In this document: positions 1 to 64,000 of the stretch, piece after piece | How positions within the stretch are numbered: the first letter of the stretch is position 1 | Layout of the letters: every line of letters begins with the position of its first letter | IMG/VR virus record: IMGVR_UViG_2974747673_000001 | Coordinates: 66,915-130,914 of that record | From: a virus | Lineage: Duplodnaviria > Heunggongvirae > Uroviricota > Caudoviricetes | Length of the DNA: 64,000 nucleotides | Reading direction: 5' to 3' (one strand) | Made by a program: the position numbers and the translations under genes | Notes under the pieces: model-generated | What the model was told of the DNA's origin: nothing | Databases searched by the model: none | What the model saw: the letters and a program-made list of their open reading frames with translations, nothing else

Positions 1-1482
1 ATAATTATTTCCTTTATCTCCTACATTTCCATTTAATTTATAATATATTTTACTATCTGATATAGTAGCTGGATACCCATTTTGGGAATAAAAATAATAA
101 TCAAATTCCCCTATGTATATTTCATTTTCTTGCAGATTTAATCCCTCTAAGCTTTTAAAATCAAAATTCATTACTTCTTCATATTTACTAATATGTTTAA
201 TACTTTCATCCCTAGTTGCCATCATTAAATATCTTAAACATTGTCCATTATCTAAGCCTGATGACAAACATATGCTTTGAGAAAGATTAATCATTTTACT
301 TCTAGTAACTATTTTTAAATCAAAAGTATCAAAATATGGAATTTCATCTTTAAATTTTTCATAGTTAGATTCTGATAAATCTACTAATTCTTTATGTGTA
401 TATAATCCCTCTACTTTAGTTAAATCCTCTATTTTCTTATCATTTATACTCTCTATATTAATATTTTTAATAGGTAATCCTGTAGATGTTTCCATTTTTT
501 GTTGAGAAGTATATAACATAGTATTTATAGGTACACTTCCTCCTCCACTTCCACTAGGTAATTCTAATTCTTTACTTAAACCTACAAGACCCTCTTTATA
601 CTTTAATTTTCCTTCACTTATACTTATATCTTTAACAACTTTATCTAAGCTTTCTGAAAGGTTTTTAGTGGCTTTAGTAGTAGCTAATATATTGCTATCC
701 CCTAAATTATAATCATCTGATTTATCTTTGTTAAACCCAGTTTTTTTTTCCTCTATTATAGGCTCAAATCGTTCATTTGCCCAATTTTCTGTAACACTAC
801 TAGGTAAATTTAATTCTTTATCAATAAATCTTCCACCTTGTTCAACTTTGTATTTAAGAATATTACCATCTATACTTAATTGTTGAGGTAATTTAGTTAA
901 ATAGTCTTTATTTATACTATTTTCTTTAATATTATATACTAACTTTGTACTAGCAATAACACTATCTGAATTAGAGTTTTCGTCTGAACTAATATCTAAA
1001 TTCCAACCACTTTTTTTATTAAATTTAGGTTCATAATATTTACTACATATAGTTTTTATTTGTTCTTCAGATAGACTACCTCCTACACTATTACCATTAA
1101 GAGATTCAACTGTAAGGTTACTTATTATTAAATCTGTAATTTTACCTTGATTATCATATAATTCTTTACTTTGATGATAAACATAACTTTTATTTTGAAA
1201 ATCTTGAATAAAATTATCTGTTTCTCTTTGTTTATCTCCTATGTCCGATATATTTCTGTCAAAATCTTCTTGACTAACCTTATTTTTTATCTCATTTTCT
1301 ATTTTTTCTGCTGTATCAAAATTAGAGGATACATTTCCTTTATCCAGTTTTCCACTTACAGATTCTACTATACTATTTACAAATACTTGAAGTTTATCTA
1401 TTATCTTATTTAATTTAATACCCCATATATTCTCATCTGCATTTATAGTAGGTTTATCCTCTAATAAATTAGGTTTTTGCAT
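1..1482 (-). CDS. Partial structural protein, tail-fibre-like. The N-terminal ~490 aa lie in the window; the gene continues past the window start.
   Basis: Open minus-strand frame from ATG at 1482-1480 to the window edge. Product is Ser/Asn/Gly-rich and repetitive (GSGGGS linker, 'LNGNVGDKGNN'), typical of phage fibre or receptor-binding proteins. Confidence 0.35.
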   Translation of the reverse strand, partial: MQKPNLLEDKPTINADENIWGIKLNKIIDKLQVFVNSIVESVSGKLDKGNVSSNFDTAEKIENEIKNKVSQEDFDRNISDIGDKQRETDNFIQDFQNKSYVYHQSKELYDNQGKITDLIISNLTVESLNGNSVGGSLSEEQIKTICSKYYEPKFNKKSGWNLDISSDENSNSDSVIASTKLVYNIKENSINKDYLTKLPQQLSIDGNILKYKVEQGGRFIDKELNLPSSVTENWANERFEPIIEEKKTGFNKDKSDDYNLGDSNILATTKATKNLSESLDKVVKDISISEGKLKYKEGLVGLSKELELPSGSGGGSVPINTMLYTSQQKMETSTGLPIKNINIESINDKKIEDLTKVEGLYTHKELVDLSESNYEKFKDEIPYFDTFDLKIVTRSKMINLSQSICLSSGLDNGQCLRYLMMATRDESIKHISKYEEVMNFDFKSLEGLNLQENEIYIGEFDYYFYSQNGYPATISDSKIYYKLNGNVGDKGNNY

Positions 1483-1575
1483 TTAATCTTTCTCCTTTTT
1501 ATAATAAAATCTACCTTGAATAAACAAGGTAGTCTTATATTTATATATCTTTTTATTCTTTGTTGTAAATCAAAT

Positions 1576-2070
1576 TTAATCTATACTAAAAGATTTTGCT
1601 TTACTAAAGGCGTCTTTCCATATAGTATCCCTAAATTTAATAGCTAACTCTTCAGTTTTAAAATAATTTCCTAAATCATAATATATAAAATCTCTACGAG
1701 TATTCATTTCTGTATATATTTCTATATGTCCTAAGGCATGTATAGTATAATAATTTTCATTTTTATTCGCTCTCCATCTCTTAGGTACACCATACTTAGA
1801 ATTTATTTCTTTGACAAAATTTTCTATTTTTATTTTATCTTCCTCATATAATAACATATCCTCGTCTAATATATCCCAAAGACCCTCAAAATCATCAAAA
1901 ATATAAATATTATCTTTATGACTTTCTACTAATTTTACTTCTTCATTAGCTACCACTGATAAAGTAAGATTGAAAGGTATAGTATTTTTAACTATTCTCC
2001 AAGCATATTTACCCCAAACTTCTTTAAATTCTATCTCTAATACCTTTTCTTTTTCCATTATTTCCTCCAT
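1576..2070 (-). CDS. hypothetical protein
   Basis: 164 aa ORF, tightly packed with neighbours on the same strand. Confidence 0.45.
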   Translation of the reverse strand: MEEIMEKEKVLEIEFKEVWGKYAWRIVKNTIPFNLTLSVVANEEVKLVESHKDNIYIFDDFEGLWDILDEDMLLYEEDKIKIENFVKEINSKYGVPKRWRANKNENYYTIHALGHIEIYTEMNTRRDFIYYDLGNYFKTEELAIKFRDTIWKDAFSKAKSFSID

Positions 2071-2258
2071 TATTCTAGTGATTCAATAAAATCTATTATA
2101 TCCTCAAAATTAAAATTTTCAACAACTTCATCAAAGTATTCCCAATTATCTACTCCACCATTTATTAAAGCATTTAATTTAAAATCTGATTCCAATAACT
2201 CTTCTAAATACTCTCTTGTTATTTCATAATTTCCATTTTTTAATTTTTTAATATCCAT
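2070..2258 (-). CDS. hypothetical acidic small protein
   Basis: 62 aa ORF whose stop overlaps the start of the downstream gene. Confidence 0.35.
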   Translation of the reverse strand: MDIKKLKNGNYEITREYLEELLESDFKLNALINGGVDNWEYFDEVVENFNFEDIIDFIESLE

Positions 2259-2376
2259 ATAACCTCCTATTTATCTCTTTTTAATAACCAAATAACAAAA
2301 CATATAATTACACATAATAAAATATATCTTATATTTCTATTAGGTATATATTCTTGTATTAACTGTATAATTCCCA

Positions 2377-2691
2377 TTAATTCTCACTATCCTTTAATAT
2401 ATTATCCCAAGTTTCATCATCTTCTTTAATTAATAATCTAATATTATTCGCATAAACTTGAATTATCTCTTTAATATCCGAATTGTCTGTATATTCCTCT
2501 AAGCTCTCAATAGCATATAATACCTCACTATATCTATTGGAATAATCATTTTCTAAGTAATTTCTTATTTCTTTTAAAGTTGTAAATATTGCATATAATT
2601 GAGATTCTTGACTAAGAAGTCTAGTATTTAATACTTGTTTAATAAATTCAATTTTACTTTCATAATTCATAAATCTACCAATCTCCTCCAT
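2377..2691 (-). CDS. hypothetical protein
   Basis: 104 aa ORF. Confidence 0.4.
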   Translation of the reverse strand: MEEIGRFMNYESKIEFIKQVLNTRLLSQESQLYAIFTTLKEIRNYLENDYSNRYSEVLYAIESLEEYTDNSDIKEIIQVYANNIRLLIKEDDETWDNILKDSEN

Positions 2692-3028
2692 CGTTTCTCC
2701 ATTTTACTTCCAAGCATTCTTTATATTCATATTTACTTTTATAATATCTTAATTCCATTCTATCTTTATATAATTCAATTAAATTTATTATATCTTTATT
2801 TTCCTTATTTAATTTATATAACAATTTTTTATAACTATCAATTATATCTGAATAATATAAAGTAATATTATTTTTTACCTCGTCGTCTAACTCTTTATCT
2901 AACTTTTGAAGATAACTATTTATTTTTACTACTTGAATTTGAGAGTTACTTGTTTTAAGTTCTTCTAGTATATTTGCTACTAAAAATATTTTTTTATTAT
3001 AATTCATAAATATCCCTCCATTGTTCAC
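2675..3028 (-). CDS. hypothetical protein
   Basis: 117 aa ORF overlapping its neighbours by a few codons (operon packing). Confidence 0.4.
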   Translation of the reverse strand: MNNGGIFMNYNKKIFLVANILEELKTSNSQIQVVKINSYLQKLDKELDDEVKNNITLYYSDIIDSYKKLLYKLNKENKDIINLIELYKDRMELRYYKSKYEYKECLEVKWRNDGGDW

Positions 3029-3737
3029 TTACACTTTCTGCAAATTTACCTACTTCAATATTTAAAGTATATTCCTGTTCTGTTACAATATCTTTACATA
3101 CTACAACTATTCTCTTTGATGTTTTGCCTATGAAAAATACATCTATATATGTAGTTTTAAGTAAATTTCCTTTACCATCATCTAGTTTTAATCTAAAAGT
3201 CCATTGAACTTCCTTATTTTCAAAATTTCTAACTTGATGACATTTCTCATAAAAATCTTTCATATCATAAATAGTTATTTGATTATTTAGTAAAGCTTCC
3301 TCTATTATTCTAATATTATTTATTGTACTTTCATTACATTTACTACCATAAATAGCTTGTAAGTCTATTTCTGTTTTATTATTTAATATCTCCTCTATAT
3401 CTAAAATATTTGTAGATTGTAAAATAAAATCTTTTAAAGTTATAAATTCATTTTCTGTAAGAGTATCTACTTTTTTAGGTAACTCTGCTAAAAATTTCAT
3501 TCCATCTTCAACAATTATATCATATTTGTTTGTAATATAAATATTAATTTTACCCTCACTATTTCTTAATCTATACTTGAATACACCTAATCTATTATTA
3601 GTTATTAAATCATAATATGAATTTAGGATTGTGGGTGCATATACCCATTTTCCTTCTTGCTTTAAACCATAAACAGAAAGTATATCTTTTACTATGTTAT
3701 TTAATTTTATTTTGATTGATAATAATTCTTTATTCAT
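2997..3737 (-). CDS. hypothetical protein
   Basis: 246 aa ORF. Confidence 0.45.
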   Translation of the reverse strand: MNKELLSIKIKLNNIVKDILSVYGLKQEGKWVYAPTILNSYYDLITNNRLGVFKYRLRNSEGKINIYITNKYDIIVEDGMKFLAELPKKVDTLTENEFITLKDFILQSTNILDIEEILNNKTEIDLQAIYGSKCNESTINNIRIIEEALLNNQITIYDMKDFYEKCHQVRNFENKEVQWTFRLKLDDGKGNLLKTTYIDVFFIGKTSKRIVVVCKDIVTEQEYTLNIEVGKFAESVSEQWRDIYEL

Positions 3738-3748
3738 ATTTTACCTCC

Positions 3749-4126
3749 TTATAAAAATAATATATCTTGTATATATAATTTATGTTCTAATTCCTTTTCA
3801 ATAATAACTTTTTTAAGCACATCAAATTGTTCTTGTGTTAATTTCTTTTCAGTAGCTATTACAGGTTGAACTACACCATTTTGTTGTCCCCACATAAGTA
3901 TTTTACCTTTTTTTCTTATACAAAAATAGATTATTACATCATCTATTCCACAAATTATTGTATGTATTCTACCATCTACCAATAATTTTCTTTTAGTAGA
4001 AAATTCACAATTTTCATAATCCCACCATTTTGTAAAACAATTAGTTTTATTATAGACTTCTTTTAAATATTTATCCTTTTCCTTTTTTAGTATCAATCCT
4101 ATTTGTTTTAAAATCTTTTCACTCAT
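3749..4126 (-). CDS. hypothetical protein
   Basis: 125 aa ORF. Confidence 0.4.
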   Translation of the reverse strand: MSEKILKQIGLILKKEKDKYLKEVYNKTNCFTKWWDYENCEFSTKRKLLVDGRIHTIICGIDDVIIYFCIRKKGKILMWGQQNGVVQPVIATEKKLTQEQFDVLKKVIIEKELEHKLYIQDILFL

Positions 4127-4127
4127 T

Positions 4128-4559
4128 CTAGTTCTCCTTATATTTTAATTCTTTCATTTGATAATCCCCAAACTCATCTTTATCATAATGTTGTATCATA
4201 TAATTTTTTAGTTCATTCATTTGTTTTTTAGTAAAGAACTTACCTAAATGAGTATATACACACTTTTCTTCCTCTCTCATATCTTTTCTATAAAGAGTAT
4301 GTATTATTATTTCTCCTGTTAGCCAAACATAAATATAAACAGCTAAATTTTTATTAGGAACACAATAAATATCATCTAATCTACGATTAATTCTAGCATT
4401 ATATTTTGTGTCTTTTCCATACCACCATACATAATTGTCATAGTCTATATCAAGTAATTGTTTATACTTATTTATTTCTGCATTACCTAATATATTTATT
4501 TGTCTAAAAATATCATCTAGTGTCTTTACCCTAATTTTTAAAGGGTGTTCATTAAGCAT
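4128..4559 (-). CDS. hypothetical protein
   Basis: 143 aa ORF. Confidence 0.4.
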   Translation of the reverse strand: MLNEHPLKIRVKTLDDIFRQINILGNAEINKYKQLLDIDYDNYVWWYGKDTKYNARINRRLDDIYCVPNKNLAVYIYVWLTGEIIIHTLYRKDMREEEKCVYTHLGKFFTKKQMNELKNYMIQHYDKDEFGDYQMKELKYKEN

Positions 4560-4746
4560 AATAATCTCTCTCTTTCAACCATTTTCTTATTTCTATTTCT
4601 AGTTCTTCTAATCCTAGTGTACTATCGTTAGATGTCAACCAAAATTTATCATCAAATTCTATTTTTTGATAATTATTTAATCTTTCATACCAATCTTCTC
4701 TACATAATTTTTGATATAACGAATATTGTTCCTTAGTCATTTGCAT
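4552..4746 (-). CDS. hypothetical small protein
   Basis: 64 aa ORF overlapping both neighbours. Confidence 0.35.
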   Translation of the reverse strand: MQMTKEQYSLYQKLCREDWYERLNNYQKIEFDDKFWLTSNDSTLGLEELEIEIRKWLKERDYYA

Positions 4747-5008
4747 TCACTTCCTTTACATATCTCTTTTTAATTTCTTTATCATAATATTTACTCCATT
4801 TTTGATATTCTTTAGATTTCTTTTTCTCATACATTTTAGCATACTTTTCTTTGATTGTCAATATATCCTTATCAAATTTCTTTTGTTGTTTTTCAGTTAA
4901 ACTAGCATAACAAGGACATAATATATCTCTAATTTTTGCCATTTGTAATTGAGATTGAATAGCCACATTTAATAAATTCATACCAACTAAATAATCTTCA
5001 TTTTTCAT
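4733..5008 (-). CDS. Hypothetical protein. The likely start is the internal ATG at 5008, preceded by AAGGAGGT; the ORF-track start at 5065 lies inside the promoter.
   Basis: RBS AAGGAGGT sits 8 nt upstream of the ATG at 5008-5006 (minus strand). A consensus promoter is immediately upstream. Confidence 0.4.
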   Translation of the reverse strand: MKNEDYLVGMNLLNVAIQSQLQMAKIRDILCPCYASLTEKQQKKFDKDILTIKEKYAKMYEKKKSKEYQKWSKYYDKEIKKRYVKEVNAND

Positions 5009-5036
5009 ATTTACCTCCTTTATTAATTGATAACCT

Positions 5037-5065
5037 ATTATAACATATAGAACAAAAGATGTCAA
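5037..5065 (-). promoter_or_regulatory. sigma-A-type promoter TTGACA-N17-TATAAT (minus strand)
   Basis: -10 is the reverse complement of 5037-5042 and -35 the reverse complement of 5060-5065. Preceded by terminator hairpin 5087-5106. Confidence 0.55.
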
Positions 5066-5074
5066 GAAATATTT

Positions 5075-5106
5075 TTACAAAAAGAAAAGAGAGTGTTACC
5101 TCTCTT
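5075..5106 (-). terminator. rho-independent terminator (AAGAGAG-loop-CTCTCTT plus T-run on the minus strand)
   Basis: Hairpin 5087-5106 with an A-run on the plus strand at 5077-5088. Confidence 0.5.
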
Positions 5107-5132
5107 ATTCTTATATTTATCTATGTGATTTC

Positions 5133-6032
5133 TTATTGACAAGGCATTAACAATATCATAAAGTCATCTAAATCAAACACTAATTGAGAAGTCATACTCG
5201 CATTTGCAATTCTTAATGTTAATGTTTTGCCAATCAAACTATTTAGTATCCACTCAAGAATATTCATATCATAGTGTGCCACTAAACTAGGATTAGTTTT
5301 ATCTATATTGACTAGACTGTCTGTACCAAAAGCTATTCTTATAAGAGTAGAGTCAATCTTAATATGTCTATCCTCTGAACAATTTTGAATAGACATATAA
5401 GCCACGAGATTATCATAGTTAAGAGTAAGATAAAATGAATTAGGTACATTTGTTACTCTATATAAATCTATTATATCTGATTTAAAGGCTTGTGATATAG
5501 TTTTAAGCTCTTTGAAACCAGCTAACGACTTAGTAGTTATCCCTATGGTTTGAGTGTCTGTAAAAGCTCTACTAGACACTAATAGTTTGTCTACAAGTAA
5601 TTCCATAGGGTTATCCTCTTTAGGACACAATACACAATAGTTGTTGGTTACAAATACTACACAATCTTCAGTTACTAGAATACCTACATAGCTATCTTTT
5701 CTATCTAGTTTCATTTGACTAATAAAGTCTAAGTTTATCCAATATTTAATATCAGTATTTAAGTTCAAATTTACTATATCTAGGTTTTGGTCTACCAAAG
5801 CATAAGTATCTGTCCAACCAATAGATTGGTTACTTATATAAACTTGATGTTTAGGTTCTACTAATTCTTTGTCTTTTCTCTTTTTGTATACTATTTTTAG
5901 TATTTGTAAAAATCTAGTTATTTTGGTAGTATCATCTAATTTAAAGACAACTTTATCTATTATATTTAGTTCTTCTAATAAAGATTGTATATTTTGATTA
6001 TCTTTAAATAAGTATTTTTGACAATCTTTCAT
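5133..6032 (-). CDS. hypothetical protein (299 aa)
   Basis: Long ORF with no recognisable motifs. Its position next to DNA polymerase leaves an accessory replication role (e.g. clamp-like) possible but unsupported. Confidence 0.45.
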   Translation of the reverse strand: MKDCQKYLFKDNQNIQSLLEELNIIDKVVFKLDDTTKITRFLQILKIVYKKRKDKELVEPKHQVYISNQSIGWTDTYALVDQNLDIVNLNLNTDIKYWINLDFISQMKLDRKDSYVGILVTEDCVVFVTNNYCVLCPKEDNPMELLVDKLLVSSRAFTDTQTIGITTKSLAGFKELKTISQAFKSDIIDLYRVTNVPNSFYLTLNYDNLVAYMSIQNCSEDRHIKIDSTLIRIAFGTDSLVNIDKTNPSLVAHYDMNILEWILNSLIGKTLTLRIANASMTSQLVFDLDDFMILLMPCQ

Positions 6033-6143
6033 AATAGCCCCTTATCTTTTAGTTTTTTAGTTAGCCAATTTACCTTAGCCCACAAGAAAATATTAGATAC
6101 CAAACTACATAATAATAATAAATTAATAAGCATTAAAGTCAAT

Positions 6144-6692
6144 CTATTCATTATCTACTCCTTTCAATTCATTTGTTATTGCTTCCATTAGATTATAACA
6201 ATTATCAATTTCCATATATCTAGGAACACCTTTATAGCTATATAATAAAGTCATTTTTATTGTTTCTATATCCTCATCTATTATAGAATAAAACATCTTA
6301 GATATAAATATTTCTTTATCTTCTAAAGTTTTAAAATAACTTTCTATGTAATAAATACTATTTTCTCTTTTTTGACTTATAAGGAATATAAGTCTACTTA
6401 ATACTTTTTGGTTATCTTTTTCAAAGTCTAAATATAAAGTATATAACTCTGCCATTAAATCATTTATAGTTGTACCTTTAAGAAGTCTATACCAATTTCC
6501 TACTAAATGTACTTTAAGTTCATAATAAAAGTCATCATATCTAGGTATAATCTTAGTTAAGTACTCTAAATCTAGGTATTTAAAATACTTATAATTAGAT
6601 AAATCTAAACTTTCTATTTCTCCTATATCCAACTTATCTATACCTTGTTTTAGCAATTCTTTTAACTCATCTTCCAATATTGTTTTTCTCAT
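6144..6692 (-). CDS. Hypothetical protein. The likely start is the ATG at 6692, preceded by AAAGGAGTG.
   Basis: RBS-supported internal start. A consensus promoter lies at 6724-6752. Confidence 0.4.
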   Translation of the reverse strand: MRKTILEDELKELLKQGIDKLDIGEIESLDLSNYKYFKYLDLEYLTKIIPRYDDFYYELKVHLVGNWYRLLKGTTINDLMAELYTLYLDFEKDNQKVLSRLIFLISQKRENSIYYIESYFKTLEDKEIFISKMFYSIIDEDIETIKMTLLYSYKGVPRYMEIDNCYNLMEAITNELKGVDNE

Positions 6693-6723
6693 ATAATCAC
6701 TCCTTTGTTTTAATTGATAATTC

Positions 6724-6752
6724 ATTATAGCATACACTAGGAATAATGTCAA
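6724..6752 (-). promoter_or_regulatory. sigma-A-type promoter TTGACA-N17-TATAAT (minus strand)
   Basis: Exact consensus hexamers with 17-nt spacer, just downstream of the polA terminator. Confidence 0.55.
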
Positions 6753-6757
6753 TATAA

Positions 6758-6792
6758 ATTTAAAATAAAAAGGATAAATTTCTTTATCCTTT
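6758..6792 (-). terminator. rho-independent terminator after polA
   Basis: AAAGGATAAA-tttc-TTTATCCTTT hairpin plus T-run (minus sense). Confidence 0.55.
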
Positions 6793-9254
6793 TAAAATTC
6801 TCTAAAATCATATACTTGTACTTCTTCTTTTGTTCTCTTAGGTCTTTTAATGTGTTCTGTATTACCCCAAGAAGTACCAATTTCTATATCTATACCTAAA
6901 TAATCATCATTAAGATAACATATAAAACTCTTTTCAAGTATTTCTAATGCAATCTCTTGTGGTACTTCATCTGATACCTCATAACAGAAACTATCATACA
7001 CACTAAACATAAAGTGCATTTTATCCTCTAAACTTTTTTCTTTAATCATTTTATCTGCTTTTATAAGTCCTTCATAAAGTAAAAAGGCATTACTAGATTG
7101 AATAGGAAAGTTAAGTGCTTTTTTCTTTTGCTTTTCAATCTTTTTCTTAGTATTATAATCAGGTTTTTTATCCTCATTAGGTACATCAGGCATCATAAGA
7201 AATGCACCAAAAGGATTAGTGATAAAACCTTGTTCTTTTGCTTTTCTGTGTTGATTGTCAAAATACTTTTTCATTTCAGGATTAGCTCTCATATAGTCAT
7301 CTATTAATTCCTTTGCATCCTCTACTGAAATACCAATATTTTTTGAAAGTCCTTGCTCTCCAGCACCATAAGCTAAACTGAAAGTGGCTGATTTTGTGGC
7401 ATATCTAAGGGTTTTTTCAAATTTTTCTTTTATTGCTCCATAGAAATTTTTATAATCATCATCTGTTTTACAATTATCCCACATCTCTTGAAATTCAGGT
7501 GCTTGAGTTAATACCTTATTTCTCTGCATAAACCAAACATTCATAGAATGTAAGTCCCAACCTTTATGTATAGCCTCACTAAATCTTTTACTGTTTATGA
7601 TAGCAGTCAATATAACTATTTCTGCACTTGAATAATCTGCATAATAAAACTTATGTCCTTCTCTTGCACTAAAGCACTCTTTAAGAGGTGCTAATACTCC
7701 TCTTGCAGGTATTTGTTGTAAATTAGGGGTATTACAAGTACATCTATTTGTAATTGTCCCTAATATGTTATAACTAGGGTATACATAAGGAAATTGTCCT
7801 TTATCTGTGAGTTCTGCTAAAGTAGTACCATCTACTGTCTTTTTATCTTCTTCTGTCTTTTCAACTCCCAAGAAATTATTTAATGCTGTTTTACATTTAC
7901 CAAAATCTAATAAATCTTGTATATGAGGATATTGTTTTACATATTGTTCTAAGTATTTTCTATCTGTTTTGGGAGTCATTAATACCCTTTCTCTCTTTCC
8001 AGTAGTATCATTCAGTTTATATCCAAAACATTTACTAAATATATCTTCTTTTTCTCCTAATATAATAGGTTCATATCTTGATGTACCTTTATCTTCAGGC
8101 TTTAACCCCATAACCTCTACAAATAGAGTTGTTTTCTTATCTGTGGAAGTCATACTAAATTCAGTTTTAGTTATTAAATTTCTACTTTGAATAGGAGTAA
8201 GTTCTATTCCTTTTGTATAATAGTATTTTCCATCTTCTTTTTTGACTGTTTTACCCTTTTTATTACCTTTTTGTGCAGTATTTGAGAGATAATCTACCAT
8301 ACTTTCGTTAAGTATTTTATCATACTCTTTTACTCTATGTAAAGCTTCACATATCTCAATCTCTTTTTTAAATGCTTGTAAAAAATCTTTTTCAGTTCTA
8401 TCTCTTGTTTCTTTAAATTGAATACCTAATTGCTCTACTTTATCATAATCTATTTTTACACCCCTACAAAAAGCTTTTATATAAATATCCATTGTTGCTT
8501 TCTTAGTTTTAATTATTTGTGCTAATTTATTCAATCCTAAGTCCTTTACATAGGCTTTAAACAAGTCCAAACCTATTTCAAAGGCTTGTAATGTACAAAG
8601 TACATCAAAGCAGTTATAGGGTGCTATAATCTCATCAGAAAACAAATCATAAGTGAATTGTTTTACAGATATTCCTAACTCTTTACATATTCTTTTCTTT
8701 TCTTTTTCTAGTTCTTCTTCATAATTTCCATAAGGTAGATAATCTCTTGTGAAATCTTTTAACCCTAAACCTCTATCTTCTTCACTATCTCCAAAATCAT
8801 CACTATCATCTTTTGCTCTATGTGACATTAGCGTATGAAAGAGAATATATGTATCAAAATCCCACTTTACATCTACATTATGTAAGAATTTAATTGTTCC
8901 TATATCATAATAAGCATTATGTAATAATATTTTACACTTAAACTTATTCAAGGAATTAAATACTCTTGCTTTTAAATCTTTATCTAAATCTCTAACTACA
9001 AAGCAATAATTATAATAAATATCATTATGTTTATAACTCAAGGCAAAGTGAGTTATATTATTATTTCTGGGATATAATTTTCTAGCTTCTATATCAAATG
9101 CTAATACTAAATTAGGATTATCTATATTTGCTATAAAATTTTTATACCATTCTGCATAATCATTGACATCTCCTTTAAAACATTTAATATTTTTATAGGT
9201 TGCAAGATAATTACCTATAAGTCCTTTTGTATTACTACTGTTAATCTCTATCAT
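6792..9254 (-). CDS. polA: family A DNA polymerase (Pol I-like) with N-terminal 3'-5' exonuclease domain
   Basis: 820 aa. Exo motif 'AFDIEA'. Pol motif A 'DYSSAEIVIL', motif B 'RYATKSATFSLAYGAG' and a divergent motif C 'VYDSF'. Confidence 0.85.
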   Translation of the reverse strand: MIEINSSNTKGLIGNYLATYKNIKCFKGDVNDYAEWYKNFIANIDNPNLVLAFDIEARKLYPRNNNITHFALSYKHNDIYYNYCFVVRDLDKDLKARVFNSLNKFKCKILLHNAYYDIGTIKFLHNVDVKWDFDTYILFHTLMSHRAKDDSDDFGDSEEDRGLGLKDFTRDYLPYGNYEEELEKEKKRICKELGISVKQFTYDLFSDEIIAPYNCFDVLCTLQAFEIGLDLFKAYVKDLGLNKLAQIIKTKKATMDIYIKAFCRGVKIDYDKVEQLGIQFKETRDRTEKDFLQAFKKEIEICEALHRVKEYDKILNESMVDYLSNTAQKGNKKGKTVKKEDGKYYYTKGIELTPIQSRNLITKTEFSMTSTDKKTTLFVEVMGLKPEDKGTSRYEPIILGEKEDIFSKCFGYKLNDTTGKRERVLMTPKTDRKYLEQYVKQYPHIQDLLDFGKCKTALNNFLGVEKTEEDKKTVDGTTLAELTDKGQFPYVYPSYNILGTITNRCTCNTPNLQQIPARGVLAPLKECFSAREGHKFYYADYSSAEIVILTAIINSKRFSEAIHKGWDLHSMNVWFMQRNKVLTQAPEFQEMWDNCKTDDDYKNFYGAIKEKFEKTLRYATKSATFSLAYGAGEQGLSKNIGISVEDAKELIDDYMRANPEMKKYFDNQHRKAKEQGFITNPFGAFLMMPDVPNEDKKPDYNTKKKIEKQKKKALNFPIQSSNAFLLYEGLIKADKMIKEKSLEDKMHFMFSVYDSFCYEVSDEVPQEIALEILEKSFICYLNDDYLGIDIEIGTSWGNTEHIKRPKRTKEEVQVYDFREF

Positions 9255-10104
9255 AAGCTACACCACACTTCCATTTTAATAATGTTTCAACTAATCTAGT
9301 ATAATCTAAAAATGTTGGTTTGTCAAGTGCAAAATCATAATAAGTATAATTTTTTTCTTTATATTCAATATAATTTTCTGTATGTGTAGCTAATTTAATA
9401 AATCCTAAATAATTATAATCTTTTAATATATAATCTAATATCTTTTCAAAATTTACCTCATACACATCATTTTCTAGTATTAAATCTTGACTATCTATTC
9501 TTTGAATAAGTATATTATTGTTTACTTGAATTACCTCAAAGTTTTCAAAATCTAATAAAGTTTTAGTTACTATTTCTTCTTTAATATCTTTTATTTCTCT
9601 TTTAGTAGTATCTATAATAGAAATTTTATCTTGATATTGAGAATAAGCATACATATCTAAAACTAGATGAGATTCATCTCTATAATCATCTACATTACTA
9701 CCTCTATTACTTAATCTTATAAGTCTATCTACTTCATTACAAGTCAAATAAACTACTCTAATATCAAATTTTGGATTATTTAATAATCTAAGACAAGCAT
9801 AAATATCAATAGCAAATAGATTGATTTTATTCTCATCAAAACAAGTGTAATCAACCCAATTATAATACCCTTGTGGTGCTTTATAACTTGCTATTACATT
9901 ATCACTATCTAAATCTTCTCTATAATCTTTCATAGCTTTAAATATGTGTGTGGTTTTATCAAATTCATTTCTAGGTAAACGAGTAGTATTAGATACTACC
10001 TCGTGAAATTTATTATTACCTCTAAAACTCTCAATAATTGTACTTTTTCCTACCCCACTTTTAGAACAAAAACATATTACTTTAATTTTATCTTTTTCTT
10101 TCAT
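9241..10104 (-). CDS. guanylate kinase-like (d)NMP kinase with C-terminal extension
   Basis: P-loop 'CSKSGVGKST' plus guanylate-kinase signature 'TTRLPR'. Confidence 0.6.
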   Translation of the reverse strand: MKEKDKIKVICFCSKSGVGKSTIIESFRGNNKFHEVVSNTTRLPRNEFDKTTHIFKAMKDYREDLDSDNVIASYKAPQGYYNWVDYTCFDENKINLFAIDIYACLRLLNNPKFDIRVVYLTCNEVDRLIRLSNRGSNVDDYRDESHLVLDMYAYSQYQDKISIIDTTKREIKDIKEEIVTKTLLDFENFEVIQVNNNILIQRIDSQDLILENDVYEVNFEKILDYILKDYNYLGFIKLATHTENYIEYKEKNYTYYDFALDKPTFLDYTRLVETLLKWKCGVAYDRD

Positions 10105-10423
10105 TTTTCTTACTCTCCAACATTTTATCTATTGTCTTTTTGAATTTTAAAGTAACATTAGCTGTTAATTTAATATCAGGTACTGTATAGATATAACTTT
10201 TACCTCTATAACTTACATAGAATAAATATCCATCTTTTATTATTTCTATATAATTTATTAACACTCCTTGAACCACTTGATTATACTCTGTAGCATCCCC
10301 TATATCTTTTGCTTCCTCTTTAAGTTTTAATTGTAATTTTGAAACCTCTAAATTGCACTGTTGTATTCCTAAATGATATACATTATCTGCCTTTTTCTTT
10401 GCTTTCAGCATTTTATCTACCAC
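10088..10423 (-). CDS. hypothetical protein
   Basis: 111 aa ORF. Confidence 0.4.
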   Translation of the reverse strand: MVDKMLKAKKKADNVYHLGIQQCNLEVSKLQLKLKEEAKDIGDATEYNQVVQGVLINYIEIIKDGYLFYVSYRGKSYIYTVPDIKLTANVTLKFKKTIDKMLESKKNERKR

Positions 10424-19485: not shown

Positions 19486-19869
19486 TTAATCTTTTTTAAA
19501 TTTTTTATCTTGTTCTTTTTTACTATCTTCTGAAAAGATAATACTTATGTATCCTAGTTCTCCTTCTTCACTCCAAGCTCTTATATTGAACCAATCTACT
19601 ATTACAGCTATATCTTTTTCTTCTAATAATTCTCTAAATGTTTCATCTTTGTAATCCCACAAAGTATCATCTAATTCTATTGCTATTTTCTTTTGTTCTT
19701 CAGTTAATCCTACATCAAATTTTGCTTTTCCACTGGTATAAGCACCTATAATACCTTGTTTATTTAACTCAAAAGCTACACCTAAAATAGCTTTATAACC
19801 TTCTTTTAGTTCTTTTATTGATTTTTGTCTTGCCTTATAATTTTTTACTAAATTTTCATTAAAACTCAT
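19486..19869 (-). CDS. hypothetical protein
   Basis: 127 aa ORF. Confidence 0.4.
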   Translation of the reverse strand: MSFNENLVKNYKARQKSIKELKEGYKAILGVAFELNKQGIIGAYTSGKAKFDVGLTEEQKKIAIELDDTLWDYKDETFRELLEEKDIAVIVDWFNIRAWSEEGELGYISIIFSEDSKKEQDKKFKKD

Positions 19870-20116
19870 CTTCTTTAATTCCTTTCTCTAATAATAATTC
19901 TTTTACTAAATTCTGCATTAAAATTAATTCAGTTTTACAACCTAACATATTTTCAGTACCACATCTATTAATTTCATATTGTAAATCATCTAATAGAGAA
20001 TACAATAAATGTGGTTGTAAATCCTTACCATAAACTAATAATATTTCTTTTGCATCTGACAGTGCATAACTTCTTCTACTAATAGCATATCTAAGTGCAT
20101 ACATTAGTATTCTCAT
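19859..20116 (-). CDS. hypothetical protein
   Basis: 85 aa ORF. Confidence 0.35.
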   Translation of the reverse strand: MRILMYALRYAISRRSYALSDAKEILLVYGKDLQPHLLYSLLDDLQYEINRCGTENMLGCKTELILMQNLVKELLLEKGIKEDEF

Positions 20117-20138
20117 TCTATCTTTTGGATTTTCAAAA

Positions 20139-21437
20139 TTAATTATAAGATACCTCTTTTCCTATCTCCCTACAACATATAAATGTAGGGAATCTACAAG
20201 AAAGTTTACCTTGTTTATCCTGTGTTTCTTCAAAATATTGTATCTCTACTACTCTACCTACAATTTCATCTTGATTATTCCAATAATAATCTCTTTGGCT
20301 ATCTGTAAACCCACTACCTACCTTAACTGTATTACCTTTATACTCACATATAATAGCACCAAGAGTATTAGCATATTTCTTTTCTCCTTGTTCTACATCA
20401 ATACACTTTAAATCTACTGTATTAAACTTTTTGAATTTTAATATACTTTTGACTCTCTTACTTTCATATAAGCCATAAATATCATTTGCCATTAAACCCT
20501 CTTGACCTAAAGACACAATTTCATCTAATAACTTAAACACTGTTCCATTTAGTTGTCCTTTGTATAAAACTTTACACACTAATTGATATTCGCTATCCTC
20601 TATACTATCTATAAAATCTCTTCTTCGTATATAAGGTAAATTGTAATCTATTATGTCAAAGATATGATAAGTAATTTTATCTTTTGGTTTTTCTCCTTTA
20701 GTTCTCATAATAGAACTAATTTCTTTATATTGGTCTTTAGAACTTTTATTAGTTGTTATACGAGGTAGTAACTCTCCATCATATATTTTACCACTAGGTA
20801 ACTTTAAACAATTTAAAAAAGTATCTAAGCCTTTTATCTCTACTCCATTACGACTATATGCTTTTGGTGTTCCTGTTCTATTATCTACTATACACCTATT
20901 TCCATCTAGTTTAAGTGTAATATAATAAATCTTACTATGGTCTAGTTTATCTGCTACATTAACATAATTAGTTGCTAACATAGGTTCTATAATAGATATA
21001 CAATTAGGAATAACACTATTTATAGCTTTTATATCTAAGCCTATGGCTAATTCTTTACACATAAATAACTCTAAGAACTCTTTTGATTGTAAATAAGTAT
21101 ATAAATCTCTATAAGACTGTAATACTCTTATATTTTCATCTGTTCCTGTACATTCATCTACTAAATACATCATAATAACCATTAATACATTATCATCTAA
21201 GATTTTGACATCAGAAGTAGATAGTATAGGTTCAATAAATATTTTTTTAATTTTTTTAGTAGACATATTAGTAACTATATTAGGGTTATATAAAAAGTTC
21301 ATTACCTTAATACATTGTGAACTATCTATATCATACCATTCTTGTAATAGTGCTTTTTTATCATTAGTACCTTGAGTTTTTTGAATTAACTCAAGGTACA
21401 TCAATATATTTTGACTAGGCATTATAAATACCTGCAA
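20139..21437 (-). CDS. ATP-dependent DNA ligase
   Basis: Motif I 'KLDGNR', motif III 'YDGEL', motif IV 'EGLMAND', motif V 'LKFKKF'. An alternative start is the ATG at 21422. Confidence 0.85.
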   Translation of the reverse strand: MQVFIMPSQNILMYLELIQKTQGTNDKKALLQEWYDIDSSQCIKVMNFLYNPNIVTNMSTKKIKKIFIEPILSTSDVKILDDNVLMVIMMYLVDECTGTDENIRVLQSYRDLYTYLQSKEFLELFMCKELAIGLDIKAINSVIPNCISIIEPMLATNYVNVADKLDHSKIYYITLKLDGNRCIVDNRTGTPKAYSRNGVEIKGLDTFLNCLKLPSGKIYDGELLPRITTNKSSKDQYKEISSIMRTKGEKPKDKITYHIFDIIDYNLPYIRRRDFIDSIEDSEYQLVCKVLYKGQLNGTVFKLLDEIVSLGQEGLMANDIYGLYESKRVKSILKFKKFNTVDLKCIDVEQGEKKYANTLGAIICEYKGNTVKVGSGFTDSQRDYYWNNQDEIVGRVVEIQYFEETQDKQGKLSCRFPTFICCREIGKEVSYN

Positions 21438-22032
21438 CTAAATCTGTCAAATAATCATTTAGGTCAGATACAAAAGCCATACAATCTACTACTGTTATAT
21501 CTTTATTATCTATTGCTTCTTTAATACTATCTAGTATTTTAACAAAATCTACTTCTTGTGTATATTTAGGTTTATTAAGTTCAGTAGTATATTCCTCTAT
21601 TAAATTTCTAAAAGTATTTTCTACATCTGTTAAATTTAATTTAACTGTATATCCTGTATATTTATTAGGTTCTTCTTTAGGTTTTAATATACTACCTATA
21701 TTAAACTTATCTTTAGGTCTAATATGGTGTGTATTTTCTTTTAATTTTTCTTCTTTATCTGCAAATCTTTGTAATTCTTCTTTTAAATAACTTAATTCTT
21801 CTAACCATTCTTTTTTATTAAAAAATATAAAAGTAAAAGGTTTTTCCTCTAATATATCTTCTTTTAAATCCCAGTTAATATATCCATCTTCACTTTCATA
21901 TTTTGAACCTACTTTGTCTATGTATCTTTTTATTAAGGCTTTAGTAGGTTCGTCTGCTACTACTTTAAAATATGTTCTAAAATAGCTAAACATACATCTT
22001 ATCTCTTTTAATTCTAAATTAACTTTAACCAT
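21415..22032 (-). CDS. hypothetical protein
   Basis: 205 aa ORF. Confidence 0.4.
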   Translation of the reverse strand: MVKVNLELKEIRCMFSYFRTYFKVVADEPTKALIKRYIDKVGSKYESEDGYINWDLKEDILEEKPFTFIFFNKKEWLEELSYLKEELQRFADKEEKLKENTHHIRPKDKFNIGSILKPKEEPNKYTGYTVKLNLTDVENTFRNLIEEYTTELNKPKYTQEVDFVKILDSIKEAIDNKDITVVDCMAFVSDLNDYLTDLVAGIYNA

Positions 22033-22272
22033 TTATGCATCACTCCCTTTATTTTTCTTTTTAAATTTATTATAAATAAATTTTATAACCTTTATTATTA
22101 TTTGTATTAAACTAATAAATGCAACTATATGAAATAACCAATATCCTAATTCATACCAATCTATACTTAAAAAACCTAAATAATAAGCTAATATAGTACC
22201 TACAACCAGTATACTTAATATAAAATCTCCATCAATTAATATTTCTCTATTCTTCTGTTTCTTCATTATCAT
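22033..22272 (-). CDS. small membrane protein
   Basis: Two hydrophobic segments. Confidence 0.35.
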   Translation of the reverse strand: MIMKKQKNREILIDGDFILSILVVGTILAYYLGFLSIDWYELGYWLFHIVAFISLIQIIIKVIKFIYNKFKKKNKGSDA

Positions 22273-22729
22273 CTTCCTTTTTCCAAATACTATCTAACTT
22301 TTGAAAATACCTTTTACAACCTGTAGTCAATAAATTAATTAACTCCCCTTTACTAATTCTTCTATGTTTTTTATTCAGTTCTGCTTTTCTTATAAAAGAA
22401 CCCTCAAGAGTTTCATCATTTATTACTATTATGCCAAAATGTTCAGGTATAAAATCTATACATTCATCTACTATTGACATAGGTAATGCAAAGTATTGAT
22501 ATTTCAATCTATTGTATAAATCTTTATGTTGATGTTCCTTTTCTCTATCTCTTTTGCAATCAGACACAGATACCTTTAATTCTATTTCATAAATATAATC
22601 ATCATTAGTTACTACTATTATATCACACTCGTGTATTTTAAATCTTCTTTGAACCCTTGGTATTAAGGCTTGATAATTTCCATCTTCAAAAAGTTTAAAG
22701 ACACCTAACTCTAACATATCTGTAGTCAT
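22247..22729 (-). CDS. hypothetical protein, possible PD-(D/E)XK-type nuclease
   Basis: 'CDIIVVTNDDYIYEIELKVS' resembles the D...ExK core. Confidence 0.3.
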   Translation of the reverse strand: MTTDMLELGVFKLFEDGNYQALIPRVQRRFKIHECDIIVVTNDDYIYEIELKVSVSDCKRDREKEHQHKDLYNRLKYQYFALPMSIVDECIDFIPEHFGIIVINDETLEGSFIRKAELNKKHRRISKGELINLLTTGCKRYFQKLDSIWKKEDDNEETEE

Positions 22730-22944
22730 ACTACACCTCTTAATTCTTGTATAATATTATCTAAATTACTATTCTCTATTTTAGTTGCTATATTATGTTG
22801 GTTATCTTTATAAAAACATTTATATAATTCCTCTGATTTAAACCAACTTATAACCACACTATAATTATCTATTTCAAAATGTGAAAGTAATTTATACTTA
22901 ATATCATCTATAATTTTTGCTTGTAATTCATTTGTTATATTCAT
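22726..22944 (-). CDS. hypothetical small protein
   Basis: 72 aa. Confidence 0.3.
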   Translation of the reverse strand: MNITNELQAKIIDDIKYKLLSHFEIDNYSVVISWFKSEELYKCFYKDNQHNIATKIENSNLDNIIQELRGVV

Positions 22945-23572
22945 TCCTTTTGTGTTCCATTGAACCTACAATCACTTCCTTTAAATTATTTATATATTTA
23001 TTGATTCTTATTTGTATTTGATATTCTTTAATATAGTTAGAATATTCTATTAAAAACCAATTTATTCTACTTTCCCAACCATTACCATATTTTTTATAAG
23101 TTTTTAAACTTCTAACATAATTTAATCTAGCTTGTATTAACTCCTCAAATACTTGAGGATTATTATTTAAAACCTCAACTACATTATCGGATAAAGTATA
23201 GGTTTCTAAATCTATTTCCTCATTGTAAGTTTTACAAACTCTTTTAATTATTTTAATGGCTGTATATGGGTTAGTATTGTATAAAAAATCAAATACAAAA
23301 TGTTTTGTTGCTAGATTTTCTATTCTATCTAAATCATACTTTCCATATAATTTATCATATATTATTTTTCTAGCTTTTGTTTCAGTTAAACCTATTATAT
23401 CATTTGTGTAATATTTTGTCAAGCCGTATTTTGAGTAACCATCTTCTGCCATAACTAAAGTTCTACCTTCAAATTCAAATAATTGATTAACTATTATGTC
23501 AAAATGTTCTTTTTCTTTGGCTAAACTATTAAAAAAACACAGTAGACATATTAATAATATTAATTTTTTCAT
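22928..23572 (-). CDS. secreted protein, possible GH108-like lysozyme domain
   Basis: Signal peptide 'MKKLILLICLLCFFNSLA'. 'FEGRTLVMAEDGYSKYGLTKYY' loosely matches the GH108 N-terminal EGG...D.GG.T..GIT motif. Confidence 0.3.
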   Translation of the reverse strand: MKKLILLICLLCFFNSLAKEKEHFDIIVNQLFEFEGRTLVMAEDGYSKYGLTKYYTNDIIGLTETKARKIIYDKLYGKYDLDRIENLATKHFVFDFLYNTNPYTAIKIIKRVCKTYNEEIDLETYTLSDNVVEVLNNNPQVFEELIQARLNYVRSLKTYKKYGNGWESRINWFLIEYSNYIKEYQIQIRINKYINNLKEVIVGSMEHKRNEYNK

Positions 23573-23604
23573 CTTATCACTTCCTTTTATATTTAAGATA
23601 ACAT

Positions 23605-23633
23605 ATTATATCATAGAAATTCTAGTTTGTCAA
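23605..23633 (-). promoter_or_regulatory. promoter TTGACA-N17-TATAAT (minus strand)
   Basis: Consensus hexamers immediately after terminator 23647-23665. Confidence 0.55.
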
Positions 23634-23665
23634 GTATAAAATAAAAAGTAGGTACAATACCTACT
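23634..23665 (-). terminator. rho-independent terminator
   Basis: AGTAGGTA-caa-TACCTACT hairpin plus T-run (minus sense). Confidence 0.55.
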
Positions 23666-24377
23666 CATTATCTTTTTTCTCTATATTTTCTTGTTGAAAT
23701 TCTATTACATCTGCTTTTATAGGAAATTCTTTTTGTATTAATTCTCTTTCCTCTAAGGCTTTATATATATCTTTATGTTCTAAGAAAATATCTTTACCTT
23801 TCTTGAACTTATTTATATCTGTTTTAGATAAAGGTACAAATTCTTGTATTAATTCTAACATTTTTTTATTAGTAGCTTTTAATTTAGTATTAGCTTGATA
23901 AACATAGCTTTCATTATCTTTTAAATCTTTTGTATAAACTTTCATATACCCCTCGTGAGCTAAATATACAGGGTCAAATAAGGTATTAAAAGTAAATGTG
24001 CATAATTTTTCTTTGGCTAACATTAACACTAAAAACACACCACAACTTGCTAAATCTCCTACTATATTAATATTTACTTGAATATTTAGTAAATTTAATT
24101 GTTTTATTCTATTATATAAGGCTAATAACACCATTAAATCCCCACCATAACTAGAATAATCAATATTTACATATACTAATCTGTTTTCTAGTGTTCTATC
24201 TATTAAATCTTGAAAATCTCCTTCTATTGCTAGAAAATTAGGTGTGAATTGAAAATCATCATTATAAGTGTCAAAGTCAAACAACATCATATTAATATTT
24301 TTAAATATTATTTCTGATTCTGGAACTACATACTCTTTATCTTTATCATCTTTTATATCTTCTTTTTCTTTATGCAA
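23661..24377 (-). CDS. ClpP/S14 peptidase-like protein
   Basis: 'NIDYSSYGGDLMVLLALYNRI' and 'VGDLASCGVFLVLMLAKEK' parallel ClpP 'INSPGGSVTAGLAIYDTM' and 'GxAASMG..LLAAG'. Confidence 0.4.
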   Translation of the reverse strand: MHKEKEDIKDDKDKEYVVPESEIIFKNINMMLFDFDTYNDDFQFTPNFLAIEGDFQDLIDRTLENRLVYVNIDYSSYGGDLMVLLALYNRIKQLNLLNIQVNINIVGDLASCGVFLVLMLAKEKLCTFTFNTLFDPVYLAHEGYMKVYTKDLKDNESYVYQANTKLKATNKKMLELIQEFVPLSKTDINKFKKGKDIFLEHKDIYKALEERELIQKEFPIKADVIEFQQENIEKKDNE

Positions 24378-24394
24378 GTATAATCTCTCCTCTA

Positions 24395-25819
24395 TTATTT
24401 TAATTTTAAACTAAACATTATTAATTCTTTTGTATCTCTATTAAGTACACCAAATAATTGACTAACATAGCTTTCAGGTATGTTAAGTCCTCTTGTAGCA
24501 TATTCATCTGCTCCTACCAAACTAGCATTTCTACTATATCCATCTGTAATTAAAGCACTATGAATATGCCCCATAACTACATAATCTATTGCTTTTCTAG
24601 TATCTTGGTATATCTTATATTTTAATTTTGATAATTCACTTTCTAATTTTGTATGATTGATTTTATCTCCGTGAATAGCAAGTAAATTAAATCCATCTAT
24701 ATTTATTAGGTTTTCAAAATAGTTATCTGTCTTATGTAATTTAATTCCTTTATTTTCCTTATAAGCTAAACTTAACATCTCATAAATCATATAATCTATT
24801 GAATTTTTAGCTACTTCATTTATATTAGTATGAGGATTTAAACTATCAAATCTACTCTCATTACCTACAACACAATCTATATCTATCTTATTTAAGTGAT
24901 TATAAAGTTTATCTATTAAATTTTTAATTAAATAAAAACATTTAAGTCCACTTTCAATCTCCACATATTGTCCTTGTGCTTTCATATCAGGTCTACTTTG
25001 TGCATGTATAAAATCCCCTAATAAAACTACTCTTAATTCAGTTAATTCATAAGTATATATTTGCTCTCTAACTCTTTCATATAATTTATTAAGTCTTTGA
25101 ACAGCTATATCTTCACTAAATTTATTTCCATCTAAATTTACTAATTTACCTATATGCCAATCTGATAATACTAAAATCCCTATGTTATTATTAACTTTTT
25201 GTATTAAATCCTTTTCTGTACCCCAATTCTCAATAAAATCTAATGCACTTAAATCTTTTGCCATTGAATATAATTTAGATTTGACTTCTTCTAAAGCTTG
25301 TTCCCCTCTAAATGTTTCTCTTGCAGATTTTCTTAATAAATTATTATCATCTCTTAGTTTTTGTATTGTCTTTAAACTTGCTTGATATTTTTTAACTAAA
25401 TACTCATCTGTAATATTTTCTTGTTTTTCTGTTTCTAAATTACTAAAATCATAGGTTTCTTTACTACTATTAGTATCTGCTTGTTTTTTCTGTTCTTTTA
25501 TTGCTTTTTTAATTGCATCCTCTAATTGTTCCTCATATGGAATATAATAATATTCACTTAAATCAACTACATAATATACATTATGTTTTTCTTTATCTGA
25601 TTTAACTATTCTATCATCATTAAATTCTCTAACTATCTTAAAACCTTTATGATAGGGTTGGTATCTCACATTTTTATTTTCATAATGTAAAATTTTTAAT
25701 TTAGGGTGTGTATATCTTAATAATCTTTCTGTTAAGTCATTAAATTTACAAAAATCAGATAAACTATGTACATAAAATGTTTCTTTCAAATTCTCATTAT
25801 AAATTTCAAATATTTTCAT
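24395..25819 (-). CDS. calcineurin-like metallophosphoesterase (SbcD/Mre11-type nuclease candidate) with N-terminal extra domain
   Basis: Motifs 'DWH', 'GDFIH', 'GNESR', 'HGD', 'GHIHS' in the canonical order. Confidence 0.65.
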   Translation of the reverse strand: MKIFEIYNENLKETFYVHSLSDFCKFNDLTERLLRYTHPKLKILHYENKNVRYQPYHKGFKIVREFNDDRIVKSDKEKHNVYYVVDLSEYYYIPYEEQLEDAIKKAIKEQKKQADTNSSKETYDFSNLETEKQENITDEYLVKKYQASLKTIQKLRDDNNLLRKSARETFRGEQALEEVKSKLYSMAKDLSALDFIENWGTEKDLIQKVNNNIGILVLSDWHIGKLVNLDGNKFSEDIAVQRLNKLYERVREQIYTYELTELRVVLLGDFIHAQSRPDMKAQGQYVEIESGLKCFYLIKNLIDKLYNHLNKIDIDCVVGNESRFDSLNPHTNINEVAKNSIDYMIYEMLSLAYKENKGIKLHKTDNYFENLINIDGFNLLAIHGDKINHTKLESELSKLKYKIYQDTRKAIDYVVMGHIHSALITDGYSRNASLVGADEYATRGLNIPESYVSQLFGVLNRDTKELIMFSLKLK

Positions 25820-25828
25820 TAGTTCTCC

Positions 25829-26338
25829 TTATTTAGTACCTGTACTACCAAAGCCCCCTCTAACATTAGGGTATTTCTTTTGATATTCTTCATTACTCAT
25901 ACAGTTTAATTCTATTTCATCTTGTGCTTTAAATATTTCTATTTGTCCTATTCTAGTACCTTTAGGAATAACTAAAACATCATCTAATATAGACTTATCT
26001 CCTACTGCTAGTTGCTGTAATGCTATATAATCTAAGGGTCTAAAAAGTGGTATAGCCCAGCAATCTTGAGTACTTGAGTAACTAGGTTCAAACAATCCAA
26101 GATGATTAGCTTGAATAACACCCCAAGTTTTAAATGTAGAACTTCTAGGTCTTAAATCTGCTTTATAACCATCAGGTACTTTCATAGTGAATCCAAGAGA
26201 ACATATCTTAAACTCCCCATAATGTAATTCTACATCTTCTGCCAAAGCAACATCTATTCCAACACTATGTCCATACCCACCCTTAAATTCTAATTGATAA
26301 GTTTGTCCATCTAATAAAGTATAATCTATCTTTTTCAT
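25829..26338 (-). CDS. dut: dUTP diphosphatase (trimeric dUTPase)
   Basis: Motifs 'GIDVAL', 'RPRSS', 'GTRIGQIEIF' and C-terminal 'RGGFGSTG'. Confidence 0.85.
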   Translation of the reverse strand: MKKIDYTLLDGQTYQLEFKGGYGHSVGIDVALAEDVELHYGEFKICSLGFTMKVPDGYKADLRPRSSTFKTWGVIQANHLGLFEPSYSSTQDCWAIPLFRPLDYIALQQLAVGDKSILDDVLVIPKGTRIGQIEIFKAQDEIELNCMSNEEYQKKYPNVRGGFGSTGTK

Positions 26339-27612
26339 TTATTTTCTCCTTTTCTTTTATTTAAAATATCTTGCAATATGCTATTCATTGATTTTCCTTG
26401 TGGTATATTAGATTGATTTATAATAGGACATTTCTCCCTAAATCCACACAAATTATCACAAAAAAATTGTTCATTTGCATAATCTCTATTGGTAAACTCA
26501 TTCTTTTCTATACCATTTTTAACCTCTTGTGTAGTATTTTCTACATATTGAGTAATTTCATCTATATCCTCTTGTGTAGGGTAATAATACACATAACAAT
26601 TTTTTATATTAATTAAATATTGATACTCTTGAGGTATAGTCTTAGTTCTAATCCATTTTTGAATTTCCTTATCCATATCCTCTCCAAGTTCTTTTATTAA
26701 TTTATCATAGTAAGGTTCTATATAATTATCTTTTCTTGATTTCTTAGATGGTTTACTATTAAAATAAATATTAACATATTTCATAAAATCCCAACCTAAG
26801 TTTTCTACAATTATATTAGGATATGATTTTTCTAACAATATCTTATATAATATTAATTGTCTTGCTTTTACCTTCATTTCATCTTTTGAATATATAGTAG
26901 ATGTTTTAAAATCTATAATATCTACATAGAACTTTCCATTTTCTTTTCTATTAATTTTAAGATAGTCAATGTAACCTAATATCCAATGTTCTCCTATTTG
27001 ATTTAAGACTTCTACTTCAACTCTAATATCTTTGGTAATTTCTGTATAATTGTGTCTAAAATAATCTTTTAAACATTTCTCATAGTTTTCTTGTATAGTT
27101 AGTCCACCTTTTCTATCTTTTGGTAAAAGTACACCTAGTGTTTTAAGCCTTTCTAATCTAGTTTTAAATTGTTCTATCATCTCCTTATAACTTATATTAC
27201 CTAACACATAACTCTCTTGTATATCGTGTGCTAGAGAGCCATAAAATGAATATGAAGAATGTAATTGAGGTACTCTATCTATTCTTTGTAATTTATAAGA
27301 CAATTGACAACCATTCCATTGTTCTAACTCACTAAAACTCCACAACTTAACTTTATTGGCTTTTAATTCTTTTACTTTATCTGATTGTTTTTGATTTATG
27401 TCTAATTCTTTCATTCCTTTAAGAGTTAGTAAATAACCTTGTACTGTTTCAGTAAAATAACCACTCTTTACAAGTCCACCCATATATATTTGTTCTAATT
27501 TTGTTAAATCATCTTTAAGTATACCAAAATTAAATTTATCTATATGTATACTTAAATCTTTAAACCATTGTTTATGTTTCTTTATTAAGTCCACTTGAGG
27601 TGTTTGTTCCAT
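26335..27612 (-). CDS. PD-(D/E)XK exonuclease with C-terminal Cys cluster (Cas4/RecB-like)
   Basis: 'ILGYIDYL...VDIIDFKTS' core and C-terminal 'FFCDNLCGFREKCP'. Confidence 0.5.
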   Translation of the reverse strand: MEQTPQVDLIKKHKQWFKDLSIHIDKFNFGILKDDLTKLEQIYMGGLVKSGYFTETVQGYLLTLKGMKELDINQKQSDKVKELKANKVKLWSFSELEQWNGCQLSYKLQRIDRVPQLHSSYSFYGSLAHDIQESYVLGNISYKEMIEQFKTRLERLKTLGVLLPKDRKGGLTIQENYEKCLKDYFRHNYTEITKDIRVEVEVLNQIGEHWILGYIDYLKINRKENGKFYVDIIDFKTSTIYSKDEMKVKARQLILYKILLEKSYPNIIVENLGWDFMKYVNIYFNSKPSKKSRKDNYIEPYYDKLIKELGEDMDKEIQKWIRTKTIPQEYQYLINIKNCYVYYYPTQEDIDEITQYVENTTQEVKNGIEKNEFTNRDYANEQFFCDNLCGFREKCPIINQSNIPQGKSMNSILQDILNKRKGENK

Positions 27613-27614
27613 AA

Positions 27615-28403
27615 TTATACCTCAATAGCTAATTTATATCCTAATTTTTTTAAATAATTATAAATAAATTGTTTTCCTTTTTCTGTCCATTTAAGAGTGT
27701 GAAAAGTTAATTGTACTTTCTCTTTTGTCATTTTTTCAGTTGTTACTGTTTGTGCTAAGCCTAAATCTTGATATTTAGCATATAGTATCCAAGTTCCATT
27801 TTGTTTATAAATAATTTTACCTTGATTTAATATTTCATTAAGTTTTTTAGCACTTAATCCAAAATCTTTTCCTATAATAGTTGTAGTTAATAAACTTTCA
27901 GAATTTAAAACATTATCTACATATTCTCCTTTTTGTTCTAAGGGTTTTACATATTTTGTTTCATACTCATTTATAGCGATAGCTTTATTTAAGTCATCAT
28001 TTGCCATAATTATATTATAAATATAAGTTTGCTTTTCTGATAAAGTTTTTATTGATTTTAAGGTAAAATAAGACTCTACTAATTGTCTTTGTACTTCCCA
28101 ACTCAAGTCATCTGTAAAAGGTTTTGTTAATAACAAATACCCACTTTCTGTGAACACTAAAATTTCTTTAACATTGTTAGGTATTTTCTGAATCATTTTA
28201 AATGATTCAGGAATTTCATTGATACTTATAGAAAAATAATCTTTATTTAAAATAAATCTATGTTGATTATTTTTAAATATTTGATTTATTTCTCTAACTT
28301 CCTTGTTATGTACTCTAGCAATATCCCAAGAGGTTACTACTCTTTGACCTTTATACTCTTTTATCAATATTTCTGTTTCTTTAATCTTTACTATGTTATT
28401 CAT
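27615..28403 (-). CDS. ORF6N / KilA-C domain antirepressor-like protein
   Basis: N-terminal 'RVVTSWDIARVHNKEVREINQIF' (ORF6N-like). Paralogous to 51209..52348 and 60331..61122 over both N- and C-termini. Confidence 0.5.
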   Translation of the reverse strand: MNNIVKIKETEILIKEYKGQRVVTSWDIARVHNKEVREINQIFKNNQHRFILNKDYFSISINEIPESFKMIQKIPNNVKEILVFTESGYLLLTKPFTDDLSWEVQRQLVESYFTLKSIKTLSEKQTYIYNIIMANDDLNKAIAINEYETKYVKPLEQKGEYVDNVLNSESLLTTTIIGKDFGLSAKKLNEILNQGKIIYKQNGTWILYAKYQDLGLAQTVTTEKMTKEKVQLTFHTLKWTEKGKQFIYNYLKKLGYKLAIEV

Positions 28404-28464
28404 AGTTTTTTAATCAACTCCTTTATTTTAATAATTTTTAAATATAATTTCTGCATTACAACAT

Positions 28465-28500
28465 ATTATACCAAAAAAATTCCACCTTGTCAAGTGGAAT
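28465..28500 (-). promoter_or_regulatory. promoter TTGACA-N17-TATAAT (minus strand) with an operator-like perfect inverted repeat ATTCCAC-N8-GTGGAAT across the -35
   Basis: -10 is the reverse complement of 28465-70 and -35 the reverse complement of 28488-93. Inverted repeat arms at 28479-85 and 28494-500. Confidence 0.55.
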
Positions 28501-28502
28501 TT

Positions 28503-29504
28503 CTAAAAATTTTCATCTTTTAAATATTTTGTAAATATTTCTATAATTTCTTCCCTGTTTCTATCACAAATAGCTTCTTTTTCTCCTAATAAATTATTAG
28601 GTATATTATTTACATCTATATATTTAATCTTACACTCTCTACCATATTTCTTTAATCTTTGAATATTAGGAATAAGACTATCTGCATAATCTAAGGATTT
28701 ATCTAGTGCAAATATAATTGTATCTACTTGTAATAACTTTAATATCTCTATATGATTCCTTGAAAGTGCATTACTTCCTAGTGCTAGTGTAGGTATTTTA
28801 CTTTTCATCTGCCACATTTTCATTACAGACTTTTCACTCTCAACTAACATAACTATTTTTGTCTTTTGGATTAAATCATAGTATATATCATACCCAAAGA
28901 ACACAAGAGATTTACTATATCTAATAATTGGCATATATTTATTCTCTTTTTCCTGTAAATGTATAGCATTTCTTCTACCAATAGCACCTATTAATTCATT
29001 ATTATAAAATACTGGAATTACTACTCTACGAGTTCTTTTATCATACCTAATATTAAAAAATAATTGAGTTTCTATTCCTATACCATCATTTAAAAACATT
29101 TCTGATATAGCTTTTGGGTATTGTTCTAAACATTCTTTATTATATATTTCGGGTATTTGGTAGATATAGTTTTCATTCCAATCCTCTATTTCTCCACATT
29201 CATTAACTAATTTATTATTTGAATTTAAAGATAAATATAACTGATTTATATATTTATTTTTATCTATACCCTCTAAATTACTTAATAAATCTAAAATATT
29301 ACCTTTTTCATTATTTCTAAAATTATAATATCTTAAACTATCATCTAATGAAAGAACATAGGCATTTGAACTATGGCATATATCAAATCTAAGAGTAGTA
29401 CCATCAGAACTAGAGGTTAATTTATCTACATAAGTATTTAAAAGACTATATAATATTTCTCTATTTAAGTTAAGATTATGTAATACAATATCTTCTAGTA
29501 CCAT
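28503..29504 (-). CDS. DnaG-like primase (TOPRIM domain) candidate
   Basis: TOPRIM Glu motif 'VMLVESEKSVMKMW' and DxD motif 'TIIFALDKSLDYAD'. Lies upstream of the helicase gene. Confidence 0.45.
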   Translation of the reverse strand: MVLEDIVLHNLNLNREILYSLLNTYVDKLTSSSDGTTLRFDICHSSNAYVLSLDDSLRYYNFRNNEKGNILDLLSNLEGIDKNKYINQLYLSLNSNNKLVNECGEIEDWNENYIYQIPEIYNKECLEQYPKAISEMFLNDGIGIETQLFFNIRYDKRTRRVVIPVFYNNELIGAIGRRNAIHLQEKENKYMPIIRYSKSLVFFGYDIYYDLIQKTKIVMLVESEKSVMKMWQMKSKIPTLALGSNALSRNHIEILKLLQVDTIIFALDKSLDYADSLIPNIQRLKKYGRECKIKYIDVNNIPNNLLGEKEAICDRNREEIIEIFTKYLKDENF

Positions 29505-29516
29505 AAAATCAACTCA

Positions 29517-30998
29517 CTAAGAGGATTTTTTCCTTGATGTATCTTTAGGCATATTTTGAATAACTCCTATTTCTTCATAGTAAAGAGTGTCTAAATCTAT
29601 GTAATATAATAATACATAGCCATCTCTTCCATTTCTATTTTTATCACAGAATACTGCATAATAAGGTACATCCATTCTAAAAGATACTTCTTCCTCTTTT
29701 CCTGTTTCCTCATTGTGTTTCATTACTATAAGATTTACTAATTCCTCTTTATCTAATTTTCTAAACATTATCAGATTTTCTAATATTTCTTTAATTGCCT
29801 TAGCTCTTGCCAAACATTTATAAGTTAAATATTTTGTTCCATAAGACTCTCCTGCAAGTTGTAAAGTAATAGTAAATGTTATGTTAAATCTTTTAGTTAA
29901 ATTATCTGCAACCTTAGATAACTCTATAATATCTTTATATTCTTCTTCATCTGCCTTAAATGTATCATAAACAAAATGTCTAAATCCTTGTCTAACTTTT
30001 TTCTTTATTTCTCTTCTAAGTATATTAGGTTGCATAGTTTCAAAATATATATGTGTTATTCTATCTTTGTATCTTTCTTTCCAATGTAACATAGCATTTA
30101 CAAAATAATCCATATCCTCTTTTGATAAACAATTTTCTCCATATTCTGCTCTACTTATAGTTTTTGCATTTTGATTAAGAAATACTAATACATTAGTAAT
30201 ATATGCAAAAGTTATCATTTGTATAAAAGTTTCAAACACTTGTTCGTTACAAAATAAACAAATTTTATCTTTTGAGTTCTCTAAAAGAGATAAAATATAA
30301 ATAGTAATTAAAAGACTACTCTTACCTACACCTGAAAAACTGGCGATTCCATTAACTCCTCTTACTATTCCTTTATTCCATTTGTTCAAATAACTATATC
30401 TTAAATCAAAAGGTACACAATCTATTCTCTTACCACTTCTTATATTCTTAATAAAATCATTATTGATGCTTTGAGTTAAGTTTGTTTCTACAAAGTTACT
30501 ATCTGCTGTTCCTACACTACATATTTCACTTATCATACCCTCTATTGTAGTTGTTAAATCTTCACTGTTATCAAAATTAGTTAATTTACCTATAAACTCC
30601 TCTAGCCCACCATTACGAGCTATTTTATCATATAATCTTAAAGGTACACTAACTATGGTATATTGTTCTAAAACACCTTCAAAATCAATTAAATCACTAT
30701 CATTTAATTGTTGAATAAGATAAAATATATTTATACATTCTTGCTTTCTTTTTTCATCAATAGATAAAGTGTTTAAAAATGTAGATAGGGCGAACTCATC
30801 TATATTAGTATATTTTTGTTTATTATATAATATCTTACATACTTCATAGAATTTTTTATAATCCTCTACTGTAAATATAACATTTTTATTTGTCTTTTCT
30901 TCTAACATATTAAAATTATCTATATTTTGTAATACTCCTGCAAGTAATCTAGCTTCTAATACTTGCATTATTTCTCTCTTGGTATCAATTACACTCAT
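29517..30998 (-). CDS. DnaB-like replicative helicase candidate
   Basis: Walker A 'SFSGVGKSSLL', RecA-like core, 493 aa, paired with the primase. Confidence 0.45.
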   Translation of the reverse strand: MSVIDTKREIMQVLEARLLAGVLQNIDNFNMLEEKTNKNVIFTVEDYKKFYEVCKILYNKQKYTNIDEFALSTFLNTLSIDEKRKQECINIFYLIQQLNDSDLIDFEGVLEQYTIVSVPLRLYDKIARNGGLEEFIGKLTNFDNSEDLTTTIEGMISEICSVGTADSNFVETNLTQSINNDFIKNIRSGKRIDCVPFDLRYSYLNKWNKGIVRGVNGIASFSGVGKSSLLITIYILSLLENSKDKICLFCNEQVFETFIQMITFAYITNVLVFLNQNAKTISRAEYGENCLSKEDMDYFVNAMLHWKERYKDRITHIYFETMQPNILRREIKKKVRQGFRHFVYDTFKADEEEYKDIIELSKVADNLTKRFNITFTITLQLAGESYGTKYLTYKCLARAKAIKEILENLIMFRKLDKEELVNLIVMKHNEETGKEEEVSFRMDVPYYAVFCDKNRNGRDGYVLLYYIDLDTLYYEEIGVIQNMPKDTSRKKSS

Positions 30999-31420
30999 AT
31001 TATCCCTACCTTTTTTTCAAGTTCTATATAGTCTTTCATAATTTTTTCATCTTTATTTATTATAATCTTACTCTTATCTGTTTTTAAATATTTAGGGTCA
31101 ATATCATATGGACTAATATATTGTCTATGTAAATCTTCTTTATTCAAATTAATTAAATAAATTAATTGATTAAAATTAGCATTTACATCTGTACTTAAAG
31201 TATTCCATTCTAAATAACTATCTTGTATTTGATATAAGAAATAAATTCTCTTTTGATATGTTTCTACCTCATTCTCAAAATCTTTTAATAATTTTTTATT
31301 CTTTGTATTAAGACTTTTTCTATTACCTTGTATTAAAAATTCTAATAAGTTATCATATATTTCCTTATTTTTTTCTTCTACACTTTTATCTTTTTTCTTT
31401 CTAGCCAAAATATACACCAC
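30995..31420 (-). CDS. hypothetical protein
   Basis: 141 aa. Confidence 0.4.
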   Translation of the reverse strand: MVYILARKKKDKSVEEKNKEIYDNLLEFLIQGNRKSLNTKNKKLLKDFENEVETYQKRIYFLYQIQDSYLEWNTLSTDVNANFNQLIYLINLNKEDLHRQYISPYDIDPKYLKTDKSKIIINKDEKIMKDYIELEKKVGII

Positions 31421-31428
31421 CTTTATTA

Positions 31429-31463
31429 GTAAAATAAGGTAGGCAAATAACTTTACCTACCTT
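31429..31463 (-). terminator. rho-independent terminator after the SSB-like gene
   Basis: AAGGTAGG ... CCTACCTT hairpin plus T-run (minus sense). Confidence 0.5.
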
Positions 31464-31489
31464 TGATTATTTTTATATAATTGTTCTTA

Positions 31490-32788
31490 TCAAAAAGGAA
31501 ACTGGTCTTCAGGATTTTCTGTATTTTCATCCGTTGTAGTAGTTGTTGTTGCTGTTGTTTCATCTTTTTTATCCTCTGAACCTTGAGTTTCAGTATTAAT
31601 TTCCTCTGTTTTACTTTCTTCATTTACTTCTATATTACCTGTTTCTGTTTTCTTTTCCTCTAATACTTCTGTATTAGATTCTTCTTTTGGTGCTTCATTT
31701 CCTTGTGTACTAGCTTGTGCATTATTTTCTTTTAGCTTTTTCATAGTTTCTATTGCCTTTTGCATAGAATTTTGAGTAGCATTTTGTATTGCATTAGCAC
31801 CTGAATTAGTAGAATGGTCTTGTAAACTAGGAAATTCAACATAATCTACTTTATCAAAGGCTATAATAGAGATATTTACTATACCTCTTTCAACTGGAAT
31901 TAATCCAATCTTTTTAAATTCTAAAGCCATTTTTTGTTTGTATAACTCCATATCTCCTTTACTTGTAGCTTGATGCATAAGTCTTACACCTTGTGTTACA
32001 TCATCTTCTGTAGGTTCTCTAAATGCTTTACCATTTTCTAGCTCTATTGTTGCAGGAACTAAATAATAACCCTCTAATTCAAAACTTTTAGCACAATCAT
32101 TTCTCATAGTATCTAATATTTGTTTAGCTAGAGGTTTATCAGTTTTTAAAGCACCATCCAAAAATATTTCTAATGGAATTATTGCTTTTTGTTTATAATA
32201 TTCATTTTGAGTGCCAAGTGGAACATATAACTCTAATTCTTTATCTAAATCCATAATTTCTATTTCTTTTTTAGATAATAACACATAACTATGAGTTTGT
32301 AATCTATAATCTGTAGTTTTTTGGTCTATATATTCTACTTTTTTACATTCCAAAGTTTGTTGTAAAAATCCTTGAGTATTAACTCTATATCTACTTGTAC
32401 CCTCTATTTTAACTTTTTTACCTTTAAATAGTTTTAAAGCATCCACAAAAGATTTTACTGTTAAATATGTTTTAGTTTCTTTTTGTCCTTTAATTTCATA
32501 CTTAATAGCTTTTCTTTTCATTTCCTCTGTTGCATTTTGTTCTGATACTCTTTGAGGTTGTCCATTATCAAAGTATTGTAATTTATCCCATTCATTAGTA
32601 AAAAATGGTAAAGATACTGTTGATTTAGTTGTTGGGTTTTCTATTATTAAATTTACAACAGTCTTAATTTCTACTTGTTTACTTTTGCCATCTTCTTTAT
32701 TTGTTTCAATCTTTGTTGGGTGTTCTATTCCTTGAACTACACCTATAATATCTACTTTTCCAATTAATTTTGATTTGTCTACTGCCAC
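31490..32788 (-). CDS. single-stranded DNA-binding protein-like
   Basis: Low-complexity acidic C-terminus ending 'EDQFPF' (SSB DDDIPF-type tail). N-terminal beta-rich OB-like region. Adjacent to the Sak4-like ATPase. Confidence 0.45.
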   Translation of the reverse strand: MAVDKSKLIGKVDIIGVVQGIEHPTKIETNKEDGKSKQVEIKTVVNLIIENPTTKSTVSLPFFTNEWDKLQYFDNGQPQRVSEQNATEEMKRKAIKYEIKGQKETKTYLTVKSFVDALKLFKGKKVKIEGTSRYRVNTQGFLQQTLECKKVEYIDQKTTDYRLQTHSYVLLSKKEIEIMDLDKELELYVPLGTQNEYYKQKAIIPLEIFLDGALKTDKPLAKQILDTMRNDCAKSFELEGYYLVPATIELENGKAFREPTEDDVTQGVRLMHQATSKGDMELYKQKMALEFKKIGLIPVERGIVNISIIAFDKVDYVEFPSLQDHSTNSGANAIQNATQNSMQKAIETMKKLKENNAQASTQGNEAPKEESNTEVLEEKKTETGNIEVNEESKTEEINTETQGSEDKKDETTATTTTTTDENTENPEDQFPF

Positions 32789-32794
32789 TATACA

Positions 32795-33232
32795 TCACTC
32801 CTTATCTATATTTTCTTTTTCTATTGTTGGTAATATTCCTTTTTGTTTTAAAAAATCATAAATAAATAATCTACCTTTCTGTGTCCAATAACTAATAATT
32901 TCATTATCTTTAAGTTCACTTTTAATATAATTACAACCTTGATATTTTTCTGCTAATATATAATAATTTTTTGTCTTATTTACAATTCCTAAATTACTTA
33001 ATAAATCTTTAAAAGTAGCTACCTCAAAATTATAATCCTTTGCTAATTGTTCCTCTGATATTGGATTTTCATTTTCTAATATTATACCATAGTAATATTT
33101 ATTAGGAAATAACTCTTTTAACTGTTGAATAATAATTAAATTATCTGCTTTTAACTCTTCACAAATTTTAGAATTAATTTCTAATCTTACACATATACTC
33201 TCAATTATACCCTTTAAAGTTTTCTCATTCAT
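32795..33232 (-). CDS. hypothetical protein
   Basis: 145 aa. Confidence 0.4.
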   Translation of the reverse strand: MNEKTLKGIIESICVRLEINSKICEELKADNLIIIQQLKELFPNKYYYGIILENENPISEEQLAKDYNFEVATFKDLLSNLGIVNKTKNYYILAEKYQGCNYIKSELKDNEIISYWTQKGRLFIYDFLKQKGILPTIEKENIDKE

Positions 33233-33255
33233 TTTATTTGATTCACCTCACTTTC

Positions 33256-33308
33256 TTTATGTCTATCTTACAAGATATTAATTCTCTAATATCTTTTAAG
33301 ATAGACAT
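33256..33308. repeat. near-perfect 24-bp-arm palindrome (TATGTCTATCTTA[C/A]AAGATATTAA - ttctct - inverse)
   Basis: Arms at 33256-33279 and 33286-33308 with one mismatch. Located in the 5' leader of gene 32795..33232, between the Sak4-like and SSB-like genes. Confidence 0.6.
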
Positions 33309-33325
33309 AACACTTATTTAAAAGT

Positions 33326-33354
33326 ATTATATCATATCTCTTATAAAATTGCAA
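33326..33354 (-). promoter_or_regulatory. promoter TTGCAA-N17-TATAAT (minus strand)
   Basis: Hexamers with 17-nt spacer, upstream (minus sense) of the large palindrome 33256-33308. Confidence 0.45.
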
Positions 33355-33357
33355 GTA

Positions 33358-34062
33358 TTATTTTACTTCTTTTTTAGATTCTTCTTTTCCTACATATTCT
33401 GTTCCATAATACTCTGCACGAGTTCTTAATACTAAATCCATATCATTAGGTATTTCTACTTGTTCAAACATATCCATAGGGGTTTTTGCTACTGAAGGAA
33501 TATCTACTGTTGTTCTTGTCATAAAAACATACTCATTATTATCATTGACTCTTGCAAATAACACAGTATCAAACATACCTTCAATACAAATTTTATCATC
33601 TAAAACTTTACCTATTGTTTTTGGTGTATACATACCTAAATCATTTTTTTGAGGGTGCATAATATATATTATTGTTATATCTTCTCTTCCTGCACAAAGT
33701 TCTTTTGGTATAGTTTTAAAACCATTATAAGCATTAACAGCCATTACAGTATATTTACTATAACCTGTTTCTAAAGCTGTTTTCATATATTCATCTGACA
33801 TAAGATAACCATAGTCATCTAATACAATAGTTTTGACATTCTTATTTTTATCTTTTGTTAAAATTTCACTCATTACACCTATTAATTGTTCATAATTAGT
33901 TATACTATATTGTAAAAATTTATTAGAACCTTTAAAAGATAATCTATTTTTTTCACAAGAAATTATAACTGTTGATTTAGGATTTAATGTTCTCAAACTA
34001 ACTGTTTTTCCAGAGCTCGAGCTTCCTATTATTAAAATTTTATCTGCACCTGCCATAAACAT
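33358..34062 (-). CDS. Sak4-like RecA-fold ATPase (AAA_24-type) candidate
   Basis: N-terminal Walker A 'IIGSSSSGKT', ~230 aa, next to the SSB-like gene. Confidence 0.4.
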   Translation of the reverse strand: MFMAGADKILIIGSSSSGKTVSLRTLNPKSTVIISCEKNRLSFKGSNKFLQYSITNYEQLIGVMSEILTKDKNKNVKTIVLDDYGYLMSDEYMKTALETGYSKYTVMAVNAYNGFKTIPKELCAGREDITIIYIMHPQKNDLGMYTPKTIGKVLDDKICIEGMFDTVLFARVNDNNEYVFMTRTTVDIPSVAKTPMDMFEQVEIPNDMDLVLRTRAEYYGTEYVGKEESKKEVK

Positions 34063-34071
34063 ATCACTCCT

Positions 34072-34596
34072 TTAATCTTTTAATTTTCTTTTTATTTCTT
34101 CTAATTTTGCCTTAGTTAAACCTACTTTATTATTAGTCTTAACTATATGTTTATCCTTAAAATATTTATTACCATAACACACATCATCATCTAATATTAC
34201 AAACTTTCCAGTATATTTATTTATATCTAACCATTTCTTAATTTCTAGTTCTCTATTAGTTCTAGCACTACCTGTGGTATCTATAACTAAACTGTCTAAT
34301 AAATTTACTCTTTTTACCCAAGAATACTCGTGAAATACAGCATCAAAAAATTCATTAAATTCTTTTGCATGTCCAATACATATTCTCCAACTAGATGATA
34401 TTACTATTTTTACATTATTTTCTAAACACCATATTAGTAATTGATTAAATACACCTATGTTTTCAAAACCCCAATCTGTCATTATATAACTACTATCATA
34501 GCATTTAAAATATATATTTAATCCCATACCACTTCTAGTACCTATGTTATTTACCACTCCATCAAAATCTAAAAATAGTATCTTAGTATTCATCAT
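34072..34596 (-). CDS. HAD-superfamily phosphatase (possible 5'(3')-deoxyribonucleotidase)
   Basis: HAD motif I 'LFLDFDGVVNN'. Confidence 0.5.
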   Translation of the reverse strand: MMNTKILFLDFDGVVNNIGTRSGMGLNIYFKCYDSSYIMTDWGFENIGVFNQLLIWCLENNVKIVISSSWRICIGHAKEFNEFFDAVFHEYSWVKRVNLLDSLVIDTTGSARTNRELEIKKWLDINKYTGKFVILDDDVCYGNKYFKDKHIVKTNNKVGLTKAKLEEIKRKLKD

Positions 34597-34990
34597 AGTT
34601 TACCTCAAAATTTTCTCCTAAATTAAGAACAAATATAATATCTTGAAAACATATATCACAGTCATACATCTGTTGTTGTAAATTTAATACTGAATTTAGT
34701 GTATAACCTAATTTAGTTTTATTTATTGCCCCATCTAAATATTGAAAATCTGTCTTATATAACATTTTATGAGTATCTCTGATGAATAATAAATATTCTT
34801 TTAACCAATATTCATTCTCAAAATGATATACTAATTTATCCTCTTTTTCATTATAAGATATTCTACGAATATTAGCATCATAATCAAATTTTATTAGTAT
34901 TTTATTTAAAATTTGAGTACACAATCCAATATTTTTAAATTCAAAGCTATAATTATTGCCTAATTCAATTTTATATCTCAAGTCTATCAA
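34583..34990 (-). CDS. hypothetical protein
   Basis: 135 aa. Confidence 0.4.
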   Translation of the reverse strand: MIDLRYKIELGNNYSFEFKNIGLCTQILNKILIKFDYDANIRRISYNEKEDKLVYHFENEYWLKEYLLFIRDTHKMLYKTDFQYLDGAINKTKLGYTLNSVLNLQQQMYDCDICFQDIIFVLNLGENFEVNYDEY

Positions 34991-35762
34991 CTCCCTTCCA
35001 CCAATAATCTTTTATTACAAATAATTTTTCTGTAGCTTTTTGTCTATTCATAGCTAGATTTATACTTTGTAATAAGTCCTTTTCCCATATAGTTATAAAA
35101 TCATTTGGTGCTTCATATTCACTTACAACTACTACACATCTTTTTGACATTTCTCTTACTAAATTCCAAAACTTTTCTGTATCAAATTTTTGTCTATTAT
35201 ATTGTTTTGTATCCTTATATGGAGGGTCTATATAAATTAACATATTTTTATTTAATTTATCTAAATTAATATTAAATATATCTTGAACTGTAAATACTGC
35301 ATTTTTCAATGCTTCTTTTTGCTTTAGGATATTATTATATCTTTCTAAACCCCAATGTCTAGGTTGTCCTTTAATAGTGTTTCCTTTAGCATATTTATCC
35401 ATAAAAACTCCACTATAACTAAATAAAAATCCAACATACCCATAATACCAATCTTCATAAGTATTATTTCCTAACAAAAAATCTTGTTTTACTTCTTTAT
35501 ATTTATTTTCATCTACCTCAATATAAGTATCTAAATCATCAAATTTTACTTTATCAAATAAAGCTATTAAATACTTATTATTGTCAAAAGCATATTTAGT
35601 TTTACATACTATTGGATATTTTGTATTAGCAATTATATTAGCTCCACCACAACAAGCATCAATGAATAAAGTACACCCATTAGCTTGAATTAGCTTGTTA
35701 AGTAAAGGTATAATATATTTTGCTAATCTATTTTTACTTCCCTGATAAACTATAATTACCAC
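34971..35762 (-). CDS. dam: Dam-family DNA N6-adenine methyltransferase
   Basis: N-terminal 'YQGSKNRLAKYIIPLL', motif I 'FIDACCGGANI', motif IV 'YIDPPY'. Confidence 0.8.
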   Translation of the reverse strand: MVIIVYQGSKNRLAKYIIPLLNKLIQANGCTLFIDACCGGANIIANTKYPIVCKTKYAFDNNKYLIALFDKVKFDDLDTYIEVDENKYKEVKQDFLLGNNTYEDWYYGYVGFLFSYSGVFMDKYAKGNTIKGQPRHWGLERYNNILKQKEALKNAVFTVQDIFNINLDKLNKNMLIYIDPPYKDTKQYNRQKFDTEKFWNLVREMSKRCVVVVSEYEAPNDFITIWEKDLLQSINLAMNRQKATEKLFVIKDYWWKGVDRLEI

Positions 35763-35786
35763 CTACCTTTCAATATTATATAATCA

Positions 35787-35815
35787 TTATAACATACATA
35801 ATTAACTTTGTCAAG
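35787..35815 (-). promoter_or_regulatory. promoter TTGACA-N17-TATAAT (minus strand) for the dam operon; near-identical copy of promoter 57725-57753
   Basis: Reverse complement reads TTGACAAAGTTAATTATGTATGTTATAAT, versus TTGACAAAGTTAATTTTGTATGTTATACT at 57725. Confidence 0.55.
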
Positions 35816-35826
35816 CGAAAATTTAT

Positions 35827-36432
35827 TTATTTGTGAAATCCTAAATCGGCAGGGTTAAAATCCCCATTAATATATCTAATATTTCCTCCAAAATTTTTTC
35901 TATTTTCTGTTACTTTTTCTATTAACTTGACTGTATCTTTTGGTAAATTATTATATTGTCCTTTACTCCAATAATAAATAACTAATTTGCTATCACCGTA
36001 TACATCTGTATACCCTAATTTCCTTGCTATCTCTAGTGCTAAGTATAATCCCAGTAATTCTCCATAATTATTAGATTTATCAGTGTCTAACTCAATATTA
36101 TTAAATTCATTTATTTTCCAACCTAAACTATCTAACCATTGAATAAATCTAGGAGTAATAAGATGTTTTAATAAACTATTTCTATCTTTATCTGTTACTC
36201 TAACCTCAGTAATTCCTCTACCCCTTCCTGTACCACTGTCAAAATATACACCCTCATTTAATTCTATTTGAGGTTTATCATACTTAGCACCATTATCTAG
36301 CCAATCTTGTGCTTCTTGTAGAGTTTTAAAAGACTTATATCTTAATGCTTTTCTATTTTTACAAGTATTCCAATCTTTATCTATTCCATTATCTAAATTG
36401 GAATTATACCAAGCATAAACTTTACTAGCCAT
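35827..36432 (-). CDS. rnhA: ribonuclease H with N-terminal hybrid-binding domain
   Basis: 'VYFDSGTGRG', 'NNYGELLGLYLALE', 'YGDSKLVI' and 'NPADLGFH' give the D-E-D-D catalytic pattern. Confidence 0.65.
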   Translation of the reverse strand: MASKVYAWYNSNLDNGIDKDWNTCKNRKALRYKSFKTLQEAQDWLDNGAKYDKPQIELNEGVYFDSGTGRGRGITEVRVTDKDRNSLLKHLITPRFIQWLDSLGWKINEFNNIELDTDKSNNYGELLGLYLALEIARKLGYTDVYGDSKLVIYYWSKGQYNNLPKDTVKLIEKVTENRKNFGGNIRYINGDFNPADLGFHK

Positions 36433-36647
36433 TAGTCATCACTCTCTATTTGATAAGTTAATACTTTAACTTTACCTTGTACTTTCATCTCTGCTTTACA
36501 CATTAAATCCAATCCTGCAAGTCTATCCTCTGTACTTTTAGAAAGAAATTTATTCCTATCTACATTAAGTACATATCTTCTAATATTATTATAAGTAATA
36601 ATAGCATTAGGGTTATTACCTACTACACAACTAATTAGTATTTTCAT
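36432..36647 (-). CDS. hypothetical small protein
   Basis: 71 aa. Confidence 0.3.
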   Translation of the reverse strand: MKILISCVVGNNPNAIITYNNIRRYVLNVDRNKFLSKSTEDRLAGLDLMCKAEMKVQGKVKVLTYQIESDD

Positions 36648-36888
36648 CTTCTATCAACCCCAATTCTTTTAATTTCCATTCGTCCAATTCTACTTGTTTT
36701 AACCAAGCATTAATAGTTTGTCTAACTCGTTTAATTTTAGATTTATAAATATTTCCTTTTATTCTTTCTTGTGTATATAAAGCTCCATAAGGTATAGTTT
36801 GAATACTTTTTAAATCTTGCAATTCTTCTATACACTTATCTATCTGTCTACACATAAATTGATAATCTGTTTCTTTTGCTTTTTTCAA
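36631..36888 (-). CDS. hypothetical small protein
   Basis: 85 aa with its own consensus promoter. Confidence 0.35.
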   Translation of the reverse strand: MKKAKETDYQFMCRQIDKCIEELQDLKSIQTIPYGALYTQERIKGNIYKSKIKRVRQTINAWLKQVELDEWKLKELGLIEDENTN

Positions 36889-36922
36889 TTATATCCACTC
36901 CTTTGTTTATATTAATAAATTT

Positions 36923-36951
36923 ATTATAACATTTTAATTTTTATATGTCAA
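36923..36951 (-). promoter_or_regulatory. promoter TTGACA-N17-TATAAT (minus strand)
   Basis: Consensus hexamers upstream of 36631..36888. Confidence 0.5.
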
Positions 36952-36956
36952 TATTT

Positions 36957-37211
36957 TTATTCATTTTTTAAAATTAATTTACTTGAAGATACTCCTATAT
37001 ACACAGAAATAATAGAACTTACTATTTTACTTGCATCAGGTAAATATAATATCAAATTATCTATATTTATAATACCTATATAATTTAATAACACTCCTAT
37101 GTAAGCTAATATTATTAATATTGTTAAAAATATAGGTAGCCAAACAAGTACACTCACTAAAAAAGAACAAATAATAAATATACTTACTTTTATTATATTA
37201 TCTTTATTCAT
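36957..37211 (-). CDS. small membrane protein
   Basis: Two transmembrane helices. Confidence 0.35.
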   Translation of the reverse strand: MNKDNIIKVSIFIICSFLVSVLVWLPIFLTILIILAYIGVLLNYIGIINIDNLILYLPDASKIVSSIISVYIGVSSSKLILKNE

Positions 37212-37719
37212 TAATTGTAACTCCTTTCTTAAATTTTTCTAGGTATAAAGATATTTTACCTTGTTTCTTTAAAAGATAAAATCTATGTCTAATAGCACTA
37301 ATAGGTCTTTCTAGTAATAAAGCAATATCTTTATCTTTATGCAGTTTTCCTAATTTTAAACCAACTAATTCTATATAATCAGATTCACTCCAACCTTTTC
37401 CTTTTTTACTTAGTAATTTCTCATCAAATAACTCTCGTTTCTTATAACCATTTTCTGAACACCTAAACTTTACACCATTCTCGATAAAATAATATAAATT
37501 ACTATTTTCTTCTTTAATTATTTTTCTTGTTTGAGAAACAAGAGGTTTAGTCTTTGATATTCTTTTATATTTTGCTTTATGTCTATCATTTAAACTTTTT
37601 GTCATACATTTTTTACTACAATTTTTAGTTCTTTTGTCATTTTTATCCACTATTTGAACTAATTTACCACATACTTGACAATTAAATTCTCTAATTATTT
37701 TCTTTTCTATATCTATCAC
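37204..37719 (-). CDS. zinc-finger protein with C-terminal HTH-like region (putative regulator)
   Basis: 'CQVCGK...C..C' motif. C-terminal 'LLERPISAIRHRFYLLKKQ' is helix-turn-helix-like. Confidence 0.3.
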   Translation of the reverse strand: MIDIEKKIIREFNCQVCGKLVQIVDKNDKRTKNCSKKCMTKSLNDRHKAKYKRISKTKPLVSQTRKIIKEENSNLYYFIENGVKFRCSENGYKKRELFDEKLLSKKGKGWSESDYIELVGLKLGKLHKDKDIALLLERPISAIRHRFYLLKKQGKISLYLEKFKKGVTINE

Positions 37720-37858
37720 TTCCTCTCATAATTTATTTATAAGCCACCACATAGTCTTTAAACTAATTTTATACTCCATAGACAACTAATTATATACCTA
37801 ATTAATAAAACTCGTTTAAAGTGCCTCTGATGGCTTTAAAATTAAAATACTTACTCTA

Positions 37859-38083
37859 CTATATAAAAGTTGCAGGAATAAAAAGAAATATTAACAATCC
37901 TACAATAGCACCTATAATAGATAATTTAAACACCTTACTAGATATATAATACCCCTGTTTATTATCTTCTAAAAATCTTTCACATAAACCAACAAGTAGA
38001 ATAGGCACACCTAAGAGTAATAAAGGTAATGAAAACATATTTAATATAAGAAATAAATTATACAAGACATTATACCAATACAT
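37859..38083 (-). CDS. small membrane protein
   Basis: 74 aa, two transmembrane helices. Confidence 0.3.
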   Translation of the reverse strand: MYWYNVLYNLFLILNMFSLPLLLLGVPILLVGLCERFLEDNKQGYYISSKVFKLSIIGAIVGLLIFLFIPATFI

Positions 38084-38298
38084 TAGTTCACTCCTACATA
38101 TTTTTTAACTTCATTTATTAAAGTCTTATCGTTATTCCAATACCTCGTAATTTCATAACTATCTGAATACCTATAAATTAACTTATACATTCTATATTTA
38201 CCATTAACTAATACACTTTTATAATAAACACTTTCTTCATTTTCCCAAGTTTTTACAAATACATTAGGTAATCTACCCCATATATTAAGAATTTTCAC
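38083..38298 (-). CDS. hypothetical small protein
   Basis: 71 aa. Confidence 0.3.
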   Translation of the reverse strand: MKILNIWGRLPNVFVKTWENEESVYYKSVLVNGKYRMYKLIYRYSDSYEITRYWNNDKTLINEVKKYVGVN

Positions 38299-38944
38299 TG
38301 TACTTCAACCCCTTTCTTTCCAATAAAGTTTTCAATAACACAATACAACTTACAAGAGTAGTATTTTCTTGTTGAGTTTGAATAATATTTGTCAAATTAT
38401 TCTGTTCCTCTATTGTCCATTTTAAAGTATATTTTCCATTATTTTTTACTCTAAGATAAATACTAGCAAATATAGTATAATAATCTTTCATAAGTTGTAG
38501 GGTATAACTATTATCTTTTTCATAAATAACATAAATATTATTACACAATAGTCTTAAATTCTCTAACATTTCTTTATTTATTATTTGAGCCAACTCACTA
38601 TTCCAAGCACTATTAGATAAATATTCTAATATATTATCTTTAATTTTTTGTATAGTATTATTTTCTCTTAATTTATCATAATATTTTTCATTTTCTTTTT
38701 TATAATCTGAATAACAATAATATACACCTATATGATTATATAAATTCATACTACTAAAAGTGTTTTTATCATAAATAACATATAAACTATCTTGTGTTTG
38801 GTCTACTTTCATTACAAATTTCCAACCATTCTCAAAATTAATCCAATCTATATGTTTTACTTTTAAATTACAATGAGCTAACTCACTTCTTATAATCATA
38901 TTGATGTTACCTCTTGTATTTTGTCCTAAGTAATCAAATTCCAT
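38285..38944 (-). CDS. hypothetical protein
   Basis: 219 aa. Confidence 0.4.
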   Translation of the reverse strand: MEFDYLGQNTRGNINMIIRSELAHCNLKVKHIDWINFENGWKFVMKVDQTQDSLYVIYDKNTFSSMNLYNHIGVYYCYSDYKKENEKYYDKLRENNTIQKIKDNILEYLSNSAWNSELAQIINKEMLENLRLLCNNIYVIYEKDNSYTLQLMKDYYTIFASIYLRVKNNGKYTLKWTIEEQNNLTNIIQTQQENTTLVSCIVLLKTLLERKGLKYSENS

Positions 38945-39146
38945 ATACCACCTACCTTAAAAATATTTCAATATTACTCTTATAATTACAAATCCAATAA
39001 ATCCTAATATTATACTATTCATTCTCTCCTTATCACTTCTCCATTTAAGAAAACTAATTATAGAAAATAAACATAATATACTACCAATAGTTAATCCTAT
39101 AACTTTAAAAATCATTTAAACACCTGCCTTTATTTTATTTAAGAGT

Positions 39147-39175
39147 ATTATAACATAAAAATAAACTTCTGTCAA
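39147..39175 (-). promoter_or_regulatory. promoter TTGACA-N17-TATAAT (minus strand)
   Basis: Consensus hexamers right after the SPFH-gene terminator. Confidence 0.5.
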
Positions 39176-39209
39176 GCAAAAAAATAGAGTAGCCAAACAA
39201 ACTACTCTA
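39176..39209 (-). terminator. rho-independent terminator after the SPFH gene
   Basis: TAGAGTAG-loop-CTACTCTA hairpin followed by 8 T (minus sense). Confidence 0.6.
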
Positions 39210-39218
39210 TCTCATAGA

Positions 39219-40028
39219 TTAATCTAATTGTATAAGTGTATTAGTACCATTGCCTTGAACTTTTGGAAGTTGTCCATTCCATTTTTCAATAGCCATCTTT
39301 CTAAGTAATTGTGGACTAAGTGAATTACTTTCAATAGCATTAGCTTTTGCTTTTAATTCCTTTTCTTTTAGTTCATATTCTGCCAATTTAACTTTGTTCT
39401 CTTGTTCCACTAATAATTTTTGTTGGTATGCTTTAGCAGTTTCAACTTCTTGTTCTGCAACCTTTTTCTTTTCAATAGCTCTTTCATAATCATCACTAAA
39501 ATCGTGATTAACTAAACTAACATTACTAACTGAAATACCATATAAAGCAAAGTCATCTTTTAAATCCTCATATATTTGTTTTGAAATTTCTGCTCTTTTA
39601 GACACAAATTCTTCTATTGTATATCTTGAAATAGTTGCTTGAACTATCTCTTTAACTCTTGGTCTTATAAATCTACTTTCATATTTTGACTGAAAAGCAG
39701 TATACAATTTCATAGGGTCAATAATACTAGCTTGTACAGTAAATTCTAGTTTTATACTTTGCATATCTTTTGTACTCACTTCCATAGTTGTATCCATTTC
39801 ATCTGTCTTACCAAAGATATATGTTTTCTCTCTTGTTTCCATATAAGTTCTACTTTGAACAAAAGGTATTTTAAAGTGTAATCCCTCTGTTTCTATTTTT
39901 GATACTTTACCAAAATTACTGATAATAGCAACTTCCCCTGTATCTACTGTATACCCATTCCAAAATAATAAAGCTAATATAATAACTACTACTCCACCTA
40001 AAATTCCTAATTTAATTTGTTTTTGCAT
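39219..40028 (-). CDS. SPFH/band-7 (prohibitin/HflK-like) membrane protein
   Basis: N-terminal transmembrane segment, then 'YTVDTGEVAIISNFGKVSKI' SPFH core and a coiled-coil C-terminus. Confidence 0.65.
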   Translation of the reverse strand: MQKQIKLGILGGVVVIILALLFWNGYTVDTGEVAIISNFGKVSKIETEGLHFKIPFVQSRTYMETREKTYIFGKTDEMDTTMEVSTKDMQSIKLEFTVQASIIDPMKLYTAFQSKYESRFIRPRVKEIVQATISRYTIEEFVSKRAEISKQIYEDLKDDFALYGISVSNVSLVNHDFSDDYERAIEKKKVAEQEVETAKAYQQKLLVEQENKVKLAEYELKEKELKAKANAIESNSLSPQLLRKMAIEKWNGQLPKVQGNGTNTLIQLD

Positions 40029-40402
40029 TAACTATCACTCTCCTCTTGTAAATGTGCTAATTCTAATTTAATATTTTTTAATTCATCTTGATATAAGAAT
40101 AGTAATACTTCATCCGTTGTATTCTTACTTTGTTGTTCTAAATAATTTTTTCTTTCATTTAAGGTATAAATATATTCTTTTATATTTTTAAATTCCTGTT
40201 CATCCTCATATTGAATAAATTTTAGTTTAGGAGGATAATAACCCCTAATTTTATTAGTTATTCCATCTTTAATTTTATATACTTTAACTGTTTCTGTTTT
40301 TAAACAATTATGACATATAAATATATAATTATTGATTTCCTCCAAATACATTTTATGAAATCTATCTTTTTTAATTTCTTTACCACAAACTTCGCACTTC
40401 AT
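40028..40402 (-). CDS. zinc-ribbon hypothetical protein
   Basis: 'CEVCGKEI ... CHNCL'. Confidence 0.35.
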   Translation of the reverse strand: MKCEVCGKEIKKDRFHKMYLEEINNYIFICHNCLKTETVKVYKIKDGITNKIRGYYPPKLKFIQYEDEQEFKNIKEYIYTLNERKNYLEQQSKNTTDEVLLFLYQDELKNIKLELAHLQEESDS

Positions 40403-40666
40403 TTATAATACACTTCCTAACTTATATTTAGAATTATACTCATTTAATATTTCTTCAATAGCATTAATTTTCCATAAGTATTTTCTTTCAGACATTCTAT
40501 TAAAATATTTATTGATATAAGTCATATTTTTTCTATTGATTTCTAATTTATGTTGTAATTTATCAAGTTTTTTAGTATAATAATTTAACTCATTCTCTAA
40601 AAATTTATGAGATTTACCTAAGTATTCATCTTTATATCTTTCATACTTCCAATTATGTTCTAACAT
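40403..40666 (-). CDS. hypothetical protein
   Basis: 87 aa. Confidence 0.35.
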   Translation of the reverse strand: MLEHNWKYERYKDEYLGKSHKFLENELNYYTKKLDKLQHKLEINRKNMTYINKYFNRMSERKYLWKINAIEEILNEYNSKYKLGSVL

Positions 40667-40669
40667 TTA

Positions 40670-41422
40670 TCACTCTCCTATATAAACTAATTTTTCAATA
40701 TAATCTTTATTATCTTTAAAAATTGGTATTTCTTTATCTAATACCCAACCTTTATCTGTTTTGATACAACAAGTACCTCTCTTTTCACAAGTTAGAAATG
40801 AATGATAATTTACACCTACATTATCTAACATATCTACTATATCTTTTCCATTCTTATTTTCTAATTCATTATGAGTGAAATAAGCTCTACCTATCATTTG
40901 TATTGCATTTTTAATAGCATCTTGTTGTCGCCAAACAAAATAATTATTGACTTCTTCTTTTTGTAAATTGAATGCTCTACTATCAAATACTGTTAAATCT
41001 TTAGTTTTTTGTCTTAGTAGAGTTCTATATTCTGCACTTCCTTTCATATCATAGCAATAATTCTCAACATTATATCTAAATATAATATTAAAATAAACAC
41101 TAGCCATACTAGATGTAATACTAACAACTTTACTTAAATTATTATCAAACCAAGCACTGCTCTCTAAATTCTCATAATCTATTAACAATAAACTAATCTC
41201 ATCAGATTGAGTATAACCTAGTACACAACCTTGAACATTCTCACATAAGTATTTCAGAGTATCTTGCATAGATTCCATAAATATGTGGTCAAAGGGTTTT
41301 TTCATACCTTTTGTAAATGTATGAAATGCTTTACCATCAATTCTTATAATAACAGGTGTTCTACATATTAAATAATGTCTAGTAACATACTCATACTTTT
41401 TCATTCTTTCATCTAATTTCAT
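40670..41422 (-). CDS. Thg1-like protein (tRNA-His guanylyltransferase family, 3'-5' polymerase)
   Basis: N-terminal 'KYEYVTRHY...CRTPVIIRIDGKAFHTF' matches the Thg1/TLP signature (F.YVR.FE......Y.VVRIDGR.FH.F). Length 250 aa. Confidence 0.7.
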   Translation of the reverse strand: MKLDERMKKYEYVTRHYLICRTPVIIRIDGKAFHTFTKGMKKPFDHIFMESMQDTLKYLCENVQGCVLGYTQSDEISLLLIDYENLESSAWFDNNLSKVVSITSSMASVYFNIIFRYNVENYCYDMKGSAEYRTLLRQKTKDLTVFDSRAFNLQKEEVNNYFVWRQQDAIKNAIQMIGRAYFTHNELENKNGKDIVDMLDNVGVNYHSFLTCEKRGTCCIKTDKGWVLDKEIPIFKDNKDYIEKLVYIGE

Positions 41423-41928
41423 TACACTACCTCAATTTCTAGGTTATCACATTGTAGTAAAATATCTTCAAATACACCACTAAGCTTTCTATATAATTGT
41501 ATACTCATATTATCAATTTCAGATATTAAAACTAACTTTAATTTATTATCTAAAATTGTATAATCAAACCAATATTCATTATCTTTATCTTTGATAACTA
41601 AATACTCTTGTTTGCAATCTAACTCTAAACTTGCTTTGTCAAATAATTCATTTAATTTTTCAACTAATAAATTAAATTTACTAATTAAAATTTGTCTATT
41701 CTTTGCTTGTTCTCTTATTTGTTTTATCTCATTCAAAGAATTAATTGCATATACATTATTAGATTCATAATTACTATGTAATTTATATGTCTTTAAATCT
41801 AATAACATCATTAAAAGTTTATAATGCTCCTTTTGACAATCCCCTTTAAGAGTATTTACCTTTTCATTACAATGTTCTATTGCTATTTGTAAATCTCTTA
41901 TATCATAACTTAAATCTTTTTCATTCAT
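41422..41928 (-). CDS. hypothetical protein
   Basis: 168 aa. Confidence 0.4.
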   Translation of the reverse strand: MNEKDLSYDIRDLQIAIEHCNEKVNTLKGDCQKEHYKLLMMLLDLKTYKLHSNYESNNVYAINSLNEIKQIREQAKNRQILISKFNLLVEKLNELFDKASLELDCKQEYLVIKDKDNEYWFDYTILDNKLKLVLISEIDNMSIQLYRKLSGVFEDILLQCDNLEIEVV

Positions 41929-42000
41929 ATTACACCACTTCCTTTTTATTTTGATAATTAATTATAGCATATATAAAACAAGATGTCAACAAAAATTTTA

Positions 42001-42032
42001 AGAAATAAAAAGAGTAGGTAATTCCTACTCTT
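42001..42032 (-). terminator. rho-independent terminator
   Basis: AAGAGTAGG-taatt-CCTACTCTT hairpin plus T-run (minus sense). Confidence 0.5.
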
Positions 42033-42477
42033 TACTAAATTTTTCACATACTCTTGTGTATTCATTACTGAATAAATTATTTGAATATTTTAAAATTTTA
42101 TTAGCATTTCTTGGATAAAGGTAAATTATTAAATCTAGGAGTAAAGTATCATAATGAAGTTCACTTGTGTATTCTAATACTCCTTGAGCCTTAGTTCTAT
42201 TTAAGTTTTTAGCTTTTATATACTTACTCAATAAATCTAAATTAAATCTATTTTTTAATTCAGTATATATTTCACGATATACTTCTGTCTTTTTCACATA
42301 TTTAAAGGTGTTATCCTCAAAAACTGAATCTAATATCATTACAATATTTTCCACTAAGGTAGGTTTCATTTTTCTATCCCAATAAAATAAATCCTCTATT
42401 ATTTGTAATTTTCTAATTTCATCTTTTAATTCCTCATTTTCTTTTTTTAATAACTCTAATTCTTTGTTTAAATCCAT
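42025..42477 (-). CDS. hypothetical protein
   Basis: 150 aa. Confidence 0.4.
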   Translation of the reverse strand: MDLNKELELLKKENEELKDEIRKLQIIEDLFYWDRKMKPTLVENIVMILDSVFEDNTFKYVKKTEVYREIYTELKNRFNLDLLSKYIKAKNLNRTKAQGVLEYTSELHYDTLLLDLIIYLYPRNANKILKYSNNLFSNEYTRVCEKFSKE

Positions 42478-42481
42478 ATAA

Positions 42482-42991
42482 CTAATCCCTCATCTTTTCT
42501 AAATATTCTTGTAATTCTTTATTATATCTTAAACCAATCTCTAATTCATCAAATATATTTTCTATCTTTTTAATGTGATATTTAATATTTTCTTGATATT
42601 TTTGACAAAGTAACAAAACTACCTCTTTTAATTTTATTCTATCCTCATAATATATACTTTCATTTGTTAAAATATTTGTTTTAAAAAATATTCTTTTAAG
42701 GTCAAATATAAGATTATTAACTTTAAAATCTATACTGAAAGGTCTAGTATCATTACTTATTAAGTTAAATTCCTTATCTATTAGAGGTTGACAATGTTCA
42801 ATTAATAGTATTATACTATCCATTTTATCTAATAAAAACTCATCATAAGTGTATTTATTTCTATCTAATCCAAACTTTTTATATTTATTTTCAAATTTTT
42901 CTACATTTCTTTCTTTAAGATTTAAAAACTTATTTTGAAAATTATATTTTTCAAGATAACTATGTAAATCTACTTCTCTAAATTTCTTCAT
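42482..42991 (-). CDS. hypothetical protein
   Basis: 169 aa. Confidence 0.4.
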   Translation of the reverse strand: MKKFREVDLHSYLEKYNFQNKFLNLKERNVEKFENKYKKFGLDRNKYTYDEFLLDKMDSIILLIEHCQPLIDKEFNLISNDTRPFSIDFKVNNLIFDLKRIFFKTNILTNESIYYEDRIKLKEVVLLLCQKYQENIKYHIKKIENIFDELEIGLRYNKELQEYLEKMRD

Positions 42992-43828
42992 CTAATTCTC
43001 CATTCTTTTTACAACAGTATCAAATAAAGCTAATAAAGTCAACATTCCTACACTATCTTTTGTGTCTGTATATTGAATATTATTTTTAACAGGTTGATAT
43101 TCATTAACTAATTTTCCATTATGAACACAAGTACCTACATTAAATACTAATACAGGCTTTTTATCACTTGTATGAAAATCTCCTATACTACCTTTAACTC
43201 CACTTGCACAAATTATTATATCTGCATTCTTACAAGCATACATCATATACTCATAACTAGAGTTAGTATTAACACACATAACATCATTCTTATAATATCT
43301 TGTAAGTATATTCATTAATGGTTTTCCTACTGTTCTACCTTTACCTATAATAGCTATTTGTTTCTTTGCAAAATCCTCTATATTTAACCAATCTAAAAAT
43401 TGCATTATTCCTTTTGGGGTTGCAGGTGCATAATCATAGTTGTTTGTATCTAACCATTCTGATATATCTAATCCCTCTACATCTAATCCTTTTGCTATTA
43501 ATTTTTTATATGCTTTATAAATATTATCTTCACAAGGCATATCTAACATACAAGGTATTCTATTACCATTTATATCTCGTAGGACATCTTTTAAGCCTTG
43601 TATTGAGGTAATAGGTATTGCTACTATCTCTAATCCTAACATTTGTCCAAAAGCCATTCTATGTTTTGCATATAACATACAACCTTTATCGTTTTCATTT
43701 GTTAATATATAGAATTTCTTTTTTAATCTAAGTTGTCTTACTCTATTTTGCAACTCTTCAACTCTAAGATTAAAATATTTTCTCATCTCGTCTTTTAATT
43801 TCAATTCTGAAAGCCTTAGCATAGCCAT
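42992..43828 (-). CDS. folD: methylenetetrahydrofolate dehydrogenase/cyclohydrolase (FolD-like)
   Basis: 'IAIIGKGRTVGKPLMNIL', 'CKNADIIICASGVKG' and 'VLVFNVG' follow the FolD NAD(P)-domain pattern. Confidence 0.65.
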   Translation of the reverse strand: MAMLRLSELKLKDEMRKYFNLRVEELQNRVRQLRLKKKFYILTNENDKGCMLYAKHRMAFGQMLGLEIVAIPITSIQGLKDVLRDINGNRIPCMLDMPCEDNIYKAYKKLIAKGLDVEGLDISEWLDTNNYDYAPATPKGIMQFLDWLNIEDFAKKQIAIIGKGRTVGKPLMNILTRYYKNDVMCVNTNSSYEYMMYACKNADIIICASGVKGSIGDFHTSDKKPVLVFNVGTCVHNGKLVNEYQPVKNNIQYTDTKDSVGMLTLLALFDTVVKRMEN

Positions 43829-44421
43829 TTTGGTGTTTCCTCCTCTGTATCTATATCATTACTACCCTCTTCGTAGATAGGTCTATTTTCACTATCTAAA
43901 CCTGTTAGAATTGATGTATCATTTTTAGTAGGAAATATGTTGATTAAATTAAGTTTTCCAAACAAGCTAATCATATTTTCAACTAAACAAGCTACAAACT
44001 CATCTTTTTCTGCAATAGCAAATAATTCTTTTGGTGTATAAATATCAAAATCTTTATTATCTATATTTACTGCATATATGCACCAATAAGCTACAAGAGT
44101 TAATACATAAAGATAAAATGGATTAGAATTTCTAAATTCCATTAATTGTTGTGCAGTTAATCTTTTAACATTATCCTCATCATCTATAAATAAAATTTCT
44201 TGTAAAAAGTTTAATATTCCATCTATATCCCTATTAGTATCTAAGTACATAGCTTTTAAAGTTTTACTAGGTATTTTTGTGTTAAAATCTCCCCATTCAT
44301 AGTGTTTACCATTAACCACTAATAATACTTCTTGAGTTTCTCTATTTAATAATCCACTAACTACAAACATATTATAAAACCCACCTATATTTTTGTAAAT
44401 TACCCTTAAAATCGCTTTCAA
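43816..44421 (-). CDS. hypothetical protein
   Basis: 201 aa. Confidence 0.4.
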   Translation of the reverse strand: MKAILRVIYKNIGGFYNMFVVSGLLNRETQEVLLVVNGKHYEWGDFNTKIPSKTLKAMYLDTNRDIDGILNFLQEILFIDDEDNVKRLTAQQLMEFRNSNPFYLYVLTLVAYWCIYAVNIDNKDFDIYTPKELFAIAEKDEFVACLVENMISLFGKLNLINIFPTKNDTSILTGLDSENRPIYEEGSNDIDTEEETPKWLC

Positions 44422-45041
44422 ATAACTTTATTTTCATTTCCAACCATCTCCTTTTTAACTTGTTCAAAGATTTCTATATTAGTATCTTTTTTATTCATTT
44501 CATTTTCCTTTAACATAATTAAATCTTTTTGAAATATATCAAATCCAAAATAAGATGCTTTAAAACTTGGTCTATTATTAATTTCTCTATCAAAATTATA
44601 AAATTCCATTCTTTGTCTAGGTATTAATAATTGAAAATTTTTATTATACTTCTCTGCAACATCGTTTATAACAGCATCATTTAATACAGTTATAGGTAAT
44701 AATAAAGCAAATGGTTTACCTAAATTTAAACATCTTTCTATAAATTTTCTCTTTTCTTTATAAGGTGGGTTACTAATTATAATATCCCACTCTTCAGGTT
44801 CATAAGTGAAAAAATCTTTATTTTCATCAATATGACTATATACAACTTTAAAGCCATTTTCACTAAGTATTCTACAAAATGCACTCCACTCTTTATCAAA
44901 TGGACACCATATTATTTTGTCTTTTAAATGCTGAATATAAGGTAGTAATATTTTTACTCCATAATCAAATGTATAATTTTCATCATCTTCAATAGATTGA
45001 TAATATAATCTATTTGTATCTAATTGTTTTTCTTTACTCAT
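44418..45041 (-). CDS. putative DNA N6-adenine methyltransferase (small phage type)
   Basis: Motif IV 'IIISNPPYKE'. Upstream 'IIWCPFDKEWSAF' is a possible cofactor-binding region. Confidence 0.45.
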   Translation of the reverse strand: MSKEKQLDTNRLYYQSIEDDENYTFDYGVKILLPYIQHLKDKIIWCPFDKEWSAFCRILSENGFKVVYSHIDENKDFFTYEPEEWDIIISNPPYKEKRKFIERCLNLGKPFALLLPITVLNDAVINDVAEKYNKNFQLLIPRQRMEFYNFDREINNRPSFKASYFGFDIFQKDLIMLKENEMNKKDTNIEIFEQVKKEMVGNENKVI

Positions 45042-45108
45042 AATTTTCTCCTTTACACATTAATAATTAATTATAAACAATAGGAATACCTATATATATA
45101 ATTCTAGC

Positions 45109-47148
45109 CTAGATATTCCCTTTTCCCTTTCTTAATTTTACTATTTCTCCTAAAAATGTCTTTCTATTATACTTTGTATCTCTTTTTCTTGCATTCTCAA
45201 AGGTAAATTTATCATATAATACTGTTAAAGTTTTACTAGCACGAGATAATGCAGTATATACTAATTGTTTGGTTAACATAAATGTATGTGTTCTACTTGC
45301 TACAAATATTACATTTTCTGATGTACACCCTTGTAATTTATGTACTGTTGAACAATATGCAAGTTCCCAATTAACATCTCCATCTTTAAATTTAACTTCT
45401 CTATCATCATCTAGCATAGTAATAGTATATTCATATACTATCTCTACTTTTGAGTTTCCTTGTTTATCATAATAATGATTTTCCTCATATATTTCTTTAT
45501 CCTCTAATCTAAATCTATCTCCGTTAAATACCATTAGTTCATAGTTGTTTTTCATAACCATACCAATAGTTTTAGCATTAGGGTTATCTTTTTTATAAAG
45601 AGTATCTAAGACTTCATTAATTTTCTTAGTACCTTTATCTCCTACTTTTTGAGGTAGCATAATAGTAGTATTTTCAAAGTTATAAGGATTATTTGGGTCT
45701 ACACTATTCATTTCTTGCATATACTCATAAATAAATTTACCTAAAGCATCCCCAGTTTCTAATTCTTCAGATAGAGGTAACATAAATACATTAGGCTCTT
45801 CATTCATATACATAGTATCCTCCATAGGAGAGTAATCTACACAGTATTTATTACAAATATAAGGAATATATGTATCTGATTTTGCTCTCATTATTTCAGT
45901 TAATTCTGTTAGATTAGCTTTTATTTGTCCTATTTTTATTAGGTCTAAAATATCTCTAAAGAAGCAACCACTTGAGATGGGTTGGAGTTGGTTTGTATCC
46001 CCAACAAACACTAATTTAGGTAATTTAGGTATTTCTTCTTTTGGTACATCAGGATTTTCTCTTATAAACCTTTCTCTATAAGCCATTGCAGGCTCTAATA
46101 TATTATCACATAACATTTTAAAATGAGTTAATCCCCACATACCTAATTCATCACAATAATACACCATTTCATCTATATTTTCTGTATATAAATCTTCTTC
46201 TTTATTTATTGATTCTGACTTTCCTATACCTTTCATAGATAAAAAGTATCTATGTACAGTAAAGGCTTGTCTACCTGTGTAATTAGTTAATACTTTTGCT
46301 GATATACCTGTAGGGGTCATAAGTACCACATTATAGCCACTTCTAACTATTATATCTATCGCAACCTTAGAAGTATAGGACTTTCCTGAACCTCCAAGTC
46401 CTATAAGACAGTTAAATCCATAGGTTGAAAATTCTTGTATAAATTGATTTTGTTTTTCATTCAACTTAGCCTTATTCTTTTTTAATACATAATCAATATT
46501 TTCTTGTGTTACATAATCATATTTCTCTTGTTCTAACATTTTAAGATACTTAAATAAAGTCTTTTCCACCCAATAAGCTTCTCTACTTGTTATAAACTCA
46601 ACCTTATCTGCATATCCCTCTTGGTTGACATCTATAACTTTACAATGTACATCTAGTAATAATACATCAGATACTCTTATTCTATCTAATACATTTTCTC
46701 TTGTAATCTTATCTACTACTGTTCTATTGTATTGTTGCTTGTAATCATCTGTAATCTTAACTACATATTCAAAAAACTTACTGAATGGTAATATTGTACT
46801 TCCCTCTGTTCCATTAGCAATAAAATCTTCTATAAGTACATTAAAAGTTGTGATTGTGAAATAGTCAAAGTTAAATCCATTTACTATTCTTAGATAGTTT
46901 TGTAACCCTATTCCTTTCACATCTTTTACAAAGTTTTGTAAGTCTGCTCTAAATTTAGGTATCCATACACTATCTAATTCTCTTGTAGGTTTATACCCTA
47001 TTTCCAATAATCCTCTATCTGCTAATACACCTTTTACATATTTATAATATATAGCAGAAGCTACACTATCAGTTATCTTAAATTCTTTTTTAAGGAATAA
47101 ACACCATTTATAAGCGTCTACACCCATTTGTTTTTTTGTTAATGCCAT
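45109..47148 (-). CDS. RecD/Dda-like SF1B DNA helicase
   Basis: Walker A 'GLGGSGKSYT', 'VFVGDTNQLQPIS' (GDxxQLPP motif) and 'CSTVHKLQGCTSENVIFV' (motif VI). Confidence 0.75.
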   Translation of the reverse strand: MALTKKQMGVDAYKWCLFLKKEFKITDSVASAIYYKYVKGVLADRGLLEIGYKPTRELDSVWIPKFRADLQNFVKDVKGIGLQNYLRIVNGFNFDYFTITTFNVLIEDFIANGTEGSTILPFSKFFEYVVKITDDYKQQYNRTVVDKITRENVLDRIRVSDVLLLDVHCKVIDVNQEGYADKVEFITSREAYWVEKTLFKYLKMLEQEKYDYVTQENIDYVLKKNKAKLNEKQNQFIQEFSTYGFNCLIGLGGSGKSYTSKVAIDIIVRSGYNVVLMTPTGISAKVLTNYTGRQAFTVHRYFLSMKGIGKSESINKEEDLYTENIDEMVYYCDELGMWGLTHFKMLCDNILEPAMAYRERFIRENPDVPKEEIPKLPKLVFVGDTNQLQPISSGCFFRDILDLIKIGQIKANLTELTEIMRAKSDTYIPYICNKYCVDYSPMEDTMYMNEEPNVFMLPLSEELETGDALGKFIYEYMQEMNSVDPNNPYNFENTTIMLPQKVGDKGTKKINEVLDTLYKKDNPNAKTIGMVMKNNYELMVFNGDRFRLEDKEIYEENHYYDKQGNSKVEIVYEYTITMLDDDREVKFKDGDVNWELAYCSTVHKLQGCTSENVIFVASRTHTFMLTKQLVYTALSRASKTLTVLYDKFTFENARKRDTKYNRKTFLGEIVKLRKGKGNI

Positions 47149-47196
47149 TAAGTATCACTCTCCTTTTATTAATTTTTATAATATATTATAACATTT

Positions 47197-48666
47197 TTAT
47201 TTGTTGTTGTCAAGGTTATTATAAAATTCTGATAATTGTTCTCTAAGGTTAGTTATGTATTCTTTATAATTTTCATAACTTCTAGTAAAAAGTTCTTCAA
47301 AATTCTTAAATATTTGTTCTCTCATTCTATAAGATGGTAAATATAAATGTATATCCTTTTTCTCTCTTATTGCACTTCTAAATATCCATTGCACTAATTC
47401 AGATAGAGCATATAATTCTTCATCTAATTGAGAACGAACCCCTATATGTCCTCCTATTGCATTAAATAAACCCTCATAGATAGGATTTATATATTTATTG
47501 TATAAATAAATTAATACAGTTTTATTTTTATATTTATTAGTACTTCTTGCATTCAGAGATAAAAATTCTTTTGTATATCCTTTTCCTTTCAAAAATTCTT
47601 TTTTATCTTTGAGTGTAGTCCATAATATATGCTCTGCTTTACAAGGACATATATGTGTAATATAATTTAAAACATTTGCTTTTAACTTTTTAATCTCAGT
47701 TTCTTTATTTTTATTGTTTAAATAAGTATAGGTTAAAGAATATTCTTTTTTATTTTTACTATTTAAAGAACCCTCATATAAATGAATCTTAGGGTACATA
47801 TTTTTAAAATCTTTAATAGTATCTTGTATATTATAAGGTATTAAAAAATATTTAGAATTAGGTTTATAAACACTTTTCAAAGTATAGGGTATAGAATATA
47901 ATTTTAATAATCCTGCTAAATATTGACCTTCAAACATATAAGTTAAAATATAACATCTTCTTACCATAAAAAATATGTGCATAGGTAAAGCATAAATATA
48001 TAAATTACCTTTTTTTAATACTTGTCCAAATACACATTTATTTATAAAATGTTCATATAACCCTTTGGTTTTATCTTTTGAATTTAGATACTCTTTATCT
48101 AACCAATTAACTTCTTGGTATTTACAATCTTTTAAATAAGTACCTAATGCTATCATATTATTTGACAATAATAAATTCCAATCTTTTGAAGATAAAGTAT
48201 TATAAGAAAATACATTAGGCACTTCATCTAAATATAAATCATAATCTTGTTTTTCTATTTCCTCACACCAATCAATAGTAATATATTCAAATAATTTATG
48301 GGTCATAAGTATATTTTTTCTTTCTTGCATAGCTTTATATACATCTTTACTCTTTGATAATAATTCTTTTGAATTTTCATCTTTTTTACATTTAGGAATA
48401 TAAACATAAATATTTTCTTGTTTACATCTCTCAAATACTCTGTCTATTTCCTCTAGGAATGGAGTAACATAAATAAATTTATCTTTATGGTGTTTGTAAT
48501 TATCTATTAAATTTTGTATAGCCCATTGAGTTTTGCCTTTTCCACAAATTGCATCTACTATTTGTATATTTGTATTCCTACCCTCACTTAATGCAGTATA
48601 TCTAAGATTAAAGTTATTTAATCCTATCCATCTTTCTATATTTGTTTGTTTCTTTTGTTCTTTCAT
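47197..48666 (-). CDS. SF2 helicase-like / DEAD-like P-loop ATPase
   Basis: Motif I 'AICGKGKTQWA' and Walker B 'DLYLDEVPNV'. First gene of the minus-strand block. Confidence 0.35.
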   Translation of the reverse strand: MKEQKKQTNIERWIGLNNFNLRYTALSEGRNTNIQIVDAICGKGKTQWAIQNLIDNYKHHKDKFIYVTPFLEEIDRVFERCKQENIYVYIPKCKKDENSKELLSKSKDVYKAMQERKNILMTHKLFEYITIDWCEEIEKQDYDLYLDEVPNVFSYNTLSSKDWNLLLSNNMIALGTYLKDCKYQEVNWLDKEYLNSKDKTKGLYEHFINKCVFGQVLKKGNLYIYALPMHIFFMVRRCYILTYMFEGQYLAGLLKLYSIPYTLKSVYKPNSKYFLIPYNIQDTIKDFKNMYPKIHLYEGSLNSKNKKEYSLTYTYLNNKNKETEIKKLKANVLNYITHICPCKAEHILWTTLKDKKEFLKGKGYTKEFLSLNARSTNKYKNKTVLIYLYNKYINPIYEGLFNAIGGHIGVRSQLDEELYALSELVQWIFRSAIREKKDIHLYLPSYRMREQIFKNFEELFTRSYENYKEYITNLREQLSEFYNNLDNNK

Positions 48667-49272
48667 AAATTAATACCTCCTATTTTATTATTTGCTAGTA
48701 GTTAAACATAGCATAAATACTAAGATTTTTAATTGTCAATTAAGCAAAAACTCAATATATATATTATAAATTCTTATGTTGAGTATATTATGTCCATAAA
48801 ATATTAATATTATGTATATTTTAATTTTTCTTTATGTATCAATGGATTTATATTTTGTGTATCATATTCATTCTTACAATTTTATAGTTGATTTAGTAGT
48901 TTGTTATTCAAAAATTTATTTAATAATACCAATGTATAATTAATAGTAAATGTATTCAAATAGTAGTATTTACTAAGATTTTAAAACACTGATTTTATGT
49001 TATGTTGAGGCTTGTAAAAAATTTTGCTCAACCAGTCTATTTTTCATTATTGTGGCTTTTTTAAAAAATATAGGCAAAATCCACACTATTCAACACTTGT
49101 ATTTTTGGTGTGTTCAGAGAAATACTCAATATAATATATATATAGAAAAGAGAACACAACACAACCCAAAGAGCTTTAGCTCTGTTGAATACTCCCAAGC
49201 AAATTTATTGTATTATATCATAATATTAGCATAAAGTCAAGTATATTTGATAATATTTTATAAAAATATTAC

Positions 49273-49301
49273 TTGACTTATTCAAAAAAGTATGTTATAA
49301 T
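49273..49301 (+). promoter_or_regulatory. promoter TTGACT-N17-TATAAT for the plus-strand block, flanked by 10-bp inverted repeat AAGTCAAGTA / TACTTGACTT
   Basis: -35 at 49273-78 and -10 at 49296-301. Inverted repeat arms at 49234-43 and 49271-80. Confidence 0.55.
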
Positions 49302-49339
49302 TAGTTAAAATATAATTATTAATAGGAGGTATATCATAA

Positions 49340-49858
49340 ATGAAAGAAATAAAAACAAGAGTTACATTAAATGAAATTTTCTTTGCATACTTTATAGATA
49401 GTGATATAACAAAACAATGTAATCTTATAAGTAACAATATGAAAATAATTAATATTAGTGTAATAAAAGATAATCAAATAAAAATAGAATTTAAACTTTA
49501 CAAGGATAATAATATTCACTTTGCTTTGATTAGACATATTAGTAATAAGACATTAGCTGAACTCTATAATAATAAGGAAATCTTTAAATCAGATTCGTGG
49601 ATATACAAAGAAATAGATGTAGATAATAAGGATATTATTCCTTCAAATTTAGAGGATAAAATACTATTGGAGTTAAGAGATGTGGCTCATATATTAATAT
49701 TTACTTATTATATGCTAAATGCAGACAAGTATGATAAGTTAAAAGATGTTATGGGAGGATTTTGGTGTATTAGTAGAATTAGAGCTTATGCTTTTGTCTT
49801 AGAGTGGAAGAGAAGATATAATAATTTTAGTAAAGAAGAGTTAAAAAATATGAAATAA
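49340..49858 (+). CDS. hypothetical protein
   Basis: 172 aa. First gene of the plus block, downstream of promoter 49273-49301. RBS GGAGG. Confidence 0.45.
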   Translation: MKEIKTRVTLNEIFFAYFIDSDITKQCNLISNNMKIINISVIKDNQIKIEFKLYKDNNIHFALIRHISNKTLAELYNNKEIFKSDSWIYKEIDVDNKDIIPSNLEDKILLELRDVAHILIFTYYMLNADKYDKLKDVMGGFWCISRIRAYAFVLEWKRRYNNFSKEELKNMK

Positions 49859-49868
49859 AGGAGGACAT

Positions 49869-50288
49869 ATGGTTAAATTAAATGATTTTTACAAAGAAGT
49901 TATGTTTGGTGCTAAGGAATTATCTAATAGACATATAAAGATTCTAAATTTAGATTTTGGAGGAGAGAATAAAGATGATTTTACTATGTGTGATATGAAC
50001 ATCCAGTCTTTAATAGATAATAAAGAGTATTTCTTAACTATAAGACTAAAAATACACAAATCTTTATTATTATTAGCAACTAATGAATATATCTATACTG
50101 ATTTTGAAATTTCAAAGACAGAATTAGATAGTGTATATATTTATGATTGTATTAGACTTTTGGAATTTCTTATGATTAAATATAATAAGTTTGAAGCTAG
50201 GAATTATACCTCTCTAAATAGTGTAGATAAATTCTATTTAGCAGTATTCAAACTACAAAATTGTAAGTCTAATACAGGTAATTTATAA
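49869..50288 (+). CDS. hypothetical protein
   Basis: 139 aa, RBS AAGGAGG. Confidence 0.45.
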   Translation: MVKLNDFYKEVMFGAKELSNRHIKILNLDFGGENKDDFTMCDMNIQSLIDNKEYFLTIRLKIHKSLLLLATNEYIYTDFEISKTELDSVYIYDCIRLLEFLMIKYNKFEARNYTSLNSVDKFYLAVFKLQNCKSNTGNL

Positions 50289-50722
50289 TGAAGAAAAGAA
50301 ATCATAAAATAATTCAAACTTATAATTATCATATCCCTAGACAAATAGGATTTAAAAGATATATTAATTTTATAAGTAAATATATTATATCTTTTAATAT
50401 TCAATCAAAAGAAGAAAACAAATATAATAGCTTCACTCTATGGAATGACTTATATGAGAAAGGTGTATGGAACATAAAGAGAACATTGGAAATAAGAAGA
50501 TATTTTAGAAATGAATTTAAAAGAGGTTGCTATTCTGATATGCAACCTGAAAGAGTTGTCATTCATAAAACTCAAACTAGATGTCTAATAATATTTAAAA
50601 TGAATTATAAGTGGGAATTAGAGCAAACAGACAGGGAGGAGTATAAAGAATATACCTTTGTGTATGTAATGTTAAATAAAGGTAGTGTAGAACTTTTAAA
50701 AGGAAGTGAGGATATATGTTAA
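50288..50722 (+). CDS. hypothetical protein
   Basis: 144 aa, ATGA overlap with the upstream gene. Confidence 0.4.
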   Translation: MKKRNHKIIQTYNYHIPRQIGFKRYINFISKYIISFNIQSKEENKYNSFTLWNDLYEKGVWNIKRTLEIRRYFRNEFKRGCYSDMQPERVVIHKTQTRCLIIFKMNYKWELEQTDREEYKEYTFVYVMLNKGSVELLKGSEDIC

Positions 50723-50898
50723 AAGGATTAAATATTGTGTTAGTTTTATTATTAATAGTTCTTGGAATAATGATACTAGATTTTATTAGATTGAAAATAC
50801 AGTTATATAAATTAGATAAGAAATTACAAGAGCTAAGTAAAGAAAATTATAAAGAGTTTATTAATAGAGTTAGCAAAATATTAGAAAAAGAATTATAG
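50716..50898 (+). CDS. small membrane protein
   Basis: 60 aa, one transmembrane helix, followed by a terminator. Confidence 0.35.
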   Translation: MLKGLNIVLVLLLIVLGIMILDFIRLKIQLYKLDKKLQELSKENYKEFINRVSKILEKEL

Positions 50899-50930
50899 AG
50901 GTTGAGATTTACCTCTATAATTTTTAATAA
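50894..50930 (+). terminator. rho-independent terminator
   Basis: TATAGAGG-loop-CCTCTATA hairpin followed by ATTTTTAAT. Confidence 0.5.
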
Positions 50931-50938
50931 ATTTATTA

Positions 50939-50967
50939 TTGACACATTTAAAATCATATGCTATAAT
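50939..50967 (+). promoter_or_regulatory. promoter TTGACA-N17-TATAAT upstream of the AbrB-like gene 51001
   Basis: Consensus hexamers. Confidence 0.55.
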
Positions 50968-51000
50968 AAGTTAAACATTAAATTAAAGGAGAGTGGTTAT

Positions 51001-51228
51001 ATGAAAAGAATTAATAAAGTAAGTTGGTTTCCTATTGGTAAAAAAGGGAACGGAGATGAGGCAGTTAGACTCATACTCAATAAAAAAGCTATGGAACAAA
51101 TGGGAATGAGTAAGACTGGTTGTAGGGATGTATTGGTTGAATATGATTTTAAAAATAAAAAGATAATGGTAACACCATTATTAGAAAATGAAGAAGGAGT
51201 GATGGTCAATGAAATTACAATTAAATAA
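51001..51228 (+). CDS. AbrB/SpoVT (swapped-hairpin) family small DNA-binding protein, paralog 1
   Basis: 'AVRLILNKKAMEQMGMSKTGCRDVLVEYDFKNKKIMV' matches the AbrB/MazE N-domain pattern. RBS AAGGAGAG precedes the ATG at 51001; the ORF-track start at 50902 is unlikely. Confidence 0.55.
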   Translation: MKRINKVSWFPIGKKGNGDEAVRLILNKKAMEQMGMSKTGCRDVLVEYDFKNKKIMVTPLLENEEGVMVNEITIK

Positions 51229-52348
51229 CATTGTTAAACTAGGAGATTATGAAGTTAAAAGTCTAAATGTAGATAGTGTTTCTTATATAGGAACAATAGA
51301 TATTGCAACTTTACACAGATATAAGGTTAAAGATGTTGAAGAACTTATAAGTCTATGTAAAGATAAGTTTGAAAACAAAGAACTAATTGAAGTAGACAAA
51401 GATAATAACTTAGAATTAAAGGACAAATATTTATTGTCTGACAGTGGGTATTTAAAATTCCTTGAAATATTAGAAGACACTAAAACAAAAGAAAGATATA
51501 ATTATATGTGTACTAATTTCTTTAACAAGAAAGTGAAAGAAGAACCTAAACAAGAAATTAGAGTTAAGGATACTATTACTAGCTTGGAGTTATTAGAACA
51601 GATAAATATATTTAGAAGAGAAGAAGGAAATAAAAGTGAGTTGTTACATAAGAATTTATTAGCCATAATTCGTGATGAATTTGAGGAAGAAATTAACGAG
51701 CTAAAAATTCAGCCCGTTGAATATACAGATAAAAAGGGGGAGAAAAGACCTATGTATATTCTAACTCTAAATCAAGCTAAACAAGTTTTAATGAGAGAGT
51801 CTAAATTTGTCAGAAGAGCTGTTATACTTTATTTAGAAAAGTTAGAAAAGAGAATTATTGAATTAGAAAATCAATTATCTACAAAAGATGTTTTAATGCT
51901 TAAAGTAATTAAAGCAAACACAGAAATATCAAGAGCAATAGCAATGAATGAGTATGAAATACATTATGTTCAACCTCTTGAAAATAATCTTAAAGAAGAA
52001 AAGGATAAAGTAATATTAAAAGACTTAGAATTAAAAAGTCAAAAACATAAAGTAGACTTATATGATACAATAGCAGATAAAGATAAGACTTTTACTATGT
52101 CAGAGGTCGCTAAATTAATTAATTATATTAGTGTAGGTAGAAATAAATTGTTTGAAATATTGAGATTAAATGATATTTTAAGAAATAATAATGAGCCTTA
52201 TCAAACTTATGTAGATAGAGGTTGGTTTAAAATTATAGTAACAGAAAAAGGTACTCAAGTAGTATTTCAAACAGTAGTATACCAAAAAGGTGTAGAGAAA
52301 ATATGTGAGTTGTTAGATGGGTTAGGTTATAAGAAAGCTATAAGATAA
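51209..52348 (+). CDS. antirepressor-like protein (ORF6N/KilA-C-type C-terminus), paralog
   Basis: C-terminal ~200 aa are paralogous to 27615..28403 and 60331..61122. Overlaps the upstream AbrB-like gene. Confidence 0.45.
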   Translation: MKLQLNNIVKLGDYEVKSLNVDSVSYIGTIDIATLHRYKVKDVEELISLCKDKFENKELIEVDKDNNLELKDKYLLSDSGYLKFLEILEDTKTKERYNYMCTNFFNKKVKEEPKQEIRVKDTITSLELLEQINIFRREEGNKSELLHKNLLAIIRDEFEEEINELKIQPVEYTDKKGEKRPMYILTLNQAKQVLMRESKFVRRAVILYLEKLEKRIIELENQLSTKDVLMLKVIKANTEISRAIAMNEYEIHYVQPLENNLKEEKDKVILKDLELKSQKHKVDLYDTIADKDKTFTMSEVAKLINYISVGRNKLFEILRLNDILRNNNEPYQTYVDRGWFKIIVTEKGTQVVFQTVVYQKGVEKICELLDGLGYKKAIR

Positions 52349-52353
52349 AGGAG

Positions 52354-52665
52354 ATGATACTTATGGAAATTTTAACAATGAAAGAAATAGTAGAAAAATT
52401 AATATGTAGTGATTTAGGTAAATATCGTGATAGCTTTAATTATATACTTATTCTATCTAAAATAGAGGATATAAATGATGATATTTATAAATCTTATCAA
52501 GTTTGTATAGAAAATGATGAGAGTTATAAAGATAAAGTAGTTTATGTTTCTGAATATGATTTATTAACAGAGGATGTAACAGGTAAAACTTGGGAGATTG
52601 AGGATTTTGATTTATATATTAAAAATTCAGATGTAATTGCTATTACAGATGTTATTGAAATTTAA
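52354..52665 (+). CDS. hypothetical acidic protein
   Basis: 103 aa, followed by a terminator. Confidence 0.4.
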   Translation: MILMEILTMKEIVEKLICSDLGKYRDSFNYILILSKIEDINDDIYKSYQVCIENDESYKDKVVYVSEYDLLTEDVTGKTWEIEDFDLYIKNSDVIAITDVIEI

Positions 52666-52697
52666 AGAGTAGTAAATTCTACTCTTTTATTTTTATT
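52664..52697 (+). terminator. rho-independent terminator
   Basis: AGAGTAG-taaatt-CTACTCT hairpin followed by TTTTATTTTTATT. Confidence 0.6.
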
Positions 52698-52708
52698 AAA
52701 ATTTTTTA

Positions 52709-52737
52709 TTGACATAATTTTTAATGTATGCTATAAT
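52709..52737 (+). promoter_or_regulatory. promoter TTGACA-N17-TATAAT
   Basis: Consensus hexamers upstream of 52761. Confidence 0.55.
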
Positions 52738-52760
52738 AGGTTATCAAAAGTTAAAGAGGA

Positions 52761-53069
52761 GTGATAAATATGATAAAAATAAGTTTAGGAACAATTAAAG
52801 GTAGACATCAATTACCTATAGCAGATTATGTTTTTAATAAAGAGGTACAAGATGTAACAGACGTAGAGAAAATACAACAAGATGTAGACTACTATTTCAA
52901 TGAATTAAATAAAACTTGTAATGACAAAGTTCAAATAATCTTATATATTACAGGATTGACAGTAGTAACACTTGCTATTGTAAAGGCTTGTAAGAGATTA
53001 GGTTATGAATTAGTAGCAATGCACTTTGACAGAGATAGTAATTCATACTTTGGACAAAAGGTATTATAA
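52761..53069 (+). CDS. hypothetical protein
   Basis: 102 aa with its own consensus promoter. Confidence 0.4.
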   Translation: MINMIKISLGTIKGRHQLPIADYVFNKEVQDVTDVEKIQQDVDYYFNELNKTCNDKVQIILYITGLTVVTLAIVKACKRLGYELVAMHFDRDSNSYFGQKVL

Positions 53070-53082
53070 AGGAAGTGATTAA

Positions 53083-53472
53083 ATGAAAGTGAGTAAACTG
53101 AATTGGTTAAATATAGGAAGGGGATACGAGAGTATTCGTCTTATCCTAAATAAGAAAAAGGTTGAGGCTATGGGGTATGATAGGGATAAAAATAATGAAG
53201 TAGTTATAGATTATGATATAGAAAATCAAACTATAACTATAAAACCTTTTAAACCTACTAAATATAAAACACCTAATATAATAGCTAGTGTTATACTAAA
53301 TATGAAAGGTAATTTTGTTTTAGAAGATGTAGTTAGAGAAGTTAAAAGATTAGATGAGAATGCAGTAAATATTAAAGAAATTAAAGAAAAATTAGAAGTA
53401 ATGAATGAATATGGACTTATAGGACAAACAGAGTTATATTATTTTTCTGTACCTAGTAAAATTTCAATTTAG
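53083..53472 (+). CDS. AbrB/SpoVT family small DNA-binding protein, paralog 2 (with C-terminal extension)
   Basis: 'SIRLILNKKKVEAMGYDRDKNNEVVIDYDIENQTITI' is paralogous to 51001..51228. Confidence 0.5.
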   Translation: MKVSKLNWLNIGRGYESIRLILNKKKVEAMGYDRDKNNEVVIDYDIENQTITIKPFKPTKYKTPNIIASVILNMKGNFVLEDVVREVKRLDENAVNIKEIKEKLEVMNEYGLIGQTELYYFSVPSKISI

Positions 53473-53619
53473 AATGTTTGTGATAGGTCTAAAAATGATT
53501 TTAAAAATTATATACCTAAATTTATAAAATCATTTTAAAGTGCAAATTACAAAGTCTAACAAATAATAATTATTTAAAATAATAATTACGAGTAATAATT
53601 TTTAAAAGGAGTTGATAAT

Positions 53620-54051
53620 ATGGAAAATAAAAATTTAAAATTACTACAAGATAAATCAATAGAATTTTTTAACAAATTTGGAGTTGAAGCTTTACATATT
53701 TATTATACTAGAATTTTAGAAACTTTTTTAAAAGATGCAGGTGCTAATTGGAATCCCCCTATAAAATGGGATAATTTACCTGAAAAATATAAATCAGATA
53801 GTTTAACAGAAGAATATTTATTTATAAAATACATAGTAGAGCAAAGAAAAGATAATTATGATATATACAGAGATTCTTATGATGATATAGATGTATTTTT
53901 AGCTGACCCTGTATTAAAAATGCTATTAGATTATAAAGCAAAATATTTTATTGATGAGATATTTGCTGAATTAGGTTTAGAAATAGTGGGAAAGAGAAAA
54001 GAGGGTGGAGTATTAGTTAGTGAAATAGATAAGAATAAATTTATAAACTAG
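53620..54051 (+). CDS. hypothetical protein
   Basis: 143 aa. Confidence 0.4.
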   Translation: MENKNLKLLQDKSIEFFNKFGVEALHIYYTRILETFLKDAGANWNPPIKWDNLPEKYKSDSLTEEYLFIKYIVEQRKDNYDIYRDSYDDIDVFLADPVLKMLLDYKAKYFIDEIFAELGLEIVGKRKEGGVLVSEIDKNKFIN

Positions 54052-54060
54052 GAGGTATAA

Positions 54061-54780
54061 ATGACAAAACAAGAACAATATAACAAATTTATGGAAGAAT
54101 TAATAAAAGAACAATGTAATAATAATTTAACTTTTAAATGTACTTGGTTAGATATAGAAAGATTATATAAAGAAAATTGGACTAAATTTTTTAAAAAGAA
54201 ATATAATCAATATGGAGAACTTATATTTGTAAAAAGTATGAAAATATTAATTGAACAATCCAATAATAAATTTTTAGAAGATATAGGGTATAAAAAATTT
54301 GAAGATAGAATTACAGATATGTTTATAAGTTTCAGACTACAAATGTATACTTATTATAGAATACCTGATTTTTTAAATAGTTACCATTATAAAGAATTTC
54401 ATATAATAAGAAATAAACTTATAGGAACTTATGAATTTGAAAGATATATGAAATCTTGGGTTGAAATTGGTTATTTAAAATATAGAGATAACTTAATAGT
54501 TGGTTCTAATTATTATGAACTATGGCAAATGATTAAAACTTTTCCTAGACATACTTTTCTAAAATCTCAATATTTTATGAATCAAGTTGAACTATATGTT
54601 GCAGATTGTATAGATGTACTTACTACACCACAAAAAGAATTGTATGAGTTATTTAGAGATGAGGTATTTCAACAAAAACCTATAACAAGAGAATGGGTAT
54701 TAAATTCAGATGTAAAAGTACCTACAGTAGAAGAAATAAATAAAGAATTTAAAGAAAAATTAAATAAAATTAAAATATAA
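54061..54780 (+). CDS. hypothetical protein
   Basis: 239 aa. Confidence 0.4.
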   Translation: MTKQEQYNKFMEELIKEQCNNNLTFKCTWLDIERLYKENWTKFFKKKYNQYGELIFVKSMKILIEQSNNKFLEDIGYKKFEDRITDMFISFRLQMYTYYRIPDFLNSYHYKEFHIIRNKLIGTYEFERYMKSWVEIGYLKYRDNLIVGSNYYELWQMIKTFPRHTFLKSQYFMNQVELYVADCIDVLTTPQKELYELFRDEVFQQKPITREWVLNSDVKVPTVEEINKEFKEKLNKIKI

Positions 54781-54793
54781 AAGGAGGAATCAA

Positions 54794-55159
54794 ATGGTAG
54801 ATATTGGAAATTTAAAAGATTTTGATATATTTAAAAATGAAATTTTAAGAAATTTAGGATTAGTAGTAAAAACTTTTAAAATTATTTATAATGAAGAAAA
54901 TAAAATACCTATAGTATTCTTAGAATTATATGAGGATAACGAAGAAATTAAAAATAAACTAACTCAAGTTTTAAATACACTAAATATTATAGATGATTTT
55001 TTAACTTTAGGATTGAATATTGAAATTTCTTATGGAAATGAGGATTTAACAATAACTGCTTTAGATGGTAGAGAAATTTTAAATAGAGATTTTGGTAGAT
55101 ATTTGATAACTCATTTATATTCTACTATAATAAATTATAAAGGAGATGTGATAGAATGA
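54794..55159 (+). CDS. hypothetical protein
   Basis: 121 aa. Confidence 0.4.
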   Translation: MVDIGNLKDFDIFKNEILRNLGLVVKTFKIIYNEENKIPIVFLELYEDNEEIKNKLTQVLNTLNIIDDFLTLGLNIEISYGNEDLTITALDGREILNRDFGRYLITHLYSTIINYKGDVIE

Positions 55160-57372
55160 GAACATTATTATTAATGAGAGGAGCTATGGCTTCAGGTAAA
55201 AGTCAATTTATAAAGGATAATAATTTACAACCTTATACTTTATGTGCAGATGACTTCAGAGTTGCAATATGTAATCCTATTTTATCATTAGATGGAGAAT
55301 TTTCTATTAGCCAAAAAAATGATAGACTAGCTTGGAATATGTTGTTACAATGTCTTGAAGAAAGAATGAAAAGAGGGGATTTTACAGTTATAGATGCTAC
55401 TCATTCCACTCAAAAGATGTTAAATAATTATAAGGCATTGGCAGAAATGTATAAGTATACTATATTTGTAAAACAATTAGATGTACCTTTGGAAACTTGT
55501 TTAGAAAGAAATAGAACTAGAGATAAATATAAATTTGTTCCAGAAGAAGCTATAAAGAGATGTCATACTTTAATTAGTCAAACAGAATTATCAAAAGGTG
55601 TAAAAAAAATTGATAAAATAGAAGATATTAATAATTTCTATGTAGATAATATTACAGACAAATATAACAGAGTTATTATAGTTGGAGATGTGCATTCTTG
55701 TAATACAGTTTTAGGACAAATGTTTGATAAAGAGGAATATAGAGAAGATACACTATATGTATTTTTAGGAGATTATTTAGATAGAGGAATAGAACATAAA
55801 GAAACTTTAAAGAGAATGATGTACTTATCTACTTTGAAAAATGTAATATTGCTTGAAGGAAACCACGAATTAAATTTTGGTGGTTGGTGTCAAGGTAGAG
55901 AAATAAAAAGTAAAAAGTTCTTAAATGAAACTCTTAAAATTTTAATAGATGGACTTAATGATGAAGAAATAGAACAATTTAAGTCAAAAGGTAGACAATT
56001 CTATAAAAAACAAAGACAAGCCTATGCTTTTGAATTTGAGGGTAAAAAGTATTTATGTACACATGCAGGATTACCTAGTGTGCCTTTGATGACATATATT
56101 GCAACAGATGATATGATTAAAGGTATAGGAGATTATGAAGATGATATTAGTGGTATCTATGAAAATAATTATGCACTAGGAAAATGTCAAGACTTTATTC
56201 AAATATTTGGACATAGAGCTAATAAATGTACTGAACATTCTATTAATTTAGAGGGTCAAGTAGAATTTGGTGGAAATTTAATGTACTATGTACTTGAAAA
56301 AGGAAAAGAACCTAGATTAGAAAGTATAAAGAATGAAGTTTATGATAAAGAATATTTCAATAGAGAAAGAGAAAAATATAATAGAACAGAAAGTAAGAAT
56401 TTAACTCAAAACGAAGAAGTAAATAAACTTATATTAAGTAAATTAGTAAAAGTAAAACAATGTGAACCTAACTTATTATCTTTGAATTTTGGAGATAATG
56501 TTTTTAGAAAGAAACAATGGAATGATATTACAGTTAAAGCTAGAGGACTTTTTGTAGATAAGGAAACAGGTAATGTATCTATAAGAAGCTACAATAAATT
56601 CTTTAATTATGGAGAACTTAAAGAAACAAGAGATGAGTATTTGATGAAAAATTTACAATATCCATTAATAGCAAAATATAAAGAAAATGGATTTTTAGGT
56701 CTTATGTCCGTAGTGAATGGAGAGGTTGTATTAGCGACAAAATCAACTACACAAGGGGATTATAAAGAGTATTTTCAAGAACTATGGAATAGAGAGAACT
56801 CAAACATAAAGATGTATTTACAAGAATTTGCAAGTAAAGAAAATTGTACTTTCATATTTGAAGTTAAATCTTTTAAAGACAAACATATAATAGATTTTAA
56901 TAAAGAGGAACTTGTCTTATTGGATGTTGTTAAAAACAGTTTAGAGGTCAATGGAATTAATATTGATACAAATTATAGCTCAAAGTGTTTAAATGAGTTT
57001 TATAACTATGTGAGAGCCTTAGATTGCAAAATAATAAGAGTAATAGATACATATGCTATATTAGATGACTTCGAACATTTTAAAGAGTTATTACAAACTT
57101 TTAAATATAATGCTTTTGAAGGATTTGTATTCACAGACCAAAATGGATTTATGTTTAAATGGAAATCTGATTATTATTTAAAGTGGAAGAGTGTAAGATA
57201 CTGTTATCAATATTATTTAAAACATTGGCAAGAAGCATTTCCATTTAGAATCTGTAAAGATAGTTTTGAGATTAATTTTATGAAATGGGTTACAGAGCAA
57301 GACATTAATTGGTTAAAATCTGTCAACTATGTAGATGTAATAAATGAATATAAAAATAATATAGGTAGTTAA
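55156..57372 (+). CDS. trifunctional polynucleotide kinase / metallophosphoesterase 2',3'-phosphatase / Rnl1-type RNA ligase (Pnkp-like RNA repair enzyme)
   Basis: Kinase P-loop 'GAMASGKSQF'. Lambda-phosphatase-type motifs 'GDVHSC', 'GDYLDRG', 'GNHE'. Ligase motif I 'KYKENGFLG' (compare T4 Rnl1 KEDG), motif IV 'FEGFVF', motif V 'FKWKS'. The domain order matches C. thermocellum Pnkp. Confidence 0.7.
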   Translation: MRTLLLMRGAMASGKSQFIKDNNLQPYTLCADDFRVAICNPILSLDGEFSISQKNDRLAWNMLLQCLEERMKRGDFTVIDATHSTQKMLNNYKALAEMYKYTIFVKQLDVPLETCLERNRTRDKYKFVPEEAIKRCHTLISQTELSKGVKKIDKIEDINNFYVDNITDKYNRVIIVGDVHSCNTVLGQMFDKEEYREDTLYVFLGDYLDRGIEHKETLKRMMYLSTLKNVILLEGNHELNFGGWCQGREIKSKKFLNETLKILIDGLNDEEIEQFKSKGRQFYKKQRQAYAFEFEGKKYLCTHAGLPSVPLMTYIATDDMIKGIGDYEDDISGIYENNYALGKCQDFIQIFGHRANKCTEHSINLEGQVEFGGNLMYYVLEKGKEPRLESIKNEVYDKEYFNREREKYNRTESKNLTQNEEVNKLILSKLVKVKQCEPNLLSLNFGDNVFRKKQWNDITVKARGLFVDKETGNVSIRSYNKFFNYGELKETRDEYLMKNLQYPLIAKYKENGFLGLMSVVNGEVVLATKSTTQGDYKEYFQELWNRENSNIKMYLQEFASKENCTFIFEVKSFKDKHIIDFNKEELVLLDVVKNSLEVNGINIDTNYSSKCLNEFYNYVRALDCKIIRVIDTYAILDDFEHFKELLQTFKYNAFEGFVFTDQNGFMFKWKSDYYLKWKSVRYCYQYYLKHWQEAFPFRICKDSFEINFMKWVTEQDINWLKSVNYVDVINEYKNNIGS

Positions 57373-57392
57373 ACACTACCTATATTTATTAT
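57361..57392 (+). terminator. terminator hairpin after the Pnkp-like gene
   Basis: ATAGGTAGT-taaac-ACTACCTAT hairpin overlapping the stop, followed by a weak T-run. Confidence 0.4.
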
Positions 57393-57424
57393 AAAACATT
57401 AGACTAGCATTTAGGAGTGTTATA

Positions 57425-57604
57425 ATGAGTAAATACTTAGAATGGTTATGGATAAATGGACTTATATTAGTAGGAAAGGCTATAAATGGAAAGATATTTA
57501 CAGAGGAAGATATTAGACTATATAAGGAAATAAAGGAACAGCATTTATTTTTAACAAATAGTGAAATTAGATTAATAGAAAAACATTTAAAGGAGGTAAA
57601 ATGA
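57425..57604 (+). CDS. hypothetical small protein (59 aa)
   Basis: ATG-to-TGA frame not in the ORF track because it is under 60 aa. Sits between the Pnkp terminator and the tRNA-array promoter. Confidence 0.25.
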   Translation: MSKYLEWLWINGLILVGKAINGKIFTEEDIRLYKEIKEQHLFLTNSEIRLIEKHLKEVK

Positions 57605-57724
57605 ATTATTGGTTTAGTGAGAATAAAAGATTAAAAGGAGAACCTTTATAAAAATTTTTTATTAATAATACCAACATAAAATAATAAAAATATAGAATTT
57701 TTTGATAAAATAGAATAAAATCAC

Positions 57725-57753
57725 TTGACAAAGTTAATTTTGTATGTTATACT
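57725..57753 (+). promoter_or_regulatory. sigma-A-type promoter (TTGACA-N17-TATACT) driving the non-coding leader and tRNA array
   Basis: -35 at 57725-57730 and -10 at 57748-57753. Nearly identical to the minus-strand promoter at 35787-35815. Confidence 0.6.
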
Positions 57754-58279
57754 TATTTTGTAAGATGAAAGAGCTGATTTAGTCGCTAAAGTATATCTTA
57801 CATTTATGGAATACACCAAAACTTTTGGCTGTGGAAGTTGTGATGACACACTCTTTCCTTGTAAGTTCGTGAGAGGTTTCAGACAGCAAGTGATGAGGTA
57901 GTTAGCTAACAAGGTTTGGAACTTACCCTTGCTAATACACCCTTGTCCAATTAAACTTAAAAACGAGTTTTAGGATTTTGACTCTTAAAGATATATCTTA
58001 TTAAAAGCCTTTAAAAATAAAATCAGTTACTCTTTATCATAAAAGAGCCTTTTAAACAGTTCTAGTTTTAGGTTAATAAACGAACTCTTATATAGGTTTA
58101 TCTCTCATTTACCCTATATACTTAAAAATGAGAGGTTAAATAGATACTCAACTAAAAGATTGTACTAAGTTTCCATTGTAGATTTTGAGTAAGATTACAC
58201 ATTATAATATTCGCCTCCTTTCAGAATATAAATGAGTTGAGTATCTATTTAATACTAAAAAGAAGTAGTATTTTATATG
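57754..58279 (+). ncRNA. ~520 nt non-coding transcribed leader or candidate structured RNA upstream of the tRNA array
   Basis: No credible ORF. Lies downstream of the strong promoter. Locally elevated GC (57830-57950). 8-bp helix GTAAGTTC/GAACTTAC (57864-71 / 57925-32). Palindrome GTTAGCTAAC (57905-14). 15-bp inverted repeat AAATAGATACTCAAC/GTTGAGTATCTATTT (58139-53 / 58236-50). Confidence 0.3.
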
Positions 58280-58353
58280 GTGGGAGTAGTGTAATGGTAG
58301 CACAACAGTTTGTGGCACTGTTAGATTGGTTTCAAATACCAACTCTCACACCA
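58280..58353 (+). tRNA. tRNA-His (anticodon GTG) with A73 discriminator, encoded CCA and a genomic G at -1
   Basis: Hand-folded cloverleaf. Acceptor GTGGGAG/CTCTCAC, D stem GTGT/GCAC, anticodon stem ACAGT/ACTGT with loop TTGTGGC, T arm TTGGT-TTCAAAT-ACCAA. Confidence 0.7.
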
Positions 58354-58362
58354 AAACCTTAT

Positions 58363-58436
58363 TGCAGAGTGGAGGAAAAGTACCTCACTAGGCTCATTCC
58401 CTAGAGAAGTGGGAGCATTACCCACCTCTGCCACCA
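58363..58436 (+). tRNA. tRNA with CAT anticodon (Met, fMet or Ile2) and a non-canonical T loop
   Basis: Acceptor TGCAGAG/CTCTGCC with a 1-72 mismatch. D stem GAGG/CCTC. Anticodon stem CTAGG/CCTAG with loop CTCATTC. T stem GTGGG/CCCAC with loop AGCATTA. CCA encoded. Confidence 0.5.
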
Positions 58437-58441
58437 AATAT

Positions 58442-58515
58442 GTACTCTTGACCGATTAGTTAGGTACTTGTCTGCAAAACAAGGTAAATTAGTGCAATTC
58501 TAATAGGGTACTCCA
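58442..58515 (+). tRNA. tRNA-Cys (GCA)
   Basis: Acceptor GTACTCT/AGGGTAC. Anticodon stem CTTGT/ACAAG with loop CTGCAAA. T stem ATTAG/CTAAT with unusual loop TGCAATT. CCA encoded. Confidence 0.55.
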
Positions 58516-58521
58516 AAATAT

Positions 58522-58610
58522 GTGTAGATATGCAAATTGGTGAAGCAAACAGACTGTAAATCTGTTCCCTCGTGGTAAACATGTAGGTTCAAATCCTACT
58601 CTACACACCA
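58522..58610 (+). tRNA. tRNA-Tyr (GTA), type II with long variable arm
   Basis: Perfect acceptor GTGTAGA/TCTACAC. Anticodon stem ACAGA/TCTGT with loop CTGTAAA. 17-nt variable region. T arm GTAGG-TTCAAAT-CCTAC. CCA encoded. Confidence 0.65.
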
Positions 58611-58613
58611 AAT

Positions 58614-58700
58614 AGAGAGTTTGCTTAATTGGTTAAAGCACCAGTCTTGAAAACTGGAGTCGTAACAGACATTAGGGTTCGAGTCCCTAACTCTCTGCCA
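58614..58700 (+). tRNA. tRNA-Ser (TGA), type II
   Basis: Acceptor AGAGAGT/ACTCTCT. D stem GCTT/AAGC. Anticodon stem CCAGT/ACTGG with loop CTTGAAA. Variable hairpin GTC..GAC. T arm TAGGG-TTCGAGT-CCCTA. CCA encoded. Confidence 0.7.
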
Positions 58701-58706
58701 ACATAT

Positions 58707-58782
58707 CTGTGGGTAGTTCAGTTGGTAGAACTCTTGTTTTGGGAACAAGAAGTCGGGAGTTCAAATCTCTCCCCACAGACCA
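58707..58782 (+). tRNA. tRNA-Pro (TGG)
   Basis: Acceptor CTGTGGG/CCCACAG. D stem GTTC/GAAC. Anticodon stem CTTGT/ACAAG with loop TTTGGGA. T arm GGGAG-TTCAAAT-CTCTC. CCA encoded. Confidence 0.7.
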
Positions 58783-58788
58783 TAATAT

Positions 58789-58936
58789 GCCATATTACCT
58801 CAAAGGTAGAGGGTCTATAAGTAGAAATAAGAGATGTGGGTTCGAGTCCTACTTTAAACTTGAGGGTTTAAATAGCTTAATTGGTAAAAGCCTTGTGAAT
58901 TATAGAAAGGTATCAGTTCAAGTCTGATATATGGCA
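58789..58936 (+). tRNA. Split or interleaved tRNA-like locus. Outer tRNA halves are separated by an 83-nt insert that carries a T arm plus 3' acceptor, followed by a 5' acceptor plus D arm of a second tRNA-like unit.
   Basis: Outer unit: acceptor GCCATAT (58789-95) pairs with ATATGGC (58929-35); D arm CCTC-AAAGGTA-GAGG; anticodon stem TCTAT (58814-18) pairs with ATAGA (58902-06); T arm ATCAG-TTCAAGT-CTGAT. Insert: GTGGG-TTCGAGT-CCTAC + TTTAAAC (58836-59), then GTTTAAA-TA-GCTT-AATTGGTAA-AAGC (58866-91). No CCA is encoded. Confidence 0.35.
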
Positions 58937-58965
58937 CATAAAATTAATAAAGGAAAATAAGATAT

Positions 58966-59205
58966 ATGTTAAAACTTTATACAAAGTCTAATTGTCCTAA
59001 TTGTTTACAACTTAAAAATGTTCTAAGTAATCATAGTATATCATTTGAGATAATTGAAGATGAGAAAGAATTAATGAGAGTTGGAAGTAAATCTAGGATA
59101 ATGTCTGCACCTATTTTAGAAATCAATGAAAAATATTATAGTTATCAAGATTTTAATAATTTCATTGAAATATTTTCACAAATATTATTAAAAAATTCTA
59201 AATAA
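58966..59205 (+). CDS. NrdH/glutaredoxin-like redoxin
   Basis: 79 aa, N-terminal 'KSNCPNCLQLK' CxxC thioredoxin-fold motif. Confidence 0.65.
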   Translation: MLKLYTKSNCPNCLQLKNVLSNHSISFEIIEDEKELMRVGSKSRIMSAPILEINEKYYSYQDFNNFIEIFSQILLKNSK

Positions 59206-59209
59206 GTGC

Positions 59210-59238
59210 TTGACAAAATAAAATTAATATGTTATAAT
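59210..59238 (+). promoter_or_regulatory. sigma-A-type promoter TTGACA-N17-TATAAT
   Basis: -35 at 59210-15 and -10 at 59233-38. Followed by a ~460 bp non-coding leader carrying repeats. Confidence 0.55.
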
Positions 59239-59249
59239 ACAAATATAAA

Positions 59250-59545
59250 GAACATTACAGCAATATAAATTCTAATAAATTTGATACTGCAAATATTGAA
59301 AGAGAAAGATGTTCTTTTAAAATAAACAATAAACAGAATATAACAGCAAACACTTGGTTAATAGAGCAATATACTTTTAATATATCAAGCTAATTAAAAT
59401 ATTCTGTTATGATACCCATACAGTTGCTAACAGCAAATTATTTTGTAAATACAAATTTATAATTCGGAAAAAATTAAAATAGGATATTAAAACAAAAAGC
59501 AACTGTTCTATAAGGTTGTAAAATATACAGAACTTTACAGCAAAC
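59250..59545 (+). repeat. iteron-like repeats WWACAGCAA (x4) plus an ACAGTTGC direct/inverted pair in a non-coding region
   Basis: TTACAGCAA ~59257, TAACAGCAA ~59344, TAACAGCAA ~59429, TTACAGCAA ~59537. ACAGTTGC at ~59420 and its reverse complement GCAACTGT at ~59500. Confidence 0.35.
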
Positions 59546-59699
59546 TGAACAATAAAAAGAAGATGATTAATAGTAAAGCTACCAATTTTACAAATTACAT
59601 TTATTTGTGCAGAGGGTATTACCTTATGTGCTGTTTAGGTTACAATAAGTTCTGTAAATTTATATTTATAAATACAAATTTAAGAGAAAAGGAGAAAAT

Positions 59700-59987
59700 A
59701 TGGCAGAAAAAATTAATATTGGAGATATTGCTAAAACTTTAAGAGAAAAAGGTATTGGCAATTCTAACAAAGATAATGAAACAATTATTAAAGGTGTAGT
59801 TGATATTATCAAAGATTCTTTGGTAGACGGAAAAGATGTGTCAATCTTTGGTTTAGGTACATTTTCTGTGAAAGATGTAGAAGAAAGAGCAGGAGTAAAC
59901 CCACAAACAGGAGAAGCATTAACTATTCCTGCACACAAATCGCCAAAATTTAAGTTTTCACAAACTGTAAAAGATTTAGTAAAATAA
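59700..59987 (+). CDS. hup: HU/IHF-family histone-like DNA-binding protein
   Basis: 'FGLGTFSVKDVEERAGVNPQTGEALTIPAHKSPKFKFSQ' is the canonical HU arm signature. RBS AAGGAG. Confidence 0.9.
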   Translation: MAEKINIGDIAKTLREKGIGNSNKDNETIIKGVVDIIKDSLVDGKDVSIFGLGTFSVKDVEERAGVNPQTGEALTIPAHKSPKFKFSQTVKDLVK

Positions 59988-60053
59988 ATCCACATATGAT
60001 TTATAAAAGTTGTTTAGAGATTCCCAGACAGAGTTCAAAAACAACGAAAAAAT

Positions 60054-60082
60054 AAGAGAGGTAATAGCAGACTACCTCTCTT
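60054..60082. terminator. strong hairpin AAGAGAGGTA/TACCTCTCTT downstream of hup (orientation ambiguous)
   Basis: 10-bp perfect stem, flanked by an A-run upstream and AT-rich sequence downstream. Confidence 0.35.
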
Positions 60083-60134
60083 ATAAAATAAATAAAAGTG
60101 TGGGACACATTGTATAACATTAGGAGGTGGGTGT

Positions 60135-60323
60135 ATAAAGTTAGAAGCAAAAATACATATATATTACCCTACTAAAAAGCATAAACATAAGTATGCTAGA
60201 ATACAAATACCTATGAAATATTGGGAATTAATGGGGGTAACAGATGAAGAACCTTATGTAAATATAGAGTTTGATACAAAAAATAAAAAAATAGTAATTA
60301 CAAAGAGTAAAAAAGGAGAATAA
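60135..60323 (+). CDS. AbrB/SpoVT family small protein, paralog 3, with a non-ATG (ATA) start or a mutated start
   Basis: 'ARIQIPMKYWELMGVTDEEPYVNIEFDTKNKKIVITK' is paralogous to 51001..51228 over the full length. AGGAGG lies 7 nt upstream of ATA at 60135. The first in-frame ATG is at 60213 and would truncate the conserved domain. Confidence 0.35.
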   Translation: MKLEAKIHIYYPTKKHKHKYARIQIPMKYWELMGVTDEEPYVNIEFDTKNKKIVITKSKKGE

Positions 60324-60330
60324 TATAAAA

Positions 60331-61122
60331 ATGGCAAATGAAATTATCACAATAAATAGAATAGAAATAATAACAAAAGAATATGAATCTGAAAGAGTTG
60401 TGACTGCTTGGGACATAGCAAAAGTACATCAAAGAGAAGTTAAAAGAATTAATGAGCAGTTTAATAGAAATAGAAAGAAAATGATTGAAGGAAAAGATTT
60501 TTTTAGTATTAAAAGAAACAATATTCCAAAGTCGCTTAAAGCGACCTTAGAGAATTTATGGGTATTTGCACCTGCTATGAGAGAAATAATACTTTTTACA
60601 GAAAGTGGTTATTTGATGTTAAATAAAGTATTTGAAGATGATTTAAGTTGGAATATTCAAAGACAATTAGTTAATACATATTTTAAAGCAAAAGAAATGG
60701 CAAATGAATTAAAAGCAGTAAATACAAGAATATTACCTAGTAATTATGAAGAAGCTTTAGAGGAATTACTTATCGAAGTTAAGAAAACAAAAGCCTTAGA
60801 AAGTAAAATTGAGGAAGATAGACCAAAAGTGGAATTTTATGACACAGTTGTAAAATTAGAGAAAGTGTTTGATATGAAAAAATCAGCTAAATTATTAGAT
60901 TTTATAGGGATAGGTAGAAATAGATTATATGAATTATTAAGAAAACAAAAGGTACTTATGAGAGATAATGAACCTTATCAAAGCTATATTGAAAGAAAGT
61001 GGTTTAAAATCAAAGAAGAATTAGTAGATGGAAAATTAGTATTAGTAGTTTATGTGACTCAATTAGGACTTAATGGAATAAGAAAATTATTAATTAAATT
61101 AGGTTATGAACCTAGATATTAA
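60331..61122 (+). CDS. ORF6N / KilA-C domain antirepressor-like protein
   Basis: 'RVVTAWDIAKVHQREVKRINEQF' and the C-terminus are paralogous to 27615..28403. Confidence 0.5.
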   Translation: MANEIITINRIEIITKEYESERVVTAWDIAKVHQREVKRINEQFNRNRKKMIEGKDFFSIKRNNIPKSLKATLENLWVFAPAMREIILFTESGYLMLNKVFEDDLSWNIQRQLVNTYFKAKEMANELKAVNTRILPSNYEEALEELLIEVKKTKALESKIEEDRPKVEFYDTVVKLEKVFDMKKSAKLLDFIGIGRNRLYELLRKQKVLMRDNEPYQSYIERKWFKIKEELVDGKLVLVVYVTQLGLNGIRKLLIKLGYEPRY

Positions 61123-61128
61123 AATGAA

Positions 61129-61168
61129 AATAATCTCTCGTATTAATATAACGAGAGATTATTTTATA
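61129..61168 (+). terminator. terminator hairpin after the antirepressor-like gene
   Basis: 13-bp stem AATAATCTCTCGT/ACGAGAGATTATT plus TTTTAT. Confidence 0.5.
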
Positions 61169-61182
61169 AAAAGGAGTATAAA

Positions 61183-61359
61183 ATGATAACAGTAGAATTT
61201 CTTAGTAGAACAAGAGTTGAAGCACAAGGTATGTTTTATTCCTTATATGGAGATAAAATTATAAACTTGCAGTGTTATCAAGAGGGTAATTATTTAATTT
61301 GGTATGTTCAAGGAGAAAGACATATTTGTTATATAAAGTTTGAGATAAAGGATAAATAA
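61183..61359 (+). CDS. hypothetical small protein (58 aa)
   Basis: AAGGAG RBS 7 nt upstream. Lies between two terminator hairpins. Confidence 0.3.
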   Translation: MITVEFLSRTRVEAQGMFYSLYGDKIINLQCYQEGNYLIWYVQGERHICYIKFEIKDK

Positions 61360-61380
61360 GATTATCCTTTATTTTTATAT
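61348..61380 (+). terminator. rho-independent terminator
   Basis: AAGGATAA-loop-TTATCCTT hairpin followed by TATTTTTAT. Confidence 0.5.
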
Positions 61381-61408
61381 TGACATTTTAATTACATTAT
61401 GCTATAAT
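61380..61408 (+). promoter_or_regulatory. promoter TTGACA-N17-TATAAT
   Basis: Consensus hexamers upstream of 61440. Confidence 0.55.
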
Positions 61409-61439
61409 GTTATTATAAAATTCAAAAGGAGTTGATATA

Positions 61440-62189
61440 ATGATAAAAGGAAATATAATGAATGGTGTAATTTTAATGCTTGAGGAAAATAATGTATTTA
61501 GTTATGACAATTTTTATGAATTTGTTGATTGGTTACTTCGTGAAAATATTATAGACCCTGAATTACATTATCCAATAAGTCAGTTAAATTGTAATAAAAA
61601 AGGTTATGAATTAGAAAAAATAAGTGTAACTAAAGAAAATATTAATTCTGTTAGAGTAGATTTTAAATATAAAGTAGGTTTACAAGAAAAAGATAGAATA
61701 GCAAGTGTTTATTGTAGATTAAATGATATGGAAGTATATAATTTTATTATATCTAATCATCATAAACTTGAAATTAAATTATTAGAACAAGCATATCAAT
61801 ATGATTTTTGTAAATTCTTTGGTTATAATCAAAAAATAGATATTAAGTATTTAACTAATATTGTAGATATGTTAAGATGTAAGTATTTAAGTAAAGGACA
61901 AAATCATTATATACAAGTTATAAGACAGTTTAAAGAGGTTGCAGATATATTAGGTAGTAAATATATACCTTATATAAAAATATCTCTTATAACACCCTCT
62001 TATGACCTTAAAATACAATTAGAAATAAATGAGGATACTCTTAAAAGATGTAAAACCAAAGAAGATTTAAAAAGAGCTATAAGATTTGTATATAGAGATA
62101 ATAGTGTAAATTTATTAGAATATGAAAAGGGAGATAATTTATTAAGAGATTTAATAGATTTGATAAATAAGTATGATTTTAGTAAATAA
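61440..62189 (+). CDS. hypothetical protein
   Basis: 249 aa, consensus promoter at 61380-61408. Confidence 0.45.
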   Translation: MIKGNIMNGVILMLEENNVFSYDNFYEFVDWLLRENIIDPELHYPISQLNCNKKGYELEKISVTKENINSVRVDFKYKVGLQEKDRIASVYCRLNDMEVYNFIISNHHKLEIKLLEQAYQYDFCKFFGYNQKIDIKYLTNIVDMLRCKYLSKGQNHYIQVIRQFKEVADILGSKYIPYIKISLITPSYDLKIQLEINEDTLKRCKTKEDLKRAIRFVYRDNSVNLLEYEKGDNLLRDLIDLINKYDFSK

Positions 62190-62219
62190 TTGACATTTAA
62201 AATTCATTAGTTATATATT
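62190..62219 (+). promoter_or_regulatory. promoter TTGACA-N18-TATATT followed by perfect 10-bp inverted repeat GAATAGACAA/TTGTCTATTC (62220-62247)
   Basis: -35 at 62190-95. The inverted repeat plus a T-run could also terminate transcription from 61440..62189. Confidence 0.45.
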
Positions 62220-62282
62220 GAATAGACAATCAACAAGTTGTCTATTCTTTTTATTTGCACGAGGAGTTAATATATATATACA

Positions 62283-62633
62283 ATGATACCAATAGTAATA
62301 TTAAAAGCTAAGAAAATTTATGTATATGAAGACATTAAAAGAAAAGTAGGAACAGATACTACTATACAAATACCAAGAGGTTTTGTGTCAGATGGTGCTA
62401 GTATTCCTAGATTTCTTTGGGCTATCTTTCCACCTTTTCATAGATGGACTGATAGTGCTATTATACACGATTTTCTTTATAAAACACAATTCATAGATAG
62501 AAAAATATGCGACAAGATATTCTTAGATTGTATGATAGAAGACGGAGTTAATAAAATAGTTGCTTATTTATTCTATTTTAATGTAAGAGTGTTTGGTAAA
62601 TTTGCTTGGAAAAAACATACAAAGTCTAAATAA
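62283..62633 (+). CDS. DUF1353-like phage protein
   Basis: 'GFVSDGASIPRFLWAIFPPF...SAIIHDFLY' matches the DUF1353 signature. Confidence 0.5.
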   Translation: MIPIVILKAKKIYVYEDIKRKVGTDTTIQIPRGFVSDGASIPRFLWAIFPPFHRWTDSAIIHDFLYKTQFIDRKICDKIFLDCMIEDGVNKIVAYLFYFNVRVFGKFAWKKHTKSK

Positions 62634-62649
62634 AGACAAGGAGAAACAG

Positions 62650-63066
62650 ATGAATTTTTTAGCATCATTTTTAGGTGGAAAGTTATTTAATAGTATTATA
62701 GATATTATAAAACCATTTCTACCTACTGACGAAAAAACACAAGGAGAAATACTTGAAAAATTAGGTAATTTACAAATAGAGGAATTAAAAGAAAGAGGAA
62801 ATTATATAGATAAACTAGGTAGAATAAAAGATTTAGTTATCCCAGCATTCCTATTTATGTTATTGTTAATGTTTAGTGTAAATTACTTTGTAGAATTAGG
62901 TTATTCAATGGCACATAAAATACCACCTGTAATGGTTATAGATAATACTTTAGTTAGTATTTGTGATACTATAATAATGTTCTTGTTTGGTTCTAAAACA
63001 ATTTCAAGATTTAGTGAAAGCTATGTAAATTACAAGTATGGTAATCAAATCAGAGAGATAAGATAA
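62650..63066 (+). CDS. holin-like membrane protein
   Basis: Start at the ATG preceded by AAGGAGAAAC. Hydrophobic helices 'LVIPAFLFMLLLMFSVNYFV' and 'LVSICDTIIMFLFG'. Immediately upstream of the amidase gene. Confidence 0.4.
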   Translation: MNFLASFLGGKLFNSIIDIIKPFLPTDEKTQGEILEKLGNLQIEELKERGNYIDKLGRIKDLVIPAFLFMLLLMFSVNYFVELGYSMAHKIPPVMVIDNTLVSICDTIIMFLFGSKTISRFSESYVNYKYGNQIREIR

Positions 63067-63623
63067 TGGAAAAAGAAACAGTTGTGTTAATAGTAGGACA
63101 TAATAGTGTTTCTAAAGGTGCATATTCTAATATTTTAAATATGTCAGAATATGATTATAACTTAGAAGTTGCTAATAAAGTTCTTGTTAGACAAAATGAA
63201 TTAAAATATAATATAAGAGTGCTATTTAGAAAACCTAACCCTAGTTATTCTTATCAAATGAAAGAATTATTAGGAGAATTAGATAAAGAAATATATAAAG
63301 TTGCAGTGGAATTACATTTTAATGCACCTGCAAAAATAGATGATACAGAAACACAAGGAGCATTAGCTTTATGCTACTATAAAAATGAAAAAGCAAAAGA
63401 AATAATAAATAAATATTTTGAAGCTATTAAGAAATATAGACCTAATCACATTATAAGAGGAATAATACCTAGTAAAACAGAAAAGGACAGAGGAGGGTAT
63501 GGTATTTGTAACTCAAAAGGTACATATATCTTAGTAGAACCTTTTTTTGCTAATAATAAAGAAAATGTATTATCCGTAAATGAATATGTAGAGGTGTTAA
63601 TTACATTTATTAATAGCTTATAA
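63066..63623 (+). CDS. N-acetylmuramoyl-L-alanine amidase-like endolysin (Amidase_3-type)
   Basis: 'LIVGHNSVSKGAYS', 'EYDYNLEVANKV' and 'ELHFNAPA' match the zinc-amidase GH..GA ... E ... HxN pattern. ATGA overlap with the holin-like gene. Confidence 0.5.
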   Translation: MEKETVVLIVGHNSVSKGAYSNILNMSEYDYNLEVANKVLVRQNELKYNIRVLFRKPNPSYSYQMKELLGELDKEIYKVAVELHFNAPAKIDDTETQGALALCYYKNEKAKEIINKYFEAIKKYRPNHIIRGIIPSKTEKDRGGYGICNSKGTYILVEPFFANNKENVLSVNEYVEVLITFINSL

Positions 63624-63638
63624 AGAGAGGGTAAAATA

Positions 63639-63944
63639 ATGGAAACATTGAGTTTTAGTGAATGGTTTAAAATCTTAGGTACTATTATTGGATTTTTTAT
63701 TGGTTACACAAAATGGGTTTTGGCATCTCAAGATAAAATGAAATCAGAGTGGAAACAAGAAAAAAAGGAATTAATAAGTATGATTAGAAGTAAAATAGAT
63801 GGGAATGTTCACGATTTACAATTAACACAAGTAAATAAACAATTAAATAATTTAGAGTCTAAAATGGATAAACTTACAGAAATGTTACAAGAACTTTCTA
63901 TACAAATGGCTAGTCATACAGAAAATAGTAAGAAAATGAGCTAG
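63639..63944 (+). CDS. membrane protein with coiled coil (possible second holin or lysis accessory protein)
   Basis: Transmembrane helix 'ILGTIIGFFIGYTKWVLA' followed by a coiled-coil region. Confidence 0.35.
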   Translation: METLSFSEWFKILGTIIGFFIGYTKWVLASQDKMKSEWKQEKKELISMIRSKIDGNVHDLQLTQVNKQLNNLESKMDKLTEMLQELSIQMASHTENSKKMS

Positions 63945-64000
63945 ACAATAAAGTCTAGCTTTTATTTTAGGAGGTATAATTGAAATCAACAGCAGAAGCA

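What the first reader, a model, noticed from the sequence alone, without database searches (positions are those of the whole stretch)
40670..41422. Thg1-like 3'-5' polymerase encoded together with a tRNA-His that has a eukaryote-like A73 discriminator
The ORF carries the unmistakable Thg1/TLP N-terminal signature (YV..........VIIRIDGKAFHTF). The phage tRNA-His at 58280-58353 has A73 rather than the bacterial C73, and a genomic G at -1 that cannot pair with A73. In bacteria, G-1 of tRNA-His is normally retained by RNase P because it pairs with C73. With A73 it would have to be added post-transcriptionally, which is exactly the eukaryotic Thg1 reaction. The pair suggests the phage supplies both an unusual tRNA-His and the enzyme that matures it (G-1 addition) or repairs 5'-truncated tRNAs (TLP activity). 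This would complement the ligase-based repair enzyme ~15 kb away.
Basis: partly seen in the sequence, partly recalled or inferred. Interest (0 to 1): 0.72.

Follow-up and report, generated by a model that had tools for sequence, protein, structure and literature searches.

The report
Phage Thg1-like tRNA repair enzyme
A Fusobacterium phage carries an already-annotated 'reverse' (3'-5') RNA polymerase of the bacterial repair type; it is most likely one tool in a phage tRNA-repair kit, not a dedicated partner of the phage's unusual histidine tRNA.

Summary
The window is the last 64 kb of Fusobacterium phage Fnu1. ORF 40670-41422 (minus strand) is gp147, already annotated in RefSeq as tRNA-His guanylyltransferase. 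The tRNA-His at 58280-58353 has G1-C72, A73, an encoded CCA and a genomic G at -1.

The enzyme is a bacterial-type Thg1-like protein (TLP). Its best solved relative is BtTLP (E=2e-57), and it lacks both eukaryotic Thg1 markers (KPND, HINNLYN). BtTLP adds G opposite A73 about 50-fold less efficiently than opposite C73.

The genomic G-1 is probably kept, not added. Phage tRNA-His genes with A73 have G at -1 in 9 of 11 lineages, against 2% in other phage tRNAs. The 'AT' leader motif sits one base further upstream for tRNA-His.

TLPs occur in at least 164 GenBank phages and 569 viral contigs. Some of these carry a canonical G-1:C73 tRNA-His, some no tRNA-His, and one no tRNA at all.

TLP genes lie beside tRNA arrays and homologues of CCA-adding enzyme, RNA ligase and polynucleotide kinase (33/161 loci against 3/231). 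This agrees with a published prediction that phage Thg1 belongs to RNA-repair systems.

Most likely role: templated repair of tRNA 5' ends. Restoring position -1 of tRNA-His remains possible as a secondary role.

The parts
40670..41422 (-). gp147, a bacterial-type Thg1-like protein (TLP, 3'-5' RNA polymerase), 250 aa. Catalytic D29 and D74/E75; K42-P43-F44-D45 loop; R165/D168/N172 helix.
   Evidence: Pfam PF04446 E=6.2e-31; phrog_4717 E=1.6e-84; PDB 4KGK BtTLP E=1.7e-57 over residues 3-249. The catalytic and loop residues (D29, D74/E75, P43, D45, R165, D168, N172) are invariant, and K42 nearly so, in 15 homologues of 54-81% identity. RefSeq product is 'tRNA-His guanylyltransferase'.
58279..58353 (+). 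tRNA-His(GTG) including the genome-encoded G-1 (58279). G1-C72, discriminator A73 (58350), encoded CCA (58351-58353). The leader ends ...TATAT before G-1.
   Evidence: ARAGORN; Rfam tRNA 59.6 bits; sequence; fold leaves G-1 and A73 unpaired. Identical in phages FNU2 and FNU3. Relatives L004-L006 change the acceptor stem by compensatory substitutions but keep G-1 and A73.
55156..57372 (+). gp169, a trifunctional RNA end-healing and sealing enzyme: polynucleotide kinase (1-135), metallophosphoesterase (172-316), Rnl1-type RNA ligase (461-674).
   Evidence: Pfam AAA_33, Metallophos and RNA_lig_T4_1; phrog_8238 full length E=1.2e-175; N-terminal similarity to bacterial Pnkp. Homologues lie 2-9 kb from TLP genes in unrelated phage contigs.
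58442..58782 (+). The rest of the tRNA array: Cys(GCA), Tyr(GTA), Ser(TGA), Pro(TGG). All have fully paired acceptor stems (Watson-Crick apart from G-U wobbles), an encoded CCA and an 'AT' dinucleotide directly before +1.
   Evidence: ARAGORN and Rfam; sequence.
57725..57753 (+). Promoter-like site (TTGACA-17-TATACT, TG-extended, 11/12) about 525 nt upstream of tRNA-His. The array is therefore probably made as a precursor that needs 5' processing.
   Evidence: Consensus scan only. The total number of promoter-like sites in the region is not above the shuffled expectation, so this is a lead and not a demonstrated promoter.

Best explanation
gp147 is a bacterial-type Thg1-like protein. It activates a tRNA 5'-monophosphate with ATP or GTP. 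It then adds nucleotides in the 3'-5' direction, using the 3' strand of the acceptor stem as a Watson-Crick template, and so rebuilds 5' ends that have lost nucleotides. (This mechanism is inferred from the close homologue BtTLP; it was not tested for gp147.)

In the phage it is one part of a tRNA-maintenance kit. The other parts are gp169 (kinase, phosphatase and Rnl1 ligase, for broken anticodon loops) and the phage's own tRNAs. The kit keeps translation running when tRNAs are attacked during infection.

The G-1 of the phage tRNA-His is most likely genome-encoded and retained by RNase P, despite the G-1/A73 mismatch. The enzyme is therefore not obligatorily needed to make it. At most it restores a -1 nucleotide on molecules that were cut at +1.
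For: Shown:
- Family and subtype. Pfam, PHROG and PDB matches. KPFD instead of the Thg1-specific KPND, and AIKNAIQ instead of HINNLYN.
- Conservation. The catalytic residues are invariant across homologues.
- Tie to tRNA arrays. TLP genes sit next to tRNA arrays on the same strand in 25/80, 11/80 and 27/80 TLP-anchored loci. Most of these arrays lack tRNA-His.
- Independence from phage tRNAs. Staphylococcus phage PMBT8 has a TLP and no tRNA gene.
- Tie to repair enzymes. Homologues of CCA-adding enzyme, Rnl-type ligase or PNK lie within 10 kb of TLP in 33/161 viral loci, against 3/231 tRNA-His-anchored loci without TLP (Fisher p=4e-11; 11 against 1.5 per Mb).
- Rhizobium phage RHph_I1_18 has the gene order CCA-transferase, DUF1127, TLP, RNA ligase A, PNK, and then tRNAs.
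- In Fnu1 relatives L004/L006, gp169, tRNA-His, tRNA-Pro and TLP lie within 9 kb on one strand.
- Encoded G-1 is under selection (9/11 against 2.1%, p=5e-14). T is at -2 in 73/80 G(-1) tRNA-His genes, which mirrors the T at -1 in 67% of other tRNAs.

From the literature:
- BtTLP prefers 5'-truncated tRNAs of any identity.
- Thg1 neighbourhoods with PNK, RNA ligase and Macro genes were described in 2010.
- Thg1 is listed among phage RNA-repair enzymes in a 2021 review.
Against: - No physiological substrate of any bacterial or phage TLP has been demonstrated. No nuclease that trims tRNA 5' ends in Fusobacterium is known to me.
- In Fnu1 itself the TLP gene is about 14 kb from gp169, on the other strand, among genes of unknown function.
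- The neighbourhood statistics count loci, not independent lineages. The background loci are shorter. The 'CCA-adding' neighbours are tblastn homologues at 24-37% identity, not verified enzymes.
- Retention of an unpaired G-1 by bacterial RNase P is inferred from conservation. It runs against the textbook role of the G-1:C73 pair.
- BtTLP can supply a -1 nucleotide to A73 tRNA-His in yeast.
Confidence: 0.55

Rival explanations
1. Backup or proof-reading for tRNA-His. Because G-1 cannot pair with A73, RNase P cuts part of the precursor at +1. gp147 then restores a -1 nucleotide (G or the templated U) so that HisRS can charge it. On this view tRNA-His is the main client, although the enzyme is a TLP.
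For: - Plant mitochondria use exactly such a dual route.
- BtTLP complements yeast thg1-delta on A73 tRNA-His, and a -1 nucleotide is present there.
- G-1/A73 tRNA-His genes lie 4-15 kb from TLP genes in Fnu1, L004-6, L011 and L446.
- In the reduced array of L004, His and Pro are the tRNAs retained.
- G-1/A73 genes are about 5% of a general phage tRNA-His sample but 2-3 of about 10 TLP-linked lineages.
Against: - The enrichment rests on very few, partly related lineages (Fnu1, L004, L011 and L446 share the D-arm) and is not significant.
- Four TLP-linked lineages have a canonical G-1:C73 tRNA-His: L128/L424, L255, L472 and Bacillus phage G.
- Many TLP phages have no tRNA-His near the gene, and PMBT8 has no tRNA.
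- Many TLP phages infect Caulobacter, Brevundimonas, Rhizobium and other alphaproteobacteria. A small alphaproteobacterial clade that includes Caulobacter lacks G-1 altogether. Extending that to the other genera rests on my own knowledge.
Confidence: 0.2
2. One reading: obligatory, eukaryote-like maturation. RNase P removes the encoded G, and gp147 adds G-1 opposite A73 on every phage tRNA-His molecule.
For: The A73 discriminator and the G-1/A73 mismatch are real. The literature holds that the C73 pair is a prerequisite for the aberrant RNase P cut. A Thg1-family gene is present in all Fnu1-like genomes seen.
Against: - No KPND or HINNLYN motif.
- The closest characterised enzyme favours U-1 about 40-fold over G-1 opposite A73.
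- If the encoded G were discarded, it would not be conserved. It is G in 9/11 A73 lineages against a 2.1% background, and the AT leader is shifted by one base.
Confidence: 0.12
3. The enzyme acts mainly on something other than ordinary tRNA 5' ends. Candidates are the tRNA-like RNAs next to the array (the CAU element with a 1x72 mismatch, the Y-RNA-like element), or activation of 5' ends (App-RNA) to help ligation.
For: Two conserved tRNA-like elements flank the tRNAs. Anantharaman et al. raised ligation via a 5'-App intermediate as a possibility.
Against: There is no enrichment of 5' mismatches in tRNAs of TLP-linked arrays. These elements are restricted to Fnu1-like phages, while the TLP family is very broad. 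No biochemical precedent is known.
Confidence: 0.1

Closest known systems
Bacillus thuringiensis TLP (BtTLP, PDB 4KGK/4KGM)
   Same: Full-length sequence similarity (E=1.7e-57, residues 3-249). Same carboxylates, the same KPFD loop with the ATP-contacting lysine (BtTLP K43 = K42 here), and the same RQQDAxKN helix.
   Different: It is phage-encoded, and its activity is untested. BtTLP is a cellular protein with no known in vivo substrate.
Eukaryotic Thg1 (yeast, human 3OTB, Candida 3WBZ)
   Same: Same fold family and catalytic residues. The substrate context resembles the eukaryotic one, because the tRNA-His has A73.
   Different: Only distant similarity (E=1e-6 to 1e-9). KPFD instead of KPND, and no HINNLYN motif. 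In eukaryotes G-1 is not encoded, whereas here it is encoded and conserved.
Phage and bacterial RNA-repair toolkits: T4 Pnkp/Rnl1, bacterial Pnkp, and the RNA-repair systems of jumbo phages (Iyer et al. 2021; Anantharaman et al. 2010)
   Same: Co-occurrence of PNK/phosphatase, Rnl1-type ligase, tRNA genes, CCA-adding homologues and Thg1.
   Different: Fnu1 is a 131-kb siphovirus, not a jumbo phage. Its kinase, phosphatase and ligase are fused in one 738-aa protein. No CCA-adding homologue was found in this window.
Plant mitochondrial tRNA-His (encoded G-1, mixed RNase P cleavage, re-guanylylation)
   Same: An encoded G-1 plus a possible enzymatic backup.
   Different: This is a bacterial virus with an A73 mismatch. 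The dual route is only hypothetical here.
Dictyostelium TLP2 and archaeal TLPs that add G-1 opposite C73
   Same: TLP-type enzymes that serve tRNA-His maturation.
   Different: They work by templated addition opposite C73. The Fnu1 tRNA-His has A73, so a templated addition would give U-1.

Membership tests
Thg1/TLP superfamily (Pfam PF04446) | Thg1 catalytic domain scoring above the Pfam gathering cutoff | tested here: met
   107.5 bits against a cutoff of 29.2, E=6.2e-31, profile positions 2-129 of 130.
Thg1/TLP superfamily (Pfam PF04446) | Three metal-binding carboxylates (human D29, D76, E77) | tested here: met
   D29 in RIDGK and D74/E75 in QSDE align to the corresponding residues of 3OTB, 3WBZ and 4KGK. 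They are invariant in 15 homologues.
Thg1/TLP superfamily (Pfam PF04446) | KPxD loop and the R..D...N helix facing the incoming NTP | tested here: met
   K42-P43-F44-D45 and R165, D168, N172. The features are defined.
Thg1/TLP superfamily (Pfam PF04446) | 3'-5' nucleotide addition activity | not testable with these tools
   Needs an enzyme assay.
Eukaryotic-type Thg1 (non-templated G-1 opposite A73) | Asn in the KPND loop, conserved only in Thg1 orthologues | tested here: not met
   KPFD here; KPND in human and Candida Thg1 in the same alignment.
Eukaryotic-type Thg1 (non-templated G-1 opposite A73) | HINNLYN motif.
   DAIKNAIQ aligns to DCHINNLYN of Candida Thg1.
Eukaryotic-type Thg1 (non-templated G-1 opposite A73) | Closest similarity to Thg1 orthologues | tested here: not met
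   E=1.5e-6 to 2.5e-9 for Thg1 structures, against 1.7e-57 for BtTLP.
Bacterial TLP (BtTLP-like 5'-end repair enzymes) | Full-length homology to BtTLP, including the C-terminal region | tested here: met
   Two HMMER segments cover residues 3-117 and 140-249.
Bacterial TLP (BtTLP-like 5'-end repair enzymes) | Genomic association with PNK, RNA ligase and other RNA-repair genes | tested here: met
   33/161 against 3/231 loci; the cassette in phage RHph_I1_18; L004, L131/132, L466, L470 and L476. In Fnu1 itself the partner gene is about 14 kb away.
Bacterial TLP (BtTLP-like 5'-end repair enzymes) | Template-dependent repair of 5'-truncated tRNAs, preferred over N-1 addition | not testable with these tools
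   Known for BtTLP; untested for gp147.
Canonical bacterial tRNA-His | GUG anticodon and a genome-encoded G-1 | tested here: met
Canonical bacterial tRNA-His | C73 pairing with G-1 (8-bp acceptor stem) | tested here: not met
   A73 directly precedes the encoded CCA.
Eukaryote-type tRNA-His | A73 with G-1 not encoded (added by Thg1) | tested here: not met
   A73 is present, but G is encoded at -1 and conserved in 9/11 A73 phage lineages.

The most novel reading that the evidence does not exclude
Fnu1-like phages, and a wider family of phage tRNA-His genes with G-1 opposite A73, may run a virus-encoded tRNA-His identity pathway. The mismatch would make host RNase P cut partly or wholly at +1. 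The phage TLP would then put a -1 nucleotide back. That would be the first physiological substrate for a bacterial-type TLP, and a bacterial-virus counterpart of the eukaryotic Thg1 step.
Probability: 0.2. Interest if true: 0.6.

Novelty: already known. Interest (0 to 1): 0.3.

Why it matters
The in vivo role of bacterial-type Thg1-like proteins is still an open question in the 3'-5' polymerase field. Phages that carry the gene beside tRNA arrays, CCA-adding homologues and RNA ligases offer a tractable system for finding the natural substrate. A culturable Fusobacterium phage that combines a TLP with a G-1/A73 tRNA-His would let two readings be separated with a few experiments: general 5'-end repair, or maintenance of tRNA-His identity. 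As a genomic finding, however, it is ordinary. The gene and the tRNA are annotated, and the repair-kit reading is already published.

Tried and rejected
1. 5'-editing idea (TLP replaces mismatched 5' nucleotides, as in amoeba mitochondria). Non-Watson-Crick pairs at 1-72, 2-71 and 3-70 are no more frequent in 206 tRNAs of TLP-linked arrays than in 298 background phage tRNAs. All five Fnu1 tRNAs have fully paired acceptor stems (Watson-Crick apart from G-U wobbles). Rejected.

2. Specific association of TLP with non-canonical tRNA-His. Non-canonical genes make up about half of phage tRNA-His genes anyway. TLP-linked lineages split about 4 canonical to 5-7 non-canonical. Not supported. Whole-contig co-occurrence could not be computed, because loci are limited to about 10 kb on each side.

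3. A pattern scan aimed at G-1/A73 genes was too loose. Only 5 of 120 hits were tRNA-His, and none had a TLP in its window.

4. A BLAST search of 12 G-1/A73 tRNA-His genes against GenBank phages found no further A73 genes; the tRNA-His matches that were checked (Bacillus phage G, a Streptomyces phage, an uncultured phage) are canonical C73 genes.

5. Host tRNA-His. I found no way to fetch the Fusobacterium gene. That the host has G-1:C73 rests on the literature rule only.

6. A conserved protein partner next to gp147. gp145, gp146 and gp148 occur only in Fnu1-like phages.

7. gp112 as a Ro/TROVE protein. It has no sequence match in the PDB. Left as a lead.

8. A transcription start at G-1, which would remove the need for RNase P. 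No promoter-like site is placed to start there; the nearest strong one is 525 nt upstream.

Full report
OBSERVATION. The ORF is there, on the minus strand (40670-41422, 250 aa). It is a clear Thg1-family protein: Pfam PF04446 at E=6.2e-31 and phrog_4717 'tRNA-His guanylyltransferase' at E=1.6e-84. ARAGORN and the Rfam tRNA model both find five tRNAs at 58280-58782. The first is tRNA-His(GTG). Its acceptor stem is GTGGGAG/CTCTCAC, followed by A and then an encoded CCA, with a G at 58279. Because the CCA is encoded, the discriminator is unambiguously A73. In a free-energy fold both G-1 and A73 stay unpaired.

WHERE IT COMES FROM. The window is the last 64 kb of Fusobacterium phage Fnu1 (NC_055035.1, 66915-130914). 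The protein is 100% identical in Fnu1, FNU2 and FNU3. RefSeq already names it 'tRNA-His guanylyltransferase'. The tRNA-His is reported in the Fnu1 and FNU2/3 papers, although no RNA feature appears for it in the Fnu1 record as held here. Neither paper discusses the enzyme or the discriminator base.

WHICH KIND OF THG1.
- By sequence the nearest solved structure is the Bacillus thuringiensis Thg1-like protein BtTLP (4KGK, E=1.7e-57, full length). An archaeal TLP scores 3.5e-12, and the eukaryotic Thg1 structures score only 2.5e-9 to 1.5e-6.
- The catalytic carboxylates are present (D29, D74/E75). So are the KPxD loop and the R165/D168/N172 helix. The catalytic and loop residues are invariant, and K42 nearly so, in an alignment of 15 homologues.
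- Two features tied to eukaryotic, non-templated G-1 addition are absent. The loop is KPFD as in BtTLP, not KPND (one search names the Asn as Thg1-specific). DAIKNAIQ stands where Thg1 has DCHINNLYN.
- It is therefore a bacterial-type TLP, not a Thg1 orthologue.
- BtTLP adds G-1 opposite C73 with kcat/KM 5500 M-1 s-1 but only 108 opposite A73. It favours the templated U-1 about 40-fold over G-1 in competition. It prefers 5'-truncated tRNAs of any identity. The same paper shows that BtTLP nevertheless rescues a yeast thg1 deletion on A73 tRNA-His, so -1 addition to an A73 tRNA is inefficient but not impossible.

IS THE ENCODED G-1 THROWN AWAY?
- In 1453 distinct non-His tRNAs, position -1 is T in 67% and G in 2.1%, and position -2 is A in 60%. 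This gives a typical 'AT' just before the mature 5' end.
- Among tRNA-His genes with A73 and G1-C72 there are 11 distinct acceptor stems. Nine of them have G at -1 (binomial p=5e-14). Of all tRNA-His genes with G at -1, 73 of 80 have T at -2.
- In the Fnu1 array the four other tRNAs read ...AT|N1, while tRNA-His reads ...AT|G|G1.
- A diverged Fnu1 relative (L004-6, TLP 78% identical) has changed three acceptor pairs by compensatory substitutions, yet keeps G-1, A73 and the ATATG leader.
- A nucleotide that RNase P discards would not be conserved like this. The U at -2 is a known positive determinant for the aberrant cut.
- My inference is that G-1 is transcribed and largely retained in spite of the mismatch. 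This is an inference from conservation. The textbook view is that the C73 pair is needed, so partial miscleavage remains plausible.

DOES THE ENZYME TRAVEL WITH A73 tRNA-His? The family is large.
- tblastn finds it in 164 GenBank phage records: Bacillus 46, Prevotella (Lak) 15, Caulobacter 13, Mycobacterium 11, jumbo Erwinia, Xanthomonas and Pseudomonas phages, and others.
- It is also in at least 569 IMG/VR contigs, in at least 584 genome or MAG contigs, and in about 8000 protein clusters.
- tRNA-His genes found near TLP genes, or in TLP phages, fall into every class.
  - Canonical G-1:C73: L128/L129/L182/L424; L255, where the tRNA-His starts 27 nt after the TLP stop codon; L472; Bacillus phage G.
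  - G-1/A73: Fnu1 and L004, L011, L446.
  - No G at -1: Bacillus phage PHZU0001, L085, L193, L483.
- In a general sample of 92 distinct phage tRNA-His genes, only about 48% are canonical, 24% have C73 with T at -1, and about 17% have A73. The mixed picture near TLPs is therefore what chance would give.
- G-1/A73 genes may be somewhat over-represented near TLPs. The numbers are tiny, and several of those tRNAs are homologous to each other.
- Most tRNA arrays next to TLP genes contain no tRNA-His.
- Staphylococcus phage PMBT8 encodes a TLP (45.5% identical) and no tRNA at all.
- Many TLP phages infect Caulobacter, Brevundimonas, Rhizobium and related hosts. These hosts belong, or are close, to the alphaproteobacterial clade whose tRNA-His lacks G-1 altogether.

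WHAT IT DOES TRAVEL WITH.
- TLP genes lie beside tRNA arrays, usually on the same strand, in 25/80, 11/80 and 27/80 anchored loci.
- Homologues of a CCA-adding nucleotidyltransferase (20 loci), an Rnl-type RNA ligase (7 loci) or a polynucleotide kinase occur within 10 kb of the TLP in 33 of 161 viral loci. The figure is 3 of 231 for tRNA-His-anchored loci without TLP (Fisher p=4e-11; 11 against 1.5 per Mb).
- Rhizobium phage RHph_I1_18 has the order CCA-transferase, DUF1127, TLP, RNA ligase A, PNK, then tRNA-Lys and tRNA-Gln.
- Full-length homologues of Fnu1 gp169 lie 2-9 kb from TLP in L131/L132, L148/L149, L466, L470 and L476.
- In the Fnu1 relatives L004/L006, gp169, tRNA-His, tRNA-Pro and TLP sit within 9 kb on one strand.
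- gp169 itself is a kinase, metallophosphoesterase and Rnl1 ligase fusion, and it belongs to a full-length phage family.
- Caveats: loci are not independent lineages, background loci are shorter, and the neighbours are identified by tblastn only.

LITERATURE. This context is not new.
- Anantharaman, Iyer and Aravind (2010) reported conserved Thg1 neighbourhoods with PNK, Macro and RNA ligase genes. They proposed tRNA repair roles in cells and in 'certain large DNA viruses'.
- Heinemann et al. show viral members in the Thg1 tree.
- The Bc431v3 paper (2013) flagged the phage gene.
- The 2021 jumbo-phage survey lists Thg1, next to CCA-adding enzyme, RNA ligases and PNK, as a 5'-end restoration enzyme 'especially in the histidinyl tRNA'.
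- The 2019 review of the enzyme family does not mention phages. I found no experimental study of a phage TLP.

MECHANISM I COMMIT TO (confidence 0.55). gp147 activates a tRNA 5'-phosphate with ATP or GTP and then adds Watson-Crick-templated nucleotides in the 3'-5' direction. This rebuilds acceptor-stem 5' ends. It works alongside gp169, which heals and seals anticodon-loop breaks, and alongside the phage's own tRNAs, as a counter-measure to damage to the tRNA pool during infection. Subtype, conservation and genomic context are shown. The chemistry and substrate preference are inferred from BtTLP. The source of the 5' damage is unknown.

RIVALS.
- Backup that restores position -1 of a miscleaved G-1/A73 tRNA-His: 0.2.
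- Another RNA substrate: 0.1.

VERDICT. The gene, the tRNA and the repair-kit reading are already known, so interest is modest. What remains untested and mildly interesting is a recurrent class of phage tRNA-His genes with a conserved, unpairable G-1 opposite A73, and whether TLPs help to maintain them.

Noticed in passing
window 58355-58440 (+); L004 6140-6217: An unannotated tRNA-like element lies between tRNA-His and tRNA-Cys. It has the anticodon loop CTCATTC (CAU), a T stem GTGGG/CCCAC with an odd loop AGCATTA, and the acceptor TGCAGAG/CTCTGCC followed by A73 and CCA, which gives a U1xC72 mismatch. The relative L004 keeps it through compensatory changes and has C1xA72, the mismatch typical of bacterial initiator tRNA. 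ARAGORN and the Rfam tRNA model do not call it. The Fnu1 paper lists a 91-bp 'Ile tRNA'.
   Followed up: partly
window 58783-58945 (+), with gp112 at 17777-19333 (-): Just after tRNA-Pro there is a conserved (85-88% in relatives) structured element closed by an 8-bp stem (TGCCATAT/ATATGGCA). It contains T-arm-like and D-arm-like hairpins. It gives a sub-threshold Rfam YrlA (Y RNA-like) match: 31 bits, E=2.6e-4, gathering score 69. gp112 carries DUF2828 and DUF7788 and matches PHROG 'RNA-binding protein' at E=1e-106. Together they could be a Ro/Y-RNA-like pair. There is no PDB sequence match.
   Followed up: partly
viral loci L297, L309, L316, L318, L329, L334, L339, L351 and others; L193 19177-19249: About a quarter of distinct phage tRNA-His genes in a general sample (22 of 92) have C73 but T, not G, at -1. 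They cannot obtain G-1 by the usual bacterial route, and they are ideal templated substrates for a TLP. One such gene (L193) lies about 8 kb from a TLP gene.
   Followed up: partly
L210 43006-43079 (Bacillus phage PHZU0001, PX023499.1, about 143 kb): This TLP-encoding Bacillus phage has an array of about 20 tRNAs. Its tRNA-His has C1-G72, A73, C at -1 and no CCA, so it has neither G-1 nor G+1.
   Followed up: no
L206 995-4900 (Rhizobium phage RHph_I1_18, MN988519.1): A compact cassette with the gene order CCA-tRNA nucleotidyltransferase, DUF1127, TLP, RNA ligase A, polynucleotide kinase, followed by tRNA-Lys and tRNA-Gln.
   Followed up: partly
L207 and L292 (Staphylococcus phage PMBT8, MK893987.1, whole genome): An 88-kb phage with a TLP (45.5% identical to gp147) and no detectable tRNA gene.
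   Followed up: yes
L255 10001-10925: The TLP gene is embedded in a tRNA array, and a canonical tRNA-His (G-1:C73) starts 27 nt after the TLP stop codon.
   Followed up: no
window 39219-40028 (-), gp144: An SPFH/prohibitin-family protein (phrog_200) lies two genes downstream of the TLP. Homologues at 25-34% identity lie within 10 kb of TLP genes in about 15 unrelated loci, for example L200, L466, L470 and L483. No background rate was computed.
   Followed up: no
window 13830-14261 (-), gp106: By its GenBank note (O-acetyl-ADP-ribose deacetylase-like) this may be a Macro-domain protein; PHROGs calls it only 'phosphatase' (phrog_335), and I did not run Pfam on it. Macro domains were reported as recurrent neighbours of Thg1 and PNK in bacteria.
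   Followed up: no
window 58280-58782; NC_055035.1 125194-125696: No tRNA features appear for the five tRNA genes in the RefSeq or GenBank Fnu1 records as held here (no feature under the match), although FNU2 and FNU3 annotate them.
   Followed up: yes
window 59210-59238 (+): A perfect sigma-70 consensus (TTGACA-17-TATAAT with a TG extension) lies just downstream of the tRNA and Y-RNA-like block.
   Followed up: no

Follow-up and report, generated by a model that had tools for sequence, protein, structure and literature searches.

Several RNA repair systems provide the closest comparisons for the locus analyzed here. Bacterial Pnkp (TIGR04075), represented by CthPnkp, consists of an N-terminal P-loop 5'-OH polynucleotide kinase, a central binuclear metallophosphoesterase with a D-H-D-R-N-H-H-H residue set, and an Rnl4-type ligase with a Hen1-binding helical insert, and its gene lies adjacent to a co-oriented Hen1 gene. 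The Pnkp1-Rnl-Hen1 complex of Capnocytophaga gingivalis comprises three proteins and requires Hen1. In phage T4, repair of PrrC damage is performed by two proteins, Pnkp, whose 3'-phosphatase is a HAD (DxDxT) acyl-phosphatase, and Rnl1, whose C-terminal domain provides specificity for the tRNA anticodon loop. The fungal and plant enzyme Trl1 has the order LIG-KIN-CPD and heals ends with a 2H cyclic phosphodiesterase. Its ligase, Trl1-LIG, represents the 'Rnl6' clade, whose definition to date rests on fungal enzymes, with candidate members from kinetoplastids. Trl1-LIG prefers 2'-PO4 ends, and an RxxR motif after motif V binds the terminal 2'-PO4, whereas T2/T4 Rnl1 rejects such ends.

Domain architecture and active sites of the 738-aa protein

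The window, a DNA stretch of 64,000 nucleotides, is from Fusobacterium phage Fnu1/FNU2/FNU3, and the 738-aa protein encoded in it is 100% identical to gp169 of Fnu1 and to the corresponding FNU2 and FNU3 proteins. The gene and its predicted domains are as follows.

55103-55131, plus strand: promoter-like site TTGATA-17-TATAAT (an 11/12 consensus match only), within the preceding ORF and just 5' of the 738-aa ORF
55156-57372, plus strand: ORF for the trifunctional kinase/metallophosphoesterase/RNA ligase, 738 aa, ATG start
55156-55650, plus strand: predicted 5'-OH polynucleotide kinase domain, residues ~1-165 (P-loop G9-S16; D32, R35, R122)
55663-56340, plus strand: predicted binuclear metallophosphoesterase (2',3'-phosphatase/CPDase) domain, residues ~170-395
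56437-57369, plus strand: predicted ATP-dependent RNA ligase domain, residues ~428-738

The ATG of the 738-aa ORF overlaps the stop codon of a preceding 121-aa ORF by 4 nt. The original prediction of a three-domain protein with CthPnkp-like order was borne out: all seven quoted motifs occurred, one copy each, in the order kinase (GAMASGKS, residues 9-16), binuclear metallophosphoesterase (GDVHS, 177-181; GDYLDRG, 205-211; GNHE, 235-238), and ligase (KENG, 509-512; EGFVF, 655-659; KWK, 668-670). Pfam assigned AAA_33 to residues 4-135 (5e-16), Metallophos to residues 172-316 (2e-12), and RNA_lig_T4_1 to residues 461-674 (2.4e-28; 100 bits, cut-off 28.3), so that the C-terminal half falls, as had been proposed, in an Rnl1-type rather than a Pnkp-type or non-ligase family. 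The active sites of all three modules are intact. The metallophosphoesterase domain contains D178, H180, D206, R210, N236, H237, H303, and H353, and the ligase domain contains motifs I (K509-E-N-G), Ia (K529), III (E569), IIIa (H577), IV (E655-G656), and V (K668/K670), followed by a helical C-domain carrying K678-x-x-R681. The lysine of KENG is kept in 140/140 diverse homologues.

The domain order is identical to that of CthPnkp, and the N-terminal kinase and the metallophosphoesterase residue set are common to bacterial Pnkp. However, the phage protein is ~130 aa shorter, does not have the Rnl4-type ligase, and has no Hen1 partner: in agreement with the original prediction, no Hen1 or methyltransferase neighbour was found in Fnu1/FNU2/FNU3, and none was found at nine other loci. 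Because a Hen1 partner is absent, 2'-O-methyl 'immunisation' of the junction is not expected. Fnu1 also differs from the C. gingivalis complex and the T4 pair in using one polypeptide, and from T4 Pnkp in having a binuclear metallophosphoesterase in place of the HAD phosphatase. Compared with Trl1, the order is reversed (KIN-phosphatase-LIG), a metallophosphoesterase replaces the 2H enzyme, the kinase resembles that of CthPnkp and not Trl1-KIN, and the enzyme is prokaryotic/viral and not eukaryotic.

The phage ligase has all the Rnl1-family motifs (I, Ia, III, IIIa, IV, and V) and an Rnl1-like N-terminal subdomain, and no match to the T4 Rnl1-type C-terminal domain was found in it. Alignments to T4 Rnl1 ended at the NTase core (profile 468-672; 243/367 residues), and the C-terminus of T2 Rnl1 stayed unaligned. 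An all-helical C-domain behind an Rnl1-like adenylyltransferase is shared with Trl1-LIG, to which the phage ligase is slightly closer.

Distribution of the family

The trifunctional enzyme belongs to a large, already catalogued family and is not unique. It matched PHROG 8238 ("RNA ligase") over its full length (1e-175), and this family, which comprises at least 150 full-length clusters at 50% identity, occurs in 112 phage records at >=80% coverage, including Staphylococcus Twort-like and Sextaecvirus phages, Bacillus SPbeta-like phages, and Brochothrix A9. Its RefSeq/GenBank phage members are labelled 'RNA ligase' or 'tRNA ligase', and the earlier view that this was not a described phage system does not hold. 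No biochemical study of any family member was found in the searchable literature, the comparison of Burroughs & Aravind 2016 being outside its scope.

The most populous branch of the family is a conserved chromosomal gene of Veillonella, where it stands alone between rpsT and an adenine deaminase gene, with polA, nusA-infB, and pnp close by. Since this branch lies amid housekeeping genes, anti-defence need not have been the original role.

Downstream RNA locus and other RNA-related genes

The features downstream of the ligase domain are as follows.

57358-57386, no strand assigned: 12-bp hairpin over the ligase stop codon, with a minus-strand terminator-like score
57425-57604, plus strand: 59-aa ORF downstream of the ligase gene and upstream of the tRNAs, with no PHROG or Pfam match
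57725-57753, plus strand: strong sigma-70-like promoter, TTGACA-17-TATACT with extended -10 TG, 11/12 matches
57786-58251, plus strand: conserved non-coding leader, a candidate structured RNA of ~500 nt, 81-85% identity in relatives
58280-58782, plus strand: tRNA array, five tRNAs and one degenerate tRNA-like sequence
58280-58353, plus strand: tRNA His-GUG, with G-1 encoded at 58279 and discriminator A73
58363-58436, plus strand: degenerate tRNA-like CAU
58442-58515, plus strand: tRNA Cys-GCA
58522-58610, plus strand: tRNA Tyr-GUA
58614-58700, plus strand: tRNA Ser-UGA
58707-58782, plus strand: tRNA Pro-UGG
58789-58936, plus strand: composite tRNA-like/Y-RNA-like element, not called by standard tRNA finders

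The five tRNAs were called by both ARAGORN and Rfam. They had been predicted to follow the ligase gene immediately, with their own promoter. The promoter-like site is present, 527 nt 5' of the first tRNA, and is invariant in five diverged relatives, but 907 nt separate the ligase stop codon from tRNA-His, an interval with the 59-aa ORF in which about 675 nt are non-coding and conserved. Promoter-like sites were not enriched across the region (37 found against 31 +/- 5 expected). The hairpin over the stop codon may be a bidirectional terminator. Close Fnu1-like relatives alone keep the linkage to tRNAs, with an array of 0 to 6 tRNAs; it was absent at eight more distant loci, and the functional module of gene and array suggested originally is not supported.

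The leader is conserved even in one relative without tRNAs. It contains a 17-bp long-range helix (58137-58153 paired with 58235-58251), and compensatory changes were found at 8 pairs; shuffles gave 2.5 +/- 1.2 and slid controls gave 0. Its counterpart in the relative L019 has no plus-strand ORF of >=30 aa, and the candidate matched no Rfam family.

The composite element, whose 3' end (58936) is the end point given in the original prediction, has an outer cloverleaf with an acceptor stem (58789-95/58929-35), a D arm, and a T arm; in place of the anticodon loop it carries a T arm, a closed 7-bp acceptor-like hairpin (58853-59/58866-72), and a D arm. All of the proposed pairs (39/39) form in Fnu1, three variants retain 38/39, and the minimum-free-energy fold has the same helices. 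Weak matches to Rfam YrlA (RF02553) coincided in position in Fnu1, L017, and L019 (31-32 bits, gathering score 69). The element was absent from L018 and L021, and no Ro-binding helix was identified in it.

Three other RNA-related genes lie far from the ligase locus in the window, so the description of this locus as a self-contained toolkit could not be upheld.

17777-19333, minus strand: Ro60/Rsr-like protein, DUF2828 + DUF7788 (TROVE + vWA fold) by Pfam; phrog_850 'RNA-binding protein'
34072-34596, minus strand: HAD_SAK_2 phosphatase ('Swiss Army Knife' RNA-repair-associated HAD domain), Pfam PF18143, 3e-21
40670-41422, minus strand: Thg1-family protein (tRNA-His guanylyltransferase/3'-5' polymerase), Pfam Thg1, 6e-31

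The Ro60-like protein was modelled with an AF2 pLDDT of 88. Its best 9 Foldseek matches were all Ro60/Rsr/TROVE proteins, aligned at full length (~580 columns; E 1e-7 to 3e-6; TM up to 0.56), in line with a TROVE HEAT-repeat ring plus a vWA/MIDAS domain in the Fnu1 protein; no PDB match was found at the sequence level. This protein is a possible partner of the Y-like RNA. Ro60/Rsr-YrlA RNPs beside RtcB repair operons likewise bring a Ro60-fold protein, a tRNA-mimicking RNA, and an RNA repair enzyme together in one genome. However, the Fnu1 protein is of a divergent DUF2828/DUF7788 family, the RNA is a sub-threshold YrlA match embedded in an outer tRNA-like cloverleaf, and the Ro-like gene lies 36-40 kb from the composite RNA and enzyme genes.

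Proposed function and its alternatives

We propose, with a probability of roughly 0.7, an RNA 'heal-and-seal' role for the 738-aa protein: it would combine three functions, act autonomously and independently of Hen1, and repair nuclease-cut tRNAs/RNAs in the phage. The N-terminal kinase would put a phosphate on the 5'-OH, the central Mn/Ni-type phosphoesterase would open the cyclic phosphate and most likely then strip the monoester to leave 2'-OH/3'-OH, and the C-terminal ligase would self-adenylylate at K509, pass AMP to the 5'-PO4, and seal the break. A bacterial Pnkp-type healing half would thereby be combined with an Rnl1/Trl1-LIG-type sealing half that ligates without an activator protein. 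These activities, the RNA substrates, and the counter-defence role are what we infer; during infection the phage would likely use the enzyme to mend tRNAs, and perhaps further RNAs, that host nucleases have cut, in addition to supplying replacement tRNAs of its own. A role against anticodon nucleases is plausible; no such nuclease was identified in the host.

A Trl1-like pathway, in which the phosphoesterase is mainly a cyclic phosphodiesterase leaving 3'-OH/2'-PO4, an Rnl6-like ligase makes a 2'-phosphorylated junction, and a Tpt1/KptA-type 2'-phosphotransferase finishes, appears improbable. K678-x-x-R681 aligned with R334/R337 of RxxR in the HMMER alignment, but MAFFT shifted the register, and T2/T4 Rnl1, which rejects 2'-PO4 ends, carries H and K at the ungapped equivalents. 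H180 is present in 130/140 diverse homologues, and the same histidine of CthPnkp supports full phosphate removal; moreover, the Tpt1/KptA family was absent among the Pfam-annotated genes of the window. That the ligase module is a genuine prokaryotic/viral 'Rnl6' member is itself doubtful. If it is one, the clade would gain its first non-eukaryotic member, which would indicate the stock that supplied the eukaryotic tRNA-splicing ligase, and the Fnu1 enzyme would be part of a broader phage RNA-maintenance set with the Ro-like protein and Y-like tRNA mimic, Thg1, the HAD_SAK phosphatase, replacement tRNAs, and the ~500-nt ncRNA. In a stronger version, the conserved K678-x-x-R681 would read 2'-PO4, and bacteria and phages would form 2'-phosphorylated repair junctions, the long-missing substrate for bacterial Tpt1/KptA.

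It also seems unlikely that the enzyme serves housekeeping or processing and not counter-defence, maturing or maintaining phage tRNA transcripts, the composite RNA, the leader RNA, or stress-damaged cellular RNAs, perhaps with the Ro-like protein. The stand-alone Veillonella copy, 5.5 kb from a Ro-like DUF2828 gene, the occurrence of both enzyme and Ro-like protein in Fnu1 and Staphylococcus Sextaecvirus phages, and the synteny with the ncRNA/tRNA locus in Fnu1-like phages are consistent with such a role. However, a nearby tRNA or ncRNA locus is lacking in most of the family, the close relative L020 retains the gene with zero tRNAs, ligation is not needed for bacterial tRNA maturation, and the Ro-like family (703 phage records) is far more widespread than the ligase family. 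We regard as very improbable a Pnkp/Hen1-type system in which the ligase only self-adenylylates and needs an activator or methyltransferase encoded elsewhere; the CthPnkp order and an NCBIfam TIGR04075 match to residues 3-307 favor it, although that match reached 87 bits against a cut-off of 750, and phages can carry genuine Pnkp+Hen1 pairs, as in XacN1 (PMC5852040). Equally remote is a function other than RNA repair, such as the processing of DNA ends, action as a protein phosphatase/kinase, or, as for T4 gp63, tail-fibre attachment. PHROG matches to 'NinI-like serine-threonine phosphatase' and 'RNA ligase and tail fiber protein attachment catalyst', sequence-level matches of the phosphatase domain to PP1/PP2A proteins, and the action of CthPnkp and T4 Pnkp on DNA ends point that way, but RNA-repair enzymes are the top structural matches of each domain, the three active sites of the single polypeptide are strictly co-conserved, as fits coupled healing and sealing, and the phage encodes a separate ATP-dependent DNA ligase (20139-21437).

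RNA-cleaving immunity, including anticodon nucleases, HEPN RNases (type III/VI CRISPR), retron and PARIS-type effectors, and toxin-antitoxin ribotoxins, is now regarded as a major line of defence against phages, to which T4 Pnkp+Rnl1 is, to our knowledge, the only worked-out phage repair answer. The trifunctional enzyme may provide a single-enzyme reagent for repair or ligation of RNA>p/5'-OH fragments. Its family would add a second phage repair solution, in one polypeptide. Family members are widespread among phages that infect Gram-positive pathogens (Staphylococcus Twort-like and 6ec-like; Bacillus SPbeta-like) or anaerobes of the mouth and gut, and several of these phages are candidates for therapy. 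The Pnkp healing cassette would be coupled to two ligase clades, Rnl4 with Hen1 and, in the phage family, an Rnl1/Rnl6-like ligase, and a Trl1-like phage ligase would allow direct tests of where the eukaryotic tRNA ligase came from and what bacterial Tpt1 is for.

Domain organization and active-site conservation of the enzyme

The ORF at 55156–57372 on the plus strand was confirmed as real, and the motifs quoted in the original prediction were each found at one unique position and in the claimed order. The window constitutes the final 64 kb of the Fnu1 record, and tblastn showed that the products of Fnu1 (MK554696/NC_055035, 122070–124283), FNU2, and FNU3 are 100% identical to the enzyme over its full length. 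In the Fnu1 annotation, the gene is called 'RNA ligase' or 'metallophosphoesterase'. The Pfam domains of the enzyme were as follows.

Residues 4–135: AAA_33, above the gathering score
Residues 172–316: Metallophos, above the gathering score
Residues 461–674: RNA_lig_T4_1, 100 bits versus a cut-off of 28.3

An AlphaFold2 model built from 24 homologues had a mean pLDDT of 89.6 and was resolved into three distinct parts by Foldseek against the PDB. The N-terminus of the model resembled the kinase domain of Clostridium thermocellum Pnkp (CthPnkp) with TM scores of 0.72–0.76, and the central part resembled the CthPnkp phosphatase domain (4j6o) and lambda phosphatase. For the ligase part, the best matches were the ligase domains of fungal tRNA ligase Trl1 (Trl1-LIG; 9qw7, 6n0t, and 6n67; E of about 1e-14; TM of 0.60–0.66 on the target), followed by T4 Rnl1 (about 3e-11). 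A profile of 12 family members matched Trl1-LIG of C. glabrata and Chaetomium with E-values of 5.8e-28 and 5e-19, respectively, across the whole LIG domain, with the helical subdomain at its C-terminus included, whereas the same profile matched T4 Rnl1 at 2e-14 and in the nucleotidyltransferase core only. The ligase relationship surfaced only when the domain was searched in isolation or the family profile was used; a PDB search with the whole protein as a single sequence returned PP1/PP2A and the CthPnkp kinase only. The NCBIfam equivalog model of Pnkp scored 87 bits versus a cut-off of 750 and was aligned by the kinase-phosphatase part only. These results indicate that the enzyme joins a bacterial Pnkp healing half to a sealing half that belongs to the Rnl1/Trl1-LIG lineage, and the Trl1-like (Rnl6-like) ligase module is its most interesting aspect.

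Active-site residues were examined in an alignment of 140 full-length sequences, each representing one 50%-identity cluster; their median identity to the query was 34%. K15, D32, and R35 of the kinase were invariant. In the phosphatase, D178, D206, R210, H303, and H353 were each kept in 139/140 sequences, N236 in 138, and H237 in 137, and residue 180 was H in 130, Q in nine, and S in one. The phosphatase residues correspond one-to-one to D187/H189/D233/R237/N263/H264/H323/H376 of CthPnkp, which are experimentally essential (PMC3675462). All 140 sequences had R463, G464, K481, K509 (motif I), G512, K529, E569, H577, E655, G656, K668, and K670 in the ligase. The C-terminal half is thus placed in RNA_lig_T4_1, not in a non-ligase family, and the lysine of KENG (K509) is strictly conserved. 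Some homologues (P0011–P0013, each of 1096 aa, P0156, P0253, P0263, and P0291) carry an intein (Hom_end and LAGLIDADG_3) within the kinase P-loop, between GSGK and T, a position consistent with strong functional constraint there.

Partner proteins and predicted end chemistry

The ligase of CthPnkp can adenylylate itself and requires the N-terminal half of Hen1, which docks on a helical insert specific to this ligase, for sealing (PMC3675462). Neither Hen1 nor another methyltransferase was found within ±10 kb of the enzyme gene by the deposited annotation and Pfam. Hen1 was also not found among the Pfam-annotated genes of about 85 kb of FNU2/FNU3, a stretch that includes the window, or when ten large window ORFs were scanned directly against Pfam, and neither it nor another methyltransferase adjoined the homologues in nine other contexts, including Veillonella, a 65%-identical metagenomic phage, Twort, Goe11, phiKSUM, A9, KKP_3916, and S-CoN_Ph5. 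The claimed lack of a Hen1 partner was therefore borne out, and the core of the original prediction, a Hen1-less, Pnkp-ordered heal-and-seal enzyme of the Rnl1 superfamily in a phage, is supported. Because T4 Rnl1 and Trl1-LIG ligate unaided, the simplest inference is that the enzyme would heal and seal autonomously. This solution differs from that of phages with true pairs of Pnkp and Hen1, such as jumbo phage XacN1 (PMC5852040). Tpt1/KptA, RtcB, and 2H phosphoesterase were not found among the Pfam-annotated genes, next to which many small ORFs carry no annotation.

Wild-type CthPnkp converts the cyclic phosphate to a 2′-phosphomonoester, which it removes in a second step to leave ends that can be sealed by T4 Rnl1, whereas its H189D mutant halts at 2′-PO4 and supplies yeast Trl1 instead (PMC1920235). 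The counterpart of H189 is H180, and its retention in 130/140 clusters favors complete removal of the phosphate and formation of a normal 3′-5′ junction. The alternative that the ligase depends on 2′-PO4 ends draws on Trl1-LIG being its nearest relative, and we regard it as unlikely, given the retention of H180 and the lack of Tpt1/KptA among the Pfam-annotated genes of the window. The preference of Trl1-LIG for 2′-PO4 ends rests on R334 and R337 in the C-domain (PMC12440814), which make up an RxxR motif reported as peculiar to the 'Rnl6' clade (PMC6379707). By HMMER, these residues align with K678 and R681 (K in 138/140 and R in 137/140), whereas the register of MAFFT is shifted in this region, and T2/T4 Rnl1 have H and K at the corresponding ungapped positions. 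On these grounds, 2′-PO4 specificity was not assigned from the KxxR motif.

The tRNA array and other RNA-related features of the window

The features downstream of the enzyme gene were as follows.

57725–57753: strong promoter-like site
57786–58251, plus strand: conserved non-coding region upstream of the tRNA array
58280–58782: five canonical tRNAs
58279–58353, plus strand: tRNA-His with its encoded G-1
58363–58436, plus strand: sixth, degenerate tRNA-like sequence (CAU)
58789–58936, plus strand: composite tRNA-like element directly 3′ of tRNA-Pro

The original prediction placed the enzyme gene directly upstream of a tRNA array with its own promoter. The array exists and the promoter-like site lies within the non-coding stretch preceding it, but enzyme gene and array are 907 nt apart, separated by a 59-aa ORF and this long non-coding stretch. 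In close relatives (87–92% identity of the enzyme), the tRNA locus is syntenic, 1.4–3 kb downstream, and contains no tRNA (L020, a Fnu1-like phage), Pro only, His and Pro, or up to six tRNAs. Eight distant family loci had no tRNAs within ±8–10 kb, with Twort as the exception (one tRNA-Met, 6 kb upstream). With zero or one tRNA in these loci and zero to six in close relatives, a family-wide module was rejected; the adjacency is a lineage-specific pairing of two accessory loci with separate promoters, neither an operon nor a conserved module. Carrying replacement tRNAs together with repair would nevertheless be biologically sensible for a phage (cf. PMC10264068). The degenerate tRNA-like sequence lacks the canonical D-loop GG and T-loop TTC; it was called by ARAGORN at a relaxed threshold only and was not called with Rfam.

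Between the promoter at 57725 and tRNA-His, the stretch of about 500 nt is a candidate for a structured RNA, possibly a new large phage ncRNA. It is 81–85% identical among relatives, including one without tRNAs, and has no plus-strand ORF. RNAalifold gave 13 helices, including one 17-bp long-range helix, with 97.9% of cells paired. Eight compensatory pairs were counted, compared with 2.5 ± 1.2 in shuffles (0/500 reached eight) and 0 in slid controls, for five sequences and a structure derived from the same alignment. Rfam returned no family, and even at E ≤ 10 the matches were noise only, which rules out ROOL and GOLLD as modelled in Rfam. Large RNAs of the GOLLD and ROOL types have been reported from the same kind of genomic context, a phage with tRNAs alongside (PMC5737381).

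The composite element has an outer acceptor stem, a D arm, and a T arm. In place of the anticodon loop, it carries a further T arm, an acceptor-like hairpin of 7 bp that is closed, and a further D arm. In Fnu1, each of the 39 proposed pairs forms, and the same helices appear in the MFE fold computed without constraints. Covariation support is thin with four sequence variants, on which RNAalifold gave a partly different inner fold, leaving the inner structure tentative. Rfam YrlA (Y RNA-like) matched this position below threshold (31–32 bits versus 69) in three diverged relatives, including L017 and L019, and the element is missing in L018 and L021. An exact-match search of IMG/VR was empty, a gapped pattern found the same relatives only, and a metagenome scan yielded three further variants amid many unrelated tandem tRNAs.

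Other genes of the window were as follows.

6792–9254, minus strand: family A DNA polymerase
16416–17516, minus strand: C5 cytosine methyltransferase
17777–19333, minus strand: Ro60/Rsr-like protein (Pfam DUF2828 and DUF7788; phrog_850, 'RNA-binding protein')
20139–21437, minus strand: ATP-dependent DNA ligase, separate from the enzyme
34072–34596, minus strand: HAD_SAK_2 (Pfam), 'Swiss Army Knife' RNA-repair-associated HAD phosphatase
40670–41422, minus strand: Thg1-family gene (Pfam), tRNA-His guanylyltransferase-like

In the phage tRNA-His, G-1 is encoded at 58279 opposite a eukaryote-like A73 discriminator. This combination fits a need for Thg1 and suggests that G-1 may be kept by this protein. 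The HAD_SAK_2 protein is a potential second RNA 3′-end phosphatase of the phage. The Ro-like protein was modelled by AlphaFold2 with a pLDDT of 88, and its top nine full-length Foldseek matches were Ro60, Deinococcus radiodurans Rsr, and a TROVE-domain structure, so that its predicted fold matches Ro60/Rsr (TROVE and vWA) over the full length. Members of its family were present in 703 phage records, with the annotation 'Ro-like' in mycobacteriophages, and Sextaecvirus phages of Staphylococcus encode both such a protein and the repair enzyme. In Veillonella, a Ro-like copy lies 5.5 kb from the enzyme gene, and pnp is the second gene beyond it, about 0.9 kb away. The clustering of RNA-centered features in one genome adds somewhat to the interest of the enzyme. 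Several small ORFs near the locus bear implausible names in Fnu1 ('TonB-dependent receptor', 'heparinase', and 'glycosyltransferase').

Distribution of the family and its possible role

The enzyme matched PHROG 8238 ('RNA ligase') end to end at 1e-175. By tblastn, 382 phage records were hit, 112 of them with at least 80% coverage, including Twort-like and Sextaecvirus phages of Staphylococcus, SPbeta-like phages of Bacillus, Brochothrix phage A9, and an Alicyclobacillus phage; the homologues are annotated as 'RNA ligase', 'tRNA ligase', or hypothetical. An exhaustive search of representatives gave 789 clusters at E ≤ 1e-30; among the best 150, all had E ≤ 2e-99 and 139 had the full three-domain length of 650–830 aa. 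A chromosomal gene of Veillonella makes up the largest single cluster, with 6,461 member sequences; it stands by itself, flanked by rpsT and an adenine deaminase gene, with polA, coaE, nusA-infB, and pnp nearby. Repeating the search with a profile gained little, mostly near-identical Veillonella sequences. The claim that this is not a described phage system must be tempered: the family is already catalogued and named, although no biochemical or genetic work on it was found in the literature searched, and a prior in silico listing of the architecture is possible. The enzyme thus belongs to a large, named, uncharacterized family.

Given the T4 precedent, the phage setting, and the lack of a match to defense-system models in PADLOC, counter-defense is the best-supported guess for its role; the proposed action against anticodon nucleases is plausible and should be tempered to a possible role. 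In Brochothrix phage A9, the homologue (8001–10196) directly follows genes for PRPP synthetase (ribose-phosphate pyrophosphokinase) and nicotinamide phosphoribosyltransferase (5418–7834), a pair that constitutes an NAD-reconstitution anti-defense module, making this locus a possible counter-defense gene neighborhood. A STIV_B116-like/DUF1874 gene (AcrIII-1 ring-nuclease family) was observed in the FNU2 genome at 22068–22391, about 2.8 kb past the left end of the window. Carriers of DUF1874 include Fnu1 (bioRxiv 10.1101/778746), and the phage may thus also interfere with the signalling by which type III CRISPR systems activate RNases. The chromosomal copy in Veillonella implies that the enzyme serves cells too, where it would plausibly counter RNA damage inflicted by toxins.

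What the first reader, a model, noticed from the sequence alone, without database searches (positions are those of the whole stretch)
58789..58936. Interleaved / split tRNA-like locus: two perfect 7-bp acceptor pairings nested around an 83-nt insert that contains permuted tRNA halves
A canonical 5' half and a canonical 3' half pair with each other across ~150 nt. The 5' half is acceptor GCCATAT, D arm CCTC/GAGG and anticodon-stem strand TCTAT. The 3' half is ATAGA, variable loop, T arm ATCAG-TTCAAGT-CTGAT and acceptor ATATGGC. Between them the order is reversed. A T arm with textbook loop GTGGG-TTCGAGT-CCTAC and acceptor 3' strand TTTAAAC comes first. Then comes the matching acceptor 5' strand GTTTAAA followed by 'TA' and a D arm GCTT-AATTGGTAA-AAGC. 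A GGTTCGAGTCC T-loop consensus arising by chance in this AT-rich DNA is very unlikely. The locus may be an intron-containing tRNA whose intron is tRNA-like, a circularly permuted tRNA inserted into another tRNA's anticodon loop, or a recombination scar. Given the RNA ligase and tRNA-maturation genes in the same genome, a spliced or ligated tRNA is a real possibility.
Basis: seen in the sequence. Interest (0 to 1): 0.7.

Follow-up and report, generated by a model that had tools for sequence, protein, structure and literature searches.

The report
Two-headed tRNA mimic in phage
A Fusobacterium phage carries, at the end of its tRNA gene cluster, a conserved 148-base RNA gene that folds into two complete tRNA-shaped bodies joined where their anticodon loops should be, so it cannot decode; it most resembles the tRNA-mimicking domain of bacterial Y RNAs, and it looks like the proposed tRNA-dimer ancestor of those RNAs.

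Summary
Window 58789-58936 (phage Fnu1) holds an outer tRNA body (7-bp acceptor, D arm, T arm). In place of its anticodon loop sits an 83-nt insert: T arm, closed 7-bp acceptor hairpin, UA, D arm.

I found 21 sequence variants in related oral phage contigs. 96% of proposed pairs are kept, and there are compensatory changes in the connector stem, the inner T stem and the inner acceptor. The element is at least as conserved as the neighbouring tRNA-Pro gene.

It is not a decoding, intron-containing or permuted tRNA:
- Neither body has an anticodon loop.
- ARAGORN's intron mode assigns Ile, Ser, Phe, Val or Ala depending on the variant. Its Ile call matches the sixth "tRNA" in the FNU1 paper.
- No CCA is encoded, although all five neighbouring tRNAs encode it.
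- The discriminator base varies.

It is not a recombination scar either.

The inner module has the architecture of the YrlA Y-RNA tRNA-like domain (Rfam 31 bits, the range of other phage examples). It lacks a Ro-binding motif. The phage encodes a structurally Ro60-like protein (gp112) and separate ACAGCAA-motif hairpin RNAs.

Best reading: a stable, non-decoding double tRNA mimic, a new variant of the YrlA kind. Its function (decoy or adaptor in tRNA damage and repair) is inferred, not shown.

The parts
58789..58795 (+). Outer acceptor stem, 5' strand (GCCATAT). It is preceded by the same ATAT leader as the neighbouring tRNA genes.
   Evidence: Pairs 7/7 with 58929-58935. Of the 20 variants with an intact 5' end, 19 are invariant; L274 has a C-to-U change that gives U.G. 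Leader comparison.
58798..58812 (+). Outer D arm: CCTC / AAAGGTA / GAGG, with A14 and G18G19.
   Evidence: Helix 2 is 98.8% paired across variants. RNAalifold recovers it.
58814..58820 (+). Connector stem A, 5' strand (TCTATAA). Its first 5 bp occupy the position of the outer body's anticodon stem.
   Evidence: Pairs with 58900-58906. 5 of its 7 pairs show changes on both sides between the two subtypes: TCTATAA/TTATAGA versus TTCTACG/CATAGAA, which arose from one paired insertion.
58821..58826 (+). Internal loop, 5' side (GTAGAA). In most type I variants, GUA-GAA opposite GGA fits the k-turn consensus. Fnu1 itself has GAA opposite.
   Evidence: Read from alignments A5 and A6. The k-turn assignment is my inference from the consensus as I recall it. 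Type II variants do not share it.
58827..58831 (+). Connector stem B, 5' strand (ATAAG). It occupies the position of the inner body's anticodon stem (3' strand of that stem).
   Evidence: Pairs with 58892-58896 (CTTGT). 93% of cells are paired, but there is no compensatory change, and 7 variants have an A.C mismatch. RNAalifold does not recover it. This is the weakest helix.
58832..58835 (+). Variable-loop equivalent of the inner body (AGAT).
   Evidence: Invariant in the alignment. It ends in a pyrimidine, as the YrlA and tRNA variable loops do (bioRxiv 10.1101/312249).
58836..58852 (+). Inner T arm: GTGGG / TTCGAGT / CCTAC.
   Evidence: Helix 5 is 98% paired, with one compensatory G-C to U-A change in L279.
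58853..58872 (+). Inner acceptor-like hairpin: TTTAAAC, loop TTGAGG, GTTTAAA. It is closed by a loop and has no free end.
   Evidence: 7/7 pairs in Fnu1. One pair switches U-A to A-U in 9-10 variants. The loop varies in sequence and length (5-6 nt). 13 variants carry a central U.U mismatch.
58873..58891 (+). UA dinucleotide plus inner D arm: GCTT / AATTGGTAA / AAGC.
   Evidence: Helix 7 is 98.8% paired. UA, A14 and GG are invariant.
58892..58906 (+). 3' strands of connector stem B (CTTGT), the internal loop (GAA) and stem A (TTATAGA).
58907..58928 (+). Outer variable loop (AAGGT) and outer T arm (ATCAG / TTCAAGT / CTGAT).
   Evidence: Helix 8 is 100% paired, with one C-to-U change that gives U.G.
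58929..58936 (+). Outer acceptor 3' strand (ATATGGC) plus discriminator A. No CCA follows (the next bases are CAT).
   Evidence: all five neighbouring tRNA genes encode CCA and this element does not. The discriminator is A, G or T among variants.
58280..58782 (+). Context: tRNA cluster (His, Cys, Tyr, Ser, Pro) on the same strand. The element starts 6 nt after the CCA of tRNA-Pro.
   Evidence: ARAGORN and Rfam.
17777..19333 (-). Context: gp112, a DUF2828 + DUF7788 protein with a Ro60-like predicted fold.
   Evidence: Pfam. AlphaFold2 model, pLDDT 88.8. The top 8 Foldseek PDB hits are all Ro60, aligned along the full length, E 5e-7 to 4e-5.
55156..57372 (+). Context: gp169, a kinase + metallophosphatase + RNA ligase fusion (Pnkp-like RNA repair enzyme), 1.4 kb upstream.
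   Evidence: Pfam AAA_33, Metallophos and RNA_lig_T4_1.

Best explanation
The locus is a gene for a stable, non-decoding RNA of about 148 nt. The RNA consists of two tRNA-shaped bodies joined head to head through their anticodon stems.

Structure (shown):
- The outer body is formed by the 5' and 3' ends. It has a 7-bp acceptor stem with a free end, a D arm and a T arm.
- The inner body is circularly permuted: T arm, acceptor hairpin closed by a 5-6 nt loop, UA, D arm. This is the layout of the tRNA-like domain of YrlA-type bacterial Y RNAs.
- A connector of about 15 layers (stem A, an internal loop, stem B) replaces both anticodon loops.

Biogenesis and function (inferred):
- The RNA is co-transcribed with the tRNA cluster. 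RNase P probably cuts its 5' end, because it shares the ATAT leader of its neighbours.
- Its 3' end is probably matured like a tRNA that lacks an encoded CCA.
- The inner 7-bp acceptor may also be an RNase P substrate, as in Mycobacterium smegmatis YrlA.
- It acts as a tRNA mimic that presents two tRNA elbows but nothing to cleave or decode. It would be a decoy or adaptor for proteins that recognise tRNA shape, in the conflict over tRNA damage and repair. The phage is otherwise equipped for that conflict: a Pnkp-like ligase, a Thg1-like enzyme, a Ro60-like protein and its own tRNAs.

Origin (inferred): its size (71 + 6 + 71 nt) and part order fit a descent from two adjacent tRNA genes. That matches the published model for the origin of YrlA.
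For: Structure:
- The nested fold is the RNAfold minimum-energy structure for Fnu1.
- Across 21 distinct variants, 96.2% of cells are paired and 7 pairs change on both sides. Controls with partners slid by 1-3 columns give 26-53% paired.
- RNAalifold independently recovers 7 of the 8 helices.
- ARAGORN at default thresholds calls each body a tRNA once a synthetic loop is added.
- The tertiary-contact nucleotides (U8, A14, G18G19, T54-T55-C56, A58) are present in both bodies and invariant.

Non-decoding:
- No anticodon loop exists. ARAGORN's intron mode gives inconsistent identities across variants.
- No CCA is encoded, whereas 5 of 5 neighbouring tRNAs encode it.
- The discriminator varies among A, G and T.

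Selection:
- The element is 85-89% identical between phages. The adjacent glutaredoxin gene is 74-83% identical and tRNA-Pro is mostly 82-83%.
- The outer halves are nearly invariant.

Kinship with YrlA:
- The Rfam YrlA match scores 31.1 bits, E 1.7e-4, and spans stem A, stem B, the T arm, the hairpin and the D arm.
- Other phage YrlA-like RNAs score 31-46 bits with the same model.
- The YrlA layout, the M. smegmatis RNase P precedent and the dimeric-tRNA origin model come from PMC4201824 and bioRxiv 10.1101/312249.

Context:
- Ro60-like gp112.
- Pnkp-like ligase and Thg1.
Against: - There is no expression or end-mapping data. Every functional step is inferred.
- For most variants other than Fnu1, the single-sequence minimum-energy fold is not the nested fold. 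The consensus structure is 2-9 kcal/mol less stable than the minimum. This is common for AT-rich tRNAs, but it is still a caveat.
- Stem B has no compensatory change, has an A.C mismatch in 7 variants, and is not recovered by RNAalifold.
- The covariation comes from few independent events: one paired insertion explains 5 of the 7 doubly changed pairs. Alignment A8 was fitted to the model.
- 13 variants have a U.U mismatch in the inner acceptor.
- The element lacks both the YrlA GNCGAA motif and the ACAGCAA motif that marks the RNAs next to DUF2828 genes. A link to the Ro-like protein is therefore not supported by sequence.
- The element is dispensable. Closely related phages that keep the Pnkp-like ligase lack it: L004 and L007 carry the gene, and in the P0012-type contigs only a truncated 5' neighbour was seen. 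The Ro-like gene is also present in element-lacking phages (L004's contig and one P0012-type contig, L244)..
Confidence: 0.6

Rival explanations
1. It is a genuine Y RNA: the YrlA-type partner of the phage's Ro60-like protein gp112. The connector or one tRNA body binds the Ro-like ring, and the tRNA-like domain tethers it to an effector such as PNPase or a tRNA enzyme.
For: - The YrlA model matches the inner module and both connector stems.
- gp112 has a Ro60-like fold.
- In unrelated phages, YrlA-like RNAs lie within 0.4-3 kb of DUF2828 genes (L014, L023/L101, L045).
- Phage Ro60 with Y-like RNAs has precedent in Thermus phage phiLo (PMC12135203).
Against: - The element has neither GNCGAA nor the ACAGCAA motif found in those DUF2828-linked RNAs and in the gp112 leader.
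- It lies about 39.5 kb from gp112.
- Five separate ACAGCAA hairpin RNAs are better candidates for the Ro-like protein's partners.
- Phages with the Ro-like gene can lack the element.
Confidence: 0.2
2. It is a precursor of one or two decoding tRNAs (split, permuted or intron-containing). Cleavage and rejoining by the phage Pnkp-like RNA ligase would mature it.
For: - ARAGORN's intron mode calls a tRNA here. The call matches the sixth 'tRNA-Ile, 91 bp' reported in the FNU1 genome paper in size and GC content (PMC6591296).
- An RNA ligase gene lies 1.4 kb upstream.
- Permuted tRNA genes exist in algae and archaea (cited in bioRxiv 10.1101/312249).
Against: - No conserved 7-nt anticodon loop can be made. 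The predicted 'anticodon' differs by variant (Ile, Ser, Phe, Val, Ala), and the intron length (58-76 nt) and position shift.
- In the Fnu1 prediction the anticodon arm is built from the inner D loop, with mismatches.
- The connector strands co-vary with each other, not within themselves.
- No group I intron was found.
- No CCA is encoded and the discriminator varies.
Confidence: 0.07
3. It is a decaying remnant: two former tRNA genes scrambled by recombination, kept only by chance or by hitch-hiking.
For: - The element is present or absent among close relatives, with a 5-bp CATAA repeat at its borders.
- Two damaged copies exist: L278 has lost part of the inner T loop, and L279 has lost the outer 5' strand.
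Against: - There are 19 intact variants with 96% of pairs kept and compensatory changes.
- Conservation equals or exceeds that of a working tRNA gene and the neighbouring coding gene.
- Both elbows keep all tertiary-contact nucleotides.
Confidence: 0.05
4. It is a cis-acting processing or stability element for the glutaredoxin mRNA that starts 29 nt downstream.
For: It is always immediately 5' of the glutaredoxin gene, with no terminator between them.
Against: In phages without the element, tRNA-Pro sits at the same distance from the same gene. Any tRNA would therefore serve. This reading also does not explain the second, inner tRNA body.
Confidence: 0.05

Closest known systems
YrlA-type bacterial and phage Y RNAs (Rfam RF02553; Chen et al. 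2014, PMC4201824; YrlA structure preprint, bioRxiv 10.1101/312249)
   Same: - The order T arm, closed acceptor-like hairpin, UA, D arm.
- The T-loop and D-loop tertiary nucleotides are conserved.
- The 'anticodon stem' is made by the flanking strands and continues into a further stem through an internal loop or kink.
- There is no anticodon loop.
- The gene lies beside tRNA genes, in a genome with a Ro60-like protein.
- The acceptor is 7 bp, as in M. smegmatis YrlA.
   Different: - The distal module is a second, complete tRNA body with a free acceptor end, not a Ro-binding helix.
- There is no GNCGAA(N)G motif.
- It is not adjacent to the Ro-like gene.
- It scores 31 bits against a gathering score of 69. 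Other phage examples also fall below that score.
Dimeric tRNA precursor, the proposed ancestor of YrlA (Sim and Wolin 2018, as cited in bioRxiv 10.1101/312249)
   Same: - Its size is exactly that of two class I tRNAs plus a 6-nt spacer (71 + 6 + 71 nt).
- The part order is D1, T1, spacer, D2, T2.
- It sits in a tRNA array with similarly short spacers of 3-6 nt (one spacer, His-Cys, is 88 nt).
   Different: - The acceptor strands pair crosswise (1 with 4, 2 with 3). The two ordinary cloverleaves therefore cannot form.
- Both anticodon arms have been replaced by strands that pair with each other.
Circularly permuted tRNA genes (Cyanidioschyzon and some archaea)
   Same: In the inner unit the 3' half lies upstream of the 5' half, with the acceptor closed by a loop.
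   Different: - Those precursors carry a full anticodon loop and a bulge-helix-bulge junction, and they mature into decoding tRNAs.
- Here there is no anticodon loop, and the host is a bacterium, in which no such splicing system is known.
Other tRNA mimics (tmRNA tRNA-like domain, viral 3' tRNA-like structures)
   Same: An L-shaped mimic that uses acceptor/T-arm stacking. The outer body has a free acceptor end.
   Different: - Those mimics carry a CCA end and are aminoacylated, with defined identity elements.
- Here CCA is not encoded and the discriminator is not conserved.
- ARAGORN finds no tmRNA.

Membership tests
Canonical decoding tRNA | 7-bp acceptor stem, D arm and T arm with the conserved loop nucleotides | tested here: met
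   Both bodies have them. ARAGORN at default thresholds calls each body a tRNA once a synthetic anticodon loop is added.
Canonical decoding tRNA | Anticodon arm: 5-bp stem closed by a 7-nt loop, with U33 and a conserved anticodon | tested here: not met
   The stem continues into the insert and no loop exists. ARAGORN at default settings finds nothing in 21 of 21 variants. Rfam's tRNA model gives only partial matches of 24.6 and 21.5 bits, below its 29-bit cut-off.
Canonical decoding tRNA | 3' CCA encoded, as in the other tRNA genes of this cluster, and a conserved discriminator | tested here: not met
   The element reads GGC-A-CAT, whereas all five neighbours encode CCA. The discriminator is A, G or T among variants.
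Intron-containing tRNA (bacterial group I intron or archaeal-type intron) | After the intron is removed, a consistent anticodon loop and amino-acid identity | tested here: not met
   ARAGORN -i gives Ile(aat), Ser(gga), Phe(aaa), Val(gac) or Ala(ggc/agc), with introns of 58-76 nt at shifting positions.
Intron-containing tRNA (bacterial group I intron or archaeal-type intron) | An insert with a self-splicing intron fold, or a bulge-helix-bulge junction plus a splicing endonuclease | tested here: not met
   The 83-nt insert is itself a tRNA-like cloverleaf core. Rfam finds no intron family in the window. I did not search for an endonuclease gene.
Circularly permuted tRNA gene | 3' half upstream of the 5' half, joined through the acceptor | tested here: met
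   In the inner unit the order is T arm, TTTAAAC, loop, GTTTAAA, D arm.
Circularly permuted tRNA gene | A complete anticodon loop, and processing into a decoding tRNA | tested here: not met
   The inner 'anticodon stem' (ATAAG/CTTGT) opens into the connector, not into a loop. Whether it is processed cannot be tested here.
YrlA Y RNA (RF02553) | T arm, closed acceptor-like stem-loop, UA, D arm, with conserved elbow nucleotides | tested here: met
   The Rfam alignment covers all of these. They are invariant across variants.
YrlA Y RNA (RF02553) | A score at or above Rfam's gathering threshold | tested here: not met
   31.1 bits against a threshold of 69. Clear phage YrlA-like RNAs, including one with a GCCGAAC motif, also score only 31-46 bits.
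YrlA Y RNA (RF02553) | A Ro-binding helix with the GNCGAA(N)G motif in the 5' strand | tested here: not met
   The motif is absent from the 148 nt. A tRNA D arm and acceptor occupy the corresponding region.
YrlA Y RNA (RF02553) | Encoded next to a Ro60 (TROVE) gene and bound by the Ro60 protein | tested here: inconclusive
   A Ro60-like protein is encoded in the same genome, but about 39.5 kb away. By Pfam it is DUF2828, not TROVE. Binding cannot be tested here.

The most novel reading that the evidence does not exclude
The RNA is a living intermediate on the route from tandem tRNA genes to YrlA-type Y RNAs. It would be a dimeric-tRNA transcript fixed in a domain-swapped fold, which still presents one free and one closed acceptor end. 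In the cell, RNase P would cut it at both acceptor 5' ends, as happens in M. smegmatis YrlA. The product would be a two-piece, base-paired 'double tRNA' that acts as a bivalent, uncleavable decoy or scaffold against host tRNA-targeting defences.
Probability: 0.2. Interest if true: 0.8.

Novelty: new variant of a known kind. Interest (0 to 1): 0.62.

Why it matters
**Annotation.** The locus matches in size and GC content the sixth 'tRNA' in the FNU1 genome paper (tRNA-Ile, 91 bp). It is not a decoding tRNA.

**A new layout for tRNA mimicry.** Two full tRNA bodies are fused at the anticodon stems. I found no description of this in the papers I could search.

**A test case for the origin of YrlA.** The published idea is that YrlA Y RNAs arose from dimeric tRNA transcripts. 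Here all four arms of the supposed ancestor are still intact and under selection.

**Phage biology.** The element adds to a picture in which these oral phages carry a toolkit aimed at tRNA damage: their own tRNAs, a Pnkp-like ligase, Thg1, and a Ro60-like protein with its own hairpin RNAs. Fusobacterium phages are being developed as therapeutics, so accessory RNAs that affect host range could matter in practice.

Tried and rejected
- **Metagenome scan.** My one scan used too loose a pattern (inner T loop plus outer T arm).
- **Viral-contig patterns.** Patterns anchored on the outer acceptor, on the inner module, or on the D arm plus T arm returned only the five contigs already known.
- **GTDB species genomes.** The scan found nothing, so there is no evidence of a prophage or chromosomal copy.
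- **Route that worked.** I reached the variants through the neighbouring glutaredoxin protein and exact-protein contig look-ups.
- **RNAalifold on three sequences.** The structure was muddled. It became informative only with 21 sequences.
- **Single-sequence folding.** It reproduces the nested fold for Fnu1 but not for most variants.
- **Search with the covariance model.** The model built from the element scored ordinary tRNA pairs at 48-69 bits. ARAGORN confirmed all of these as two normal tRNAs except L153, so I found no second lineage with the same layout.
- **Two side-by-side cloverleaves.** I rejected this fold. The acceptor strands do not pair, and neither connector strand can form an anticodon arm on its own.
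- **K-turn reading.** The type I internal loop fits a k-turn, but type II variants do not share the feature and Fnu1 itself deviates. I record it only as a note.
- **Burroughs and Aravind 2016.** This paper on RNA repair systems and their tRNA-like partners could not be retrieved. I do not rely on it.
Full report
**Source and setting**

The window is the second half of Fusobacterium phage Fnu1 (NC_055035/MK554696; window position plus 66914 gives the genome position). It is 100% identical over this region to phages FNU2 and FNU3. The locus follows a same-strand cluster of five tRNA genes: His, Cys, Tyr, Ser and Pro, at 58280-58782. It starts 6 nt after the CCA of tRNA-Pro and ends 29 nt before a glutaredoxin gene at 58966-59205. 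ARAGORN at default settings does not call it, and Rfam's tRNA model does not call it at its cut-off.

Reading the sequence gives this order of parts:

- Outer 5' half: GCCATAT, UA, CCTC-AAAGGTA-GAGG, G.
- Connector, 5' strands: TCTATAA, GTAGAA, ATAAG, then AGAT.
- Inner module: GTGGG-TTCGAGT-CCTAC, TTTAAAC, TTGAGG, GTTTAAA, UA, GCTT-AATTGGTAA-AAGC.
- Connector, 3' strands: CTTGT, GAA, TTATAGA.
- Outer 3' half: AAGGT, ATCAG-TTCAAGT-CTGAT, ATATGGC, A.

Both 7-bp acceptor pairings are perfect and nested. RNAfold's minimum-energy structure for the Fnu1 sequence is this nested fold. When I closed each body's stem with a synthetic 7-nt loop, ARAGORN at default thresholds called both a tRNA. Each body is therefore a full cloverleaf that lacks only the anticodon loop.

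**Homologues**

DNA similarity searches of deposited phages found only Fnu1, FNU2 and FNU3. Loci encoding relatives of the upstream Pnkp-like ligase gave two diverged copies, and also relatives that lack the element. Contig look-ups through homologues of the adjacent glutaredoxin gave many more. In total there are 21 distinct sequences of two subtypes, which differ in the connector:

| Subtype | 5' strand | 3' strand |
|---|---|---|
| Type I | TCTATAA-GTAGAA-ATAAG | CTTRT-GRA-TTATAGA |
| Type II | TTCTACG-GGCA-ATAAG | CTTAT-CAGG-CATAGAA |

The element is absent, with clean boundaries, from several close relatives (L004, L007 and all P0012-type contigs). In Fnu1 a 5-bp CATAA repeat flanks it. 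Its upstream neighbour varies (tRNA-Pro or tRNA-Ser-GCT), so it behaves like one more cassette in a shuffling tRNA array. No copy was found in one genome per bacterial species.

**Support for the fold**

I built a covariance model from the type I sequences using the proposed structure and aligned all 21 sequences to it. The counts are as follows:

- 96.2% of cells form standard pairs.
- 7 pairs change on both sides: 5 in connector stem A, 1 in the inner T stem and 1 in the inner acceptor.
- When the 3' partners are slid by 1-3 columns, pairing drops to 26-53% and almost no double changes remain.

RNAalifold, predicting freely on the same alignment, recovers 7 of the 8 helices, including a 5-bp stem A of exactly anticodon-stem length.

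Caveats:

- The alignment is fitted to the model.
- The five double changes in stem A stem from one event, a paired insertion of U and A.
- Stem B has no compensatory change, has A.C in 7 variants, and is not recovered by RNAalifold.
- 13 variants have a U.U mismatch in the inner acceptor.
- For most non-Fnu1 variants the single-sequence minimum-energy fold differs from the consensus by 2-9 kcal/mol.

**Selection**

Between Fnu1 and its relatives the element is 85-89% identical. The adjacent glutaredoxin gene is 74-83% identical at the nucleotide level. tRNA-Pro is 82-83% identical, except in L005 where it is identical. The outer halves are nearly invariant.

Two copies look damaged. L278 has lost part of the inner T loop. 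L279 has lost the outer 5' strand, but its inner T stem carries a compensatory change.

**Why it is not a decoding tRNA**

- Neither body has an anticodon loop. The connector strands pair with each other.
- With its intron option, ARAGORN calls the Fnu1 locus 'tRNA-Ile(aat), 91 bases, 58-nt intron'. This matches in size and GC content the sixth tRNA listed in the FNU1 genome paper (PMC6591296). That prediction builds its anticodon arm from the inner D loop.
- On the other variants the same option gives Ser(gga), Phe(aaa), Val(gac), Ala(ggc) or Ala(agc), with introns of 58-76 nt. The intron reading is therefore an artefact of a real outer tRNA body.
- All five neighbouring tRNA genes encode CCA. 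This element does not, in any variant.
- The discriminator is A, G or T among near-identical copies. This argues against a conserved aminoacylation identity.
- The element does share the ATAT leader of its neighbours. That fits 5' processing by RNase P, which is an inference.

**What it resembles**

Rfam's YrlA model matches 58814-58909 at 31.1 bits, E 1.7e-4. The match aligns stem A, stem B, the T arm, the closed hairpin and the D arm.

YrlA RNAs are bacterial and phage Y RNAs whose effector domain is a tRNA mimic with this permuted order and a closed acceptor. M. smegmatis YrlA has a 7-bp acceptor, is cut by RNase P and receives CCA (PMC4201824; bioRxiv 10.1101/312249).

The score is below Rfam's gathering threshold of 69. 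However, a dozen phage RNAs with the same module that I recovered by pattern search score only 31-46 bits, including one with a canonical GCCGAAC motif. Ordinary adjacent tRNAs can give weak false matches; the Ser-Pro junction here scores 18.9 bits. In such pairs the two acceptor strands do not pair, whereas here they pair 7 out of 7.

The element differs from YrlA in its distal module. It has a second, complete tRNA body with a free acceptor end instead of a Ro-binding helix, and it has no GNCGAA motif. None of the other YrlA-like RNAs I inspected has such an outer body. The best covariance-model hits elsewhere were ordinary tRNA pairs.

**Origin**

The element measures 71 + 6 + 71 nt. That is two class I tRNAs plus a spacer in the 3-6 nt range of most spacers in the array, with the parts in the order D1, T1, spacer, D2, T2. 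This is what the published model for the origin of YrlA from a dimeric tRNA transcript predicts. In this case the 'left-over' D arm of the first tRNA and T arm of the second are still intact and form a second body. I regard it as a plausible intermediate or parallel offshoot of that route. This is an inference.

**Context**

- gp112 (17777-19333, minus strand) is DUF2828 + DUF7788 by Pfam. Its AlphaFold2 model has pLDDT 88.8.
- The eight best PDB matches of that model are all Ro60, aligned along the full length (E 5e-7 to 4e-5, TM 0.37-0.52). They include the Ro60 of Thermus phage phiLo.
- The phage also encodes a kinase-phosphatase-ligase fusion 1.4 kb upstream of the tRNA cluster, and a Thg1-like enzyme.
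- The RNAs that track with DUF2828 genes carry a different motif, ACAGCAA. This applies to YrlA-like RNAs beside DUF2828 genes in unrelated phages. It also applies to a hairpin in the gp112 leader, a four-hairpin array downstream of the glutaredoxin gene and the leader of a chromosomal F. necrophorum DUF2828 gene.
- The 148-nt element lacks this motif. Phages with the Ro-like gene can lack the element. I therefore rate a direct Ro-like partnership as a rival explanation (0.2), not the lead.

**Mechanism and confidence**

- Shown: a conserved, selected fold of two tRNA bodies with no decoding capacity.
- Inferred: co-transcription with the tRNA cluster, since no terminator is predicted between the promoter-like site at 57725 and the promoter at 59210.
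- Inferred: RNase P processing at G58789 and perhaps at G58866.
- Inferred: action as a bivalent tRNA-shape mimic, a decoy or adaptor for tRNA-binding proteins in the conflict over tRNA cleavage and repair.

I give 0.6 to the overall statement. The structural part alone deserves about 0.85. The specific function deserves about 0.3.

**Novelty**

This is a new variant of a known kind: YrlA-type tRNA mimics and tRNA-like noncoding RNAs. It also corrects a published tRNA call.

Noticed in passing
window 59210-59660 (+): A perfect sigma-70-type promoter (TTGACA-17-TATAAT, with TG) is followed by four tandem hairpin RNAs. Each is closed by a 9-10 bp terminal stem, and in each the 5' strand is followed by (U/A)ACAGCAA(A). 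Approximate spans: 59247-59318, 59331-59410, 59415-59508 and 59528-59658. Rfam has no match. They look like an array of Y-RNA-like genes of an undescribed type.
   Followed up: partly
window 19355-19480 (-), upstream of gp112: The same kind of promoter and a fifth ACAGCAA hairpin (AAACAGAAGTT-UACAGCAA...AACTTCTGTTT) lie in the leader of the Ro60-like gene gp112. A chromosomal F. necrophorum DUF2828 gene has ACAGAACTTAACAGCAAAA in its leader (L283 2925-2945). This suggests a cognate RNA motif for DUF2828 proteins, acting as a partner RNA or as an autoregulatory site.
   Followed up: partly
window 17777-19333 (-): gp112 is annotated 'RNA-binding protein' and is DUF2828 + DUF7788 by Pfam. Its predicted fold has Ro60 as its eight best PDB matches, although no TROVE hit is found by sequence. 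DUF2828 may be a large, unrecognised branch of Ro60-like proteins: 5801 homologues were found among the 8000 candidates scored.
   Followed up: partly
L014 ~4950-5090; L023 4026-4133 and 4204-4325; L045 ~2680-2800; L041 282-399: In unrelated viral contigs, YrlA-like RNAs (T arm, closed acceptor, D arm) carry ACAGCAAA instead of the GNCGAA Ro-binding motif. In L014, L023 and L045 a DUF2828 gene lies within 0.4-3 kb; no DUF2828 match was found in the fetched part of L041.
   Followed up: partly
L153 966-1135 (+): A different multi-domain tRNA-like RNA follows a tRNA-Asp gene. It has two consecutive T arm / closed acceptor hairpin / UA / D arm modules (the second hairpin has a GAAA tetraloop), enclosed by one 8-bp stem (AGAAGAGG/CCTCTTCT). 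ARAGORN calls nothing there.
   Followed up: no
L063 4410-4900 (+): An array of Y-like RNAs shares a CUUAGAAC motif. One has a tRNA-type acceptor and T arm (GGGGAGG...CCTCCCC) around a long insert. Two have YrlA-like modules.
   Followed up: no
L248 1881-1947 (+), and the same position in L003, L251-L257, L261-L276: In related phages, upstream of tRNA-His, there is a 67-nt tRNA-like gene: acceptor GCAAAAG/CTTTTGC, a D arm, a normal T arm, and only a 4-bp stem with a 5-nt loop in the anticodon position. ARAGORN does not call it. It is absent from Fnu1.
   Followed up: no
window 57725-58280 (+): About 520 nt of non-coding sequence lie between a strong promoter-like site (TTGACA-17-TATACT, with TG) and tRNA-His. 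No Rfam match and no ORF is annotated there. In L004 and L007 the corresponding region holds a conserved hairpin-like element (GCGACAT...ATGTAGGTGTCGC).
   Followed up: no
window 58783-58788 and 58937-58941: The element is bordered by a 5-bp direct repeat, CATAA. Relatives without the element have a single CATAA at the junction (L004 10076-10082, L007 11302-11308). This fits gain or loss by microhomology.
   Followed up: partly
L262 1-1360: In one related phage the Pnkp-like ligase gene product is 1091 aa long and carries homing-endonuclease domains (Hom_end, and a faint LAGLIDADG hit). This suggests an intein or an endonuclease insertion.
   Followed up: no
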